A DNA stretch of 35,931 nt from Minisyncoccota bacterium. GTDB lineage: Bacteria > Patescibacteriota > Minisyncoccia > UBA6257 > 2-01-FULL-56-20. Location of the stretch: positions 152,654 to 188,584 of the forward strand of contig JBAYLC010000001.1 in assembly GCA_041664245.1 (NCBI GenBank), given 5' to 3'. Under the pieces are notes generated by a model. The model saw only the letters and a list, made by a program, of their open reading frames with translations. It was not told where the DNA came from and did no database searches. Position numbers and translations under genes: made by a program. Positions 1 to 35,931 of this stretch are shown here, in pieces (within the stretch, counting starts at the first letter, position 1; each line of letters opens with the position of its first letter).

Positions 1-2
1 AA

Positions 3-329
3 ATTGTTGGCCTTAAGGTGACCCTTCGCCGAGCGAAAATGGTTGATTTTTTTGAGCGTTTAGTTAGAATAGTCCTACCTCGTGTTCGTGATTTTGGCGG
101 TTTGGAAATAGAGAAAATCGACTCCCATGGCATTCTAAATGCTGGTATTAGGGATCAGCTGGTTTTTCCTGAAATAAACCCGGAAGAATCGCCGTTTTCC
201 TTCTCATTGGGGGTGAATATCGTTCCCAAGATAAAAGATTCCAAAAAAGCCGAAACGGAATTTCGGCGTCTTGGTGTCCCGCTCAAAAAAGTGCGAGTTC
301 CCAAATCAAAGAAAAGCAATAAAAAATAA
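3..329 (+). CDS. rplE: 50S ribosomal protein L5 (5'-truncated by window edge)
   Basis: Open frame from the window start: [34 protein letters not shown] matches the L5 signature; directly upstream of S14/S8. Confidence 0.95.
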
Positions 330-514
330 TGGCCAAAGAATCCGTAATTGCTCGAAGCAAGAAAAAACCGAAGTGGAGTAGCCGCATTGTCCGCCGCTGT
401 TTCCGTTGCGGCCGCAAACGCGGATACCTTCGTGATTTCGGTCTTTGTCGGATTTGTTTTCGAGAGATGGCTACGAAAGGTCAAATTCCCGGCGTTAAAA
501 AATCCTCCTGGTAA
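329..514 (+). CDS. rpsZ: 30S ribosomal protein S14, zinc-binding type Z
   Basis: 61 aa with CFRCGR...GLCRICFRE (CxxC...CxxC); spc operon position. Confidence 0.97.
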
Positions 515-549
515 TAAGATCTTGAATTTTACCTTCTAACTTTTTAAAC

Positions 550-930
550 ATGTACCATAATTTATTAACAAGAATAAAAAACGGCAGTTTAGCTAAAAAA
601 GAAAGCCTTATTTTGCCGTTCTCAAAAATGGATTTTGCCATCGCCAAAACCCTTCAAAAAGCAAAGTATTTGAAAGATGTTAACAAGAAAATTGTTAATC
701 GAAAGAATTTTATTGAAATAAAACTAGCTTATGAAAATAAGATTCCAGTTATCAACAGTTTCAAAATTATCAGCAAGCCCAGCCGTCATATTTACTGCCC
801 CTATCGCGACTTAAAATCAGTTAAAAACGGTTATGGCGTTGGAGTCATTTCAACCCCAACAGGAATTTTGAGTAACATTGAAGCCAGGAGAAAAAAAGTC
901 GGTGGAGAATATCTTTTTGAAGTTTGGTAA
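550..930 (+). CDS. rpsH: 30S ribosomal protein S8
   Basis: LLTRIKNG, ISKPSRHIY, GVGVISTPTGILS...ARRKKVGGEYLFEVW. Confidence 0.97.
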   Translation: MYHNLLTRIKNGSLAKKESLILPFSKMDFAIAKTLQKAKYLKDVNKKIVNRKNFIEIKLAYENKIPVINSFKIISKPSRHIYCPYRDLKSVKNGYGVGVISTPTGILSNIEARRKKVGGEYLFEVW

Positions 931-931
931 T

Positions 932-1474
932 ATGAGCCGCTTAGTAAAAAAACCTATTATTTTTGGCAAGCAAGTTACCGTATCCCAATCTGCCGGCCGT
1001 CTTAATATAAAGGGTCCGAAAGGGGAACGAGAACTTTTAATTCTCCCTTTCGTGAAAATTGAAATTGGGCCGGAGAGCTTAATGGTTTCCTTAGAAAAAG
1101 AAACTAGACAAGGCCGGGCCAACGTTGGAACTATGTGGTCCTTAACAAGGAGTGCTATCATAGGTTTAACTGAAGGTTTTCTAAGAGTTCTAGAAATAGA
1201 AGGAATTGGTTTTAGAGCTGCTCTTGAGGGCAAAGTTTTAGTGCTGAATCTTGGGTTTTCTAATCCGATCCGTTTTGAAGCGCCGGCGGGAGTTGATGTA
1301 ATCGTCGATAAAAACACAATAAAAATTTCCGGAACCGATAAACAACAAGTCGGTCAAGTTGCTGCCAAGATAAGATCCTTCAAGAAACCAGAACCCTATA
1401 AGGGCAAAGGTATCCACTATCTCGGTGAAGTGATTCGTCGAAAAGCCGGTAAAAAAGCTTCTACTACCAGTTAA
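932..1474 (+). CDS. rplF: 50S ribosomal protein L6
   Basis: Start MSRLVKKPI at 932 (the track start at 878 lies inside rpsH); KKPEPYKGKGIHY...RRKAGK. Confidence 0.97.
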   Translation: MSRLVKKPIIFGKQVTVSQSAGRLNIKGPKGERELLILPFVKIEIGPESLMVSLEKETRQGRANVGTMWSLTRSAIIGLTEGFLRVLEIEGIGFRAALEGKVLVLNLGFSNPIRFEAPAGVDVIVDKNTIKISGTDKQQVGQVAAKIRSFKKPEPYKGKGIHYLGEVIRRKAGKKASTTS

Positions 1475-1480
1475 ATTTAA

Positions 1481-1843
1481 ATGAACCAAGCAAGAAAGTT
1501 AAAAACGAAAAGAATTCGCCGCGTGACGAGAAATCGGTCCAAAATTTTTGGCACCTCCGAGATACCCCGGCTTGCTGTCTTTAGGAGTAACCGTTTTATT
1601 TATGTTCAACTTATTAATGATGAGATAGGAAAAACTATAATCGCTGTTTCTCCTAAGGATTTTTCCGTTGCGGATAAGAAAAAAAACAAAACCGAGCAAG
1701 CGGAAATTTTAGGCAAATTAATTGCCGAGCGGGCAATTGCTAAAAAAATAAATCAGGTTGTCTACGATAGACGTAGTTATCGCTATCATGGTCGCGTTGC
1801 CGCCGTGGCTGAAGCCGCCAGAAAAGCCGGCTTAAAAATATAA
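1481..1843 (+). CDS. rplR: 50S ribosomal protein L18
   Basis: PRLAVFRSNRFIYVQLIND, YDRRSYRYHGRVAAVAEAARKAGL. Confidence 0.97.
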   Translation: MNQARKLKTKRIRRVTRNRSKIFGTSEIPRLAVFRSNRFIYVQLINDEIGKTIIAVSPKDFSVADKKKNKTEQAEILGKLIAERAIAKKINQVVYDRRSYRYHGRVAAVAEAARKAGLKI

Positions 1844-1849
1844 ATAAAA

Positions 1850-2332
1850 ATGAACCATCCTCGATTTATAAAGCCGAAAAGTGAATTCAAAGAAAAAGTT
1901 CTCGACTTGCGTCGGGTTACTCGTGTTGTCGCTGGCGGGAAAAGGTTTCGTTTTCGGGCCACCGTTGCGATTGGCGATGAAAAGGGAAGGGTCGGTGTTG
2001 GTGTTGCGAAAGGTTTAGATGTTCAAAGCGCAGTCGGAAAGGCTCGGCTTAAGGCTCGAAAGGATATGCTTTTTGTTGAATTAAAAGATGGTCGCACCAT
2101 TCCGCACTCCGTTGAAGCAAAATACAGCGCCGCCAGGGTTTTAGTAAGACCTTCCGGGGAAGGTCGTGGTTTGAAAGCCGGCGGTGCCGTCCGTTTTATT
2201 TTGAATCTCGCTGGTGTTAAAGATGCTTCCGCAAAATGTTTAGGCCGAACTCCTAATAAGTTGACCAATGCCATGGCCACGATTATGGCATTGAAAAAGT
2301 TAAAGAGAAAAACAACGGCTGTTGTTGAATAA
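1850..2332 (+). CDS. rpsE: 30S ribosomal protein S5
   Basis: RRVTRVVAGGKRFRFRATVAIGDEKGRVGVG. Confidence 0.97.
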   Translation: MNHPRFIKPKSEFKEKVLDLRRVTRVVAGGKRFRFRATVAIGDEKGRVGVGVAKGLDVQSAVGKARLKARKDMLFVELKDGRTIPHSVEAKYSAARVLVRPSGEGRGLKAGGAVRFILNLAGVKDASAKCLGRTPNKLTNAMATIMALKKLKRKTTAVVE

Positions 2333-2336
2333 AACT

Positions 2337-2783
2337 ATGAAACTGCATCAGTTAAAAAAATCATCCGGAAAAAAACCAAAAACCAGAGTCGGTCGCGGGG
2401 GCAAGAGGGGCACCTTTGCCGGCCGTGGAACGAAAGGTCAACGATCGAGAGCTGGCCGGAGAATAAGAAAAGCGGAACGAGATCTTATTTTACGATTGCC
2501 AAAAAAACGCGGTTTTCGCAATAAGCCTAAGTCGGATAAATCAAAAGTATTCAATCTTGCTCAGTTGTTAACCGCGCTAAAACCGCTTCTTGAAAAAGAA
2601 ACTGGAGTATTTTCTGTTTCGAGAGATATCTTGAAACAACTTCGCTTAATACCCAATAGTTACCGAGGAGAAATAAAAATTTTGAGCAAGGGGGAAATAG
2701 ACAAGCCCCTGAAGTTAGTTGGTCTTGAGACATCAAAAAGTGTTAGGATTAAAATCGAAAAAGCTGGTGGCACCATAGAGTAA
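2337..2783 (+). CDS. rplO: 50S ribosomal protein L15
   Basis: MKLHQL at 2337; RVGRGGKRGTFAGRGTKGQRSRAG, LPKKRGF. Confidence 0.96.
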   Translation: MKLHQLKKSSGKKPKTRVGRGGKRGTFAGRGTKGQRSRAGRRIRKAERDLILRLPKKRGFRNKPKSDKSKVFNLAQLLTALKPLLEKETGVFSVSRDILKQLRLIPNSYRGEIKILSKGEIDKPLKLVGLETSKSVRIKIEKAGGTIE

Positions 2784-2786
2784 AGG

Positions 2787-4058
2787 ATGAACAAATTTCT
2801 CCAAATCTTCAGAATTAAAGACATTCGCAACAAAATTCTAATTGTTGCTGGGCTTTTGATTGTTTACAGAATCCTCGCCGCTGTGCCTATTCCTGGGATC
2901 GACGGAACCGCTTTGCGCGAGTATTTTAATTCCAATCAATTATTTGGCTTTTTAAATCTTTTTTCAGGCGGCGGCTTAAGTAATCTTTCTCTTGTTATGC
3001 TTGGTGTCGGCCCCTACATTACCGCCACGATTATTATGCAACTCCTAACGATTATTTTTCCCAAATTCAAGCAGCTTTACTACGAAGAAGGCGCTCAAGG
3101 ACGTGCCAAGTTTAACCAATATTCCCGGTTGCTTACTGTTCCTTTAGCCGCCTTGCAATCTTATGGTTTTTTAACACTCTTAAGAAGTCAGGGTGTTTTT
3201 ACTCATTCCGATTTATTCACCATTATCACCAGCGTTGCCACTGTTACCGCCGGATCTATGATTGCTCTTTGGCTTGGTGAATTAATCAACGAACAAAAGA
3301 TTGGCAACGGGATTTCAATGATAATCTTAGCCGGTATTTTAAGTAATCTTCCCCAAAGTTTCCAACAAGCCATTCTTACGTTCACTTCTGACAAATTGCT
3401 TATTTATCTCGGTTTTATCGTCATTGCCGTTTTATTGATCGCCGGCGTTGTCTATCTAAATGAAGGTGAAAGAAAGATTCCCGTCGCCTATGCTAGGCGA
3501 GTAAGGGGAAATAAGCTCTATGGTGGCTCATCTAGTTATCTTCCCCTCAAAGTTAATCAGGCTGGAATGATTCCTCTTATTTTCGCGGTTTCGGTTATGC
3601 TCTTCCCGCAATTTTTAGCTCAAATTTCTACAGTATTTTCCAGTGATTTTGGCGCTAAATTAAACTCCCTCGTTGCTAGCTTAATGGCTAATCAACTTTT
3701 TTATGGTATTTTCTATTTCGCTTTAGTTTTCGCCTTCACTTATTTTTACACCACCATCACGTTTAATCCGGAAGAAATTTCCAAAAATCTTCAGCGGAGC
3801 GGCGGTTTTGTGCCCGGCATTCGTCCCGGCGATAATACCACGAAATTTTTCTCCAAAACCATCAGTCGGCTGACGTTTTTTGGTGCCCTCTTTTTAGGCC
3901 TGATCGCTATTATGCCGCTTATTATCCAACCACTAACCGGTGTTGCCGTTCTCACCATAAGCGGTACCGCTCTCTTGATCGTTGTTGCCGTGGCGCTTGA
4001 AACTATGCGTCAGGTTGATTCTCAACTAACCGTTCGCGAATACGAAGGGATCGAATAA
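2787..4058 (+). CDS. secY: Preprotein translocase subunit SecY
   Basis: About 10 TM segments; LGVGPYITATIIMQLL, GNGISMIILAGI, GGFVPGIRPG. Confidence 0.98.
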   Translation: MNKFLQIFRIKDIRNKILIVAGLLIVYRILAAVPIPGIDGTALREYFNSNQLFGFLNLFSGGGLSNLSLVMLGVGPYITATIIMQLLTIIFPKFKQLYYEEGAQGRAKFNQYSRLLTVPLAALQSYGFLTLLRSQGVFTHSDLFTIITSVATVTAGSMIALWLGELINEQKIGNGISMIILAGILSNLPQSFQQAILTFTSDKLLIYLGFIVIAVLLIAGVVYLNEGERKIPVAYARRVRGNKLYGGSSSYLPLKVNQAGMIPLIFAVSVMLFPQFLAQISTVFSSDFGAKLNSLVASLMANQLFYGIFYFALVFAFTYFYTTITFNPEEISKNLQRSGGFVPGIRPGDNTTKFFSKTISRLTFFGALFLGLIAIMPLIIQPLTGVAVLTISGTALLIVVAVALETMRQVDSQLTVREYEGIE

Positions 4059-4079
4059 AAATTATAGAAATAATTTTTT

Positions 4080-4104
4080 AAAATCCCGCTCGACGGGGTT
4101 TTTA
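4080..4104 (+). terminator. Intrinsic terminator after secY
   Basis: aaaatcccg-ctcga-cggggtttt followed by further T residues. Confidence 0.7.
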
Positions 4105-4161
4105 TTTTCTACAAAGATATTTTTTATAGCGAAAAATTGTTTTTAATGATAAAATAGAAAT

Positions 4162-4836
4162 ATGAGAAAAATAGCGGTTATTCTTTATGGTCCTCCGGGT
4201 AGCGGCAAGGGGACGCAAGCCAATCTTCTTTCTAGTAATTTAGGCCTTATTCATTTTGATACTGGCCGAGTTTTAGAGGCATTACTCAATGACCCGGAAA
4301 ATCAAAAAAACAAAATTATTCAAAAAGAAAAAAAATTATTCGATTCAGGCATTCTTCTCACTCCTAGCTTTGTTCTTGAGCATCTCAAAAACAAAGTTAA
4401 AAAAATTAGCGCCGCTGGCTGGGGAATAGTTTTCAGCGGTTCGCCCCGCACTCTTTATGAGGCTAAAGGATTAATGCCAATTTTAGAAAAGCTTTTCGGT
4501 AAAGAAAATATTTTTATTTTTGAACTTGACGTTCGGGAATCCATTCCCGAGAAAAGAAATAGTCATCGTTTAATTTGCAGGATTTGTGGCGCTCCGCTCC
4601 TTTCCGCTTTTTATCCGTCGAAAAATCCCAAACACTGTCCAGTTTGTGCCGGTCCGTTTTACCGCCGAACTCTCGATAATGCAAAGACAATAAAAGTCCG
4701 CATGAACGAATACCACGAACGCACCGAGGTTATTTTTGATTTTCTTAAAAAACGAAAATATAAAGTCCATAAAATAAATGGTGAACCGCCGCCGTATCAA
4801 GTTTTCGGGCAACTAATCAAATATTTTAAAAAATAA
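4162..4836 (+). CDS. adk: Adenylate kinase with a Cys4 (zinc) LID
   Basis: P-loop GPPGSGKGTQA, SGSPRT, LID CRIC...CPVC; follows secY. Confidence 0.93.
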   Translation: MRKIAVILYGPPGSGKGTQANLLSSNLGLIHFDTGRVLEALLNDPENQKNKIIQKEKKLFDSGILLTPSFVLEHLKNKVKKISAAGWGIVFSGSPRTLYEAKGLMPILEKLFGKENIFIFELDVRESIPEKRNSHRLICRICGAPLLSAFYPSKNPKHCPVCAGPFYRRTLDNAKTIKVRMNEYHERTEVIFDFLKKRKYKVHKINGEPPPYQVFGQLIKYFKK

Positions 4837-4874
4837 TTTTTCCGTCCCGCCGAGCGGGACGGTCTTGCTATTCA

Positions 4875-5648
4875 ATGATTGAGTTAAAAACTAGCGAAGA
4901 AATTAAAATTATGGCCGAAGGTGGGCGTCGGCTAGCCGAAGTTTTAACGCGTCTTAAATCAGAAATTATTCCGGGCGTGACCACTAAATCGCTCGATAAG
5001 TTAAGCCGGGAATTAATTCGTGCTACCGGCTCCACGCCCGCTTTCTTGGGCTATCGCCCCCGCGGCGCCAAGCGGGCCTATCCGGCGACAATCTGTTCTT
5101 CAATCAACGATATAGTTGTCCACGGTTTGCCGAAAATGGAACATCTAAAAGAAGGCGATATCATCTCGATTGATGTTGGTCTTAAATACAAAGGATTCTA
5201 TCTCGACGCCGCTTTCACCGCCGGTGTTGGAGAAATTTCTGCCGAAGCCAAAAAACTTATCTCAATTACTGAACAAACTTTAAGAGAGGCAATAAAAGAA
5301 ACCAAGCCCGGCAAACGGCTTGGTGATATCGGCCACGCTGTCCAAAGTTTAGCCGAAAAAAACAACTTTTCGGTTGTCCGTTCGCTGACTGGTCATGGCA
5401 TTGGCCGTCAGCTTCATGAAGACCCCAATGTTTTCAATTTCGGCCGGCCCAAATCCGGCGAACCTCTTGAAATCGGAATGGTTATTGCCATTGAGCCGAT
5501 GTTGTCGGCTGCTCCGCCGCCCGACGGCGGAAAGATTAGAACCCTAAGTGATGACAGTTTCGCCACCCTAAACGGCTCTCTAGCGGCTCATTTTGAGCAT
5601 ACCGTAGCCATTACCAAGAAAGGCCCCCAAATTCTCACCAAAATATAG
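4875..5648 (+). CDS. map: Methionine aminopeptidase type I
   Basis: SINDIVVHG, GDIISIDVG, DAAFT, GHGIG...HEDP, IAIEPM, AHFEHTVAIT. Confidence 0.97.
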   Translation: MIELKTSEEIKIMAEGGRRLAEVLTRLKSEIIPGVTTKSLDKLSRELIRATGSTPAFLGYRPRGAKRAYPATICSSINDIVVHGLPKMEHLKEGDIISIDVGLKYKGFYLDAAFTAGVGEISAEAKKLISITEQTLREAIKETKPGKRLGDIGHAVQSLAEKNNFSVVRSLTGHGIGRQLHEDPNVFNFGRPKSGEPLEIGMVIAIEPMLSAAPPPDGGKIRTLSDDSFATLNGSLAAHFEHTVAITKKGPQILTKI

Positions 5649-5714
5649 TACAATAAAAGGGTATCCGTAGATTGGCATAAAATTCGCCCAAATGGCATAA
5701 CATCTTTTTAGTGT

Positions 5715-5745
5715 TTAGAAATTAGAAATTAAGAATTAGAAATTT
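5715..5745. repeat. 7-nt tandem repeat tract (TTAGAAA)
   Basis: ttagaaa ttagaaa ttaagaa ttagaaa tt ending at the ATG of the next gene. Confidence 0.8.
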
Positions 5746-6378
5746 ATGCAAAAACCCTATCTCTCTGTAATCATTCCCGTCAAAGACGAAATTGATCTTT
5801 TACCGCTTGTCTTAATCGATGTCGACCGTCATCTTCATAAGATAAATTTTCCCGCCGAAATAATTGTCGCCAAATCCGGCGCCGATTTAGAATTCGAATC
5901 CACTATTAAAAAAATTTCCGGCGCCATAAAAAATCTAAAATACCTTCATGCCGAGCGAGAAGAAGGAATAGCCGGAGCAATCAAAAAAGCCATGCTTCTT
6001 TCAACGGGCAATATCCGTTTAATTACTGAAATGAAAAACACTGCCCTCCTGGATCAATTTAAAGATATGATTCCCAGTTTTGAAAAAGGATCTGACCTCG
6101 TAATCGGCCGGCGAGTTTTTGGCGTGGGTGAAGCCAAGCAAGTTTGGCCTACAAAAAATAGAATTTTCGATGGCGCTTCTAATATTTTCGTCTCCTCGGT
6201 CTTCTTTCGTGGTCTCAAATTAAAAGACCCTCTCTCTAGTTTTAAGGCTTTAACTGAAGAAGCCGCCGAGAAAATTTTTTCTTCTCCCAAAAACTTATCC
6301 TTGAATTTTAACCTGGAAATCCTCAAATTAGCCCAAAAAAACAACCTCAAAATCAGCGAGGTTTCGGTTTATATGTAA
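5746..6378 (+). CDS. GT2-family (Dol-P-Glc/Man synthase-like) glycosyltransferase homolog, catalytic motifs degenerate
   Basis: YLSVIIPV, DLVIGRR and D..SSFKALT fit GT2, but the DDGS and DAD motifs are absent. Confidence 0.75.
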   Translation: MQKPYLSVIIPVKDEIDLLPLVLIDVDRHLHKINFPAEIIVAKSGADLEFESTIKKISGAIKNLKYLHAEREEGIAGAIKKAMLLSTGNIRLITEMKNTALLDQFKDMIPSFEKGSDLVIGRRVFGVGEAKQVWPTKNRIFDGASNIFVSSVFFRGLKLKDPLSSFKALTEEAAEKIFSSPKNLSLNFNLEILKLAQKNNLKISEVSVYM

Positions 6379-6411
6379 GCAGCTTTCGAGTAGTCTTTCC
6401 CTATCCCGCTC

Positions 6412-6440
6412 TTGACAAAAGCAAATTTTAGGTTTAGCAT
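6412..6440 (+). promoter_or_regulatory. sigma70-type promoter
   Basis: TTGACA (6412-17), 17 nt, TAGCAT (6435-40); SD AAGGAGG at 6455-61. Confidence 0.7.
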
Positions 6441-6468
6441 AACGGAAGCTTTTTAAGGAGGTCATTCT

Positions 6469-6714
6469 ATGACATTCTTCATTCCAGCCCAACGATGCCG
6501 TAAAACCGCTGGATGCGACGGCATTGTTACTATTGTTTGGGTTAATAAACCTAACAGCGAACGGGAACTAAAAGGCCAGTGCAGCAAGTGCGGGGCCATT
6601 CAGAATAGGACTAATCAAGTTATGGAAGGCGGAGAGGTGAAAGACGTGTTGATAAGTCTTACGTCATCAGTGCCTATTAAGGGACAAAGAGAACCTCTCC
6701 CAATCTCTGCCTAA
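6469..6714 (+). CDS. Hypothetical small protein, possible zinc ribbon
   Basis: Own promoter, strong SD 7 nt before ATG; C-x5-C ... CSKC. Confidence 0.65.
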   Translation: MTFFIPAQRCRKTAGCDGIVTIVWVNKPNSERELKGQCSKCGAIQNRTNQVMEGGEVKDVLISLTSSVPIKGQREPLPISA

Positions 6715-6941
6715 CCAAGTTCCCCCCCCTTGGGCAAATCCGCCCAAAACCACCGATCTGACACTAATCAAAAGAAAGCATTCTCCAATTCTATCTTTTG
6801 TTCCAAGTGTCGGTCGGTGGCTTTTTATTTTCTCAAAGGCTTGTTTTTATCGCCAAAAGGGTTACAATGTAACCAATCAGCGGAAGACGAAAAGCTTCCC
6901 TTTTAAATTGAAAACTGTCGCAATGTAAAATTTTCATCACT

Positions 6942-7400
6942 ATGAACACCCATTATTTAACTCAAGCTAAACTAGAGGAACTCAAAAAGGAATTAGAAAC
7001 ACTCAAAAAGGATAAGCGGCAGGAAATTGCTGAACGCCTTAAGACCGCCAAGGATTATGGCGATCTTTCTGAAAATTCTGAATACGCCGAAGCGAGGGAA
7101 GAGCAGGCGGTTGTTGAGCAGAGAATTTTTCAACTCGAGGATATGCTCAAAGATACCTCAATTATTGAAACCGGTGGTGATGCCAATAAAGTCCGAGTCG
7201 GTTCTGTTGTCAAAATTAAAAAAGATGACAAAGTTTTTTCTTATTCCATTGTTGGCGCCAATGAAACGATGCCCGAGGAAGGAAAAATTTCTAATGAATC
7301 TCCGCTTGGCCAAGCTCTAATCGGCCACAGCGCCGGTGAATCGGTTTCTATCAAGACACCCGCCGGCGAGTTTGTTTATAAAATTATCAGTATCGAATAA
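6942..7400 (+). CDS. greA: Transcription elongation factor GreA
   Basis: GDLSENSEYAEARE, KISNESPLGQALIG. Confidence 0.97.
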   Translation: MNTHYLTQAKLEELKKELETLKKDKRQEIAERLKTAKDYGDLSENSEYAEAREEQAVVEQRIFQLEDMLKDTSIIETGGDANKVRVGSVVKIKKDDKVFSYSIVGANETMPEEGKISNESPLGQALIGHSAGESVSIKTPAGEFVYKIISIE

Positions 7401-7410
7401 GATAATTTCC

Positions 7411-7445
7411 TACTTGATACTTGAAGCTTGATACCTGATACTTAG
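7411..7445. repeat. 7-nt tandem repeat tract (TACTTGA)
   Basis: tacttga tacttga agcttga tacctga tacttag just upstream of the lysS ATG. Confidence 0.8.
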
Positions 7446-7448
7446 TGT

Positions 7449-8900
7449 ATGCTCGAAGACATCATCAAAGAGCGAAAGAAAAAACTTGAAGAAATAAACA
7501 GGGCTGATGGTTCGGCTTTTCCGGTAAAAGTTAAAAGAACAGCCACGGTTTCGGAGATTCTCGATAATTTCCCGAAAGTCAGCCGTTCAACCAAAAAGTT
7601 TTTTTTGGTGGGCAGAGTAATCGGTCTTCGTGATCAAGGCGGCCTGATTTTTATTGACCTTGAAGATGAAACCGGGCACATCCAAGTTGTTTTTAAAAAA
7701 GCCACTCTAAAAAATTTTAACTTTCTAAAATCAGTAATCGATCGTGGCGATTTTATCTCCGTCGTTGGCGTTGCTTTCAAAACTAAAAGGGGAGAGAAAA
7801 GTGTAGACGCTCGAGAATTTAAAGTAATTAGTAAAAGTCTTCGCCCGATCCCAACCGAATGGTTTGGAATTGAAGAAATCGAAACCCGTCTTCGTAAGCG
7901 TTATCTCGACTTAATTCTTAATCCCGAAGTAAAAAATATATTCAAAAAGAAGGCGGTTTTTTGGCGTTCATTTCGGGACTATTTATTAAAGAACAATTTT
8001 TTAGAAGTAGAAACGCCAGTGCTGGAAAGTATTCCTGGCGGCGCGGAAGCCGAACCATTCAAAACTCACCACAACGCCCTAGAGACTGATTTCTATCTTC
8101 GGATTTCCCTAGAGCTTTCCTTAAAAAAACTTCTAGTCGGTGGCTTTGAAAAAGTCTTTGAAATTGGTCGAATTTTCCGAAACGAGGGCATCGATCGTGA
8201 GCACCTCCAGGATTATACTCAGCTGGAGTTTTACTGGGCTTATCACGATCTAGATGATCTAATCCCTTTTACGGAAAAATTGTATAAATCTGTTATTAAA
8301 AACACCGTCGGCAGTCTCAAGACAAAATTCGAAGGAAAAACTATTGATTGGGGTAAGAAATGGCCAAAAGTTAGTTACGTGGATGCGTTTCTGAAAGCCA
8401 ATAAAATTAATCCGATAAATGCCACCAAGGAGGAATTGTTTAAAAAAGCCGAATCACTCGGTCTTAAACCGGAAAAAAATCTCGGCAAGGGTCGTTTGAT
8501 TGATTTGATTTTTAAGAAAACCGTCCGGCCTAATTTAATCCAACCCTGCTTTTTAATAGATCAGCCAGTTGAACTTGAGCCGCTCGCCAAACGCTCCAAG
8601 AAAAATCCGAAAATTGTGGAACGTTTTCAAATTATGGCGTGCGGCACCGAGCTTGGCAAAGGTTTTTCGGAATTAAACGATCCAATCGATCAGCGCCAGA
8701 GATTTGAAGAACAAATGAAACTTCGTGAGGCGGGGGACAAAGAAGCCCAACAATTGGATGAAGACTTTTTAGAAGCGCTTGAATATGGCATGCCTCCCGC
8801 AGCTGGCTTTGGCGTCTCTGAGCGTCTTTTCGCCGTGCTGATGGATAAATCTGTCCGTGAGACAGTTATCTATCCACTCATGAAATCAAAAATTAAATAA
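7449..8900 (+). CDS. lysS: Lysine--tRNA ligase, class II
   Basis: OB fold, FLEVETP, GGAEAEPF, FEIGRIFRNEGID, ELGKGFSELNDP, YGMPPAAGFG. Confidence 0.97.
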   Translation: MLEDIIKERKKKLEEINRADGSAFPVKVKRTATVSEILDNFPKVSRSTKKFFLVGRVIGLRDQGGLIFIDLEDETGHIQVVFKKATLKNFNFLKSVIDRGDFISVVGVAFKTKRGEKSVDAREFKVISKSLRPIPTEWFGIEEIETRLRKRYLDLILNPEVKNIFKKKAVFWRSFRDYLLKNNFLEVETPVLESIPGGAEAEPFKTHHNALETDFYLRISLELSLKKLLVGGFEKVFEIGRIFRNEGIDREHLQDYTQLEFYWAYHDLDDLIPFTEKLYKSVIKNTVGSLKTKFEGKTIDWGKKWPKVSYVDAFLKANKINPINATKEELFKKAESLGLKPEKNLGKGRLIDLIFKKTVRPNLIQPCFLIDQPVELEPLAKRSKKNPKIVERFQIMACGTELGKGFSELNDPIDQRQRFEEQMKLREAGDKEAQQLDEDFLEALEYGMPPAAGFGVSERLFAVLMDKSVRETVIYPLMKSKIK

Positions 8901-8918
8901 GAAAATATTCATGAGTGA

Positions 8919-8956
8919 GGCCTTCCGTAGTCCCATTAAACGGGACGAAGGAGGCC
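8919..8956. repeat. REP-like palindrome downstream of lysS
   Basis: ggccttcc-gta-gtccc-attaaac-gggac-gaa-ggaggcc. Confidence 0.55.
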
Positions 8957-9040
8957 ATTAATGAAGTCGAAAACTAAATAATAAAAATCATTAAGAACTT
9001 TTATTATTTTATCTTAACGGTTGTTAATATATAATAAGAA

Positions 9041-9072
9041 AAGAAAAAGTGCCGGAAATATTTTCCGGCACT
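9041..9072 (-). terminator. Intrinsic terminator for the minus-strand orphan gene
   Basis: 11-bp perfect stem agtgccggaaa/tttccggcact with a T-tract on the minus strand. Confidence 0.75.
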
Positions 9073-9104
9073 CGTTTGGTTGGTGCGCGCGTTGCCTGTT
9101 ACTT

Positions 9105-9539
9105 CTAGAAAGGAGATAATTTCCGACCAATCAACCACTGGGTCGAGCTCTGCGGAAAGGTCTCGGCGCTTGAGCCTGGGGAAGTAGGGTTAAAGAAAGT
9201 AAACTTCTCAAGTTCAAGCCTATCTCCGATCCTGATGTGATCTTCTGGACTACCCCAGAATAACGGCGTAAAGGTTACAAATACCTCTCCGAGAGATGAA
9301 GAGTCAAGCTTCACCGTCGCTCTCGCTATACCGTTTTTGATTTCGGCAACATCAGTTACGATTCCGGTTTGAATTATGTCAAGTTCGATTTTCTTAAACG
9401 AATCGTCCGCCGCCGTTGTTATCGCTGCAATTCCTTGGTCAGAGATGGACAAAACCATCTCTACCGACACGAACGCTAAAAAAAGAACAATAATTACCCC
9501 ACCCGCAATATACAGACGCCTCCCTGTCTTGCTTTTCAT
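9105..9539 (-). CDS. Hypothetical membrane-anchored protein
   Basis: Start MKSKTGRR at 9539 with SD GAGG; N-terminal TM helix; promoter TTGACA-17-TAAAAT upstream on the minus strand. Confidence 0.7.
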   Translation of the reverse strand: MKSKTGRRLYIAGGVIIVLFLAFVSVEMVLSISDQGIAAITTAADDSFKKIELDIIQTGIVTDVAEIKNGIARATVKLDSSSLGEVFVTFTPLFWGSPEDHIRIGDRLELEKFTFFNPTSPGSSAETFPQSSTQWLIGRKLSPF

Positions 9540-9618
9540 ACTAATTCCTCTCTTTCGGTTATTTAGTTTTCGAGTTTTCTGGCTAGATTTTACACCATTA
9601 TAATACATTTGTCAATAC

Positions 9619-9643
9619 AAAAAGGAGGCACTTATGCCTCCTT
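9619..9643 (-). terminator. Intrinsic terminator for the Cys-rich orphan
   Basis: aaggaggca-ctta-tgcctcctt with a short T-tract on the minus strand. Confidence 0.6.
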
Positions 9644-9665
9644 ATTCTTGTTTGTTGCACCCCTT

Positions 9666-9944
9666 TTATTCAGTAGAACCCATTACATCCTCCCATAGCT
9701 CGGCAAAAGTGATTAGTCCCTTTTCCTCGGTTTGAAAAAGGCAATCGGTATTGCCCCTCATCCTTGAGACTTCGCAGGTACTTTTGATTAACTTTCCTTT
9801 CGGGCAGTTATTCCAATCCGGTTCACTCATCCCACAAAGTTCATCAGAAAGTCCGCAATTCCCGCCATTCATCGTAAAAACATCCGGTGCCACTTGGGAA
9901 AATCCAAAAAGCGGGCATTTCACGCAGTCACTCGCGCCAGCCAT
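9666..9944 (-). CDS. Hypothetical Cys-rich protein (7 Cys in 92 aa)
   Basis: SD AGGAGGT; promoter TTGACT-17-TAATAT upstream; terminator downstream. Confidence 0.65.
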   Translation of the reverse strand: MAGASDCVKCPLFGFSQVAPDVFTMNGGNCGLSDELCGMSEPDWNNCPKGKLIKSTCEVSRMRGNTDCLFQTEEKGLITFAELWEDVMGSTE

Positions 9945-10042
9945 TCTACCTCCTATGTAATTAAAATTCCTCCGAAAATATTAGTGGTTTTTCCGCTCTA
10001 AGTCAAACCGTGTTTCATGCTATATGATACATGTTTCATGTC

Positions 10043-13000
10043 TCATGCCTCCAGTACCATCGCCGCATCGCAAATCATTTTTGGCTCCTCGCCCCGCAAA
10101 GAAATTTTTCCCTGCACTAATATTGTTTTATTCTGTTCCCAAACATTTGCCGTTTTATTCAAAACGCTATTAAAAACAACGACCTCAATTGATTGCGCTG
10201 ATAAATCTTCCACTTTAGCAAAGATCATCGGCTGGCCGTTTTTTGTTATTACCTTCTGAATTTTTGAAACCAAACCCGCCACGCGAAAAACCTTATTCTC
10301 ATCTTTAATTAATTTTACCTCGCTTATTGGCTTTGCTTGAGTTTTTTTAATTTTTTCGACTAACGGATTTAGAGGGTGATCCGAAAGATAAAAGCCCAGC
10401 AATTCTTTTTCCCAGGATAATTTCTCTTGAGTTGTCGCCGGTGGCGAATCTTTTAACTTTAGAGCTGTCCCGACGCCGCTCGTCGCTCCGAATAAAGAAT
10501 GATTATTTTGAACAGACGATCTTTTAGCTATCGTGCTAAATTTCAAAATATCGTCAATGTTGAAAAGCGCCTGCCCGCGTTCTACTCCAAGCGAATCAAA
10601 AGCGCCGCTTTTTATTAAACTTTCCAATGATTTTTTATTTAAATCTTTATGTTGAATTCGGGAAAGAAAATCAGTGAAACTCATAAATATTCCGCCTCGC
10701 ACCCTCTCTTCAATAATCGCTTGAGTAATCGCCTCGCCGACATTTTTTATTGCCTGAAGCCCAAAACGGATTTCTCTTTTATTTTTCGTGGGGGTGAAAC
10801 TCACAAAACTTTCGTTTATATCCGGTGGTAATATTTCCATTTTTGACTTTTTAAGTTCTCCAATCAGAAATGAAATTCGGTCGATATCATGGACTTCGGC
10901 GTTAAGTAAGCTAGCCGAGAATTCTTCCGGATAGTAGGCTTTAAGATAAGCCGTTCGGTAACCGATCAAAGCGTAACAAGCCGCGTGGCTGCGGTTAAAG
11001 CCGTAACGGGCGAACGGCGGAAATAGTTCCCAAATCTTTGAGGCCGTTTTTGAATCAATCCCGTTTTTTATCATTCCGCTAATTAGCTTTTCTTTCTGTT
11101 CATCTAAAAGGGATTTTATTTTTTTACCAATTGCTTTTCTTAGGGTGTCGGCTTCGGCCAAAGTGTATCCAGCTAAATCTCGAGCGATTCTCATCATCTG
11201 TTCCTGATACACGCCAATACCGTGGGTGTTTTTCAAAATCGGTTCCAATTTTGGGTGAAGATAAATAATTTTTTCCCGCCCGTGTTTTCGATTGATATAA
11301 GAGGGAATAAGCTCCATCGGCCCCGGCCGATACAGCGCGACCAGCGCAATTAAGTCTTCAAGTTCGGTCGGATGAATATCTTTCATGTATCGTCTCATTC
11401 CGCTCGATTCAAACTGGAAAACTCCGGTGGTGTGGCCTTCTTGCAAGATTTTAAAAGTTTTTTCGTCGTTTATCGGCAGTTCCGAAATTTTTATCTCAAT
11501 GCCCTGCCGATCTTGAATTAGGTGAAGCGTTTCTTCAATAATCGTTAGATTTTTTAAACCCAAAAGATCGATTTTTAAAAGTCCCAAATCCTCAATTGAG
11601 TGCATTTCAAATTGAGTGATAATGCTGTTTTTATCCTGTGGCGCTAATTGGAGAGGAACATATTCCGTAAGGGGTTTCTCGGTAATCACCGTTCCGCAAG
11701 CATGAACCGACGCGTGTCTGGCCACCCCCTCTAAATGTTTCGCCGCGTCCAGTAATTTTTTTGCTTCCTCATTTTTTTCATAAAATTCCGCTAGTTCCGG
11801 TACTTTTTCAATCGATTCCTTTAGGTTCATATTAAAAGGAATCAACTTGGCAATTTGGTCGCAAAAAGAATAAGTTAGTCCCATTGCCCGTCCAGCATCG
11901 CGCACGGCCGCTCGCGCCGCCATTGTTCCAAAAGTGATGATTTGAGCCACGTGGTCTTCGCCATATTTTTCTCGGATATACGCCAAAACTTCGTCTCGGC
12001 GCGTATCAGCAAAATCCAAATCAATATCCGGCATTTGAATCCGGTCGGGATTTAAAAATCTTTCAAAAAGTAAGCCGTAAGTTAGGGGATCGATATCGGT
12101 AATTCCCAAAATATACGAAACTAAGCTTCCCGCCGCCGAACCTCTTCCCGGGCCAACCGCAATTCCCCGCTGTTTCGCCCAAGAAATAAAGTCCTGAACA
12201 ATAAGAAAGTAATCGCCAAAACCAGTTTTTTCAATTACGCCAAGTTCCATTTCCAACCGCTCTTTTAATTCCGGAGTTTGCTTTTCAGTAGAATATCGGA
12301 GTGGCAGCCGTTCAGAAATTAATTCGCGAATATATTCCATCGTATTTTTCCCGTCTGGCTTTTTGAAATGAGGCAAGTAGGTTTTTCCTAGTTCGAGTTC
12401 AACATTACATCGCTCGGCGATAATTTGTGTATTAGAAATCGCTTCCGGAATGTCTTTAAATTTTTCCGCCATCTCTTCCCCCGAGGTAAGCGAAAAATTA
12501 TCCGCCTTGAGCGTCAGCCGATCGTCGTCAGATAGCTGGCTGCCAGTCTGCACCGCCAGCAAAATATCGTGATACTCGGCATCTTCCGCCTTGGCGTAGT
12601 GAATATCCTGCGTCGCGACGAGCGGTAAATTTAATTCTTTTGAAAGTTTAATAATTTCGCTTCTAATTTTTACTACCTCCGGAATATGCGGGTGATCTCC
12701 AATTTCCAAAAAGAAATTATCTTTTCCAAAAATTTGAACATATTCTTCCGCCGCCGCTCTCGCTTCTTCGTAGCGGCCGTATAAAAGATGGCGATTAACT
12801 TCGCCGCCCAAACAAGCCGATAAGGCGATCAGGCCTTCGTGATGTTCCCGGAGTAATTCCTTGTCCATTCTTGGCTTGTAATAAAATCCCTCCAAACTTG
12901 CTCGGCTCACTAATTTGATTAAATTTTTCCAGCCCGCCATATTTTCTGCGAGAAGGATTAAGTGGCAGTATCTTTCGCCAGGTTCTTTATCAAACCGGCT

Positions 13001-13222
13001 CTTAAGTGCTAGGTATGCCTCAACTCCTAAAATCGGTTTAATACCCGCCTTCTTAGATTTTTTATAAAACTCCACGGCTCCGTAAAGAACGCCGTGGTCA
13101 GTTACCGCCAAAGAATCCATTTCAAATTCCTTAGCGCGATTAATTAAGTCGTCAATTTTTGCTAGTCCATCAAGTAGGGAATAGTGTGAATGAGTATGAA
13201 GATGAGTGAATCTGACGGCCAT
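10043..13222 (-). CDS. dnaE: DNA polymerase III alpha subunit
   Basis: PHP domain HLHTHSHYSLLDG, GPGRGSAAGS, MPDIDLDF, GVFQFES, YGFNRSHAACY, C-terminal OB fold; 1059 aa. Confidence 0.98.
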   Translation of the reverse strand: MAVRFTHLHTHSHYSLLDGLAKIDDLINRAKEFEMDSLAVTDHGVLYGAVEFYKKSKKAGIKPILGVEAYLALKSRFDKEPGERYCHLILLAENMAGWKNLIKLVSRASLEGFYYKPRMDKELLREHHEGLIALSACLGGEVNRHLLYGRYEEARAAAEEYVQIFGKDNFFLEIGDHPHIPEVVKIRSEIIKLSKELNLPLVATQDIHYAKAEDAEYHDILLAVQTGSQLSDDDRLTLKADNFSLTSGEEMAEKFKDIPEAISNTQIIAERCNVELELGKTYLPHFKKPDGKNTMEYIRELISERLPLRYSTEKQTPELKERLEMELGVIEKTGFGDYFLIVQDFISWAKQRGIAVGPGRGSAAGSLVSYILGITDIDPLTYGLLFERFLNPDRIQMPDIDLDFADTRRDEVLAYIREKYGEDHVAQIITFGTMAARAAVRDAGRAMGLTYSFCDQIAKLIPFNMNLKESIEKVPELAEFYEKNEEAKKLLDAAKHLEGVARHASVHACGTVITEKPLTEYVPLQLAPQDKNSIITQFEMHSIEDLGLLKIDLLGLKNLTIIEETLHLIQDRQGIEIKISELPINDEKTFKILQEGHTTGVFQFESSGMRRYMKDIHPTELEDLIALVALYRPGPMELIPSYINRKHGREKIIYLHPKLEPILKNTHGIGVYQEQMMRIARDLAGYTLAEADTLRKAIGKKIKSLLDEQKEKLISGMIKNGIDSKTASKIWELFPPFARYGFNRSHAACYALIGYRTAYLKAYYPEEFSASLLNAEVHDIDRISFLIGELKKSKMEILPPDINESFVSFTPTKNKREIRFGLQAIKNVGEAITQAIIEERVRGGIFMSFTDFLSRIQHKDLNKKSLESLIKSGAFDSLGVERGQALFNIDDILKFSTIAKRSSVQNNHSLFGATSGVGTALKLKDSPPATTQEKLSWEKELLGFYLSDHPLNPLVEKIKKTQAKPISEVKLIKDENKVFRVAGLVSKIQKVITKNGQPMIFAKVEDLSAQSIEVVVFNSVLNKTANVWEQNKTILVQGKISLRGEEPKMICDAAMVLEA

Positions 13223-13317
13223 AAAACACCAAAATTATAGGGTATTAGTAGGTAATTTCCAAACCCAAAATTTGCCCATTTTTCGGCTTTTTTGTAGTAT
13301 TGGAAATACTTAGTTTT

Positions 13318-13390
13318 GCCACCTTAGCTCAGCTGGTAGAGCAACACTTTTGTAAAGTGAAGGTCCCCGGTTCAAATCCGGGAGGTGGCT
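13318..13390 (+). tRNA. tRNA-Thr(TGT)
   Basis: Cloverleaf GCCACCT/AGGTGGC, anticodon loop TTTGTAA, T-loop TTCAAAT; A27-A43 mismatch; CCA not encoded. Confidence 0.92.
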
Positions 13391-13430
13391 CATTGGATTT
13401 TTTCTTAAAAATAAGTAAAATTAGCCAAAT

Positions 13431-13503
13431 GCCGTTGTAGCTCAGCTGGTAGAGCAACTCCATGGTAAGGAGTAGGTCGCCGGTTCAAATCCGGCCAACG
13501 GCT
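13431..13503 (+). tRNA. tRNA-Thr(GGT)
   Basis: GCCGTTG/CAACGGC, anticodon arm ACTCC-ATGGTAA-GGAGT; CCA not encoded. Confidence 0.95.
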
Positions 13504-13603
13504 CACTTAGAAAATCTTACAAAATTGACTCAATTAACTTTATAGGTTAAACTGTAGCGAGGATTATTCCTGATTCATAAATCATAATTATTTATTCTAA
13601 TTT

Positions 13604-13771
13604 ATGGCTAAAGTAAAACGCGCTGAAAGATTAGTCCGTCTAAGATGTACCGTTTGTAAACGGGCTATTTATGCCGATAAAAACAAAAAGAAAGTGGAAC
13701 GTAAACTTGATCTAAGTAAATACTGTTCCCTGTGTCGAAAGCATACCCAGCATAAAGAATCAAAAAAATAG
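13604..13771 (+). CDS. rpmG: 50S ribosomal protein L33, zinc type (below the ORF-track cutoff)
   Basis: 55 aa MAKVKRAERLVRLRCTVCKRAIYADKNKKKVERKLDLSKYCSLCRKHTQHKESKK; sits before tRNA-Trp; palindrome at 13766-13788 after the stop. Confidence 0.93.
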   Translation: MAKVKRAERLVRLRCTVCKRAIYADKNKKKVERKLDLSKYCSLCRKHTQHKESKK

Positions 13772-13838
13772 CCCCTAAGGGGCTATTTAAATAATAAATC
13801 TTGATTTGGTAAGTCGGAGAAAGTAATATAGAAACATT

Positions 13839-13909
13839 GGGAGTTTAGTTAAGTGGTATAACTGCGGTCTCCAAAACCGCGATCGGGGGTTCGATTCCCT
13901 CAACTCCCG
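13839..13909 (+). tRNA. tRNA-Trp(CCA)
   Basis: GGGAGTT/AACTCCC, anticodon arm GCGGT-CTCCAAA-ACCGC; promoter TTGATT-17-TAATAT at 13801-13829. Confidence 0.94.
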
Positions 13910-13912
13910 CAT

Positions 13913-13950
13913 TAGAGGCTGCTTGGCGAGGCACGAGTCTAGCAACTCTT
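13913..13950 (+). repeat. tRNA-trailing hairpin element, copy 1
   Basis: 29/38 nt ungapped identity to 27828-27865, which follows tRNA-Glu. Confidence 0.7.
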
Positions 13951-14030
13951 ATGCACCGCCGTCACTCGGGGTTATCCCAGAGTGATGGCGCCCAAGGCGA
14001 CCAACGAGAGAACACAATTTTTTAAAACTA

Positions 14031-14450
14031 TTACTTTGCCTTTCTTATCACGGCAGAGTGAATTTCTTCAGTTAAGGTGTTGTTAATTTTAATCAACCGA
14101 TGTACTTCGTCCTGGAGTTTTAATATTTCTTCGGTGTCCTTATAAGTCTGTTCTGCTTGCTTATCTGAAGCTCGTGCGGCTACTTTTTGACCGACCATAA
14201 TAACTGAGAGAAGAACTAATTGTAAAAACGTTTGGGCAACCCACGATATAAGAGCGGATGTTCCACCTTGAAAAGCTTCTGGTAAACTTATAAATGCTAT
14301 AACGGCAAAAAGATAAGCACACCACATTGTACCTACCGCGCTAGTTATGAACAACGCCAAACGGCCGTTAAATCCAACCTGTTCACGTTTTGTTAAATGA
14401 GGACCAGATTTCGCTCGCTCTTCAATCCACGGATTTGGGGTATGTTGCAT
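14031..14450 (-). CDS. DUF1003-like membrane protein
   Basis: ALFITSAVGTMWCAYLF...QLVLLSVIMVGQ followed by a coiled-coil tail; family recognised by eye. Confidence 0.7.
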   Translation of the reverse strand: MQHTPNPWIEERAKSGPHLTKREQVGFNGRLALFITSAVGTMWCAYLFAVIAFISLPEAFQGGTSALISWVAQTFLQLVLLSVIMVGQKVAARASDKQAEQTYKDTEEILKLQDEVHRLIKINNTLTEEIHSAVIRKAK

Positions 14451-14776
14451 GTTTGTTATTTTATCTATGTGCTAATTATACAAGACTTATTGAGATTTAA
14501 AAAAGTTTAACGGCGGGCGTTTCCTCTACAAAATTTTTCCAATCCACAAACCGTAAATGACTTTGGTAATCGCAATTTGCGGTACAACTCTTATGCCCCG
14601 CCTCCGACGACTGGCGGAGACGGAACTTTTTATTGACAGTTATAGGGTTTACGTTTTAGAATGCGGCGTAACTTTGATATTTCTGAACCCAAGCATGGGT
14701 GCTAAATCTCGCTTTATTTTATAAAGCAGTTTCCTCGATTTAGCGCCCATGCCTGGGTTTTTATTTTATCCCTCCT

Positions 14777-14785
14777 TTATCCACA
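14777..14785 (+). promoter_or_regulatory. Consensus DnaA box
   Basis: TTATCCACA, 18 nt upstream of the -35 at 14804. Confidence 0.5.
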
Positions 14786-14803
14786 AGAAATTAGATTTTT
14801 TGA

Positions 14804-14831
14804 TTGACGTGTTATTCGCGAGAAGTATAAC
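14804..14831 (+). promoter_or_regulatory. Promoter for the fibre-locus leader
   Basis: TTGACG (14804-09), 16 nt, TATAAC (14826-31). Confidence 0.6.
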
Positions 14832-14937
14832 ATGATTCGGTACGAGTTTAAGTTGGTTTTGGTCTCGTTGGGGAAACCGAGGCAGAAGCGACTATGATTA
14901 TGCACGGCTTCTCTAGCGAGAAAATTTCGTGGTCACT

Positions 14938-14989
14938 AAAAGGGTTGTCCTTTGGGTTTTGTACTAAACCTAAAAGACAACCCTTTTTT
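14938..14989 (+). terminator. Strong intrinsic terminator inside the 5' leader (possible attenuator)
   Basis: aaaagggttgtc-c-tttgggttt/aaacctaaa-a-gacaacccttttt. Confidence 0.75.
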
Positions 14990-15324
14990 GTTGCGAAAAA
15001 ATAATTTTCAAAGGTCGATTACAAAATAATTAATAAAAAACTAGCCAACAACAAGTTTCGTCTTGTAATAATCAATAATTTCATCCGGCACTAAATGAGC
15101 CAATTCTAATAATTTGTTGCAGCTAAATCTTTCTCTCGTAAAAGCGGGGAAAAGATTTGGCCGTAACACGGTCAAAATAATTATTTTTACCCGATTATAC
15201 CAATAATTGGGTAAGGTAAAAAGGTCGCCCCCAGTACTAATTTTAAATTAGTCATGGGGTAAAGAAGATAAAAAACAATTAGCCCTTTAATAGTCGAAAC
15301 AAATTTTAGGGCAATAAAATACAT

Positions 15325-16641
15325 ATGAAAAAATTATTAGTAATATTCGGAGCGGTGACGATCGCCATAGTGGGCGCTTCAATGTTTGCCGCTTTTGAAG
15401 CGCACGTTATAAACGTAACCGCGACGATCGAGAACGCTCTTACGGTTCCAACCACGCCGATTCTTTTTGGCACGGTTTTCCCGCAGGAACAAATTGATAA
15501 GCATTTAAGTGTTGCGCTTTCTAGTTCTTTTTTAGCCGAGAATCAAGGTCGGGTTGATACAGTGAATTATATGATTCGCCAGAAACCGAAATGTGGTTTT
15601 ACAACAGACAACGGTAAGAATTTGATCGGCGAGACCAGGACCGGAGAAGTTGTTATTGATGCCAATAGCCCTGGTGGTTATAGGATTGACTGTGGTGTAA
15701 ATCCAAATCTAAACCCGACGACGGATACTGGAGCAGTAATACAAGGAACATGGGGAGTTCTCCCATCTCTTTGTCCTTATCTCTCAAAACATTCCAGTAA
15801 CGCCACCGACGTAAACGTTCCGGCTTTCCATCAGCCGTTCTCGGTTGCTAATGGTGTAGTTAGTTGGACTGAGGCTGAAGGAACTCTCTCAAAACCAAAT
15901 CAAACTTCGGCTGATTGGACAATCGATTTGAAGGTGCCATGTTTCGGTGGTCATTGCGCCCAAGATTGGAATGATTTCGTGAAAAAAATTAATCCACTCG
16001 CCGATCCGGCAGCATATACTCAGCCAATTGCAAACGAACATAAAGTTTTCGGTTGCGATCTTTGGGTTGAAACGACTGGCGTTAATAGTAAGTCGCGTGA
16101 AATTCCTCTCTACAAAGAAACTGGTGATTCTTCAACAACGCTCGGTCCTATTCAGGGTCACGTGACCTACGATACGACCAGTGCCGGCAAATTAGCCGGA
16201 ACGATTAAAGTGGATTCAGGTTCTCTTGTCGCCGACCACAACTACGTGCTTGTACTTAATGGGCCTCGTGGCGGTGGAGTTTTACCCGGAAACACCAATG
16301 GTCTTTTGGCCGATTGGGCTTGTTTGCAACCTACACCAGGTCTAAGCAACGGCTGGGATGGTTGGTGGGTTAATCAGACCGACAATACCGGCGCAACAAA
16401 GTGTGAGCTCGCTCCAGGTGATGTTAAACTCGAAGGTTATTACAACTTCCAATTTAACGTTACAGGTGCCCAACTCGAAGCAGGATATTCTTTCAATCCT
16501 GCCCTCCCCGTTGGAACGTATAGTGGGGTTCAATTCTTAGTAAAGGATTTAAATACCGCTTTGTGGGATACCGTTCTTGAATACCCGGGTGTTGGTGAAA
16601 CAGACAGCACGCCGAGTGAGTTTAGTTTCGTTGTAAATTAA
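15325..16641 (+). CDS. Secreted beta-rich protein with a SipW-type signal; putative major fibre subunit (TasA/CalY-like)
   Basis: MKK + hydrophobic core + FA|AFEAHVINVTATIE, then ILFGTVFPQE; Cys motifs; second C-terminal domain; no C-terminal anchor. Confidence 0.7.
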   Translation: MKKLLVIFGAVTIAIVGASMFAAFEAHVINVTATIENALTVPTTPILFGTVFPQEQIDKHLSVALSSSFLAENQGRVDTVNYMIRQKPKCGFTTDNGKNLIGETRTGEVVIDANSPGGYRIDCGVNPNLNPTTDTGAVIQGTWGVLPSLCPYLSKHSSNATDVNVPAFHQPFSVANGVVSWTEAEGTLSKPNQTSADWTIDLKVPCFGGHCAQDWNDFVKKINPLADPAAYTQPIANEHKVFGCDLWVETTGVNSKSREIPLYKETGDSSTTLGPIQGHVTYDTTSAGKLAGTIKVDSGSLVADHNYVLVLNGPRGGGVLPGNTNGLLADWACLQPTPGLSNGWDGWWVNQTDNTGATKCELAPGDVKLEGYYNFQFNVTGAQLEAGYSFNPALPVGTYSGVQFLVKDLNTALWDTVLEYPGVGETDSTPSEFSFVVN

Positions 16642-16667
16642 AACGAAAGATTATTATCTACTCCTTC

Positions 16668-16698
16668 TCCGGTTTACTGTCATAGACAGTAAACCGGA
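16668..16698 (+). other. Perfect 14-bp hairpin after the first fibre gene
   Basis: tccggtttactgtc-ata-gacagtaaaccgga; no U-tract. Confidence 0.7.
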
Positions 16699-16791
16699 AG
16701 ATTGAGCGATTTAAGTCGGCATAGTGATCACGCAAGGTCTAATCTATAAAAGCTATTTGACATAAATAGTAAGCGTGGAATAATGGTTGAT

Positions 16792-17316
16792 ATGGAAGAA
16801 GTCCAAAATAGTAATCAAAATAATCAAGAAAATAAGGGTCTGGGAGGGAAGTGGCGAATGAATTGGATGAAGCCCTGGCTTGAAAAACAAGCTGGCGGAC
16901 CCCTTAAAATCCGGGATAAAATAATCGGAATAGTCCTTATTATTATCTTTCTCTTTGTTTTTTATGTGGTTTTAGACGCGAATAAATATCGCGCGCTGGT
17001 TCATATTATTCCAGGAGAAGGCAAGGTGGGAATCAATCCGACAATAGAATCTCTTGATTTTGGGGATCTTTCCCCGGGAACTAGCCAGGTTCGAAGAGTG
17101 AAGATCAATAACGGAATCTTTATGCCGGTGTATGTGATGATTTGGAAAACCGGAGGAATCAGCGATTTGATGACGATTAGCGATAATTATTTCAAAGTTA
17201 AACCCGGAGAAGAAAAGCAGGTTGAGTTCCCAGTTTATGTACCAGCTTCGGCAGTAGTTGATGCAAACTATACCGGACGGGTCTATCTCTTTAAGATTCC
17301 AACTTTTGGGCTTTAG
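16792..17316 (+). CDS. Single-pass membrane protein with an extracytoplasmic beta-sandwich-like domain
   Basis: TM IIGIVLIIIFLFVFYVVL then LDFGDLSPG; start moved to the second ATG because TTGACA (16757)/AATAAT (16779) overlaps the first. Confidence 0.7.
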   Translation: MEEVQNSNQNNQENKGLGGKWRMNWMKPWLEKQAGGPLKIRDKIIGIVLIIIFLFVFYVVLDANKYRALVHIIPGEGKVGINPTIESLDFGDLSPGTSQVRRVKINNGIFMPVYVMIWKTGGISDLMTISDNYFKVKPGEEKQVEFPVYVPASAVVDANYTGRVYLFKIPTFGL

Positions 17317-17328
17317 TTTTCTGCTCGA

Positions 17329-17877
17329 ATGAAAAAAAAAGAAATCGAACAAAGCCAACCGCAGGTTGAGCCAGAAATAAAGGTGGAAACTGGAAAACCA
17401 AAGAAAAAGAAAAGCCCTCTTCGGTCTTTTCTGAATTTTCTGGTTTACGTGGTTATTATCGTGGGGATTGTTTATGGGTTGCCCAAATTTCTAGTTTGGA
17501 AACTCAAAACAAATTACCCAATGGCGGCGATTACCTCGGGTTCAATGTGGCCAGTTCTAAAAACCGGGGATCTGGTTTTTATCAAAGGAGTAGAAAACCA
17601 ATCCCAGATACAACTGAAAGACATTATTGTTTTTCGGAATCGAATGAATAATACGCTTACTATCCACCGCGTGGTGAATCTCAGAGAAAACAAGATCACC
17701 ACAAAAGGCGACGCTAATTTTTCCGAAGACACGCCAATTGATTTTAGTGATGTCATCGGCAAAACCTTGGTTTGGCGTGGCGGGCCGCTGCATATCCCTT
17801 ACCTAGGATCAATTACGGTTTTCATTAACGATTTAATTAAAACTAAAAACGGGGGAGGTACTGGAGGTAAAAACTGA
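17329..17877 (+). CDS. Signal peptidase I, SipW/Sec11 (S26B, Ser-His) type
   Basis: N-terminal TM; ITSGSMWP (Ser), GDLV, TIHRVV (His in place of the LepB Lys), TKGDAN...D. Confidence 0.9.
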   Translation: MKKKEIEQSQPQVEPEIKVETGKPKKKKSPLRSFLNFLVYVVIIVGIVYGLPKFLVWKLKTNYPMAAITSGSMWPVLKTGDLVFIKGVENQSQIQLKDIIVFRNRMNNTLTIHRVVNLRENKITTKGDANFSEDTPIDFSDVIGKTLVWRGGPLHIPYLGSITVFINDLIKTKNGGGTGGKN

Positions 17878-17930
17878 AACACTCCTGAAGTGTAAAAAGG
17901 GTTAAGGATATTATGTTTATAAATTATTAA

Positions 17931-19478
17931 ATGAAGAAGGAAAAATTCGTTGATTGTATTATTTTGCCAAAAAAAAGGCAGTCGTCCCTAAAACGAAGTT
18001 GCCAAAAGAAGGGGATTTTTAAAAAGTTGGTAATTTTAGAAAAAGAGGAGAATTCCGGCTTGAATTTATTTTTCAAAAATTTCTGGGATAAAATTTTCGA
18101 TTCTTTCGGAGAATTTAAATTAACTTTAAGTTATATTTTTAAACTGCTTTTAGTTTCCAAAATCGGTTTGATTTTAGTGCTAGTTACACTCGTAGTGCCG
18201 CTCACGGCTTTTGAGGCGCACGTGGTCAATGTTACGGCGACGATTGAGAGAAAACCCTGTCTAGCATCTGAAATTCGCTCAATGGGGTATTGGAAAAATC
18301 ATCCTGATCAGAGAATTTTTTCCCAAACAGTTGGTAACACCGCAGTGACTAATGATAGCGAGGCAAATGCGGTTTTCTCTCTTTCGAATAATTCCATGGC
18401 TAATAAACTTAGGAAGCAACTTTTAACCTTGAAGTTTGATATTGCTTATTTCGATTCCGGAAATGCGATTATTGGAGGAGGGGATAGCACTACGCTTTCG
18501 GAATTGGCGGCGCAGGCCGATGAAGCGCTTTTAGCCGATCCGCAGAATCCCGACCAAATATCCCATTTTCATAATTTAATTGAGGGAATTGTTACTAGAG
18601 AAACAGTTTCGACCTGCGAAGTTTGTCCAAAGGGGAAGGAGGTCTATTGGTACAATTTTAACGTTAATCATTCAGATCCAATCATCTATGATCTCCGAGG
18701 CAATATTAATCACGGCGATCATGTAAGTGCTATTTTCCGAATTAATCCGGCTTGTAGTGATATTCAACTTTCGCTTGTAAGTTACAAAGCGCCATCGGAT
18801 ATCTTCAGCGAAAATACCGCCGGTGAACAAATTGTTTTTGCGCAACAAACAGGAACGTTTAATGGCGGCACAAGCACCTATTCATTGGAAGTGGATGTGC
18901 CGGCTTGTTATTTCCAAATCGATTTTGCAAAAGGACCGGTAATTGAACACCTTGGTCCAGTCGGCAGCGATAATTTCTACTCGGCTCAAGGGCGGCTTAT
19001 TTCCGCCGACAATGGCGATCCAGGCGGCCCGAGTTGTAATCCGTCCTTAGATAATAGAAATAATGATTTAGGTGGCGAAGCTGGTTCATCTAGTACAGAA
19101 TTGTCCGAGGGTTTGGACTTAAATAATCTTAAAGCCGGCATTCTCGATATTATCCAGCCATTAATTCAGGGCGAAGAGGATCTTGCTCCAAACGATGCTT
19201 CAACAAGCACTGCTACTGTTAGTACAACCATAATAAACGAGAGTAGTGAAGCGACCACGACGATTAGCGAAAACTCAACCGATATTCCTTCGCCAGTTTC
19301 AGATCCAAATCCAGCTTCATCAACTCCAGATTCTATTTCAACACCACCTTCAACTGATTCAGCTCCATCTTCTGCGGCGACAGAGCCAGCCCCGTCGGTA
19401 TCCGATCCAACTTCATCCCCACCGGCAGAAACAACTTCTCCTCCCACCTCGAATCCAGCGCAAGAGGCTGCTTTATGA
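17931..19478 (+). CDS. Second AFEAH-motif secreted protein with a Pro/Ser/Thr-rich tail; putative minor/tip or anchoring subunit
   Basis: Long basic N-region, hydrophobic segment, LTAFEAHVVNVTATIE (18207-18248), GYWKNH motif, low-complexity C-terminus. Confidence 0.7.
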   Translation: MKKEKFVDCIILPKKRQSSLKRSCQKKGIFKKLVILEKEENSGLNLFFKNFWDKIFDSFGEFKLTLSYIFKLLLVSKIGLILVLVTLVVPLTAFEAHVVNVTATIERKPCLASEIRSMGYWKNHPDQRIFSQTVGNTAVTNDSEANAVFSLSNNSMANKLRKQLLTLKFDIAYFDSGNAIIGGGDSTTLSELAAQADEALLADPQNPDQISHFHNLIEGIVTRETVSTCEVCPKGKEVYWYNFNVNHSDPIIYDLRGNINHGDHVSAIFRINPACSDIQLSLVSYKAPSDIFSENTAGEQIVFAQQTGTFNGGTSTYSLEVDVPACYFQIDFAKGPVIEHLGPVGSDNFYSAQGRLISADNGDPGGPSCNPSLDNRNNDLGGEAGSSSTELSEGLDLNNLKAGILDIIQPLIQGEEDLAPNDASTSTATVSTTIINESSEATTTISENSTDIPSPVSDPNPASSTPDSISTPPSTDSAPSSAATEPAPSVSDPTSSPPAETTSPPTSNPAQEAAL

Positions 19479-19537
19479 AGAACTAGTTTAACAACTCTCA
19501 TTTGTCTTGTCGATGATTTGGGAATAAAAAGTAATTC

Positions 19538-20467
19538 ATGAAACGAGCCCTAACGTTAATTCTTGTTGTGGCGGCGATCGGAGCTGCAATTTTTTTATTT
19601 CGCAGCGAGCTAGGAAATTTTCTTGCGCGACTTGAAAGCCGAATTCTTCCTTGTGTGAAACCTATTACCTACACCATCGGTTCATTTGATTCACGATTTG
19701 GCATATCAAAACAAACTTTTTTGAGCGCGGTAGCAGAGGCTGAAGCAATATGGGAAAAACCCGTTGAAAAAAATCTTTTTGCACACGAAGCAAACGGAAA
19801 TATAAAAATAAATCTAATATATGATTTCCGGCAAGAAGCAACACAGAAATTGATGGCGCTGGGAATCGTTGTTGGCGACAATAAAGCGTCATATAGCGAA
19901 ATTAAATCGAAATACGATGCTATGCAGGCTGATTATATAAAGCAAAAATCTGTATATAATACTCGGGTTGCGGTATTTCAAAATCGTGAAAGCGCATACG
20001 AAACAACAGTAACGCATTGGAATAAACAGGGTCGCACGACGCGTGATACTTATGACCAACTAAGTGCCGAAAAGGCATCGCTTGTGGCGGAAGCGGCGGC
20101 GATCAATATTCTCCAAACAAATCTCAACACCGAAGCTGCGAATATTAATGCAATTGTAGTTGCCCTAAATCGTCTTGCTGCTGAATTGAATCTAAGCGTC
20201 GATCAATTTAACATGGTCGGACAAGAACGTGGTGCGGAATTTGAAGAGGGTATCTACAAAAGTAGCGTAAGTGGTGAAGAGATAGATATTTATCAATTTG
20301 ATACAAAAACGAGATTAGTGCGTGTGTTGGCGCACGAACTTGGCCACGCCTTAGGGCTGCCACACGTTTTGGATTCGAAAGCAATCATGTACCGATTAAA
20401 TGGAAGTACCAATGAAAATCTCACGGCAGCTGATCTTGCGGAGCTTAAAAAGCACTGCGGTTTATGA
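19538..20467 (+). CDS. Matrixin-like (M10/metzincin) zinc metalloprotease with a coiled-coil insert
   Basis: N-terminal hydrophobic anchor; AHELGHALGLPH (HExxHxxGxxH) and Met-turn AIMY. Confidence 0.85.
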   Translation: MKRALTLILVVAAIGAAIFLFRSELGNFLARLESRILPCVKPITYTIGSFDSRFGISKQTFLSAVAEAEAIWEKPVEKNLFAHEANGNIKINLIYDFRQEATQKLMALGIVVGDNKASYSEIKSKYDAMQADYIKQKSVYNTRVAVFQNRESAYETTVTHWNKQGRTTRDTYDQLSAEKASLVAEAAAINILQTNLNTEAANINAIVVALNRLAAELNLSVDQFNMVGQERGAEFEEGIYKSSVSGEEIDIYQFDTKTRLVRVLAHELGHALGLPHVLDSKAIMYRLNGSTNENLTAADLAELKKHCGL

Positions 20468-20495
20468 ATAGAATAACGATTTTAACTTCCTGTCT

Positions 20496-21008
20496 CTATC
20501 TTAGAAAATTCCTTCCAATCCCTAAAATAAAAACGATTACCACAATCACAATCTGCGACAAAATTCCAACGCGATAGATTCCGTTTCCTAGTTTATGCTG
20601 AATTGCTTTGTGAAATTTTTGAAGTGTTATGAGCGGCTCTTTTTTTATTTTGAAATAAACGAATTGTAATGCGTCAGGCAACACACCGCCAACAGCACCG
20701 ATAAACGCAATTTGCAAGGCCAATCCGCTATTACTGAAAAAAGTCAAAGCAACTGCAAATCCAAAAATACAATCAAAAGAAATTTTTATAAGATCCCTAA
20801 TGAATTTTTTGCCTAAAACCATATCCATTTTACTAATATCATTAGGCGAATTTTTATCAGAAATAAACGATTCACGTTCGTAATCGTCGTGAGGGATAGC
20901 ATCCAAAATAAAATGGCTCAAAAAAGCGGCAACAAATCCCAATAGGGGATACTTTGGGAAAATCTGAGCAACCGCGGCACCGACAAGCGCGTGAGTAGCA
21001 AGAATCAT
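20496..21008 (-). CDS. Membrane-bound metal-dependent hydrolase-like protein
   Basis: MILATHALVGAAV, SHFILDAIPHDD, GVLPD, FHKAIQH: His/Asp motifs set in TM helices. Confidence 0.6.
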   Translation of the reverse strand: MILATHALVGAAVAQIFPKYPLLGFVAAFLSHFILDAIPHDDYERESFISDKNSPNDISKMDMVLGKKFIRDLIKISFDCIFGFAVALTFFSNSGLALQIAFIGAVGGVLPDALQFVYFKIKKEPLITLQKFHKAIQHKLGNGIYRVGILSQIVIVVIVFILGIGRNFLR

Positions 21009-21097
21009 ATGTCGATTAAGTATATCATTATTCAATTATTGCTTTATTTTTATTACTATTGACTTTTTATTATTTAGCTCTTACACTTAAACCAATT

Positions 21098-21150
21098 CCT
21101 AAGACCCCGGGTAGCCCACAGAAAAGGGCATAAAACCCGCCGAGGAAAAG
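21098..21150 (+). promoter_or_regulatory. Ribosomal protein L10 leader (autoregulatory RNA)
   Basis: AAGAC..CGGGT..hairpin..TAAA..ACCCG.CCGAGG upstream of rplJ fits the L10-leader core as I recall it; TTGACT at 21059 upstream. Confidence 0.7.
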
Positions 21151-21274
21151 CCAAAATTTGGCATTTCTCGCGACTCCTAGGAAGTCGCTTTTTTCTTAGT
21201 TTTTCTTGAGAAAAATTTCGCTTAGAAAAACTTAGACCCCGCAGAATGCGGGGAAAATACATTATGAATTTGCC

Positions 21275-21787
21275 ATGAAAACAAAAATTCAAAAAAAAGC
21301 TGAATTAGAAAAAGGTAAAAAACTGGCCGAAAAAAGCCAAGCTTTGATTTTCGCCGATTTCTCGTCCATTAAGGCCGAAGATCTTCGGAAGCTACGCCAG
21401 GAATTAAGCAAAGTAAACGCCAGCTTTTTAGTTATCAAAAAACGCTTACTTAATTTGATTCTTAAGGAAAAGGGGATTGAGTTTGACGGAAGTAAATTCA
21501 AGTTTTCCATTGGCACAGTTTTTTCCGAATTCGATTTAGAAAATTCCTGCAGCTCAATAGTTAAATTTTTCTCCGCGCTTGAAGGAGCTGGAGCAAAAAA
21601 AGTTTTGGGAGGTTACGATTTTAAAAACAAAGCTTTCATGGAAGCAGAGAGAGTTATCTTCATCGGCAAACTTCCCGCTAGAGAAATTCTCCTTGGCCAA
21701 CTCCTTGGCATGCTCCAAGCCCCCATTAGCTCTCTGATTTATTTGATGAAGGAAAAGTCGAAGAAAGTTGAGCTCTCTCCGAGTTAA
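21275..21787 (+). CDS. rplJ: 50S ribosomal protein L10
   Basis: ALIFADFSSI..EDLRKLRQEL, VIKKRLL, LPAREILLGQLLGMLQAP; precedes rplL. Confidence 0.92.
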   Translation: MKTKIQKKAELEKGKKLAEKSQALIFADFSSIKAEDLRKLRQELSKVNASFLVIKKRLLNLILKEKGIEFDGSKFKFSIGTVFSEFDLENSCSSIVKFFSALEGAGAKKVLGGYDFKNKAFMEAERVIFIGKLPAREILLGQLLGMLQAPISSLIYLMKEKSKKVELSPS

Positions 21788-21882
21788 AATCCTTCTTCAA
21801 TTAGAGAGCGAAATCCAGCTCCAAAGGTATGGAGCTGGAAAAATCCCAAAAGGTCGTATCCTAATTTGAATTACTAATTAAA

Positions 21883-22245
21883 ATGGACAGTAAATTACAA
21901 GATTTAATTTCAAAAATTGAAACCTTAAGCGCTCTTGAGCTCGCCGAGCTTGTTAAAGCGCTAGAAGAAAAGTTCGGCATTTCAGCTTCGGCAATGGCCG
22001 TTGCCGCTCCTGGTGGCGCTGCCGCCGTCGAGAAAGACACCTGGAATGTATTCCTTAAATCGGCTGGTGAGCAAAAAATAAACGCTATTAAAGTGGTTCG
22101 CGAAGCTACCGGTCTTGGCCTTAAAGAAGCTAAAGATTTGGTTGATGGCGCGCCAAAAATGGTGAAAGAAGGATTAAAGAAAGCGGAAGCTGACGAATTA
22201 AAGAAAAAATTTGACGACGCCGGCGCTGTTGCTGAACTTCAGTAA
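21883..22245 (+). CDS. rplL: 50S ribosomal protein L7/L12
   Basis: [27 protein letters not shown]. Confidence 0.98.
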
Positions 22246-22279
22246 GTAACTTAGATTAATCTATTTGTGAGCGAAGCAG

Positions 22280-22309
22280 AAACCTCGCGTTGAAAAACTC
22301 GGGGTTTTT
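22280..22309 (+). terminator. Terminator after rplL
   Basis: aaacctcg...cggggttttt. Confidence 0.65.
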
Positions 22310-22347
22310 GGTTATAGTCTTCCTTGAATAGAAATTTCTGAAGGTTT

Positions 22348-22419
22348 GGGCGTTTAGCTCAGTGGTAGAGCGCTTCGTTCACATCGAAGAGGTCGCTGGT
22401 CCGATCCCAGCAACGCCCA
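22348..22419 (+). tRNA. tRNA-Val(CAC)
   Basis: GGGCGTT/AACGCCC, CTTCG-TTCACAT-CGAAG; T-loop reads TCCGATC. Confidence 0.9.
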
Positions 22420-22504
22420 CTAATAATAACTATTGACATTTATCATAAGTTAGATTAGAATACAGCTAGTAATTTTGGCCATAACTTTTTTGGAGGAAAT
22501 AAAA

Positions 22505-22900
22505 GTGAAAAGAGTTTCGAATGGAAAGGGCTTCACCTTACTTGAATTGATCATCGGAGTTATTGTCGTCGGCGTCATTAGCGCTCTAGTCGTTACCCGC
22601 TTTACGAATGCGGCTAGGGAGGTAAGGGTCAAAACAACGCTGACGAAAATCTATCTCAAACAGCAAGATTACCAAGCGAGTAATGGCACCTACTGGATTT
22701 CAGGAGGTACAGTAGCTAGCTCGTCTAATAGGCGCGCCTTTAGTCCGATCGATGTTGAAATTGACACGTCGGATATCTATGTGTATCACTTCAAATACGA
22801 AGGTGTCTCTAGTTTTGTTTGCGAAGCCATCGACAGCACTAATGCCGATACTTGGGTCGTTGATCAAAAAGGAGTGCTTGCTCATTTTCTCAAGAAATGA
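22505..22900 (+). CDS. Type IV pilin-like protein (class III signal peptide)
   Basis: GTG start with SD GGAGG; KG|FTLLELIIGVIVVGVISAL; promoter TTGACA-17-TAGAAT at 22433-22461. Confidence 0.85.
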   Translation: MKRVSNGKGFTLLELIIGVIVVGVISALVVTRFTNAAREVRVKTTLTKIYLKQQDYQASNGTYWISGGTVASSSNRRAFSPIDVEIDTSDIYVYHFKYEGVSSFVCEAIDSTNADTWVVDQKGVLAHFLKK

Positions 22901-22924
22901 CGCAAGACAAACAAATAAGTTACC

Positions 22925-22955
22925 AATCCGGTGAGTTTCTCACCGGATTTTTTTT
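22925..22955 (+). terminator. Terminator after the pilin gene
   Basis: aatccggtgag-ttt-ctcaccggatt followed by a T-run. Confidence 0.85.
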
Positions 22956-23108
22956 ATTTTAAGTGGGGAATTACATCTATTTTTGTAGCAGTTAATAAAT
23001 TGTGGATATTTCCGGCACTAAATCAATTTTAAGCCTTATAAATCAAGGATTTTTTTTATTTGATTACTCCTTTGACGTTTCATTTCAGTGGTTTAGTATT
23101 AAATCAAA

Positions 23109-23157
23109 GTGGCGGAAAGTGGATAATTCTGGGGATAAAGTGCCACTTCTGGGGATA
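23109..23157 (+). promoter_or_regulatory. Probable MraZ-binding repeats upstream of the dcw cluster
   Basis: GTGG/CTGGG units with about 10-nt period at 23109, 23119, 23129, 23140 and 23149. Confidence 0.6.
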
Positions 23158-23233
23158 AGATTTGCCACAAGCCATTAGGGACTAATAAAGAAATCTACTA
23201 ACACCCATCGCCAAAAACCTATCACCTAACGAA

Positions 23234-23665
23234 ATGTTCCTCGGCGAATACAAACACAATTTAGACACAAAAGGTCGGATGGCGATTCCGGTGAAATTCC
23301 GCGACAAATTAATTGCTGGCGCCATTATCACTCGCGGATTAGACAATTGTTTATTCGTTTTCGGTAATAAAGATTGGGAAATTTTAGCCCAAAAACTTAT
23401 TGCCCTTCCGCTTGCTCAAGCCAACTCTCGCGCGTTCACTCGATTAATGCTCGCCGGAGCAATGGATGTTGAAGTTGATAATCAGGGTCGAATTTTAATT
23501 CCCGACTATTTAAGAAAATACGCCGATTTGAAGAAGCAGGTAGTTGTCGCTGGGCTTTATAATCGGATGGAAATCTGGGATGCCGAAAATTGGGAACGCT
23601 ACAAGCAGAAGACCGAAGGTGCCTCCGAAGAAATTGCCGAAAAATTAGGCGAGTTGGGAATATGA
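23234..23665 (+). CDS. mraZ: Transcriptional regulator MraZ
   Basis: MFLGEYKHNLDTKGRMAIP, VDNQGRILIP. Confidence 0.97.
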   Translation: MFLGEYKHNLDTKGRMAIPVKFRDKLIAGAIITRGLDNCLFVFGNKDWEILAQKLIALPLAQANSRAFTRLMLAGAMDVEVDNQGRILIPDYLRKYADLKKQVVVAGLYNRMEIWDAENWERYKQKTEGASEEIAEKLGELGI

Positions 23666-24573
23666 AAATGGAACATGTGCCCGTCTTACTGAATGAAGTT
23701 TTGGAATTTCTTGATCCGAACCCGGGCGATCTGATAATTGACGGAACGATAAATGGCGGGGGACATAGTCGGGCAATTCTTGAAAAAATTTTGCCTAGCG
23801 GAAAACTTCTCGGCGTTGATCTTGATCCAGCAATTTTAAAAACAACCAAAAAAAGGTTAAAAGAGTTCGCGAAAGAAAAAAGCGGGAGTTTAGAGGATTC
23901 AATTATTTTGGTCAACGGCAATTATGCCGACCTTCCAGAAATAATTAAAACTCAAGAACTTCCCAAAGCAGAAGGATTGCTAATCGACCTAGGATTTTCC
24001 TCCGAGCAAATAGAACAATCTGGCCGCGGTTTCAGTTTCGAACGCGACGAACCGCTTCTGATGACCTACAACGATAGCATTCCGCCGGTCAAAGAAATCA
24101 TTAGAAGCCTTGATGAAGAAGAATTAGCTGATGTGATTTTCAAACTTGGCGGAGAGAGATTATCAAGAAGAATCGCTAAAGCCATCAAAGAATCCGGCCG
24201 GAAGAAAAAAATTGAAACTAGTCTAGAGCTTGCCGAAATTATTCGCCGCGCCGTTCCCAGAAATTATGAACGTGGCCGGATTAATCCCGCCACTAGAACT
24301 TTTCAGGCGCTAAGAATATTCGCCAACGACGAACTCGGAAATCTTGAAAAGGTATTAGTTAATCTCAAAAGCATTCTAAATAAAAACGGCCGGGCAATAT
24401 TCATTAGTTTCCATTCATTAGAAGACCGCCTCATAAAAAATTATTTTCGCGATCAAGAAAAAACTGGCGAGCTAAAAATATTAACTAAAAAACCAATCTC
24501 CCCGTCGCTTAGTGAAATAAAATCCAACCCTCGAAGCCGATCCGCCAAGCTTCGTGCCGTAGTAATAAATTAA
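23662..24573 (+). CDS. rsmH: 16S rRNA m4C1402 methyltransferase
   Basis: HVPVLLNEV, DGTINGGGHS, DLGFSS, ATRTFQALRI, FHSLEDR, NPRSRSAKLR; ATGA overlap with mraZ. Confidence 0.97.
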   Translation: MKMEHVPVLLNEVLEFLDPNPGDLIIDGTINGGGHSRAILEKILPSGKLLGVDLDPAILKTTKKRLKEFAKEKSGSLEDSIILVNGNYADLPEIIKTQELPKAEGLLIDLGFSSEQIEQSGRGFSFERDEPLLMTYNDSIPPVKEIIRSLDEEELADVIFKLGGERLSRRIAKAIKESGRKKKIETSLELAEIIRRAVPRNYERGRINPATRTFQALRIFANDELGNLEKVLVNLKSILNKNGRAIFISFHSLEDRLIKNYFRDQEKTGELKILTKKPISPSLSEIKSNPRSRSAKLRAVVIN

Positions 24574-24576
24574 AAA

Positions 24577-24891
24577 ATGACTTTCCTTCAACACTCAAAA
24601 GAAAAAGCAATTTTAACAAAATTAATCATCATCGGAGTTTTCCCCTTAGTTTTAGGCGTCATTTGGCTTATTATTGTATATAACCAACGGGTTAATTTAA
24701 ATCACGAGATTTCGGCTGTTAATATTGAGATAAAAAATACTCAAGCCGAGACTGCCGAGCTTCAAAAGAAATATTTCTCATTTCTTGATGCTGTCAGCCT
24801 CGCCAAAATTAAGAGTGAGAGGAACTTACAGGAAACAAAAAAACCGAATTATTTTTCCGAAAAAAATCAATGGGCTTTCGTTTCAAATTAG
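24577..24891 (+). CDS. ftsL: FtsL-like cell division protein
   Basis: One TM helix plus a coiled coil, located between rsmH and the PBP gene. Confidence 0.6.
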   Translation: MTFLQHSKEKAILTKLIIIGVFPLVLGVIWLIIVYNQRVNLNHEISAVNIEIKNTQAETAELQKKYFSFLDAVSLAKIKSERNLQETKKPNYFSEKNQWAFVSN

Positions 24892-26498
24892 TCATAATTA
24901 TCTTTTGTTTAATTTATGTTGCTCTGCTTTTTAATCTCTTTCAAATTCAAGTTTTAAGAAACAAAGATTTTTCCGCCAAAGCCGAATCGCAATATTTCTC
25001 CTCAAATTACCTGAAAGCCGATCGCGGCTCTATTTTTTTTACGGATAAATTCGGCAACTTCATTCCGGCGGCTTTAAATAAGGATTTCCCTAAAATTTAC
25101 GCCGTTCCAAAAGAAATTGAAGATTCCAAGGAGGCGGCCAATTTTCTAGCCCCAATTTTAAATCTATCCGCCGATGATCTAGAAAAGAAATTTTCAGATA
25201 AAAAAAATCAATATAATCTCTTAGAACAAAAGAGCACGGAAGAAATTGTTAAAAAAGTTCAAAGCTTAAAACTAAAAGGTATTTATATTAATCCCGAACC
25301 CAGCCGTTTTTATCCTTTAAACTCTGTTGCGTCTCAACTCCTTGGTTTTGTGGCGGAGGATAGTAAGGATATCGTTGAATCCGGCCGTTATGGAATTGAA
25401 AAATTTTACAACCCAATTCTGAGTGGGAAATCCGGCATTAATGAAAATGGAAAAATCACTCCGCGGGAAGATGGTTCGGATATAAAATTAACCATCGATC
25501 CGAATATTCAAAATCAAGCGGAGGAAATTTTAAAAGGGTTAATTGGTGAATTTTCAAACAAAGGTGGAAGTGTGATAGTCGCCGAACCGAAAACCGGAAA
25601 AATTTTAGCGTTGGCGAATTATCCAAATTTCGATCCAAACAATTACGGCGAGTTTAATCTTGGAACTTTTATAAATCCAACAGTTCAGGCGATTTACGAG
25701 CCTGGTTCAGTTTTTAAAGTTATCACCATGGCCGCCGGACTTGATGCCGGGAAAATTACGCCCGATACGACTTTTGTCGACACTGGCGTCTTAAAAGTAA
25801 GCGGGAAAAAAATTCAAAACTGGGATCACTTGGCTCATGGCAAAATCACCATGACTCAGGTTATTGAAAAATCCGTTAACACCGGCGCCGCTTTTGCCGA
25901 AAGTAAAATCGGCCGTTCTCTTTTTACCAGTTATCTGAATAAATTTGGTTTTAACGAAAAAACTGAAATAGATTTACCAGGCGAAATATCTGGTAATCTC
26001 CGTGCGCTAAGCCCCAAAGCGTCCGACATCAACTACGCCGCCGCCTCTTTTGGTCAGGGCGTTGCCATTACTCCGATTGAACTTATAAGTGCCATAGGAG
26101 CGATTGCCAATGGCGGACACTTGATGAGACCCTATCTTAATTCAACTCTAACTCCTAAAGAGATTAGAACCGTGATAAGCCAAAAAGCGGCGGCGCAAAC
26201 CACACAAATGATGATCTCGGCTTTGGAAAAAGCTGACGTTGGTAAAATCGCTAGCTATCAATTGGCCGGTAAAACTGGAACCGCTCAAGTTGCCAACCCA
26301 AAAGGTGGCGGCTATCTCGCGGATATTTTTAATCACACCTACGTTGGTTTTGGCCCCACCAGCGATCCTCGTTTCATAATTTTAATTAAACTCAATGAGA
26401 CCAATGTTTCTTTAGCTGGCGGAACGGTTGTTCCTGCTTTTCGGGAATTAGCTCAATTTATTTTGAATTATTACAATATTCCGCCGGATAAAATTTAA
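24870..26498 (+). CDS. ftsI: Class B penicillin-binding protein (FtsI-like)
   Basis: RGSIF, EPGSVFK (SxxK), KSVN (SxN), GKTGTAQ (KTG); dcw position. Confidence 0.9.
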   Translation: MGFRFKLVIIIFCLIYVALLFNLFQIQVLRNKDFSAKAESQYFSSNYLKADRGSIFFTDKFGNFIPAALNKDFPKIYAVPKEIEDSKEAANFLAPILNLSADDLEKKFSDKKNQYNLLEQKSTEEIVKKVQSLKLKGIYINPEPSRFYPLNSVASQLLGFVAEDSKDIVESGRYGIEKFYNPILSGKSGINENGKITPREDGSDIKLTIDPNIQNQAEEILKGLIGEFSNKGGSVIVAEPKTGKILALANYPNFDPNNYGEFNLGTFINPTVQAIYEPGSVFKVITMAAGLDAGKITPDTTFVDTGVLKVSGKKIQNWDHLAHGKITMTQVIEKSVNTGAAFAESKIGRSLFTSYLNKFGFNEKTEIDLPGEISGNLRALSPKASDINYAAASFGQGVAITPIELISAIGAIANGGHLMRPYLNSTLTPKEIRTVISQKAAAQTTQMMISALEKADVGKIASYQLAGKTGTAQVANPKGGGYLADIFNHTYVGFGPTSDPRFIILIKLNETNVSLAGGTVVPAFRELAQFILNYYNIPPDKI

Positions 26499-26501
26499 AA
26501 A

Positions 26502-27749
26502 ATGAAAGAAGTAATTTTAAATATTTTGAAAGTCGTTCTAAAAAGACTCGCCCGCCTCACAATTTGGCGCTACCGGCCGGGTATTATCGGTATCACCGGT
26601 AGCGTTGGTAAAACCTCCGCTAAGCTGGCTATCGCGGCCGTTTTGGGCAGTGAGCGTCAGATTCGCTATTCCGCCGGCAATTTCAATAATGAGCTTGGCC
26701 TGCCTTTAACAGTTATCAGCTCTAAAACAAAAATCGAAGGATTTTTCTTTTGGCCGAAAGTGATTCTATCGGCAATCTTTCAAATAATTACTCCAAGTTC
26801 TTGGCAAAAAAATAAATACCCTGAACTATTGATATTAGAATATGGTGCCGATCAACCAGGGGACATTAAGTATCTTCTCTCGATTGCCCGCCCCAACATC
26901 AGCGTCATCACCGCGATCGGCAATATTCCAGTCCACGTTGAATTCTATAGCGGTCCAGAGGAACTCGCTCGGGAAAAATCCCGATTGATTGAATATTTGC
27001 CCGCTGCCGGTTTTGCCATTTTAAATTTTGATGATGAAACTATTTTCAATCTAAAGGATCGCACCCGCGCCCATTTGATGACTTTTGGTTTTTCCAAGGA
27101 ATCTGATGTTCGGGTTACTAGTTTCGAAACTAAATCCAACGGCGACCGGCCGCGAGGCATCGGTTTTCGTCTTGAATATGGCGGTAGTTTTGTGCCGGTA
27201 AAAATCGATGGGATTTTCGGAAAAACCCAAGGCTATGCCGCCGCCGCGGCGGCTGCCGTTGGCCTCGCTTTTGGCATGAATTTAGTAAAAATTTCCGAAG
27301 CCCTTCATTTCTATAAACCAGCGCCATCAAGAATGGAGCTCATCCCTGGTATTAAATATTCCTACATCATCAACGATAGCTACAACGCCAGCCCGCTTTC
27401 CACCCATGCCGCGCTAGACACCCTTCTCGATCTTCCCGCTAAAAGAAAAATTGCGGTTCTGGGTGATATGACGGAAATTGGCAAATACACGCCGGAAGCT
27501 CACGAAGAAATCGGCCGAGTCGCCGCCAATGTCGTTGATTTGTTGATTACCATCGGTCCCCGCGCTAAATTCATCGCCGAAGGCGCCCGCGAAAACGGCA
27601 TGAAAAATAAAAACATTTTGAGTTTTGATACCACCGAAGAATCGCTAAAGCCGATTCAGGACTTGCTCAAAAAAGGGGATTTGATTTTAGTCAAAGCTTC
27701 CCATATTATGGGGCTGGATAAAGTTGTAGAAGAAATAAGAGCTTACTAA
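26502..27749 (+). CDS. murF: UDP-MurNAc-tripeptide--D-Ala-D-Ala ligase
   Basis: GITGSVGKTS, NFNNELGLPL, DSYNASP, VLGDMTEIG, LVKASH. Confidence 0.92.
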   Translation: MKEVILNILKVVLKRLARLTIWRYRPGIIGITGSVGKTSAKLAIAAVLGSERQIRYSAGNFNNELGLPLTVISSKTKIEGFFFWPKVILSAIFQIITPSSWQKNKYPELLILEYGADQPGDIKYLLSIARPNISVITAIGNIPVHVEFYSGPEELAREKSRLIEYLPAAGFAILNFDDETIFNLKDRTRAHLMTFGFSKESDVRVTSFETKSNGDRPRGIGFRLEYGGSFVPVKIDGIFGKTQGYAAAAAAAVGLAFGMNLVKISEALHFYKPAPSRMELIPGIKYSYIINDSYNASPLSTHAALDTLLDLPAKRKIAVLGDMTEIGKYTPEAHEEIGRVAANVVDLLITIGPRAKFIAEGARENGMKNKNILSFDTTEESLKPIQDLLKKGDLILVKASHIMGLDKVVEEIRAY

Positions 27750-27750
27750 A

Positions 27751-27822
27751 GGCCTCATCGTCTAGTGGCTAGGACGGCGCCCTCTCACGGCGCAAACAGG
27801 GGTTCAATTCCCCTTGAGGCTA
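27751..27822 (+). tRNA. tRNA-Glu(CTC)
   Basis: GGCCTCA/TGAGGCT, GCGCC-CTCTCAC-GGCGC, T-loop TTCAATT. Confidence 0.92.
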
Positions 27823-27827
27823 CATAC

Positions 27828-27865
27828 TAGAATTTGCCTAGCGAGGTACGAGCTTAGCAAATCTT
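27828..27865 (+). repeat. tRNA-trailing hairpin element, copy 2
   Basis: 29/38 identity to 13913-13950 with compensatory changes. Confidence 0.7.
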
Positions 27866-27949
27866 GTACCCCAAAGAAGCGAAGCGAAAGCGGGGCAGTA
27901 TAATTTCCGCCACTGGCGGGGTGCAACGATTTAGAATTTTTGAAGAAAT

Positions 27950-27978
27950 AAAAAAGCCACCCGTTATAAAACGGGTGG
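27950..27978 (-). terminator. Terminator of the pyrE-pyrF fusion gene
   Basis: ccacccgtt-ataa-aacgggtgg with a T-run on the minus strand. Confidence 0.75.
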
Positions 27979-28005
27979 TGTGATTCATGATCAATTTCCT
28001 TAGCA

Positions 28006-29298
28006 TCAAAATATTCTGAGTTCATCCTTCAAAACACGCGTGACTTCAGCAACGGGGTCGTTAGCTTCGAAAACCTGACGACCCATCACAATATGATTCG
28101 CACCGTTTGCAATTGCTGCTTCGGGAGTATCGGTGCGCTGCTGATCTCCCTTATCGACACCCTCGGAGCGAATGCCGGGAACAACAAACTCCATGTTAGG
28201 GTATCTCGCGCGAAGTTCCGCCACTTCTTCTGAAGAGCAAACAATTCCATGAGCGCCGGATTCGACCGCAATCTTGGCAAGAGTTCTTACTTCTTCGATA
28301 GGAAGACGAGTATAAATCTCTTCACACTCACTCCGCATAGAGGTAAGAACGGTAACGACCAAAACCTTAGTCGGCGTACCATGTAGAGCTCGAACAACTC
28401 CTCGGATCATGTCTCGACCACCTGAGCCGTGTACCGTAACAGCCCAAGGTGGACAACGTTTGAGGCGATACGCGATATTCGTTAGAGTATTTGGAATGTC
28501 GCAACCCTTAAAATCAGCCATCACTCGACCATAAGCAGAAAGATTCGGAATAAGCCAGTCACTTCCTTCCGCTAATAGAAGATCGTTTACCTTGAAGATG
28601 CAGCCAGAAGTCCGAAGTCGGTCTACTATTGGGAGAATTTCCTCCCATTTTTTGCCGTCTAAAGCAACAATAATAGGATTCCTTTCTTCGACATCGGTTT
28701 CGCATCGTTTCATGACTCCCGAAGCAATTAGATGATAACGAACGTCATGGAGAGTCATGCCCGGCCACACATTCAAGTCAATGCCTAAGCTCGCAAATTT
28801 CTCTTGCCAACCTTGTTGTCGGTCGACAAGCACAATTAAGGATTCAACATTCAAGCCCATTTGAACGCATGTTATGAAGGGAGCAATTTTTGAAGCTCCG
28901 TCAGTCACCACGTCATCCAAAATCGCAACTCTGTTACCATAGCTCGCAGAGCCAATAACAGTAGCATTAGCAACTCTTCCACTCTTGGGAGATTCCCGGA
29001 CTGTAAGATATGGAATTCCTGTAAGCATCGAAATTGGACCTGCAAAGCAACTTACAGAATCCGGGACCTCCACGAAATGATGGAGTCTGAGTCGCCGGAG
29101 GGCATTCGCGTAGAAGCTACTTATGGAGCTAATTGCCTTTGGGTGATTTCTGGCATCCCGAAGATTTATATAGATGTCAGTTTTTCCCCCGCCTTTGAGC
29201 GGTAAATCCCGTTCATTTGAGGATCTAATTAACCCGAAGTGCAGGAGGTTGTAAATCAGCTCTGCCCGCTCTTCGGGATCCAACCAGGGCATTTGCAT
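28006..29298 (-). CDS. Bifunctional orotate phosphoribosyltransferase / OMP decarboxylase (UMP synthase-like fusion)
   Basis: N-terminal LKGGGKTDIYINLR and ILDDVVTDGAS (PRPP loop); C-terminal ADFKGCDIPNT (DxKxxDIxxT), VPGIR, GDQQR, VMGRQV. Confidence 0.9.
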   Translation of the reverse strand: MQMPWLDPEERAELIYNLLHFGLIRSSNERDLPLKGGGKTDIYINLRDARNHPKAISSISSFYANALRRLRLHHFVEVPDSVSCFAGPISMLTGIPYLTVRESPKSGRVANATVIGSASYGNRVAILDDVVTDGASKIAPFITCVQMGLNVESLIVLVDRQQGWQEKFASLGIDLNVWPGMTLHDVRYHLIASGVMKRCETDVEERNPIIVALDGKKWEEILPIVDRLRTSGCIFKVNDLLLAEGSDWLIPNLSAYGRVMADFKGCDIPNTLTNIAYRLKRCPPWAVTVHGSGGRDMIRGVVRALHGTPTKVLVVTVLTSMRSECEEIYTRLPIEEVRTLAKIAVESGAHGIVCSSEEVAELRARYPNMEFVVPGIRSEGVDKGDQQRTDTPEAAIANGANHIVMGRQVFEANDPVAEVTRVLKDELRIF

Positions 29299-29463
29299 TC
29301 GTCACCTGTTCTTTCCTCGTGTTTCTCACGACAAAAATGTTTAGAAAAAATTGTAAATAATTCTAGCATTATTAAAGCCTAACAAAGTATAAAAAACAAG
29401 TTTTTAGGAATAAAAACTTCTATAAACAAAATTTATAAATGCTAGACTAAAAAGTAAAGAATC

Positions 29464-30117
29464 CTATTTTACCCCAACCCTCCCGCCTAAAAGCCGAATT
29501 CCTAAATAACTAAGCGGCGTGTAGCAAAAACCCATCACGATCTTATAAATCCACCAAGGGAGGATTATTAAAACTATCGTTCCAACGGGATAAATTCCCA
29601 AGAAAGCCACGAACATAAAAATCGAGCTGTCCAAAAATTGCGACCAGATGTTTGATAGATTTGATCGGAGCCAAAAGTTTTTCGTTCCGAATTTATTTCG
29701 CAAAAAGAAAAATGAAATAACATCCTGATATTCGGCAATAATAAAAGCTAAAAGGGAAGCGATCGACATTCGCGCCGTCACGCCAAAAATTTGGTTGTAT
29801 CCATCTTTAACCCAGAGAGCCCGGTCGCCCCACGGCACGATAGCCGAAAGAAAAGAATAAAAAAGAAATAAAATAATACTAATAAATCCCGCCCAGACAA
29901 AAAATTTCGCCATTCGTTTACCGTAAACTTCGCCGATAATATCCGTCATAATAAAAACCACCGGAAAACAAAAAACCGCCACCGAAAGCTGGGTGCCAAA
30001 AAGAAATGGCATCAGTTTAATTCCTAAGCTATTAGCCGCGAATAGGGAAGTGACGTAGATTGTTAGCGCAACAATTATCTTTGGCGAAAAACTCAAATCT
30101 TCTGATTGTTTTTCCAT
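29464..30117 (-). CDS. Queuosine precursor transporter (YhhQ/VUT family)
   Basis: FPVVFIMTDIIGEVYG, R..IASLLAFII, LWLRS..S..SQ.LDS-type segment; about 6 TMs. Confidence 0.85.
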   Translation of the reverse strand: MEKQSEDLSFSPKIIVALTIYVTSLFAANSLGIKLMPFLFGTQLSVAVFCFPVVFIMTDIIGEVYGKRMAKFFVWAGFISIILFLFYSFLSAIVPWGDRALWVKDGYNQIFGVTARMSIASLLAFIIAEYQDVISFFFLRNKFGTKNFWLRSNLSNIWSQFLDSSIFMFVAFLGIYPVGTIVLIILPWWIYKIVMGFCYTPLSYLGIRLLGGRVGVK

Positions 30118-30140
30118 TAGAAAGAGATTAATTTATAAAC

Positions 30141-30170
30141 AAAAAAAAGTCCACCCGAGGCGAGTGGACT
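30141..30170 (-). terminator. Terminator 24 nt upstream of the transporter ATG
   Basis: Minus strand agtccactcg-cct-cgggtggact followed by T8. Confidence 0.8.
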
Positions 30171-30206
30171 AATAATATCTTGCTCTCTAAAAGTGCCAGA
30201 CCCTTG

Positions 30207-30395
30207 TTAAGGCTGACCCTTTTTCCGAGAACAGGATTCCGGACGGAAACCTCGCTGAAACGCAGGTTCCCCGAATACGTGGCCTTGTTGAATCTTGCGT
30301 CGGGAAGCTAATAAGCTCTCCGTTGTGTAAGATCTCATTCCTTCAGCAGCGAATAGTACTTTTCCGCCGCCAGTTTCGGATCCCTTAGTTGCCAC
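30207..30395 (-). CDS. Hypothetical 62-aa protein
   Basis: GTG start with SD AAGGAG at 8 nt; promoter TTGAAA-17-TATAAT (30481-30453); terminator after the stop; no motif recognised. Confidence 0.5.
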   Translation of the reverse strand: MATKGSETGGGKVLFAAEGMRSYTTESLLASRRKIQQGHVFGEPAFQRGFRPESCSRKKGQP

Positions 30396-30502
30396 GCTTA
30401 TTTCTCCTTCCTAGAGAAAAAAAGTTGAGAATATCAAAAAGTTGCCGGAGATATTATAGCACGGCAATTTCAAATTTTCAAGTTATTTGGTAAGATAAGA
30501 AA

Positions 30503-31255
30503 ATGGATAAAATATTAGTTGCCAACTGGAAAATGAATCCGGTTAAAGAAGGTGAAGTAATAAAACTCGCCAAAGCGAGTGATCAGAAAAACGTTGTAAT
30601 CTGCCCGCCGTTTATATATCTAAAATCAATTAGTAAGTTACTAAGAAAAGCCAAATTGGGCGCACAAGATGCCGGTTGGAGTGAATCTGGTCCCTTCACC
30701 GGCGGAGTGTCAGCTCCAATGCTAAAAAACTTTAAAGTTGAATATGTAATCTTGGGCCATTCCGAGCGCCGCCTTAAATTCAATGAAACCGACGAAATGA
30801 TTGCCGAAAAAGTTAAGTCGGCGTTAACGGCCGGATTAAAAGTGATTCTTTGCGTTGGCGAACCAGCGGCTATTAGAAAACAAGGAACCGCTGCTGCCAA
30901 AAAGTACATCGCCGCCCAACTTAAAAAAGATCTTTCCAAAATTGGAAATTTGAAATTAGGAATAGGAAATTTATTAATCGCCTACGAACCCATCTGGGCA
31001 ATCAGCACCAGCCGCGATCAATCTCTCAAGGAAACCCCCGAAATAATTCTCGAAATGATAAATTTCATAAAAAATAATCTTAAATCACTATTCATAAATC
31101 ATAAATCCTCGGTATTATACGGCGGCTCCGTAACATCAAAAAATATTAAGCGTATTATCAATCATGAAGAAATTAGCGGCGCCTTGGTCGGTGGCGCCAG
31201 TTTAAATTCAAAAGAATTCAGTAAAATAATAAAACTTACTTATGCAAGAAAATAA
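30503..31255 (+). CDS. tpiA: Triosephosphate isomerase
   Basis: VANWKMN, GPFTGGVS, ILGHSERR, IAYEPIWAIS, LYGGSV, LVGGASL. Confidence 0.96.
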   Translation: MDKILVANWKMNPVKEGEVIKLAKASDQKNVVICPPFIYLKSISKLLRKAKLGAQDAGWSESGPFTGGVSAPMLKNFKVEYVILGHSERRLKFNETDEMIAEKVKSALTAGLKVILCVGEPAAIRKQGTAAAKKYIAAQLKKDLSKIGNLKLGIGNLLIAYEPIWAISTSRDQSLKETPEIILEMINFIKNNLKSLFINHKSSVLYGGSVTSKNIKRIINHEEISGALVGGASLNSKEFSKIIKLTYARK

Positions 31256-32018
31256 TCTAAAAAAGTTTTTTTGGTTTCTTTTAGACATCGTTTTGGCCGC
31301 AATTTTTATTGCGGTTATGTTCTCCGTTATTCCCGCCGTCAACAAAGCCGGTAATTCGCAAATGCCAGTTCGAACATTAGTCGTGAACGCCGAAGGAAAA
31401 ACTACCGTTAAGCCCGATCTCGCCCAGTTTTCGTTTTCAGTTGTCACCGATGGTACCGATTTGGCTTTGATAGCGAAAAATAATAACGACTTAGTTAATA
31501 AAGCCATTGATTTCGTGAAAAAATCTGGTGTTGATGAAAAGGATATCAAAACCACCCAGTATAATCTAAACCCCCGTTATGAATACAACGAAAGTCAAAA
31601 GAAAACTTTCATTTCCGGTTACGAGCTCACTCAAACCGTGTTTGTAAAAATCCGCGACCTTGAAAAAAATATCGACAAGGTTTCAAAGATTTTAGGTTTG
31701 CTTCCGGAAATGGGCGTAAACCAAATCAGTAGTGTCAGCTTTACTAATGAGGATCAAGAATTATTTTTAGCCCAAGCTCGAAAAGACGCTTTTGATAAAG
31801 CTTTTACTAAAGCCAAATCAATGGCCAAGGCAAACGGTGTTTCGTTAGGTGAGGTTATCAACGTTAATGAATACCAAAACGGCCCAATCTACTATGATTC
31901 GGTATCTAGTATGAAGGGAATGGGAATAGGCGGCGGATCAATCGCTCCTATGCCGGCAATTCAACCGGGGACGGAAGAGCTGAAAGTTAATGTAACTGTT
32001 ACCTACGAACTCAGATAG
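31242..32018 (+). CDS. SIMPL/DUF541 (YggE/BP26-like) protein
   Basis: N-terminal TM; VNAEGKTTVKPDLA, DIKTTQYNLNPRY, ARKDAFDKA..KA..MA, IQPGTEELKVNVTVTYE. Confidence 0.9.
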   Translation: MQENNLKKFFWFLLDIVLAAIFIAVMFSVIPAVNKAGNSQMPVRTLVVNAEGKTTVKPDLAQFSFSVVTDGTDLALIAKNNNDLVNKAIDFVKKSGVDEKDIKTTQYNLNPRYEYNESQKKTFISGYELTQTVFVKIRDLEKNIDKVSKILGLLPEMGVNQISSVSFTNEDQELFLAQARKDAFDKAFTKAKSMAKANGVSLGEVINVNEYQNGPIYYDSVSSMKGMGIGGGSIAPMPAIQPGTEELKVNVTVTYELR

Positions 32019-32023
32019 GGGAC

Positions 32024-32052
32024 TTGCATTTATTTTTAAATGGGTGTATAAT
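32024..32052 (+). promoter_or_regulatory. sigma70-type promoter
   Basis: TTGCAT, 17 nt, TATAAT. Confidence 0.75.
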
Positions 32053-32112
32053 CCTCAAGAATGAGTGCGAGTAGTCCTTAGGGTAGCTAAGGAATACCCA
32101 TCCCTCTGTTTG

Positions 32113-32144
32113 ACTAAGAACCCCGCAAGGGGTTTTTAGTTTTT
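32113..32144 (+). terminator. Intrinsic terminator about 55 nt after the predicted start of transcription
   Basis: actaagaacccc-gcaa-ggggtttttagt followed by a T-run. Confidence 0.8.
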
Positions 32145-32220
32145 ACAACCTACTAGAATTGATATAAAATTTAAGGATCATACGTATCAGGTTTCTTACT
32201 GGTATTTTCAAATAAATGTT

Positions 32221-32358
32221 CGTCTAAGTGGCTGTAAATTGAAAGCCCGCTTTGATGGCTACAAGCTGAGCACTCATTCAACAAACAGAATTGGAGGTCA
32301 CCACTTGTAGCCATCAAAACGGACAAATAAGAGGTCGTCACTTACAGCCACTTAGGCG
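32221..32358 (+). ncRNA. Candidate 6S-like rod RNA
   Basis: 17-bp closing stem, 13/23-nt central bubble, perfect 15-bp inner stem, imperfect apical stem. Confidence 0.35.
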
Positions 32359-32364
32359 AGTAAA

Positions 32365-33294
32365 ATGATAAAGGTGAAAAAAGATATCCTTCTTTCCGAA
32401 TTTAGTAATTATAAAATCGGCGGTCCCGCCAGCTATTTTTTTGCCGCCAAAAATGACGGAGAGATTATTGAAGCCGTAAAATGGGCAAAAGATAAAAAAC
32501 TGCCGATTTTCATTCTTGGCGGGGGCACAAATCTTTTGATTAGTGATTCTGGTTTTGATGGGTTAGTTCTAAAACCAGATATAAATTTTCTAGAAGTTAG
32601 CGGCAATAAAATAACGGCTGGAGCTGGTGTGCTAATGGCCGATCTTCTCAAATTTTGTATCAAGAATAATCTTTCCGGTCTGGAGTGGGCTGGCGGTCTG
32701 CCCGGAACTTTAGGCGGAGCGGTTCGCGGCAATGCCGGCGCTTTTGGCGGTGAAGTTAAAGACTCCATCGAGTCCGTCAAAAGTTTTAATACCAAAGATC
32801 AAAAAATAATTAATCGGAAAAATTCAGGATGCCGTTTCGGTTATCGTTCAAGTATCATTAAAGAAAAAAACGGCGCCGAAATTGTTTTGAGCGCCACCCT
32901 CAAACTCCAAAAAGGGGATTCCGGGAAGATAAAATCAGCCATTGCCGAAAAAATAGATTACCGAAAAGAACGCCATCCGCTTGAGTACCCCAATATCGGC
33001 AGCATTTTTAAAAACATAGAACTTAAAAGTTTTTCGCCCAGTTTGCGCAAAAATTTGGCTTCCATGGTAAAAACCGACCCCATTCCAGTTGTTCCGGTGG
33101 CGTTTTTAATCTCGGAAGCCGGTTTGAAAGGCATCAGTTTCGGCGGCGCGATGATTTCTCCCAAGCATCCCAACTTCATCGTGAACGTTTTAGAAGCCAA
33201 AGCGATTGATGTTTTATCATTAATTAATCTCGTTAAACTGGAAATCAAAAAGAAATATAAAGTTGATCTCGAAGAAGAAGTGCAGATTGTATAA
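32365..33294 (+). CDS. murB: UDP-N-acetylenolpyruvoylglucosamine reductase
   Basis: LGGGTNLL, GLPGTLGGAVRGNAGAFG, FGYRSS, GSIFKN, SPKHPNFIVN, LEEEV. Confidence 0.96.
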   Translation: MIKVKKDILLSEFSNYKIGGPASYFFAAKNDGEIIEAVKWAKDKKLPIFILGGGTNLLISDSGFDGLVLKPDINFLEVSGNKITAGAGVLMADLLKFCIKNNLSGLEWAGGLPGTLGGAVRGNAGAFGGEVKDSIESVKSFNTKDQKIINRKNSGCRFGYRSSIIKEKNGAEIVLSATLKLQKGDSGKIKSAIAEKIDYRKERHPLEYPNIGSIFKNIELKSFSPSLRKNLASMVKTDPIPVVPVAFLISEAGLKGISFGGAMISPKHPNFIVNVLEAKAIDVLSLINLVKLEIKKKYKVDLEEEVQIV

Positions 33295-33316
33295 ATAATT
33301 TGATATACTCTAAGTA

Positions 33317-33664
33317 ATGAAATTTCCCAGACAAAAAGCCGGCTGGATAGGAGTTATAGTGTACGCAATTTTTGGAGCCTTACCTGTGTTCTATAGTTTT
33401 CTAGTAACTGATTTTAATTTCCCAGACATTGCAATGTATTTTTCCGGAGGAGCACCAGAATATCAGTTTTTATATTTTTATCCTCTTATATTCTCTCCAG
33501 GATATGGTTTGGCAGTGTTATTACCTGACTCTATAATCTCCCAGCTTCCTTATTCTGTTTTCATAATAGCAATACTCCTGATCAATCTCGTATTTTTCTA
33601 TTGGCTAGGAGTTTTAGTAAAAAAAATATTTACTAAATCTCCCGCAGAACCAACTCAAAAATAA
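33317..33664 (+). CDS. Hypothetical membrane protein
   Basis: Three hydrophobic segments; TGa-TATACT 7 nt before the ATG. Confidence 0.6.
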   Translation: MKFPRQKAGWIGVIVYAIFGALPVFYSFLVTDFNFPDIAMYFSGGAPEYQFLYFYPLIFSPGYGLAVLLPDSIISQLPYSVFIIAILLINLVFFYWLGVLVKKIFTKSPAEPTQK

Positions 33665-33705
33665 AAGAAGATTTTTTATTTTCTTGCTTTTCCCACGAGT
33701 GAGTT

Positions 33706-33830
33706 TTCTTTTTCGGAGAAGCTATCGGAGCTCTAGCGAGCTTGGTCTCCGCCAAAGCGGAGTTGCTAGAGCGAGATGCAGGCGCGTTTTGCCGCTGGAA
33801 GCAAAACGACGCCGGTTCTCCGAAAAAGAA
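33706..33830. repeat. Large multi-stem inverted-repeat element
   Basis: Perfect 15-bp outer stem enclosing two internal hairpins. Confidence 0.65.
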
Positions 33831-34012
33831 GGCGAACGAGATATCCACAGTTTTCATTTTCATTCTCGTTCGAAGTGTTAAAATTAAATAAGAAAAATAT
33901 TTTACAAAGTAAGTCCGAATTTTTTTCGCACTTACTTTGAAAAGGTCGATTCACTTTTGCATTAATTTTTTAAAAATTTTTTGTGAAAGTAAAACATTTC
34001 GATCGTATCTAA

Positions 34013-34078
34013 ATGAAAAAGAAAAAAGCAACGAAAAAGACTGCAAAGAAAAAGACGACCAAGAAGAGAAAGAAATAG
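34013..34078 (+). CDS. Unannotated 21-aa Lys-rich peptide MKKKKATKKTAKKKTTKKRKK
   Basis: Translated by hand; extended -10 TGtTAAAAT at 33876-84; terminator at 34087-34123. Confidence 0.7.
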   Translation: MKKKKATKKTAKKKTTKKRKK

Positions 34079-34086
34079 TCTGAATG

Positions 34087-34123
34087 AAAAACCGCTCCGG
34101 CAATCGTCGGGGCGGTTTTTTTT
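34087..34123 (+). terminator. Terminator after the Lys-rich peptide gene
   Basis: aaaaaccgctccg...cggggcggtttttttt. Confidence 0.85.
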
Positions 34124-34156
34124 GCTAAAAAAGCCTAAATTATCTATAATCAAGCC

Positions 34157-34492
34157 ATGAAAATAAGCATTAAAGCTACCAATTTAGACCTAACCCCCAG
34201 TTTAAAGATCTATATCAACTCAAAATTATCCGGCATTGATAAGCTTGTGAAGCGATTTGATGAGGGTGGTGATGTCCAACTCCGTCTTGAAATTGGTCGG
34301 ATCACCAAGCACCACCACAAAGGCGATGTTTTTATGGCTGAAATCAATCTCGATCTTCCTGGAAAAGTTTTACGCAGTGAAGTAAGCGGTCCCGATGTCC
34401 ACCAAGTTCTTGATGAAGCAAAAAATAAACTTCGATTAGAAATTGAAAAATTTAAATCCCGATCTAATCCGAAGGCGAAACTAAAAGGGTAA
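34157..34492 (+). CDS. hpf: Ribosome hibernation promoting factor (short HPF/RaiA)
   Basis: MKISIKATNLDLTPSLKIYI, HHHKGDVFMAEINL, LDEAKNKL; promoter TTGCTA-17-TATAAT. Confidence 0.9.
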   Translation: MKISIKATNLDLTPSLKIYINSKLSGIDKLVKRFDEGGDVQLRLEIGRITKHHHKGDVFMAEINLDLPGKVLRSEVSGPDVHQVLDEAKNKLRLEIEKFKSRSNPKAKLKG

Positions 34493-34511
34493 ATTAAATT
34501 GAAATTTTTAA

Positions 34512-35931
34512 ATGAATTTTATTAAAAACCTCTTCAAAGGCGATCAACTTGGTCCATTTCAGGAAATAGTTGAGCAAATAAACGCCCTAGAAGAAGAAGT
34601 AAAAAAATTTTCCGCCGCCGAACTTAAATTAGAAACGGAAAAATTAAAAGATAAATTTAAAAGCGGTGTCTCGATTGAAGAAATAGCTCCTATGGCTTTT
34701 GCGCTTGCAAGGGAGGCGGCTTGGCGCACTCTCGGTCAGAGACCGTTTGATGTTCAGCTCTTAGGCGGGCTTGCTCTGAATAAGGGTGCAGTTGTTGAAA
34801 TGGCAACCGGTGAAGGAAAAACTCTTTCCGCCGTGGCGCCAGCTTTTTTAAACGCCCTAACTGAAAAAGGTGTCCATGTCGTTACGGTTAATGAATATCT
34901 TGCCCGCCGTGACGCTGTTTGGATGGGTCAGATTTATCACGCACTTGGCCTAAGTGTTGCCTGTCTTGTACCGAATGGCGCCTATCTTTACGACCCAAGT
35001 TTTAAAATTGTCGAAGAAGGAGAGGCGTTGATAGACAAAGAGCGTGACACAACGGGAAATTTTCTAGTTCAACAGGAATTCCTCCGCCCGATCACTCGCC
35101 GAGAAGCCTACTCGGCCCACATTACCTACGGCACCAATCATGAATTTGGCTTCGATTATCTTCGCGATAATTTGGTCTATAGCTTAGAGGGACAGGCGCA
35201 AAGAGGTTATCATTACGCCATCATCGACGAAGTCGACAGCATCCTTATAGATGAAGCTAGAACGCCTTTAATTATCGCCGCTCCCGATGAACAATCCAGC
35301 GAATTCTATAAAACTTTTACTCGGGTTGTTTCTAATCTAAAACTTGATGAGGATTACACCGTTGATGAAAAATATCGGTCGGTCAGCATCACCGATAGTG
35401 GAATCGAAAAAGTGGAAAAAATGGTCGGAGTAACGAATATCTATGCCCCCCAAAATCTTCGCTTAGTTCACTATCTTGAAGAAAGTTTAAAAGCTAAAGC
35501 GGTTTTTAAAAAAGACAAGGACTATGTTGTTAAAAATGGTGAGGTGGTTATTGTTGATGAATTTACCGGCCGAATGCTTCACGGCCGCCGTTATAATGGG
35601 GGATTACACCAAGCCATCGAAGCGAAAGAAGGCGTCTATGTTAAGGAAGAATCCCGCACCTACGCCAAAATATCCATTCAAAATTATTTTCGGCTCTACG
35701 AAAAAATTGCCGGCATGACCGGCACCGCCGAAACTTCCGCCGAAGAATTTCACAAAGTTTACAATCTTGAAGTAATTTCTATTCCGACCAATAAGCCGAT
35801 GATCCGGAAAAATTTGCCGGATGCGATTTACAAAACCTCCAATGCCAAATGGCGGGCGGTAGTTCAAGAAGTAAAAACCCGCCAAGAAAAAGGCCAGCCA
35901 ATTCTTTTAGGCACAGCTTCAATTGAAAAAA
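34512..35931 (+). CDS. secA: Preprotein translocase ATPase SecA (3'-truncated by window edge; absent from the ORF track)
   Basis: EMATGEGKTL, VTVNEYLARRDA, AIIDEVDSILIDEARTPLII, GMTGTAET. Confidence 0.97.
   Translation, partial: MNFIKNLFKGDQLGPFQEIVEQINALEEEVKKFSAAELKLETEKLKDKFKSGVSIEEIAPMAFALAREAAWRTLGQRPFDVQLLGGLALNKGAVVEMATGEGKTLSAVAPAFLNALTEKGVHVVTVNEYLARRDAVWMGQIYHALGLSVACLVPNGAYLYDPSFKIVEEGEALIDKERDTTGNFLVQQEFLRPITRREAYSAHITYGTNHEFGFDYLRDNLVYSLEGQAQRGYHYAIIDEVDSILIDEARTPLIIAAPDEQSSEFYKTFTRVVSNLKLDEDYTVDEKYRSVSITDSGIEKVEKMVGVTNIYAPQNLRLVHYLEESLKAKAVFKKDKDYVVKNGEVVIVDEFTGRMLHGRRYNGGLHQAIEAKEGVYVKEESRTYAKISIQNYFRLYEKIAGMTGTAETSAEEFHKVYNLEVISIPTNKPMIRKNLPDAIYKTSNAKWRAVVQEVKTRQEKGQPILLGTASIEK

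What the first reader, a model, noticed from the sequence alone, without database searches (positions are those of the whole stretch)
13909..13957. Conserved, covarying hairpin element directly 3' of two different tRNA genes (Trp and Glu)
13913-13950 (TAGAGGCTGCTTGGCGAGGCACGAGTCTAGCAACTCTT) and 27828-27865 (TAGAATTTGCCTAGCGAGGTACGAGCTTAGCAAATCTT) match at 29/38 positions without gaps. They start 4 and 6 nt after the tRNA discriminator base. Both fold into the same hairpin with two G-C/A-T compensatory swaps, capped by C-G, tandem G.A/A.G, G-C and a GNA triloop (GCA or GTA). GNA triloops with sheared G.A pairs are known to be very stable in single-stranded DNA, and GCGAAGC also occurs at 27879-27885. 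Each copy is followed by further GC hairpins and then a convergent accessory gene (DUF1003; OPRT-OMPDC). The two Thr tRNAs and tRNA-Val lack it. Hypotheses: a small non-autonomous element targeting tRNA 3' ends, or a pre-tRNA trailer processing signal.
Basis: partly seen in the sequence, partly recalled or inferred. Interest (0 to 1): 0.7.

Follow-up and report, generated by a model that had tools for sequence, protein, structure and literature searches.

The report
Widespread capped hairpin repeat behind tRNAs
The two hairpins behind tRNA-Trp and tRNA-Glu are real copies of an undescribed 25-base hairpin cap that recurs in several bacterial phyla and in fungal contigs, usually nowhere near a tRNA. 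Here it lies in the rearrangement-prone DNA just behind tRNA genes, so it is probably not a dedicated tRNA signal.

Summary
The two 38-mers match at 29/38, both fold into the described hairpin, and a covariance model finds only these two intact copies in the window (E about 1e-11 and 1e-10).

The central 25-mer, TGC-NNN-GCGAGG-N-ACGAG-NN-TAGCA, occurs in 60 further public loci. These come from Rhodanobacteraceae, Lachnospiraceae, Desulfobacteraceae, a Kaiserbacteria genome and fungal-type contigs. Only one of the 60 lies within 300 nt of a tRNA.

The 25-mer always caps a helix whose flanking pairs covary. It is often embedded in 150-230-nt multi-helix intergenic elements present several times per genome. 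No Rfam family, plasmid, viral contig or paper matches it.

In the window's own Patescibacteria lineage, the DNA behind tRNAs varies between strains:
- In a relative that is near-identical at these loci, the Trp hairpin is replaced by a compensated variant and preceded by a roughly 147-nt insertion that duplicates the tRNA 3' end.
- The same relative keeps only the left arm of the Glu hairpin.
- The window carries a decayed repeat of tRNA-Trp 3' end plus hairpin, 5.5 kb downstream.

Best reading, at moderate confidence: a strand-specific, REP/MITE-like capped-stem module that acts as a folded single strand and sits in the tRNA-3' insertion hot spot. Its function is unknown.

The parts
13839..13909 (+). 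tRNA-Trp(CCA), no encoded CCA; the hairpin unit starts 4 nt after its discriminator
   Evidence: ARAGORN; Rfam RF00005 65.6 bits
13913..13950 (+). Hairpin copy 1. The 25-nt cap is 13920-13944 (TGCTTGGCGAGGCACGAGTCTAGCA); the outer stem is AGAG/CTCT.
   Evidence: (42.4 bits, E 9.5e-11)
13943..13960 (+). First copy of the 18-nt direct repeat CAACTCTTATGCNCCGCC; overlaps the 3' outer stem of copy 1
   Evidence: two matches; 0.03 expected
13957..13990 (+). GC-rich hairpin 'R2' (CGCC...GGCG) directly after copy 1
   Evidence: read from the sequence; fold; largely retained, with several substitutions, in the relative's locus L032
14585..14602 (+). Second copy of the 18-nt direct repeat, 642 nt from the first. 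It runs into a second R2-type hairpin, CCGCC...GGCGG (14598-14617).
19447..19501 (+). Decayed direct repeat of the last ~14 nt of tRNA-Trp plus the hairpin. It matches copy 1 at 28/38 and the block 13898-13952 at 73% over 55 nt. It no longer folds and overlaps the stop codon of ORF 17931-19478.
   Evidence: not detected by the covariance model
27751..27822 (+). tRNA-Glu(CTC), no encoded CCA; the hairpin unit starts 6 nt after its discriminator
27828..27865 (+). Hairpin copy 2. The 25-nt cap is 27835-27859 (TGCCTAGCGAGGTACGAGCTTAGCA).
   Evidence: (44.9 bits, E 1.5e-11). Identical in two other samples. Only the left arm is present in the relative's locus L031.
27879..27885 (+). GCGAAGC mini-hairpin. 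The same motif recurs at fixed positions in other family members.
27907..27919 (+). R2-type hairpin CCGCC-ACT-GGCGG in the Glu trailer
   Evidence: read from the sequence; compare 14598-14617

Best explanation
The two hairpins are copies of a widely distributed, strand-specific 'capped-stem' repeat module, not a tRNA-specific signal.

The module is a 25-nt cap. From base to tip it has three closing pairs (UGC/GCA), a small internal loop, two G-C pairs, two tandem G.A pairs (CGAG opposite CGAG), one G-C pair and a GNA triloop. The internal loop comes in two forms: subfamily A has a U.U mismatch and subfamily B has GNA opposite GUA. The cap sits on a helix of arbitrary, covarying sequence.

I infer that it works as a folded single strand of the tRNA-sense strand. 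In the window that strand would be transcribed with the tRNA as its 3' trailer, but the same fold is possible in single-stranded DNA. The cap would nucleate and lock a stable hairpin.

In other bacteria the module is one arm of 150-230-nt multi-helix intergenic elements, resembling REP/MITE repeats or small-RNA genes, present several times per genome.

In this Patescibacteria lineage the copies lie in the first bases behind tRNA genes because that is where DNA is repeatedly inserted and exchanged. The hairpin is part of the junction sequence that gets duplicated, replaced or truncated in those events.

Shown: family membership, structure and covariation, strand asymmetry, absence of a tRNA link outside Patescibacteria, and strain-level rearrangements at both sites.

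Inferred: that the element is or was mobile or recombinogenic, and that it is transcribed. What binds it, and what it does, remain unknown.
For: - Family: the 19-specified-base pattern hits 26 stretches in GTDB species genomes and 34 in metagenome contigs. I estimate about 4 chance hits in the GTDB genomes under uniform base composition. The unspecified positions fall into two recurrent subfamilies.
- Structure: flanking pairs covary, for example pair 18-32 is GC 13 / AU 11 and pair 11-39 is GC 21 / AU 7 / UA 4. The covariation score is 0.198 against 0.115 in shuffles, reached by 0 of 500 shuffles. A second copy in L008 changes U-A to C-G.
- Strand: 47 of 54 units fold better on the given strand, by 4 kcal/mol on average. 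The model scores 44.9 bits on that strand against 7.4 on the reverse.
- Larger elements: long closing stems differ between copies but stay paired in Lachnospiraceae and Rhodanobacteraceae. One MAG holds four copies and another three.
- No tRNA link in general: one of 60 loci has a tRNA within 300 nt.
- Hot spot in this lineage: in L032 the Trp hairpin differs at about 14 of 41 positions with compensation, while the alignment as a whole is 89% identical by mean column identity, a figure lowered by the gap columns of the insertion. It is preceded by a ~147-nt insertion plus a 23-nt tRNA 3' duplicate. L031 keeps only ATTTGCCTA of the Glu hairpin, followed by different cargo.
- Repeats in the window: a relic repeat of tRNA 3' end plus hairpin lies 5.5 kb downstream, and there is an 18-nt direct repeat.
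- No terminator lies between either tRNA and its hairpin.
Against: - No transposase or recombinase gene is present in the window, and no protein family other than LysR-type regulators (three loci) recurs across taxon groups in the loci held.
- No clear target-site duplications flank the Lachnospiraceae copies.
- Some Rhodanobacteraceae copies appear to sit at orthologous sites in different genera (flanks alike in L002/L017 and L001/L009). That fits a stable functional RNA gene better than an active mobile element.
- Near-identity of 25 nt across phyla and in fungal contigs is not how REP families behave.
- Copy number in the window's own genome is unknown, because only 36 kb is seen.
- Invariance inside the cap among the fetched loci is partly forced by the search pattern.
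- No expression data exist.
Confidence: 0.45

Rival explanations
1. The cap is a functional RNA domain. It is a protein- or metal-binding hairpin that is one arm of a new class of structured non-coding RNA. In the window it is a tRNA 3' external transcribed spacer element, released by RNase Z and acting as a 3' exonuclease block, a processing determinant or a small RNA.
For: - G-U pairs and tandem G.A pairs exist only on the tRNA-sense strand.
- The multi-helix architecture has conserved junction residues and small GNRA or GNA hairpins in Lachnospiraceae and Rhodanobacteraceae.
- Flanks suggest conservation at apparently orthologous loci across genera.
- All four Patescibacteria copies are co-oriented with their tRNA.
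- No terminator lies between tRNA and hairpin.
- The GA-G...C-GA arrangement is the tandem-G.A-plus-G-C metal-binding motif known from hammerhead stem II (my own knowledge).
Against: - Relatives with 71-78% identical MurF have tRNA-Glu without the hairpin, and a relative that is near-identical at these loci has lost half of it. So it is dispensable for the tRNA.
- Orientation relative to neighbouring genes is mixed in Lachnospiraceae.
- No Rfam family matches even at E <= 10.
- No expression data exist.
Confidence: 0.27
2. The hairpin is part of the attachment (att) site of integrative elements that target tRNA 3' ends. Its two arms are bound as double-stranded DNA by a recombinase supplied in trans, and strand exchange occurs in or beside it.
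For: - A direct repeat of tRNA-Trp 3' end plus hairpin bounds a 5.5-kb segment. That segment lies between rpmG/tRNA-Trp and rplJ-rplL, where secE, nusG, rplK and rplA normally lie (the usual gene order is my own knowledge).
- L032 has a tRNA 3' duplicate directly followed by a hairpin.
- The L031/window breakpoint falls inside the hairpin stem.
- L030 compared with L029 shows an island of about 2.8 kb at tRNA-Glu.
Against: - No integrase is present in the window or in the 5.5-kb segment.
- The CGAG blocks are direct, not inverted, within the arms.
- An 11-3-11 geometry does not fit tyrosine or serine recombinase core sites (my own knowledge).
- 59 of 60 other family members are not at tRNAs.
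- Covariation of arbitrary flanking stems is not expected for a protein-binding double-stranded DNA site.
Confidence: 0.13
3. One reading: the hairpin itself is a small non-autonomous mobile element that homes specifically to tRNA 3' ends, for example through an HUH enzyme acting on single-stranded DNA.
For: - Both intact window copies start 4-6 nt after a tRNA. My rough estimate is about 2% by chance, given 5 tRNA flanks among roughly 40 intergenic regions.
- GNA triloops and GCGAAGC are classic stable single-stranded DNA hairpins (my own knowledge; compare PMC10085684).
- The trailer of tRNA-Thr(GGT) reads TAGAAAATCTTAC, which resembles the hairpin's outer flanks without the cap, like an empty site.
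Against: - There is no tRNA preference outside Patescibacteria.
- No HUH or other transposase gene is present.
- The copies have no target duplication of their own.
- The insertions that do duplicate tRNA ends (L032, L030) lack the cap.
Confidence: 0.1
4. Chance similarity or an ordinary terminator hairpin.
For: Nearest-neighbour folding z-scores of the isolated 42-mers are unremarkable.
Against: The model E-values are 1e-10 to 1e-11. There are 60 further loci with the same 25-mer. No U-tract follows the hairpin.
Confidence: 0.02

Closest known systems
REP/BIME elements (repetitive extragenic palindromes, mobilised by RAYT Y1 transposases) and REPINs
   Same: Short imperfect palindromes in extragenic DNA. 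They often lie between convergent transcription units, and both window copies face a convergent gene. They form mosaics with other small palindromes; here these are R2 (CCGCC...GGCGG) and GCGAAGC. They have a strand-specific fold and are hot spots for insertions.
   Different: - REP families are species- or genus-specific, whereas this 25-mer is shared by Gammaproteobacteria, Firmicutes, Desulfobacterota, Patescibacteria and fungal contigs.
- There is no general GTAG head.
- No RAYT gene was seen.
- Here the apex is conserved and the stem varies, which is the reverse of REPINs.
tRNA-targeting integrative elements and casposons
   Same: In the relatives' loci (L032, L030, L024), inserted DNA directly behind a tRNA is bounded by a duplicate of the tRNA 3' end. 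In the window, tRNA-Trp and a decayed repeat of its 3' end (19447-19501) bound a 5.5-kb segment. For the A. boonei casposon, a 15-bp target duplication overlaps the tRNA-Pro 3' end and the T-loop region is part of the target (PMC5137440).
   Different: No integrase, casposase or terminal inverted repeats are present. The duplicates are 19-24 nt. The hairpin family is mostly not at tRNAs.
K-loop/K-turn and hammerhead stem-II type tandem sheared G.A motifs; d(GCGAAGC)-type GNA mini-hairpins
   Same: Tandem 5'-GA/3'-AG pairs next to a G-C pair and a small loop. The GNA triloop has a freely variable middle base: A, U, C and G are all seen.
   Different: There is no 3-nt bulge or second helix as in a K-turn. 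There is no CUGANGA/GAAA hammerhead core. Binding partners are untested. The resemblance rests on my own knowledge of these motifs, not on a test.
MITEs and dispersed hairpin repeats such as ERIC, Correia and RUP
   Same: The Lachnospiraceae copies are 215-235 nt and occur several times per genome. Their terminal inverted sequences are TACTTTTCACAC...GTGTGAAAAGTA.
   Different: The core is conserved while the terminal stems differ between subfamilies and remain paired. No target-site duplication or parent IS element was identified.

Membership tests
REP/BIME (RAYT-associated) | Imperfect palindrome of 20-40 nt in extragenic DNA | tested here: met
REP/BIME (RAYT-associated) | Tens to hundreds of copies per genome | tested here: inconclusive
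   The 36-kb window holds two intact copies and one relic. Other genomes have 1-4 exact-pattern copies each. Whole genomes could not be scanned.
REP/BIME (RAYT-associated) | Conserved GTAG tetranucleotide at the foot of the hairpin | tested here: not met
   The window and L032 copies have YTAGA. Rhodanobacteraceae, Lachnospiraceae and the other copies have unrelated flanks.
REP/BIME (RAYT-associated) | Cognate Y1 (RAYT) transposase gene in the genome | not testable with these tools
   None is encoded in the window. No protein family other than LysR-type regulators (three loci) recurs near the 58 classified loci. The rest of each genome was not available.
REP/BIME (RAYT-associated) | Sequence family confined to a species or genus | tested here: not met
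   The same 25-mer occurs in four bacterial phyla and in fungal-type contigs.
tRNA-targeting integrative element (att site) | Direct repeats containing the tRNA 3' end flank the inserted DNA | tested here: met
   Window 13898-13952 against 19447-19501. L032 55-178 and about 603-749, each followed by a 19-23-nt duplicate. L024 has a 24-nt duplicate. L030.
tRNA-targeting integrative element (att site) | Integrase or recombinase gene inside the element | tested here: not met
   ORFs between 13910 and 19447 are a conserved 139-aa membrane protein, hypothetical proteins and an S26/S24-like peptidase.
Any described RNA family (Rfam 15) | Match to a covariance model | tested here: not met
   Gathering threshold. 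E <= 1 to 10 on small regions. Only tRNAs and unrelated families were found.
Intrinsic terminator | GC-rich hairpin followed directly by a U-tract | tested here: not met
   The only terminator near copy 2 (27957-27978) is on the minus strand and serves the convergent gene.
Integron attC site | Conserved R/L boxes at the base of the hairpin with a variable apex | tested here: not met
   The pattern is reversed: the apex is invariant and the base is variable. No R box was seen by eye in the sequences read (not searched by pattern).
K-turn / K-loop (L7Ae-type ligand) | Tandem sheared G.A pairs adjoining a 3-nt bulge or loop, bound by an L7Ae-family protein | not testable with these tools
   Tandem GA next to a 5-nt G-GNA-C apex is compatible with a K-loop in sequence only. 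There are no structural or binding data.
Small self-cleaving ribozymes (hammerhead, twister, twister-sister, hatchet, pistol, HDV-like) | Match to the family model or core | tested here: not met
   No Rfam hit at E <= 10 on the Lachnospiraceae element or the window trailer. My manual check for the hammerhead CUGANGA/GAAA core was negative.

The most novel reading that the evidence does not exclude
The CGAG-GNA-CGAG cap marks a new, cross-phylum (and possibly cross-domain) class of structured nucleic-acid element. It would be either a complex-folded non-coding RNA whose conserved arm recruits a universal factor or metal ion, or a single-strand-DNA-based mobile module. In Patescibacteria it has become coupled to a tRNA-3'-end insertion system that copies the last 19-24 nt of the target tRNA.
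Probability: 0.25. Interest if true: 0.85.

Novelty: new variant of a known kind. Interest (0 to 1): 0.6.

Why it matters
If the family is what it appears to be, a 25-nt hairpin kept almost unchanged from Patescibacteria to Gammaproteobacteria, Clostridia, Desulfobacterota and fungi has gone unannotated. Rfam has no matching family, and it is absent from the plasmid and viral collections searched and from the papers searched.

A conserved apex on freely covarying stems is the signature of a recognition or folding module. Finding its partner could reveal a new RNA class or a new way small repeats spread.

For Patescibacteria genomics, the results show that the bases just behind tRNA genes are a site of repeated small insertions and cassette exchange. 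This matters for annotation and for strain comparison.

For this particular finding, the tRNA link is lineage-specific context and not the element's defining property.

Tried and rejected
- Rfam at the gathering threshold and at permissive E-values, on the window, the trailers and 38 related loci. Nothing relevant was found.
- Viral contigs: 0 hits. Plasmid BLAST with the Rhodanobacteraceae and Lachnospiraceae elements: no match.
- Literature: searches for the sequence strings, for GNA-triloop repeats and for Patescibacteria tRNA-targeting elements found nothing matching.
- Synteny route for orthologous hairpins. MurF relatives at 71-78% identity have tRNA-Glu inverted and no hairpin. Homologues of the 139-aa gene lie in unrelated contexts without the hairpin. 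Exact-protein look-ups of the OPRT-OMPdc gene returned only the same strain.
- Gene association. Flanking genes in Lachnospiraceae and Rhodanobacteraceae are unrelated housekeeping genes. All-against-all clustering of 1047 ORFs found only LysR-type regulators recurring across taxon groups, in three loci, which I regard as chance.
- Ideas considered and dropped on sequence grounds: hammerhead, hairpin or HDV-like ribozyme; sarcin-ricin loop mimic; SRP domain IV; boxA/boxB; CsrA site (the GGA is not conserved); ssoA CS-6; dif, hix or res recombinase sites (wrong geometry); integron attC; sequencing adaptor artefact.
- Alternative genetic codes for the ORF-poor contigs. L050 has no open frame of at least 150 codons under table 11, 4 or 15.
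- A tRNA-like reading of the minus strand of the L032 insertions. The acceptor strands do not pair.
Full report
**1. The observation**

The window is a Patescibacteria (Parcubacteria-type) chromosome segment. It encodes ribosomal proteins, SecY, DnaE, the mraZ-murF cluster, rplJ-rplL and five tRNAs. The closest MurF homologues are named Patescibacteria or Liptonbacteria.

Copy 1 scanned against the whole window scores 29 at 27828 and 28 at 19462. The next-best position scores 25 and the rest 21 or less. The exact core GCGAGGYACGAG occurs only at these two places.

The units begin 4 and 6 nt after the discriminators of tRNA-Trp (13909) and tRNA-Glu (27822). Neither tRNA encodes CCA. Nearest-neighbour folding of the isolated 42-mers is unremarkable (z -0.75 and -1.48), because the program treats the G.A/A.G pairs and the triloop as an open 9-nt loop. 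The evidence for the hairpin therefore has to be comparative.

**2. The hairpin belongs to a large, undescribed family**

I searched with TGCNNNGCGAGGNACGAGNNTAGCA, which has 19 specified bases.
- It found 26 stretches in one-genome-per-species GTDB contigs. I estimate about 4 by chance under uniform base composition.
- It found 34 stretches in metagenome contigs.
- It found none in viral contigs.

The carriers are Rhodanobacter, Rudaea, Fulvimonas and Lysobacteraceae (Gammaproteobacteria), Lachnospiraceae and Acetatifactor, Desulfobacteraceae, an uncultured rumen bacterium and one Candidatus Kaiserbacteria genome. Several ORF-poor contigs also carry it. One set of these encodes an intron-split, highly reducing polyketide synthase and so is fungal.

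The free positions are not random. They fall into two subfamilies.
- Subfamily A is TGCTT(R)GC...GC(Y)TAGCA, with a U.U mismatch.
- Subfamily B is TGCG(N)AGC...GCGTAGCA, with a 3x3 loop of GNA opposite GUA.

The middle base of the triloop is A, U, C or G. All of this fits a G.A-closed GNA loop.

Rfam 15 has nothing for the family, either at gathering thresholds or at E <= 10. Plasmid BLAST and full-text searches for the sequence also found nothing.

**3. Structure**

In every locus the 25-mer sits on a helix that continues into flanks of unrelated sequence. I counted pairs on 39 distinct 49-mers.
- The pairs that my pattern did not fix covary. Pair 18-32 is GC 13 / AU 11. Pair 11-39 is GC 21 / AU 7 / UA 4. 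Pair 12-38 is UA 22 / GU 5 / UG 3 / CG 2 / GC 2.
- The covariation score is 0.198 against 0.115 in shuffles, reached by 0 of 500 shuffles. Slid controls are lower.

Caveats: many of the sequences are paralogues, and invariance inside the cap is forced by the search pattern. Independent support comes from a second copy in L008, found with a looser pattern, where U-A becomes C-G.

The fold is strand-specific. The tandem G.A pairs become C.U on the other strand. Of 54 units, 47 are more stable on the given strand, by 4 kcal/mol on average. The covariance model scores 44.9 bits on that strand against 7.4 on the reverse.

In Lachnospiraceae the capped arm is part of a 215-235-nt element. A long closing stem differs between copies but stays paired, with G-U pairs on this strand. 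The junction is conserved and holds a small GNRA hairpin, GAGC-GARA-GCGUG.

Rhodanobacteraceae carry a different 150-170-nt multi-helix context, with a GCGAAGC mini-hairpin at a fixed position. Single genomes hold several copies: four in one Lachnospiraceae MAG and three in one Rhodanobacteraceae MAG. Some loci appear orthologous between genera, judged from their flanks (L002/L017, L001/L009).

**4. Not a tRNA element in general**

Only L024 (Kaiserbacteria) has a tRNA within 300 nt of the hairpin. The tRNAs in L021, L048 and L059 are about 2-4 kb away.

Flanking genes are unrelated housekeeping genes. Clustering 1047 ORFs from the loci shows no recurrent transposase, integrase or reverse transcriptase. 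Only LysR-type regulators recur, in three loci, which I regard as chance.

**5. What happens behind tRNAs in this lineage**

A Logan assembly from a closely related strain (MurF 98% identical) gave both loci.

The Glu locus (L031):
- The tRNA is followed by GATACAGCATTTGCCTA|TGAAAAAT.
- The trailer and the left arm of the hairpin are therefore homologous to the window.
- Homology stops inside the stem. A gene called there (119 aa as called; the call starts inside the tRNA) replaces the hairpin apex, the right arm, the GC hairpins and the OPRT-OMPdc gene.
- The distance from tRNA-Glu to the Vut_1 gene is 1640 nt in the window and 310 nt in L031.

The Trp locus (L032), reading downstream from the tRNA:
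- a terminator;
- a protein-less insertion of about 147 nt;
- a 23-nt duplicate of the tRNA 3' end, with one mismatch;
- a hairpin that differs from the window's at about 14 of 41 positions.

The variant hairpin keeps the fold: UGCU/AGCA becomes CGCU/AGCG, GG/UC becomes AA/UU, and AGAG/CUCU becomes AGAA/UUCU. CGAG...CGAG is kept and the loop is CCUG. The alignment as a whole is 89% identical by mean column identity, a figure that counts the gap columns of the insertion. Change that dense and that well compensated looks like replacement by another family member, not point mutation (my inference).

L032 has a second insertion of the same kind, 124 nt plus a 19-nt duplicate, behind tRNA-Thr(GGT), where the window has none. 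L030 has one behind tRNA-Glu. These insertions share the core GGGTCGGG-hairpin-CCCGTGGCGGAAA-hairpin and a segment complementary to the host tRNA's T-loop. They do not contain the cap.

In L024 the cap lies inside such a unit. The order is tRNA-Met, 128 nt, the cap, 5 nt, then a 24-nt duplicate of the tRNA 3' end.

In the window itself:
- 19447-19501 is a decayed direct repeat of the last ~14 nt of tRNA-Trp plus the hairpin. It matches the block 13898-13952 at 73% over 55 nt and copy 1 at 28/38.
- The 5.5 kb in between lies between rpmG/tRNA-Trp and rplJ-rplL. That is where secE, nusG, rplK and rplA normally lie (the usual gene order is my own knowledge).
- An 18-nt direct repeat, CAACTCTTATGCNCCGCC, occurs at 13943 and 14585. 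It overlaps the hairpin's 3' stem, and each copy runs into a CCGCC...GGCGG hairpin. The same hairpin type follows copy 2.

More distant relatives (MurF 71-78% identical) have tRNA-Glu inverted and no hairpin. Both window hairpins lie between a tRNA and a convergent gene, and no terminator separates tRNA and hairpin.

**6. Interpretation**

Three things are shown:
- a conserved, strand-specific cap on covarying stems;
- a broad distribution without any tRNA link;
- strain-level replacement, truncation and duplication at tRNA 3' flanks in this lineage.

The reading that covers all three is a REP/MITE-like capped-stem module that acts as a folded single strand. Here it occupies, and is part of, the junction sequences of the tRNA-3' insertion hot spot (confidence 0.45). 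In the window it would be transcribed as the tRNA trailer. Whether that matters for the tRNA is untested. Relatives lose it or lack it, so it is not essential for the tRNA.

The main rival is a genuine ncRNA domain, a protein- or metal-binding arm (0.27). This is favoured by the complex conserved architectures and by the apparently orthologous Rhodanobacteraceae loci.

An att-site role as double-stranded DNA (0.13) fits the direct repeats. It does not fit the direct orientation of the CGAG blocks, the covarying flanks, or the 59 loci without a tRNA.

**7. Comparison with known systems, and novelty**

The closest known kinds are:
- REP/BIME repeats;
- MITE-like hairpin repeats;
- tRNA-targeting integrative elements and casposons (15-bp target duplication overlapping a tRNA 3' end; PMC5137440);
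- tandem-G.A motifs, at the motif level (K-loop, hammerhead stem II, GCGAAGC mini-hairpins).

Membership of each fails on at least one defining feature that I could test; the K-turn/K-loop motif could not be tested. I therefore rate the find as a new variant of a known kind, a dispersed structured hairpin repeat. I put a 0.25 chance on it marking a truly new element class.

Noticed in passing
L032 55-178 and about 603-749; L030 about 8560-8411 (minus strand): Protein-less insertions of about 125-150 nt lie directly behind tRNA-Thr(GGT), tRNA-Trp and tRNA-Glu in relatives. Each ends in a 19-23-nt duplicate of the host tRNA's 3' end and carries a segment complementary to that tRNA's T-loop. They share the core GGGTCGGG-hairpin-CCCGTGGCGGAAA-hairpin. 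The window lacks them and Rfam has no match.
   Followed up: partly
L024 1875-2056: In the Kaiserbacteria contig, the unit behind tRNA-Met begins with a copy of the tRNA's 5' acceptor strand (GCCGGGG). It ends with a T-arm-like segment and the acceptor 3' strand. It could therefore fold as an acceptor/T-arm mimic with about 115 nt, including the cap, in place of the D and anticodon arms.
   Followed up: no
window 14450-15325: An 875-nt stretch without ORFs is largely conserved in the relative. It holds a strong promoter-like site, TTGACA-18-TAGAAT, at 14633-14662. This is followed by a long hairpin at 14686-14759 with a T-run, which may be a small RNA. A second long hairpin lies at 14938-14987. 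Only generic hairpin matches appear in Rfam.
   Followed up: partly
window 13910-21275: secE, nusG, rplK and rplA are missing between rpmG/tRNA-Trp and rplJ-rplL. In their place are a conserved 139-aa membrane protein, secreted hypothetical proteins, an S26/S24-like peptidase and an M10 metalloprotease.
   Followed up: partly
window 13505-13530 (trailer of tRNA-Thr GGT): The trailer CTTAGAAAATCTTAC resembles the outer flanks of the hairpin units (YTAGA...TCTTRTRC) without the cap, like an unoccupied site.
   Followed up: no
L030 compared with L029: Two samples of one population differ by about 2.8 kb behind tRNA-Glu. The extra DNA encodes an HTH protein, a trypsin-like protease and small ORFs. 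L030 also has a degenerate duplicate of the tRNA 3' end.
   Followed up: no
L037/L045 and L052/L058; L034, L050, L057, L065: In fungal or eukaryote-like contigs, sequence conservation starts exactly at the cap and continues about 100 nt downstream, while the upstream sequence is unrelated. In L058 the cap lies 155 nt after the last exon of a highly reducing PKS gene.
   Followed up: partly
L029 8753-8791: A possible distant relative of the hairpin lies in an intergenic region with no tRNA. It reads AACTGTCCG-CGAG-TGTAG-CGAG-CGGTTACAGTT, with CGAG...CGAG and a 5-nt loop. The covariance model does not report it at this position at E up to 10.
   Followed up: no
L070 about 2600-2800: The sequence downstream of the 139-aa gene homologue reads like bacterial RNase P RNA (GAGGAAGGTCCGGAC...). 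This locus was not scanned with Rfam.
   Followed up: no
L047 10036-10205; L060 578-650; L011 3074-3268: Known RNAs lie elsewhere in the fetched loci and are unrelated to the hairpin: TwoAYGGAY, RAGATH-18 and 6S RNA.
   Followed up: no

Follow-up and report, generated by a model that had tools for sequence, protein, structure and literature searches.

The four-gene operon p1–p4 of a Minisyncoccota bacterium, which recurs in many ultra-small (CPR) bacteria, has, in our estimate, about an even chance of being a self-contained module for surface fibres or surface display that follows the tapA-sipW-tasA principle with a different subunit. Its dedicated S26B signal peptidase, p3, is tied genetically to a group of Sec-exported proteins, all of which bear one common N-terminal strand. 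Because an archaeal-type peptidase is combined with surface proteins that begin with the same strand, the operon probably specifies an uncharacterised adhesive fibre with TasA-like assembly. A literature search turned up no characterised Patescibacteria system of this type, as the first-pass annotation had supposed.

The window, a stretch of 35,931 nucleotides (GCA_041664245.1 JBAYLC010000001.1:152654-188584), contains four co-oriented ORFs at exactly the coordinates first assigned to them (Table 1). A membrane-anchored beta protein and a peptidase had been described between p1 and p4, and these correspond to the single-pass, Ig-like p2 (TM segment at residues 41-68, its one hydrophobic segment) and to p3, an S26B enzyme with Ser/His/Asp motifs. 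One hydrophobic segment, N-terminal in p1, directly precedes the motif in each of p1 and p4. The motif, AFEAHV[I/V]NVTATIE, is the 14-aa segment described as almost all that p1 and p4 have in common, and BLASTP between the two aligned the N-terminal stretch only (17/36 identical, E=3e-5 for the pair), with no other significant segment. The six-frame translation of the window contains exactly two occurrences, those in p1 and p4. The two 42-nt segments show eight DNA differences, consisting of six synonymous third-position changes and ATA>GTC (Ile>Val); selection at the peptide level, and not recent gene conversion, therefore keeps the copies alike.

Table 1. Positions of the operon, its genes and their parts in the window
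Feature	Position	Strand	Description	Basis
p1–p4	15325-19478	+	four-gene set	co-oriented ORFs
p1	15325..16641	+	438 aa, secreted subunit composed of a signal peptide, the invariant strand, the conserved N-domain (~234 aa) and a lineage-specific C-terminal beta domain	ORF call; N-domain homologues; AF2 model
p1 signal peptide	15325..15390	+	MKKLLVIFGAVTIAIVGASMFA	cleavage predicted after A22 or A23
p1 N-terminal strand	15391..15441	+	AFEAHVINVTATIENAL, invariant; candidate donor strand	
p1 motif copy	15391-15432	+	AFEAHVINVTATIE	
p1 N-domain	15391..16092	+	conserved, mature residues 23-256; predicted beta-sandwich, six conserved Cys	AF2
p1 C-terminal beta domain	16093..16638	+	residues 257-438, only in a subset of homologues	
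p2	16783..17316	+	177 aa, single-pass, ASH/PapD-like Ig-type ectodomain	
p3	17329..17877	+	182 aa, S26B (archaeal/ER-type) signal peptidase I, N-terminal membrane anchor	
p4	17931..19478	+	515 aa, secreted, TapA/CapP-like layout	
p4 copy of invariant strand	18207..18248	+	AFEAHVVNVTATIE	
N_methyl pilin gene	22475-22900		separate from the operon	

The operon arrangement is not due to chance, as the motif recurs in 190 ORFs at 74 independent loci, all on the strand of the operon. Among the related CPR loci with at least 2.5 kb of downstream sequence, 51 of 52 have p2 and the peptidase beside the motif genes, in the order motif-bearing gene(s), p2, peptidase and, usually, another motif-bearing gene; the proposed co-occurrence of AFEAH proteins with a SipW-type peptidase is thus near-obligatory. 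p2 was found in 58-59 of the 74 loci, always immediately upstream of the peptidase. Only three gene families (motif proteins, p2 and p3) are conserved within ±10 kb of the 74 loci, and no conserved family of ATPases, ushers, secretins or sortases was detected in these regions.

p3 scored 89.3 bits (E=2.3e-25) against TIGR02228, the profile of archaeal-type signal peptidase I, which exceeds the cutoff of 51.85, and 23.0 against a cutoff of 22.9 for Pfam Peptidase_S26. Its hydrophobic segment spans residues 31-57. The catalytic motifs SGSMWP, IHRV and KGDAN supply Ser/His/Asp residues with no Ser-Lys dyad, and the positions of SGSMxP, IHR and KGDAN are at least 95% conserved in 56 orthologues. 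A Ser-His signal peptidase of SipW type, as originally proposed, is therefore present in the form of an S26B (ER/archaeal-type) Ser-His-Asp enzyme. Identification of p3 as a SipW orthologue was rejected (56.2 bits against a cutoff of 190 for the equivalog NF046067); by its sequence, p3 belongs to the same S26B subfamily without being orthologous to SipW.

The shared strand segment sits exactly at the junction between signal peptide and mature protein. Signal peptides of the family end in [F/L]-[A/S]-A-[F/Y]-E-A-H-V-[I/V]-N-V-T-A, and among 187 motif proteins the residue before F24 is Ala in 184 and Gly in 3, the next upstream is Ala (95) or Ser (75), and the one before that is Phe (123) or Leu (29), with Pro at -5. 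In 49-56 homologues, residues A23, E25, A26, H27, N30, V31, A33, I35, E36, N37 and A38 are invariant. Throughout the 187 proteins, the bodies of which are ~55% identical or unrelated and carry different passenger domains (VWA, SpaA-like or lectin-like), the motif is nearly invariant. A comparable junction is known from Bacillus subtilis TasA, which is cleaved at TWA↓AFND, compared with [ML]F[AS]↓AFEAH here, and chain A of the TasA fibre structure 8AUR begins at A28. By analogy, we infer that p3 would cleave p1 between A22 and A23 or between A23 and F24.

The conserved block extends across the site of predicted cleavage (position -5 is Pro and position -1 a small residue), and in the best 150 representatives the motif is located solely at N-termini (all at about residues 1-50, a few with longer leaders up to 74). 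These features would also be expected if the segment were only a specialised signal peptide that served for peptidase recognition or targeting, similar to YSIRK or TIGR04088-type leaders, and the products were soluble or matrix proteins. However, signal peptidase I enzymes read chiefly positions -3 and -1, and 11-17 residues beyond the cleavage site are invariant here even in proteins with unrelated bodies; residues 28-39 of p1, VINVTATIENAL, form the part of the strand away from these positions. Moreover, the equivalent post-cleavage residues of TasA constitute the donor strand (PMC9674648, PMC10151520). We therefore consider a purely signalling role improbable. In both AF2 monomer models (p1 and its N-domain), the strand has no secondary structure and low pLDDT, with the remainder of the models at pLDDT >90. 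The strand is therefore not self-complemented in these models, in agreement with its earlier designation as a donor strand, and its unpaired state is compatible with donor-strand exchange without being proof of it. Within the strand, the invariance of E25 and H27 and the presence of an N-V-T sequon are unusual for a buried donor strand and count against a fibre.

The N-domain of p1 has more than 1154 homologues, none of which has a Pfam domain in that region. AF2 modelled the whole protein, which contains eight Cys, with a pLDDT of 88.6 and the N-domain with a pLDDT of 93.2 and a pTM of 0.87. A Foldseek search of the N-domain model against PDB yielded no significant neighbour (best E=0.1); the best TM (0.42) was to an ASH/PapD-like domain, and pilins of the donor-strand type (FimA, AggA, PapA and the TasA fibre) were over-represented among the weak top matches. 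The p1 profile had no match among PDB sequences. That the fold lacks a significant match to TasA or any pilin (Foldseek E≥0.1) is a further point against the fibre model.

The first-pass annotation had described the system as TasA-like, and this description survived for operon logic and mechanism-level analogy but not for family membership. PF12389 (Peptidase_M73) and TIGR04088 (SipW-cognate class signal peptide) gave no match at E≤1 for p1, p4 and 56 family members, and an HMM derived from 38 proteins of the TasA family found nothing in the window or the 74 loci at E≤10. The TasA jelly-roll fold (5OF1/8AUR) was rejected for the N-domain, with 8AUR_A ranked ninth (E=0.22, TM 0.26/0.27, rmsd 16.9 A). 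In the absence of a profile or fold match, the fold of p1 comes close to being unrelated to TasA where family membership is concerned, whereas the analogy of mechanism is retained; on the basis of these profiles and models, p1 is not a recognisable TasA-family protein. It is still conceivable, but quite unlikely in our view, that p1 descends from a common ancestor with TasA and belongs to the TasA/camelysin superfamily as an extremely divergent member, as AbpA does. The operon logic and the peptidase subfamily are the same, the 234-aa mature N-domain has a size like that of mature TasA, 8AUR is within the top 10 Foldseek matches, and PF12389 homologues have been reported in Patescibacteria (Wang et al. 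2022, PMC9245690). In addition, hhalign of the p1-family against the TasA-family profile gave a probability of 44.5% across the N-terminal 59 columns, pairing FAAF with WAAF and FGTVFPQE with LSNLKPGD, the latter as expected from the noted echo of the TasA NLKPGD turn. However, this match is limited to the signal peptide (much of its length), the cleavage site and the first strand and stops short of the domain body, HMM-level signal is absent in both directions, and in structure the N-domain comes closest to an Ig-type ASH/PapD-like domain and not to a jelly roll. For the fibre model, the hhalign pairing counts in favour, while its small extent and the missing PF12389 and TIGR04088 matches count against.

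Full-length p1 coverage was obtained only in some homologues (e.g. P0002, P0003, P0009, P0015 and P0065); in other paralogues, VWA, SpaA-like or other domains occupy the C-terminal position. Fusions to the N-domain involve the adhesin-type domains VWA (37/94), SpaA_2 (12) and also DUF642, Laminin_G_3 and SdrD_B, which speaks for the fibre model. Most relatives possess a ~260-aa paralogue, which is likely to be the shaft in those genomes. It is absent from the present genome, which has only one p1 paralogue, with an extra domain, and this counts against the fibre model.

p2 lacks a counterpart in TasA operons, which was also counted against a fibre. Its relatives show weak but recurrent sub-threshold matches to ASH (20/56), Cep192_D2 (17/56) and PapD-like (6/56) domains, and Hydin Ig domains were matched in PDB (E=0.0028). 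These matches bear on the idea of display without polymerisation, in which the strand would be a docking tag that completes the p2 Ig-like ectodomain by beta-strand complementation and adhesins would be held singly. An ASH/PapD-like fold is the one by which chaperones accept or donate strands, p2 is single-copy and universal while the proteins with the strand are numerous and diverse, and the strand is the same on every substrate, as if fitting one receptor. We nevertheless regard display alone as unlikely: the p1 N-domain is ~55-60% identical across candidate phyla with 2-4 paralogues per locus, which is typical of interacting subunits, the stand-alone ~260-aa form has no passenger domain to display, and all of the precedents (TasA, Fim and Abp) polymerise.

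p4 begins with a ~92-aa pre-sequence that includes a TM segment; the shared strand comes next, followed by a conserved 'SxGYWKNH' domain, then a beta region and finally a tail rich in S, P, T and A (S23 P18 T17 A14 among 115 residues). Its residues ~70-235 are conserved in the post-peptidase gene of other loci, where 38 post-peptidase proteins carry [AS][FY]EAH[VI][IVL]NVTA followed by unrelated passenger sequences. TapA consists of a signal (1-43), an essential N-terminal strand (44-57), a folded domain and an unstructured tail (PMC10151520). In an initiator of this type, the folded domain is expected to be unable to accept a strand. p4 and 13 aligned counterparts have this layout, as a comparison of architecture that implies no homology to TapA, and the suggested resemblance of p4 to the TasA initiator is one of layout, in the long pre-sequence, the shared strand, a putative folded domain and the disordered tail.

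The closest parallel is with B. subtilis tapA-sipW-tasA, where an S26B signal peptidase is also encoded between its own substrates, the major subunit is likewise a ~234-aa beta-sandwich, and ATPase, usher and sortase are uninvolved. The CPR module differs in its gene order (subunits, p2, peptidase, initiator-like gene), in the additional universal p2 and the six conserved cysteines, and in having 2-4 paralogous subunits, many with VWA, SpaA-like or lectin-like heads. In Bacillus cereus, sipW-tasA/calY and CapP (BC1280) form a heteropolymer of paralogous subunits plus an accessory protein. CapP is comparable to p4: behind a long signal peptide it has an N-domain rich in beta structure and a repetitive C-domain by which it is retained at the cell wall. 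However, it is a DUF4047 protein confined to the B. cereus group, and a relation to p4 or p2 was not detected at the sequence level. Archaeal bundling pili (AbpA/AbpB of Pyrobaculum calidifontis) and other archaeal donor-strand filaments also consist of signal-peptidase-I-processed subunits, assemble without chaperones and have a larger TapA-like partner gene (PMC9245690). Comparisons of structure and profile link AbpA to TasA, and the AbpA operon lacks a dedicated peptidase, whereas the CPR peptidase is obligatory and no TasA fold link was detected.

Chaperone-usher pili (Fim/Pap/Agg) resemble the module in the N-terminal extension of alternating hydrophobic residues, the two-domain adhesin subunits, the PapD-like Ig protein in the operon and the weak Foldseek matches above. 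This class was rejected, however, as no family of outer-membrane ushers or of periplasmic PapD-type chaperones with a signal peptide is conserved within ±10 kb of the 74 loci and the p2 matches are sub-threshold; p2 is membrane-tethered, the host is monoderm-like and the structural scores are non-significant. Sortase-assembled Gram-positive pili with VWA tip adhesins similarly combine VWA, SpaA-type prealbumin-like and SdrD_B domains with a subunit module, but the common module is N-terminal here, and sortase dependence was ruled out by the absence of LPXTG from p1 and p4 and of a conserved sortase family at the 74 loci. Type IV pilins have an N_methyl motif and a class III leader cleaved before the hydrophobic segment, and their assembly requires an ATPase. 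A type IV pilus was excluded for the operon because the motif follows the hydrophobic core, p1 and p4 have no N_methyl match and no ATPase is conserved nearby.

In the fibre model that we favour, cleavage of p1 by p3 would free an amphipathic beta-strand that is unused in the fold of its own subunit and would enter the beta-sandwich of the next p1-type subunit. We infer that polymerisation would proceed through such donor-strand exchange, and the filament would be independent of an ATPase or usher; the six conserved Cys and the lack of LPXTG are consistent with a secreted, self-assembling protein. In most genomes, the filament would be built from a major subunit of ~260 aa, a minor one of ~240 aa and a subunit with an adhesin head (VWA, SpaA-like or lectin-like), whereas in this window one 438-aa two-domain subunit would do everything. 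p4 may act in the manner of TapA/CapP: the first subunit would receive its strand, and p4 would fasten the fibre to the envelope. For p2, our guess is that its membrane-tethered ASH/PapD-like Ig domain serves as an assembly platform, chaperone or membrane anchor.

The module probably functions in attachment to host cells or surfaces. More tentatively, and with the chances somewhat against it, Parcubacteria and related CPR bacteria may possess a pilus class of their own, an ATPase-, usher- and sortase-free donor-strand filament with an undescribed Ig-like pilin fold, matured by a dedicated archaeal-type peptidase, nucleated by p4, organised by p2 and fitted with interchangeable adhesin heads. 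If this is true, such a CPR pilus with VWA, SpaA-like and lectin-like heads would be the main host-attachment organelle of these episymbionts.

The four ORFs reported in the first-pass annotation are all present, co-oriented and separated by short intergenic gaps, and they encode a secreted subunit (p1), a membrane-anchored Ig-like protein (p2), an S26B signal peptidase (p3) and a second secreted protein (p4). Each protein contains a single hydrophobic segment, which in p1 and p4 immediately precedes the strand that these two proteins share. A six-frame translation of the window contains this strand only in these two copies, and the N-terminal stretch yielded the only significant BLASTP match between p1 and p4 (E = 3e-5 for the pair). 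The two 42-nt segments encoding the strand differ at eight positions, nearly all of which are synonymous, indicating that the peptide itself is under selection. A scan for operon promoters and terminators gave counts no higher than the shuffled expectation.

Features of the p1–p4 locus and its surroundings (window coordinates)
Feature	Position	Strand	Remarks
tRNA-Thr(TGT), tRNA-Thr(GGT), tRNA-Trp	13318-13910
Non-coding stretch 5' of p1	14451-15010	+	candidate small RNA gene(s)
Promoter-like sites	14633-14662, 14804-14833		a terminator-like hairpin follows each
Predicted fold	14835-15000		-62.6 kcal/mol, z = -6.6
p1	15325-16641	+	ORF, 438 aa
p1 strand copy	15391-15432	+	AFEAHVINVTATIE
p1 strand sequon	15412-15420		N30-V31-T32
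p2	16783-17316	+	ORF, 177 aa
p2 segment after TM helix	16978-17007		residues 66-75
p3	17329-17877	+	ORF, 182 aa
p4	17931-19478	+	ORF, 515 aa
p4 strand copy	18207-18248	+	AFEAHVVNVTATIE
p4 strand sequon	18228-18236
M10/metzincin-like metalloprotease, secreted	19538-20467	+	HExxH region, Pfam Peptidase_M10 1.4e-9
tRNA-Val, tRNA-Glu	22348-22420, 27751-27823
Type IV pilin-like gene	22475-22900	+	N_methyl motif, E = 6.6e-5

With one genome scanned per species, 74 related loci were identified, nearly all in Patescibacteria MAGs. Their maps show a fixed gene order, in which one to four p1-type genes are followed by p2, the peptidase gene and usually another motif-bearing gene. The expected co-occurrence of strand-bearing proteins with an S26B peptidase was borne out, as both p2 and p3 are present at 51 of the 52 loci whose sequence extends 2.5 kb or more past the last p1 gene. 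All 190 motif-bearing ORFs lie on the operon strand, and 38 of them, with diverse bodies, occupy the position after the peptidase gene. All-against-all clustering of the ORFs within 10 kb on either side of the loci yielded only three conserved families, namely the motif proteins, p2 and p3, with no ATPase, usher, secretin or sortase among them. The S26B peptidase, p2 and exported proteins with a common invariant junction strand therefore form an obligatory genetic module. Among the loci with plenty of sequence downstream, only L033 has neither p2 nor the peptidase; there, a 1440-aa ORF comes after the p1-VWA-type gene (3211-4578). Four loci (L002, L047, L069 and L074) are complete or partial CPR-type operons on 2–12 kb contigs of MAGs labelled as Gammaproteobacteria or Bacteroidales, and may represent binning errors rather than true non-CPR occurrences.

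Typical loci combine a p1 of ~450 aa headed by VWA or another adhesin domain with two shorter paralogues, p1a (~260 aa) and p1b (~240 aa; carrying 'IENALFVHP' and ending in '...EVTDIY'), as exemplified by L005 (4854-10699) and L006 (8062-14651); the leaders of the p1 paralogues within one locus are near-identical. The window genome has a single p1, which carries a C-terminal domain of its own. In the closest relative (L075), the same four genes lie between dnaE and rplJ/rplL, and the p1 proteins are 88% identical. The placement of the window in CPR is based on its relatives.

The surroundings of the window locus consist of housekeeping genes (secY, lysS, dnaE, rplJ, rplL, mraZ, mraW and genes for a PBP and a Mur ligase), with three tRNA genes between dnaE and the locus and two more further downstream. 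The non-coding stretch 5' of p1, which contains two promoter-like sites and a strongly folded segment, is ~95% identical to its counterpart in L075 and is thus better conserved than the p1 protein; it matched no Rfam family and is a candidate for one or more small RNA genes. The metalloprotease gene directly downstream of p4 is co-oriented with the operon, but probably does not belong to the system, as none of the 74 loci contains a homologue. The presence of an N_methyl pilin-like gene indicates that the organism encodes type IV pilus components too, and L075 also has such a gene (16193-16633). Readings of the operon as an S-layer, a sortase pilus or a type IV pilus were rejected.

Homologues of p1 residues 1 to ~255 form more than 1154 clusters at 90% identity. 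No Pfam domain covers this region in any of them, and where a source is named it is a MAG of the Parcubacteria group or of other Patescibacteria. Stand-alone forms comprise ~250–280 aa, and in other p1-type proteins a VWA, SpaA-like, beta-helix or other domain is added at the C-terminus. Alignments of 49 and 56 family members show A-F-E-A-H-x-x-N-V-x-A-x-I-E-N-A to be invariant, along with FGTVFPQE, six cysteines and several further blocks. When 1.84 billion representatives were searched with a 46-position profile of leader and strand (E ≤ 1e-3), at least 627 clusters at 50% identity were found to carry the leader. In the best 150 of these 627 clusters the match lies at the N-terminus and no passenger other than the p1 domain was found, and all 108 representatives of at least 200 aa among the matches listed also contain the p1 domain body. 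Pfam and NCBIfam searches with 56 p1-family members detected nothing beyond signal-peptide or lipoprotein noise, and PDB sequence searches with p1, p4 and the p1 profile gave no match; the p1 family is without a counterpart in these three databases.

The peptidase p3 exceeds the cutoff of TIGR02228, the model for archaeal-type signal peptidase I (89.3 bits; cutoff 51.85), and also matches Pfam Peptidase_S26, whereas its score against the Bacillus SipW equivalog model (56 bits) is far under the cutoff of 190. The motifs SGSMxP, IHR and KGDAN, at least 95% conserved across 56 p3 orthologues, correspond to the Ser/His/Asp arrangement found in S26B peptidases, the subfamily that includes SipW. On these features, p3 is SipW-like in class without being a SipW orthologue.

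Junction statistics for 187 distinct proteins, with positions counted back from the F/Y of FEAH, showed Ala or Gly at -1 (184 and 3 proteins), mostly Ala or Ser at -2 (95 and 75), Phe, Leu or Met at -3 (123, 29 and 15) and Pro at -5 in 109 proteins. This pattern fits a type I site compatible with a cut at either [A/S]|A-F-E-A-H or A|F-E-A-H; the former resembles the TasA cut (...TWA|AFND), and in the TasA fibre (8AUR) the mature chain begins at A28 of this sequence. A cut after A26 would leave an N-terminal His but place the conserved Pro at -8, and for this reason was rated less likely. The 11–17 residues past the cleavage site are nearly invariant, which far exceeds what a signal peptidase needs. 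That the conserved block, for all its position at the junction, is a specialised leader and no more is accordingly improbable. The strand also contains an N-x-[ST] sequon, occupied by N in 185 and D in 2, and by T in 182 and S in 5, of the 187 proteins; the strand may be N-glycosylated, which would have consequences for the donor-strand model.

AF2 predicted confident beta-sandwiches both for full-length p1 (pLDDT 88.6) and for its mature N-domain (pLDDT 93.2, pTM 0.87). The first ~16 mature residues are of low confidence and devoid of secondary structure in both models, in which the strand is thus not folded back onto its own domain. A Foldseek search of the PDB with the N-domain returned no significant match. 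The top, non-significant match was FimA (E = 0.1), and AggA, PapA and a CEP192 ASH/PapD-like domain (probability 0.89, TM 0.42) were also among the top matches; this enrichment of donor-strand pilins is suggestive only. The TasA fibre (8AUR) ranked ninth (E = 0.22, TM 0.26). The predicted p1 fold, earlier proposed to be TasA-like, is therefore not demonstrably so and looks closer to an elaborated Ig-type sandwich. Full-length p1 retrieved just generic two-domain beta-sandwiches (arrestin, SdrE and mastigoneme; TM ≤ 0.17), a search made uninformative by the way the two domains and the signal helix are oriented towards each other.

Membership in the TasA family likewise failed to emerge from profile searches. 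Neither TIGR04088, suggested earlier for comparison, nor PF12389 was matched by p1, p4 or the 56 family members, and an HMM built from 38 aligned genuine TasA-family proteins, all collected ones being PF12389-annotated, detected nothing at E ≤ 10, either in the window or across the 74 loci. A profile–profile comparison of the p1 and TasA families (hhalign) gave a probability of 44.5% over only 59 columns, covering the signal peptide, FAAF versus WAAF, and FGTVFPQE versus LSNLKPGD. The proposed echo of the TasA NLKPGD turn was thus reproduced as a pairing, but at a level too low to establish homology. Whether p1 is a very divergent true TasA relative is a separate question, and we consider this improbable. 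PF12389 homologues in Patescibacteria have been noted (Wang et al. 2022; PMC9245690); in the literature pairing SipW or TasA with CPR, we found no description of a system of the p1–p4 type.

The strand of p4 and its counterparts comes after a long cytoplasmic pre-sequence, parts of which are conserved. Behind the strand lie IER(R)PC, the conserved 'SxGYWKNH' domain of ~130 residues and, at the end of the protein, a low-complexity tail that is acidic or rich in S/T/P. TapA has been described with the same layout, comprising a signal (1–43), an essential N-terminal strand (44–57), a folded domain (72–189) and an unstructured tail; it gives its strand to TasA but is unable to accept one (PMC10151520). 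The p4 layout also resembles that of CapP of B. cereus.

The N-terminus of p2 is cytoplasmic and variable; after a single TM helix comes an ectodomain of ~110 aa with recurrent sub-threshold matches to ASH (20 of 56 members), Cep192 (17) and PapD-like Ig (6) domains. A PDB sequence search with the p2 profile found only Hydin/FAP Ig domains. Right after the TM helix lies an invariant A66 followed by N-K-Y-x-A-x-V-x-V, and the 24 residues from this segment to the LDFG turn equal the spacing from F-E-A-H-V to FGTV in p1. Although the [FY]-x-A-x-V-to-FG-turn spacing is equal, hhalign provided no evidence of homology between p2 and the p1 N-domain (probability 8%). From the segment and its spacing, p2 could be a degenerate, perhaps uncleaved, strand bearer, and may itself be a substrate or an uncleaved anchor; it is therefore a candidate membrane anchor or chaperone.

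The operon has the same logic as tapA-sipW-tasA of Bacillus subtilis but differs in its subunit fold, the extra universal p2 and the modular adhesin heads. In a strand-exchange mechanism, cleavage would expose the strand, which would enter the adjacent p1 subunit and in this way build up a fibre, with p4 as initiator or anchor, p2 as organiser of assembly and the variable C-terminal domains of p1-type proteins as adhesins; we regard the case for this mechanism as evenly balanced. Alternatively, the strand might dock adhesins one by one onto p2, which seems unlikely.

CPR/Patescibacteria represent a large share of bacterial diversity and are believed to live bound to host cells. To our knowledge, their attachment has so far been ascribed almost entirely to type IV pili, and this compact and widespread operon, as yet uncharacterised, is a candidate for a second CPR attachment system. 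The combination of leader, p2 and S26B peptidase provides a simple genomic marker for adhesins and their variable heads, and a system of three to four genes is small enough for heterologous reconstitution from unculturable organisms. If the product is a donor-strand fibre, the TasA/Abp assembly principle would gain both a new fold and another major lineage.

Follow-up and report, generated by a model that had tools for sequence, protein, structure and literature searches.

An open reading frame of only 21 codons, most of them specifying lysine, lies directly upstream of hpf in the stretch of Minisyncoccota DNA analysed here (35,931 nucleotides, hereafter the window). So short and so biased a frame raises the question of whether it is a gene at all and, if so, whether it is the peptide, the act of translation or the transcript itself that matters to the cell.

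The polyK reading frame and its transcription signals

The gene order in this part of the window is murB, a small membrane protein, the unit under study (referred to as polyK), hpf (34157) and SecA (34512). The gene at 34157 was recognised as hpf by its Pfam domain Ribosomal_S30AE (E = 3.7e-13), and it encodes a short-type HPF of 111 aa. The polyK ORF (34013-34078, plus strand) runs from an ATG at 34013 to a TAG at 34076-78 and comprises 21 codons and the stop; its translation, MKKKKATKKTAKKKTTKKRKK, contains 13 K, 1 R, 4 T, 2 A and 1 M, with a net charge of +14. Frames of this kind (starting with ATG, at least 12 aa long and with at least 55% Lys) were found in none of 300 dinucleotide-preserving shuffles of the window.

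The frame is embedded in a compact set of transcription signals, all on the plus strand. A DnaA-box-like 9-mer, ATATCCACA (33841-33849), identical to TTATCCACA at eight of nine positions, is located 29 nt 5' of the -10 hexamer of a putative promoter (33857-33884), for which the promoter scan returned TTTTCA-16-TAAAAT with a TG upstream, i.e., a weak -35 (TTTTCA), a 16-nt spacer and an extended -10 (TGtTAAAAT, 33876-33884). The 5'UTR contains a hairpin (33906-33938) with the arms AAAGTAAGT and ACTTACTTT, followed by the conserved element AAAGGTCGATT (33941-33951, core GGUCG), 69 nt before the polyK ATG. An intrinsic terminator (34087-34123) follows the ORF, its A-tract beginning 8 nt past the stop; it consists of this tract, a 12-bp G+C-rich stem (34090-34101/34106-34117), the loop AATC and eight T (34116-34123), and it was not flagged by a simple terminator scan, being visible in the fold (z = -4.3 for 33885-34125). 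The sequence-only reading of this locus had described the ORF, the extended -10, the leader made of a hairpin and an octamer, and the terminator 8 nt after the stop, and every one of these sequence statements holds. The same applies to the leader motif that it held to be common to polyK and rplL: the octamer AAAGGTCG stands 3' of the polyK leader hairpin (33941-48) and again 3' of a hairpin in the rplL leader (at 21849, 34 nt before rplL). This motif also precedes murB and the gene at 15325.

Outside the polyK unit, the promoter scan placed the hpf promoter at 34122-34150 (plus strand; TTGCTA-17-TATAAT, 10/12 matches). Its -35 overlaps the T-run of the polyK terminator and the last T of its -10 lies 6 nt before the ATG at 34157, so that the hpf mRNA of the window would be leaderless. 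A Shine-Dalgarno-like sequence occurs within 20 nt of the start in only about 3 of the 38 window genes, and the absence of such a sequence before the polyK ORF is therefore uninformative; the anti-SD motif has been reported as lost in about half of Parcubacteria (PMC9297842).

Some other elements of the window are recorded here as observations in their own right. The murB leader (32160-32364, plus strand) has a design like that of the polyK and rplL leaders, with an extended -10 (TGATATAAAAT), a 5'UTR of about 190 nt, long nested helices and two motifs of the GGUC type, namely GGAGGTCA and, 32 nt 5' of the ATG, GAGGTCGT. A second unit (14777-15019, plus strand) carries an exact TTATCCACA at 14777, the promoter TTGACG/TATAAC and a structured transcript of ~155 nt (14838-14992; z = -5.4) with a strong terminator at its end, and the 11-mer AAAGGTCGATT of the polyK leader recurs at 15009-15019. 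It contains no polyK ORF, has no meaningful Rfam match, and may represent either a small RNA or a long 5'UTR belonging to the gene at 15325, which encodes a secreted protein. Directly upstream of the DnaA-box-like site, at 33701-33837 (plus strand), a G+C-rich three-way-junction RNA is predicted (fold z = -5.5), which has no Rfam match and shows compensatory changes in 33 of its 44 predicted pairs among seven sequences. A covariance model places it just upstream of the polyK box in eight other loci, and the loci L041 and L025 contain two copies each, which differ from these in strand and context; judging from these occurrences, it looks like a multi-copy structured element. L010 (the same as L007) has no small membrane-protein gene at this place; the interval from murB to the three-way-junction RNA (about 2200-2490, numbered as in L007) is instead taken up by ~300 nt of non-coding sequence that is apparently structured and has no Rfam match.

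Conservation of the frame in related loci

Related loci were collected in two ways. In the first sample, relatives of Hpf were aligned and 80 species-level loci, of 5 kb each, were fetched from Parcubacteria/Paceibacteria genomes. The polyK unit was found in 32 of the 81 related hpf loci: in 30 of them, in L060 (where the ORF is partly masked) and in L089, as an ATG-started, Lys-rich ORF of 9-35 aa adjoining hpf. Lys-rich ATG ORFs are nearly absent from the remainder of the 5-kb loci. In the nearest non-identical relative, whose Hpf is 66% identical, the peptide is MKKRKKAVKKTAKKKTTKKRKTAKRKR, with the same promoter, leader motif and terminator. The second sample was independent of hpf, since the pattern used to scan metagenome contigs left everything free except the upstream box, a spacer and the codons M-A-x-K-K. 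At least 82 polyK units, with ORFs of 11-41 aa, were present among the 120 metagenome contigs listed, and ~19 other contigs listed carried rpmH genes of G+C-rich Proteobacteria with dnaA adjoining; the box pattern thus retrieved true dnaA-rpmH intergenic boxes, which served as a positive control.

Genome loci and metagenome matches listed give at least 97 distinct peptides of 9-41 aa (median 20), composed of K (55%), A (22%) and R (8%), the rest being V/T/S/G/P. Aromatic residues and Cys are absent and a single acidic residue occurs in the 97 peptides; the net charge ranges from +7 to +25. Position 2 is Ala in 87 of the 97, and the C-terminal ends are mostly Lys/Arg-rich (KRA, KKR, KKK, KRR). 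What is conserved across the family is just the composition, the N-terminal MA(A)KKK and the Lys/Arg-rich C-terminal end. The family spans well over a hundred ultra-small groundwater bacteria and is conserved across a large part of the Parcubacteria/Paceibacteria radiation.

The possibility that the ORF is incidental to an A-rich RNA without coding function, be it a small RNA or a purine tract, has to be weighed against these comparisons. A short, separately terminated transcript with a structured and conserved 5' part would agree with such a role, and so would the decayed unit of L031 (about 418-600), which keeps the box, promoter, purine tract and terminator and has no ATG. The pattern of substitutions, however, is that of a translated frame. 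Among 16 disjoint same-length pairs, picked on nucleotide identity alone, differences at codon positions 1/2/3 number 36/45/94 (chi-square p = 6e-8), and in peptide-matched pairs 103 codon differences are synonymous vs 33 non-synonymous, AGA -> CGA among them. Moreover, ATG, frame and stop are kept in 79 of the 82 metagenome units listed, and in the remaining three the ORF runs off the contig end; the broken frames or missing ATG/stop that were expected of homologues of a mere A-rich tract were not encountered among them. Outside these 82 units, L131 carries a single-base shift in an A-run of the polyK frame, and one copy in the inverted-duplicate contig L130 has the same shift; these frameshifts could be either true slippage or assembly errors.

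The choice of codons points in the same direction. The Lys codon AAG accounts for 52% in polyK ORFs vs 26% in the flanking genes (Wilcoxon p = 6e-7), and the placement of AAG and AAA breaks the A-runs: the mean longest run is 5.9 bases, vs 9.9 expected from background codon usage and 7.1 after shuffling of the codons within each ORF, and runs of at least nine A occur in 2 of 102 ORFs vs 26-73 expected. The codon order keeps A-runs at 5-6 bases, as expected from selection against poly(A) slippage. Taken together, four independent signals (the third-position excess, the AAG excess, the short A-runs and the open frame) show that the frame is under selection for translation in the homologues, and the near-exclusion of aromatic and acidic residues also speaks against an incidental ORF. 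A purely non-coding role is thus very unlikely, with a probability close to negligible. Judged by its conserved units in relatives, each with its own promoter, leader and terminator, polyK is a real, conserved and hitherto unannotated gene of an oligolysine family, as had been supposed when it was described as a gene overlooked by length cut-offs.

The DnaA-box-like site, the leader and the neighbouring genes

A TTATCCACA-type box is present on the coding strand, 22-30 nt before the -10, in all 22 genome loci with enough upstream sequence, and these loci supply 22 of the 49 TTATCCACA-type boxes in 382 kb. The -10 of the related loci, usually of the extended type (TGnTAnAAT, TATAAT or TATACT), follows the box at 22-30 nt, and in group B loci (see below) TTTTCCACA abuts TTGACA. 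In the relatives as in the window, a 9-mer with at most one mismatch thus holds a fixed position relative to the promoter. We infer from the consensus alone that DnaA may bind the polyK box. A replication origin at the polyK locus was considered and ruled out by the single box, by the lack of a GC-skew switch and by the lack of dnaA in polyK loci. Two further arrangements of similar sites were observed. The polyK-hpf intergenic region of L089 (2075-2430) contains two perfect TTATCCACA boxes, one facing each gene, and a third, near-perfect box is located past the polyK terminator. In the window, the minus strand 5' of mraZ (23234) matches TTATCC(A/C)C(T/A) three times at short intervals (23118-23158); the matches amount to TGGGGATAA-type direct repeats, which look like MraZ operator repeats rather than DnaA boxes.

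The second constant feature is found in the 5'UTR, where R-GG(U/C)CG-R occurs in 30 of 30 genome loci with upstream sequence and the core GG[TC]CG in 75 of 79 metagenome units listed; the stricter RGGYCG[AGT] occurs in 38 units vs 1.8 expected from shuffles. The element lies 24-90 nt before the ATG and reads GGCCG in group B and AGUCG in a few loci. In a crude density comparison RGGTCGR was not enriched outside polyK leaders, and its reading as a general intergenic signal of the clade was discarded. The fetched loci were also searched for a 16S 3' end with which GGUCG might be complementary, and they contain none. In many units a helix, with arms that vary between species, closes a loop or junction, and GGUCG occupies the 3' edge of this loop or junction. 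Since helices near GGUCG are only modestly longer than at random control anchors (7.5 vs 6.7 bp) and the window case is unconvincing, the idea that the element always stands beside a closing helix was dropped, and the GGUCG-helix structure is considered just suggestive.

Of the 23 genome loci that are not bicistronic, 21 have a hairpin with a T-run 3' of the ORF, as have 60 of the 69 metagenome units listed, and its distance from the stop is variable (5-71 nt). Where this terminator is present, hpf or secA usually has a -10 box of its own, ending mostly 6-7 nt before the ATG, and both in the window (34122-34159) and, generally, in L010-L209 the -35 region of hpf/secA overlaps the T-run of the preceding terminator. 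From the position of the -10 box, it is probable that hpf and secA are transcribed separately from polyK, as leaderless mRNAs. The exception is represented by the eight species of group B, in which polyK and hpf are bicistronic, with neither a terminator nor a separate hpf promoter between them; the spacers measure 15-18 nt in five of them and 49 and 128 nt in two, the ORF of L060 being partly masked.

As to the neighbours, the gene following polyK is secA in at least 58 and hpf in at least 11 of the metagenome units listed, hpf lies upstream of polyK in at least six, and 58 of the 82 units listed have no adjoining hpf. In L089, polyK and hpf are divergently oriented, and the polyK unit has all its parts (box, promoter, GGUCGG loop, MAAKKKKAAKKKKR, terminator). 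The attention that had been given to hpf as a meaningful neighbour is not justified by these counts. Because the downstream gene mostly has its own -10 and the L089 unit points away from hpf, the polyK unit is, as far as gene arrangement tells, an autonomous gene between murB and secA and not an hpf leader, with hpf as an occasional neighbour.

The constant position beside secA/hpf would also fit a cis-regulatory role, in which expression of the downstream secA or hpf-secA would be controlled, at the level of transcription or translation, by the translating of the Lys-rich frame and not by its product; this could happen through the terminator abutting the downstream promoter or through the opening of a helix around the stop codon. 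Of the 79 complete units listed, 69 lie directly upstream of secA or hpf and on the same strand (69 of the 71 with an identifiable downstream gene; of the other ten, eight are followed by too little sequence to tell, and in two no downstream gene is identifiable), the median gap between the unit and secA is about 80 nt, and the T-run of the terminator extends into the downstream -10/-35 region. In E. coli, the monitoring ORF secM precedes secA. In addition, the last codons form a helix of at least 6 bp with the sequence just past the stop in 69 of 110 units vs 41 expected; in these relatives, a pyrimidine run within the first 28 nt past the stop pairs with the last codons and the stop codon is placed in the hairpin loop, so that the helix could couple translation to RNA structure. 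This helix is, however, absent from the window and from L010. The downstream genes have their own, positionally conserved -10, which is lacking only in the eight bicistronic group B loci, and the L089 unit is an exception to the common orientation among genome loci. The window fold shows no antiterminator alternative, on which ground classical attenuation was set aside as improbable; the distance from stop to terminator is variable. On balance, a regulatory role of the frame itself appears improbable, though not to the degree of a purely non-coding one.

Proposed function and comparison with known systems

The reading that we prefer, with a probability of roughly 45%, is that polyK is an autonomous translated micro-gene whose oligolysine peptide would be the functional molecule, a polycationic binder of nucleic acids, with DNA as the favoured target and rRNA or the ribosome as the alternative. 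The sequence comparisons indicate that polyK is transcribed from the extended -10 just 3' of the conserved DnaA-box-like site, into an mRNA with a 5'UTR of roughly 120 nt carrying the conserved GGUCG element, that it is translated without a Shine-Dalgarno sequence, as apparently are most genes of this genome, and that an intrinsic terminator of its own closes the transcript. The gene that follows, hpf in the window and secA in most relatives, has a separate and probably leaderless transcript, its -10 box being located 6-7 nt 5' of the ATG. The peptide, in which the Lys residues are spaced by Ala, Val, Thr, Gly and Ser, would most likely bind and compact nucleic acids, preferably chromosomal DNA, through its charge, serving as a polyvalent counter-ion in the manner of protamines or H1 tails, and the DnaA box at the promoter would tie the supply of peptide to replication. 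Condensation of DNA by cations with a charge of +3 or more is well established in polyelectrolyte chemistry. DNA is favoured as the target because length and sequence drift while composition and charge are held, and because the promoter carries a DnaA box; the variable length (9-41 aa) and the low complexity would likewise fit a protamine-like condenser better than a fixed ribosomal protein; the sequence-only reading had proposed a protamine-like condenser and a ribosome-associated peptide as alternatives. Against a function of the peptide count the members of 9-12 aa, a very small size for a product that is stable in the cell. A bolder form of the proposal is less likely than not. It takes free oligolysine peptides under DnaA-box control to be the principal polycation among the macromolecules of these ultra-small cells, one that would compact the chromosome and perhaps also stabilise the small number of ribosomes. 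If it were true, polyK genes of 9-41 codons would be among the shortest conserved protein-coding genes known, and the peptides would be a genetically encoded, replication-coupled counterpart of protamines or polyamines.

The ribosomal alternative sees in the peptide a lineage-specific tiny ribosomal protein or a cofactor of short HPF, similar to RMF, that would bind rRNA and stabilise or silence ribosomes. The association with hpf, in the window and in 32 of the 81 hpf loci, the bicistronic arrangement of group B and the DnaA box that hpf has for itself in L089 argue for it. Tiny basic ribosomal proteins such as bS22, bL37 and bTHX are typically missed by annotation. Moreover, uS19 of Parcubacteria bears a clade-specific Ala/Lys-rich C-terminal extension of about 25 aa (PMC9297842), which indicates that tails of this kind are in use on Parcubacteria ribosomes. 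On the other hand, most polyK units have no adjoining hpf, and a peptide of 9-41 aa without fixed positions is unlike the proteins that fill an rRNA pocket. The C-terminal tail of HPF does not differ in length and charge between loci with and without a polyK unit, so that the idea of HPFs without polyK compensating by longer or more basic tails was abandoned, and a polyK-HPF fusion occurs in none of the eight hpf homologues inspected. A ribosome-associated peptide is thus unlikely, although less so than a regulatory frame.

Whichever target the peptide may have, the polyK family is invisible to standard annotation despite its conserved promoter, leader and terminator. A nucleic-acid counter-ion would bear on DNA packing and ribosome protection in tiny cells with few known nucleoid proteins, and the DnaA box provides a regulatory hypothesis open to testing, which is rare for organisms that hardly ever come into culture. 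The ORFs also represent a clean natural case of codon arrangement avoiding poly(A) slippage and a useful benchmark for small-ORF prediction.

Searches in databases and in the literature gave the family no known relative. The window peptide had no match in Pfam, five family peptides had none in NCBIfam at E up to 10, one 35-aa member had none in a PDB sequence search, and a homologue search with a 41-aa member returned nothing at E up to 10; none of ten family peptides was found when looked up as exact matches in a set of ~15 billion predicted proteins, and Rfam gave nothing for the polyK region and 20 related loci. In the literature, no description of a lysine-rich small ORF near hpf or in CPR bacteria was found, the only relevant paper being PMC9297842, nor was any ribosome structure or ribosome proteomics of Paceibacteria. 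On these comparisons, polyK matches no known family, bTHX, bS22, bL37 and Hc1 included, and in kind it resembles the tiny basic ribosomal proteins and the Lys/Ala-rich DNA condensers.

With the attenuators of the trpL/pheL type, pyrL and SecM, polyK shares a short ORF rich in one residue, a terminator and a conserved gene downstream, which in the case of SecM is the same gene, secA. It differs from these leader peptides in its unconditional-looking terminator, in the promoter of the downstream gene, in its orientation flips and in the lack of a signal sequence or arrest motif of the SecM kind. RMF, the gammaproteobacterial partner of short HPF, is also small and basic, and in the window polyK likewise adjoins a short-type HPF; however, the two are not homologous, and the consistent association with hpf expected of an RMF-type factor is missing. 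The ribosomal proteins bTHX, bS22, bL37 and eL41 are close to polyK in being of 24-33 residues, extremely basic and RNA-binding, and in having escaped gene callers until they were seen in structures. Nevertheless, they have a fixed length, conserved Arg-rich sequences and specific contacts, whereas the polyK products are low-complexity Lys/Ala peptides of 9-41 aa with neither conserved length and positions nor any similarity to a ribosomal family or PDB chain. The uS19 extension belongs to the same clade and has the same composition and a similar length; it is, however, covalently part of a ribosomal protein that the window does not encode, whereas polyK is free-standing, between murB and secA.

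The likeness extends, finally, to protamines, the C-terminal domain of histone H1, chlamydial Hc1/Hc2, AlgP and the mycobacterial HupB tail, which have in common with polyK the AKK/KKA/KKV composition, the high charge and the tolerance of length. The low complexity, the high positive charge and the near-absence of acidic residues that mark Lys/Ala-repeat condensers are all present in the polyK family. Those condensers are proteins of 100-200 aa or tails on a folded domain, whereas the product of polyK would be the tail alone.
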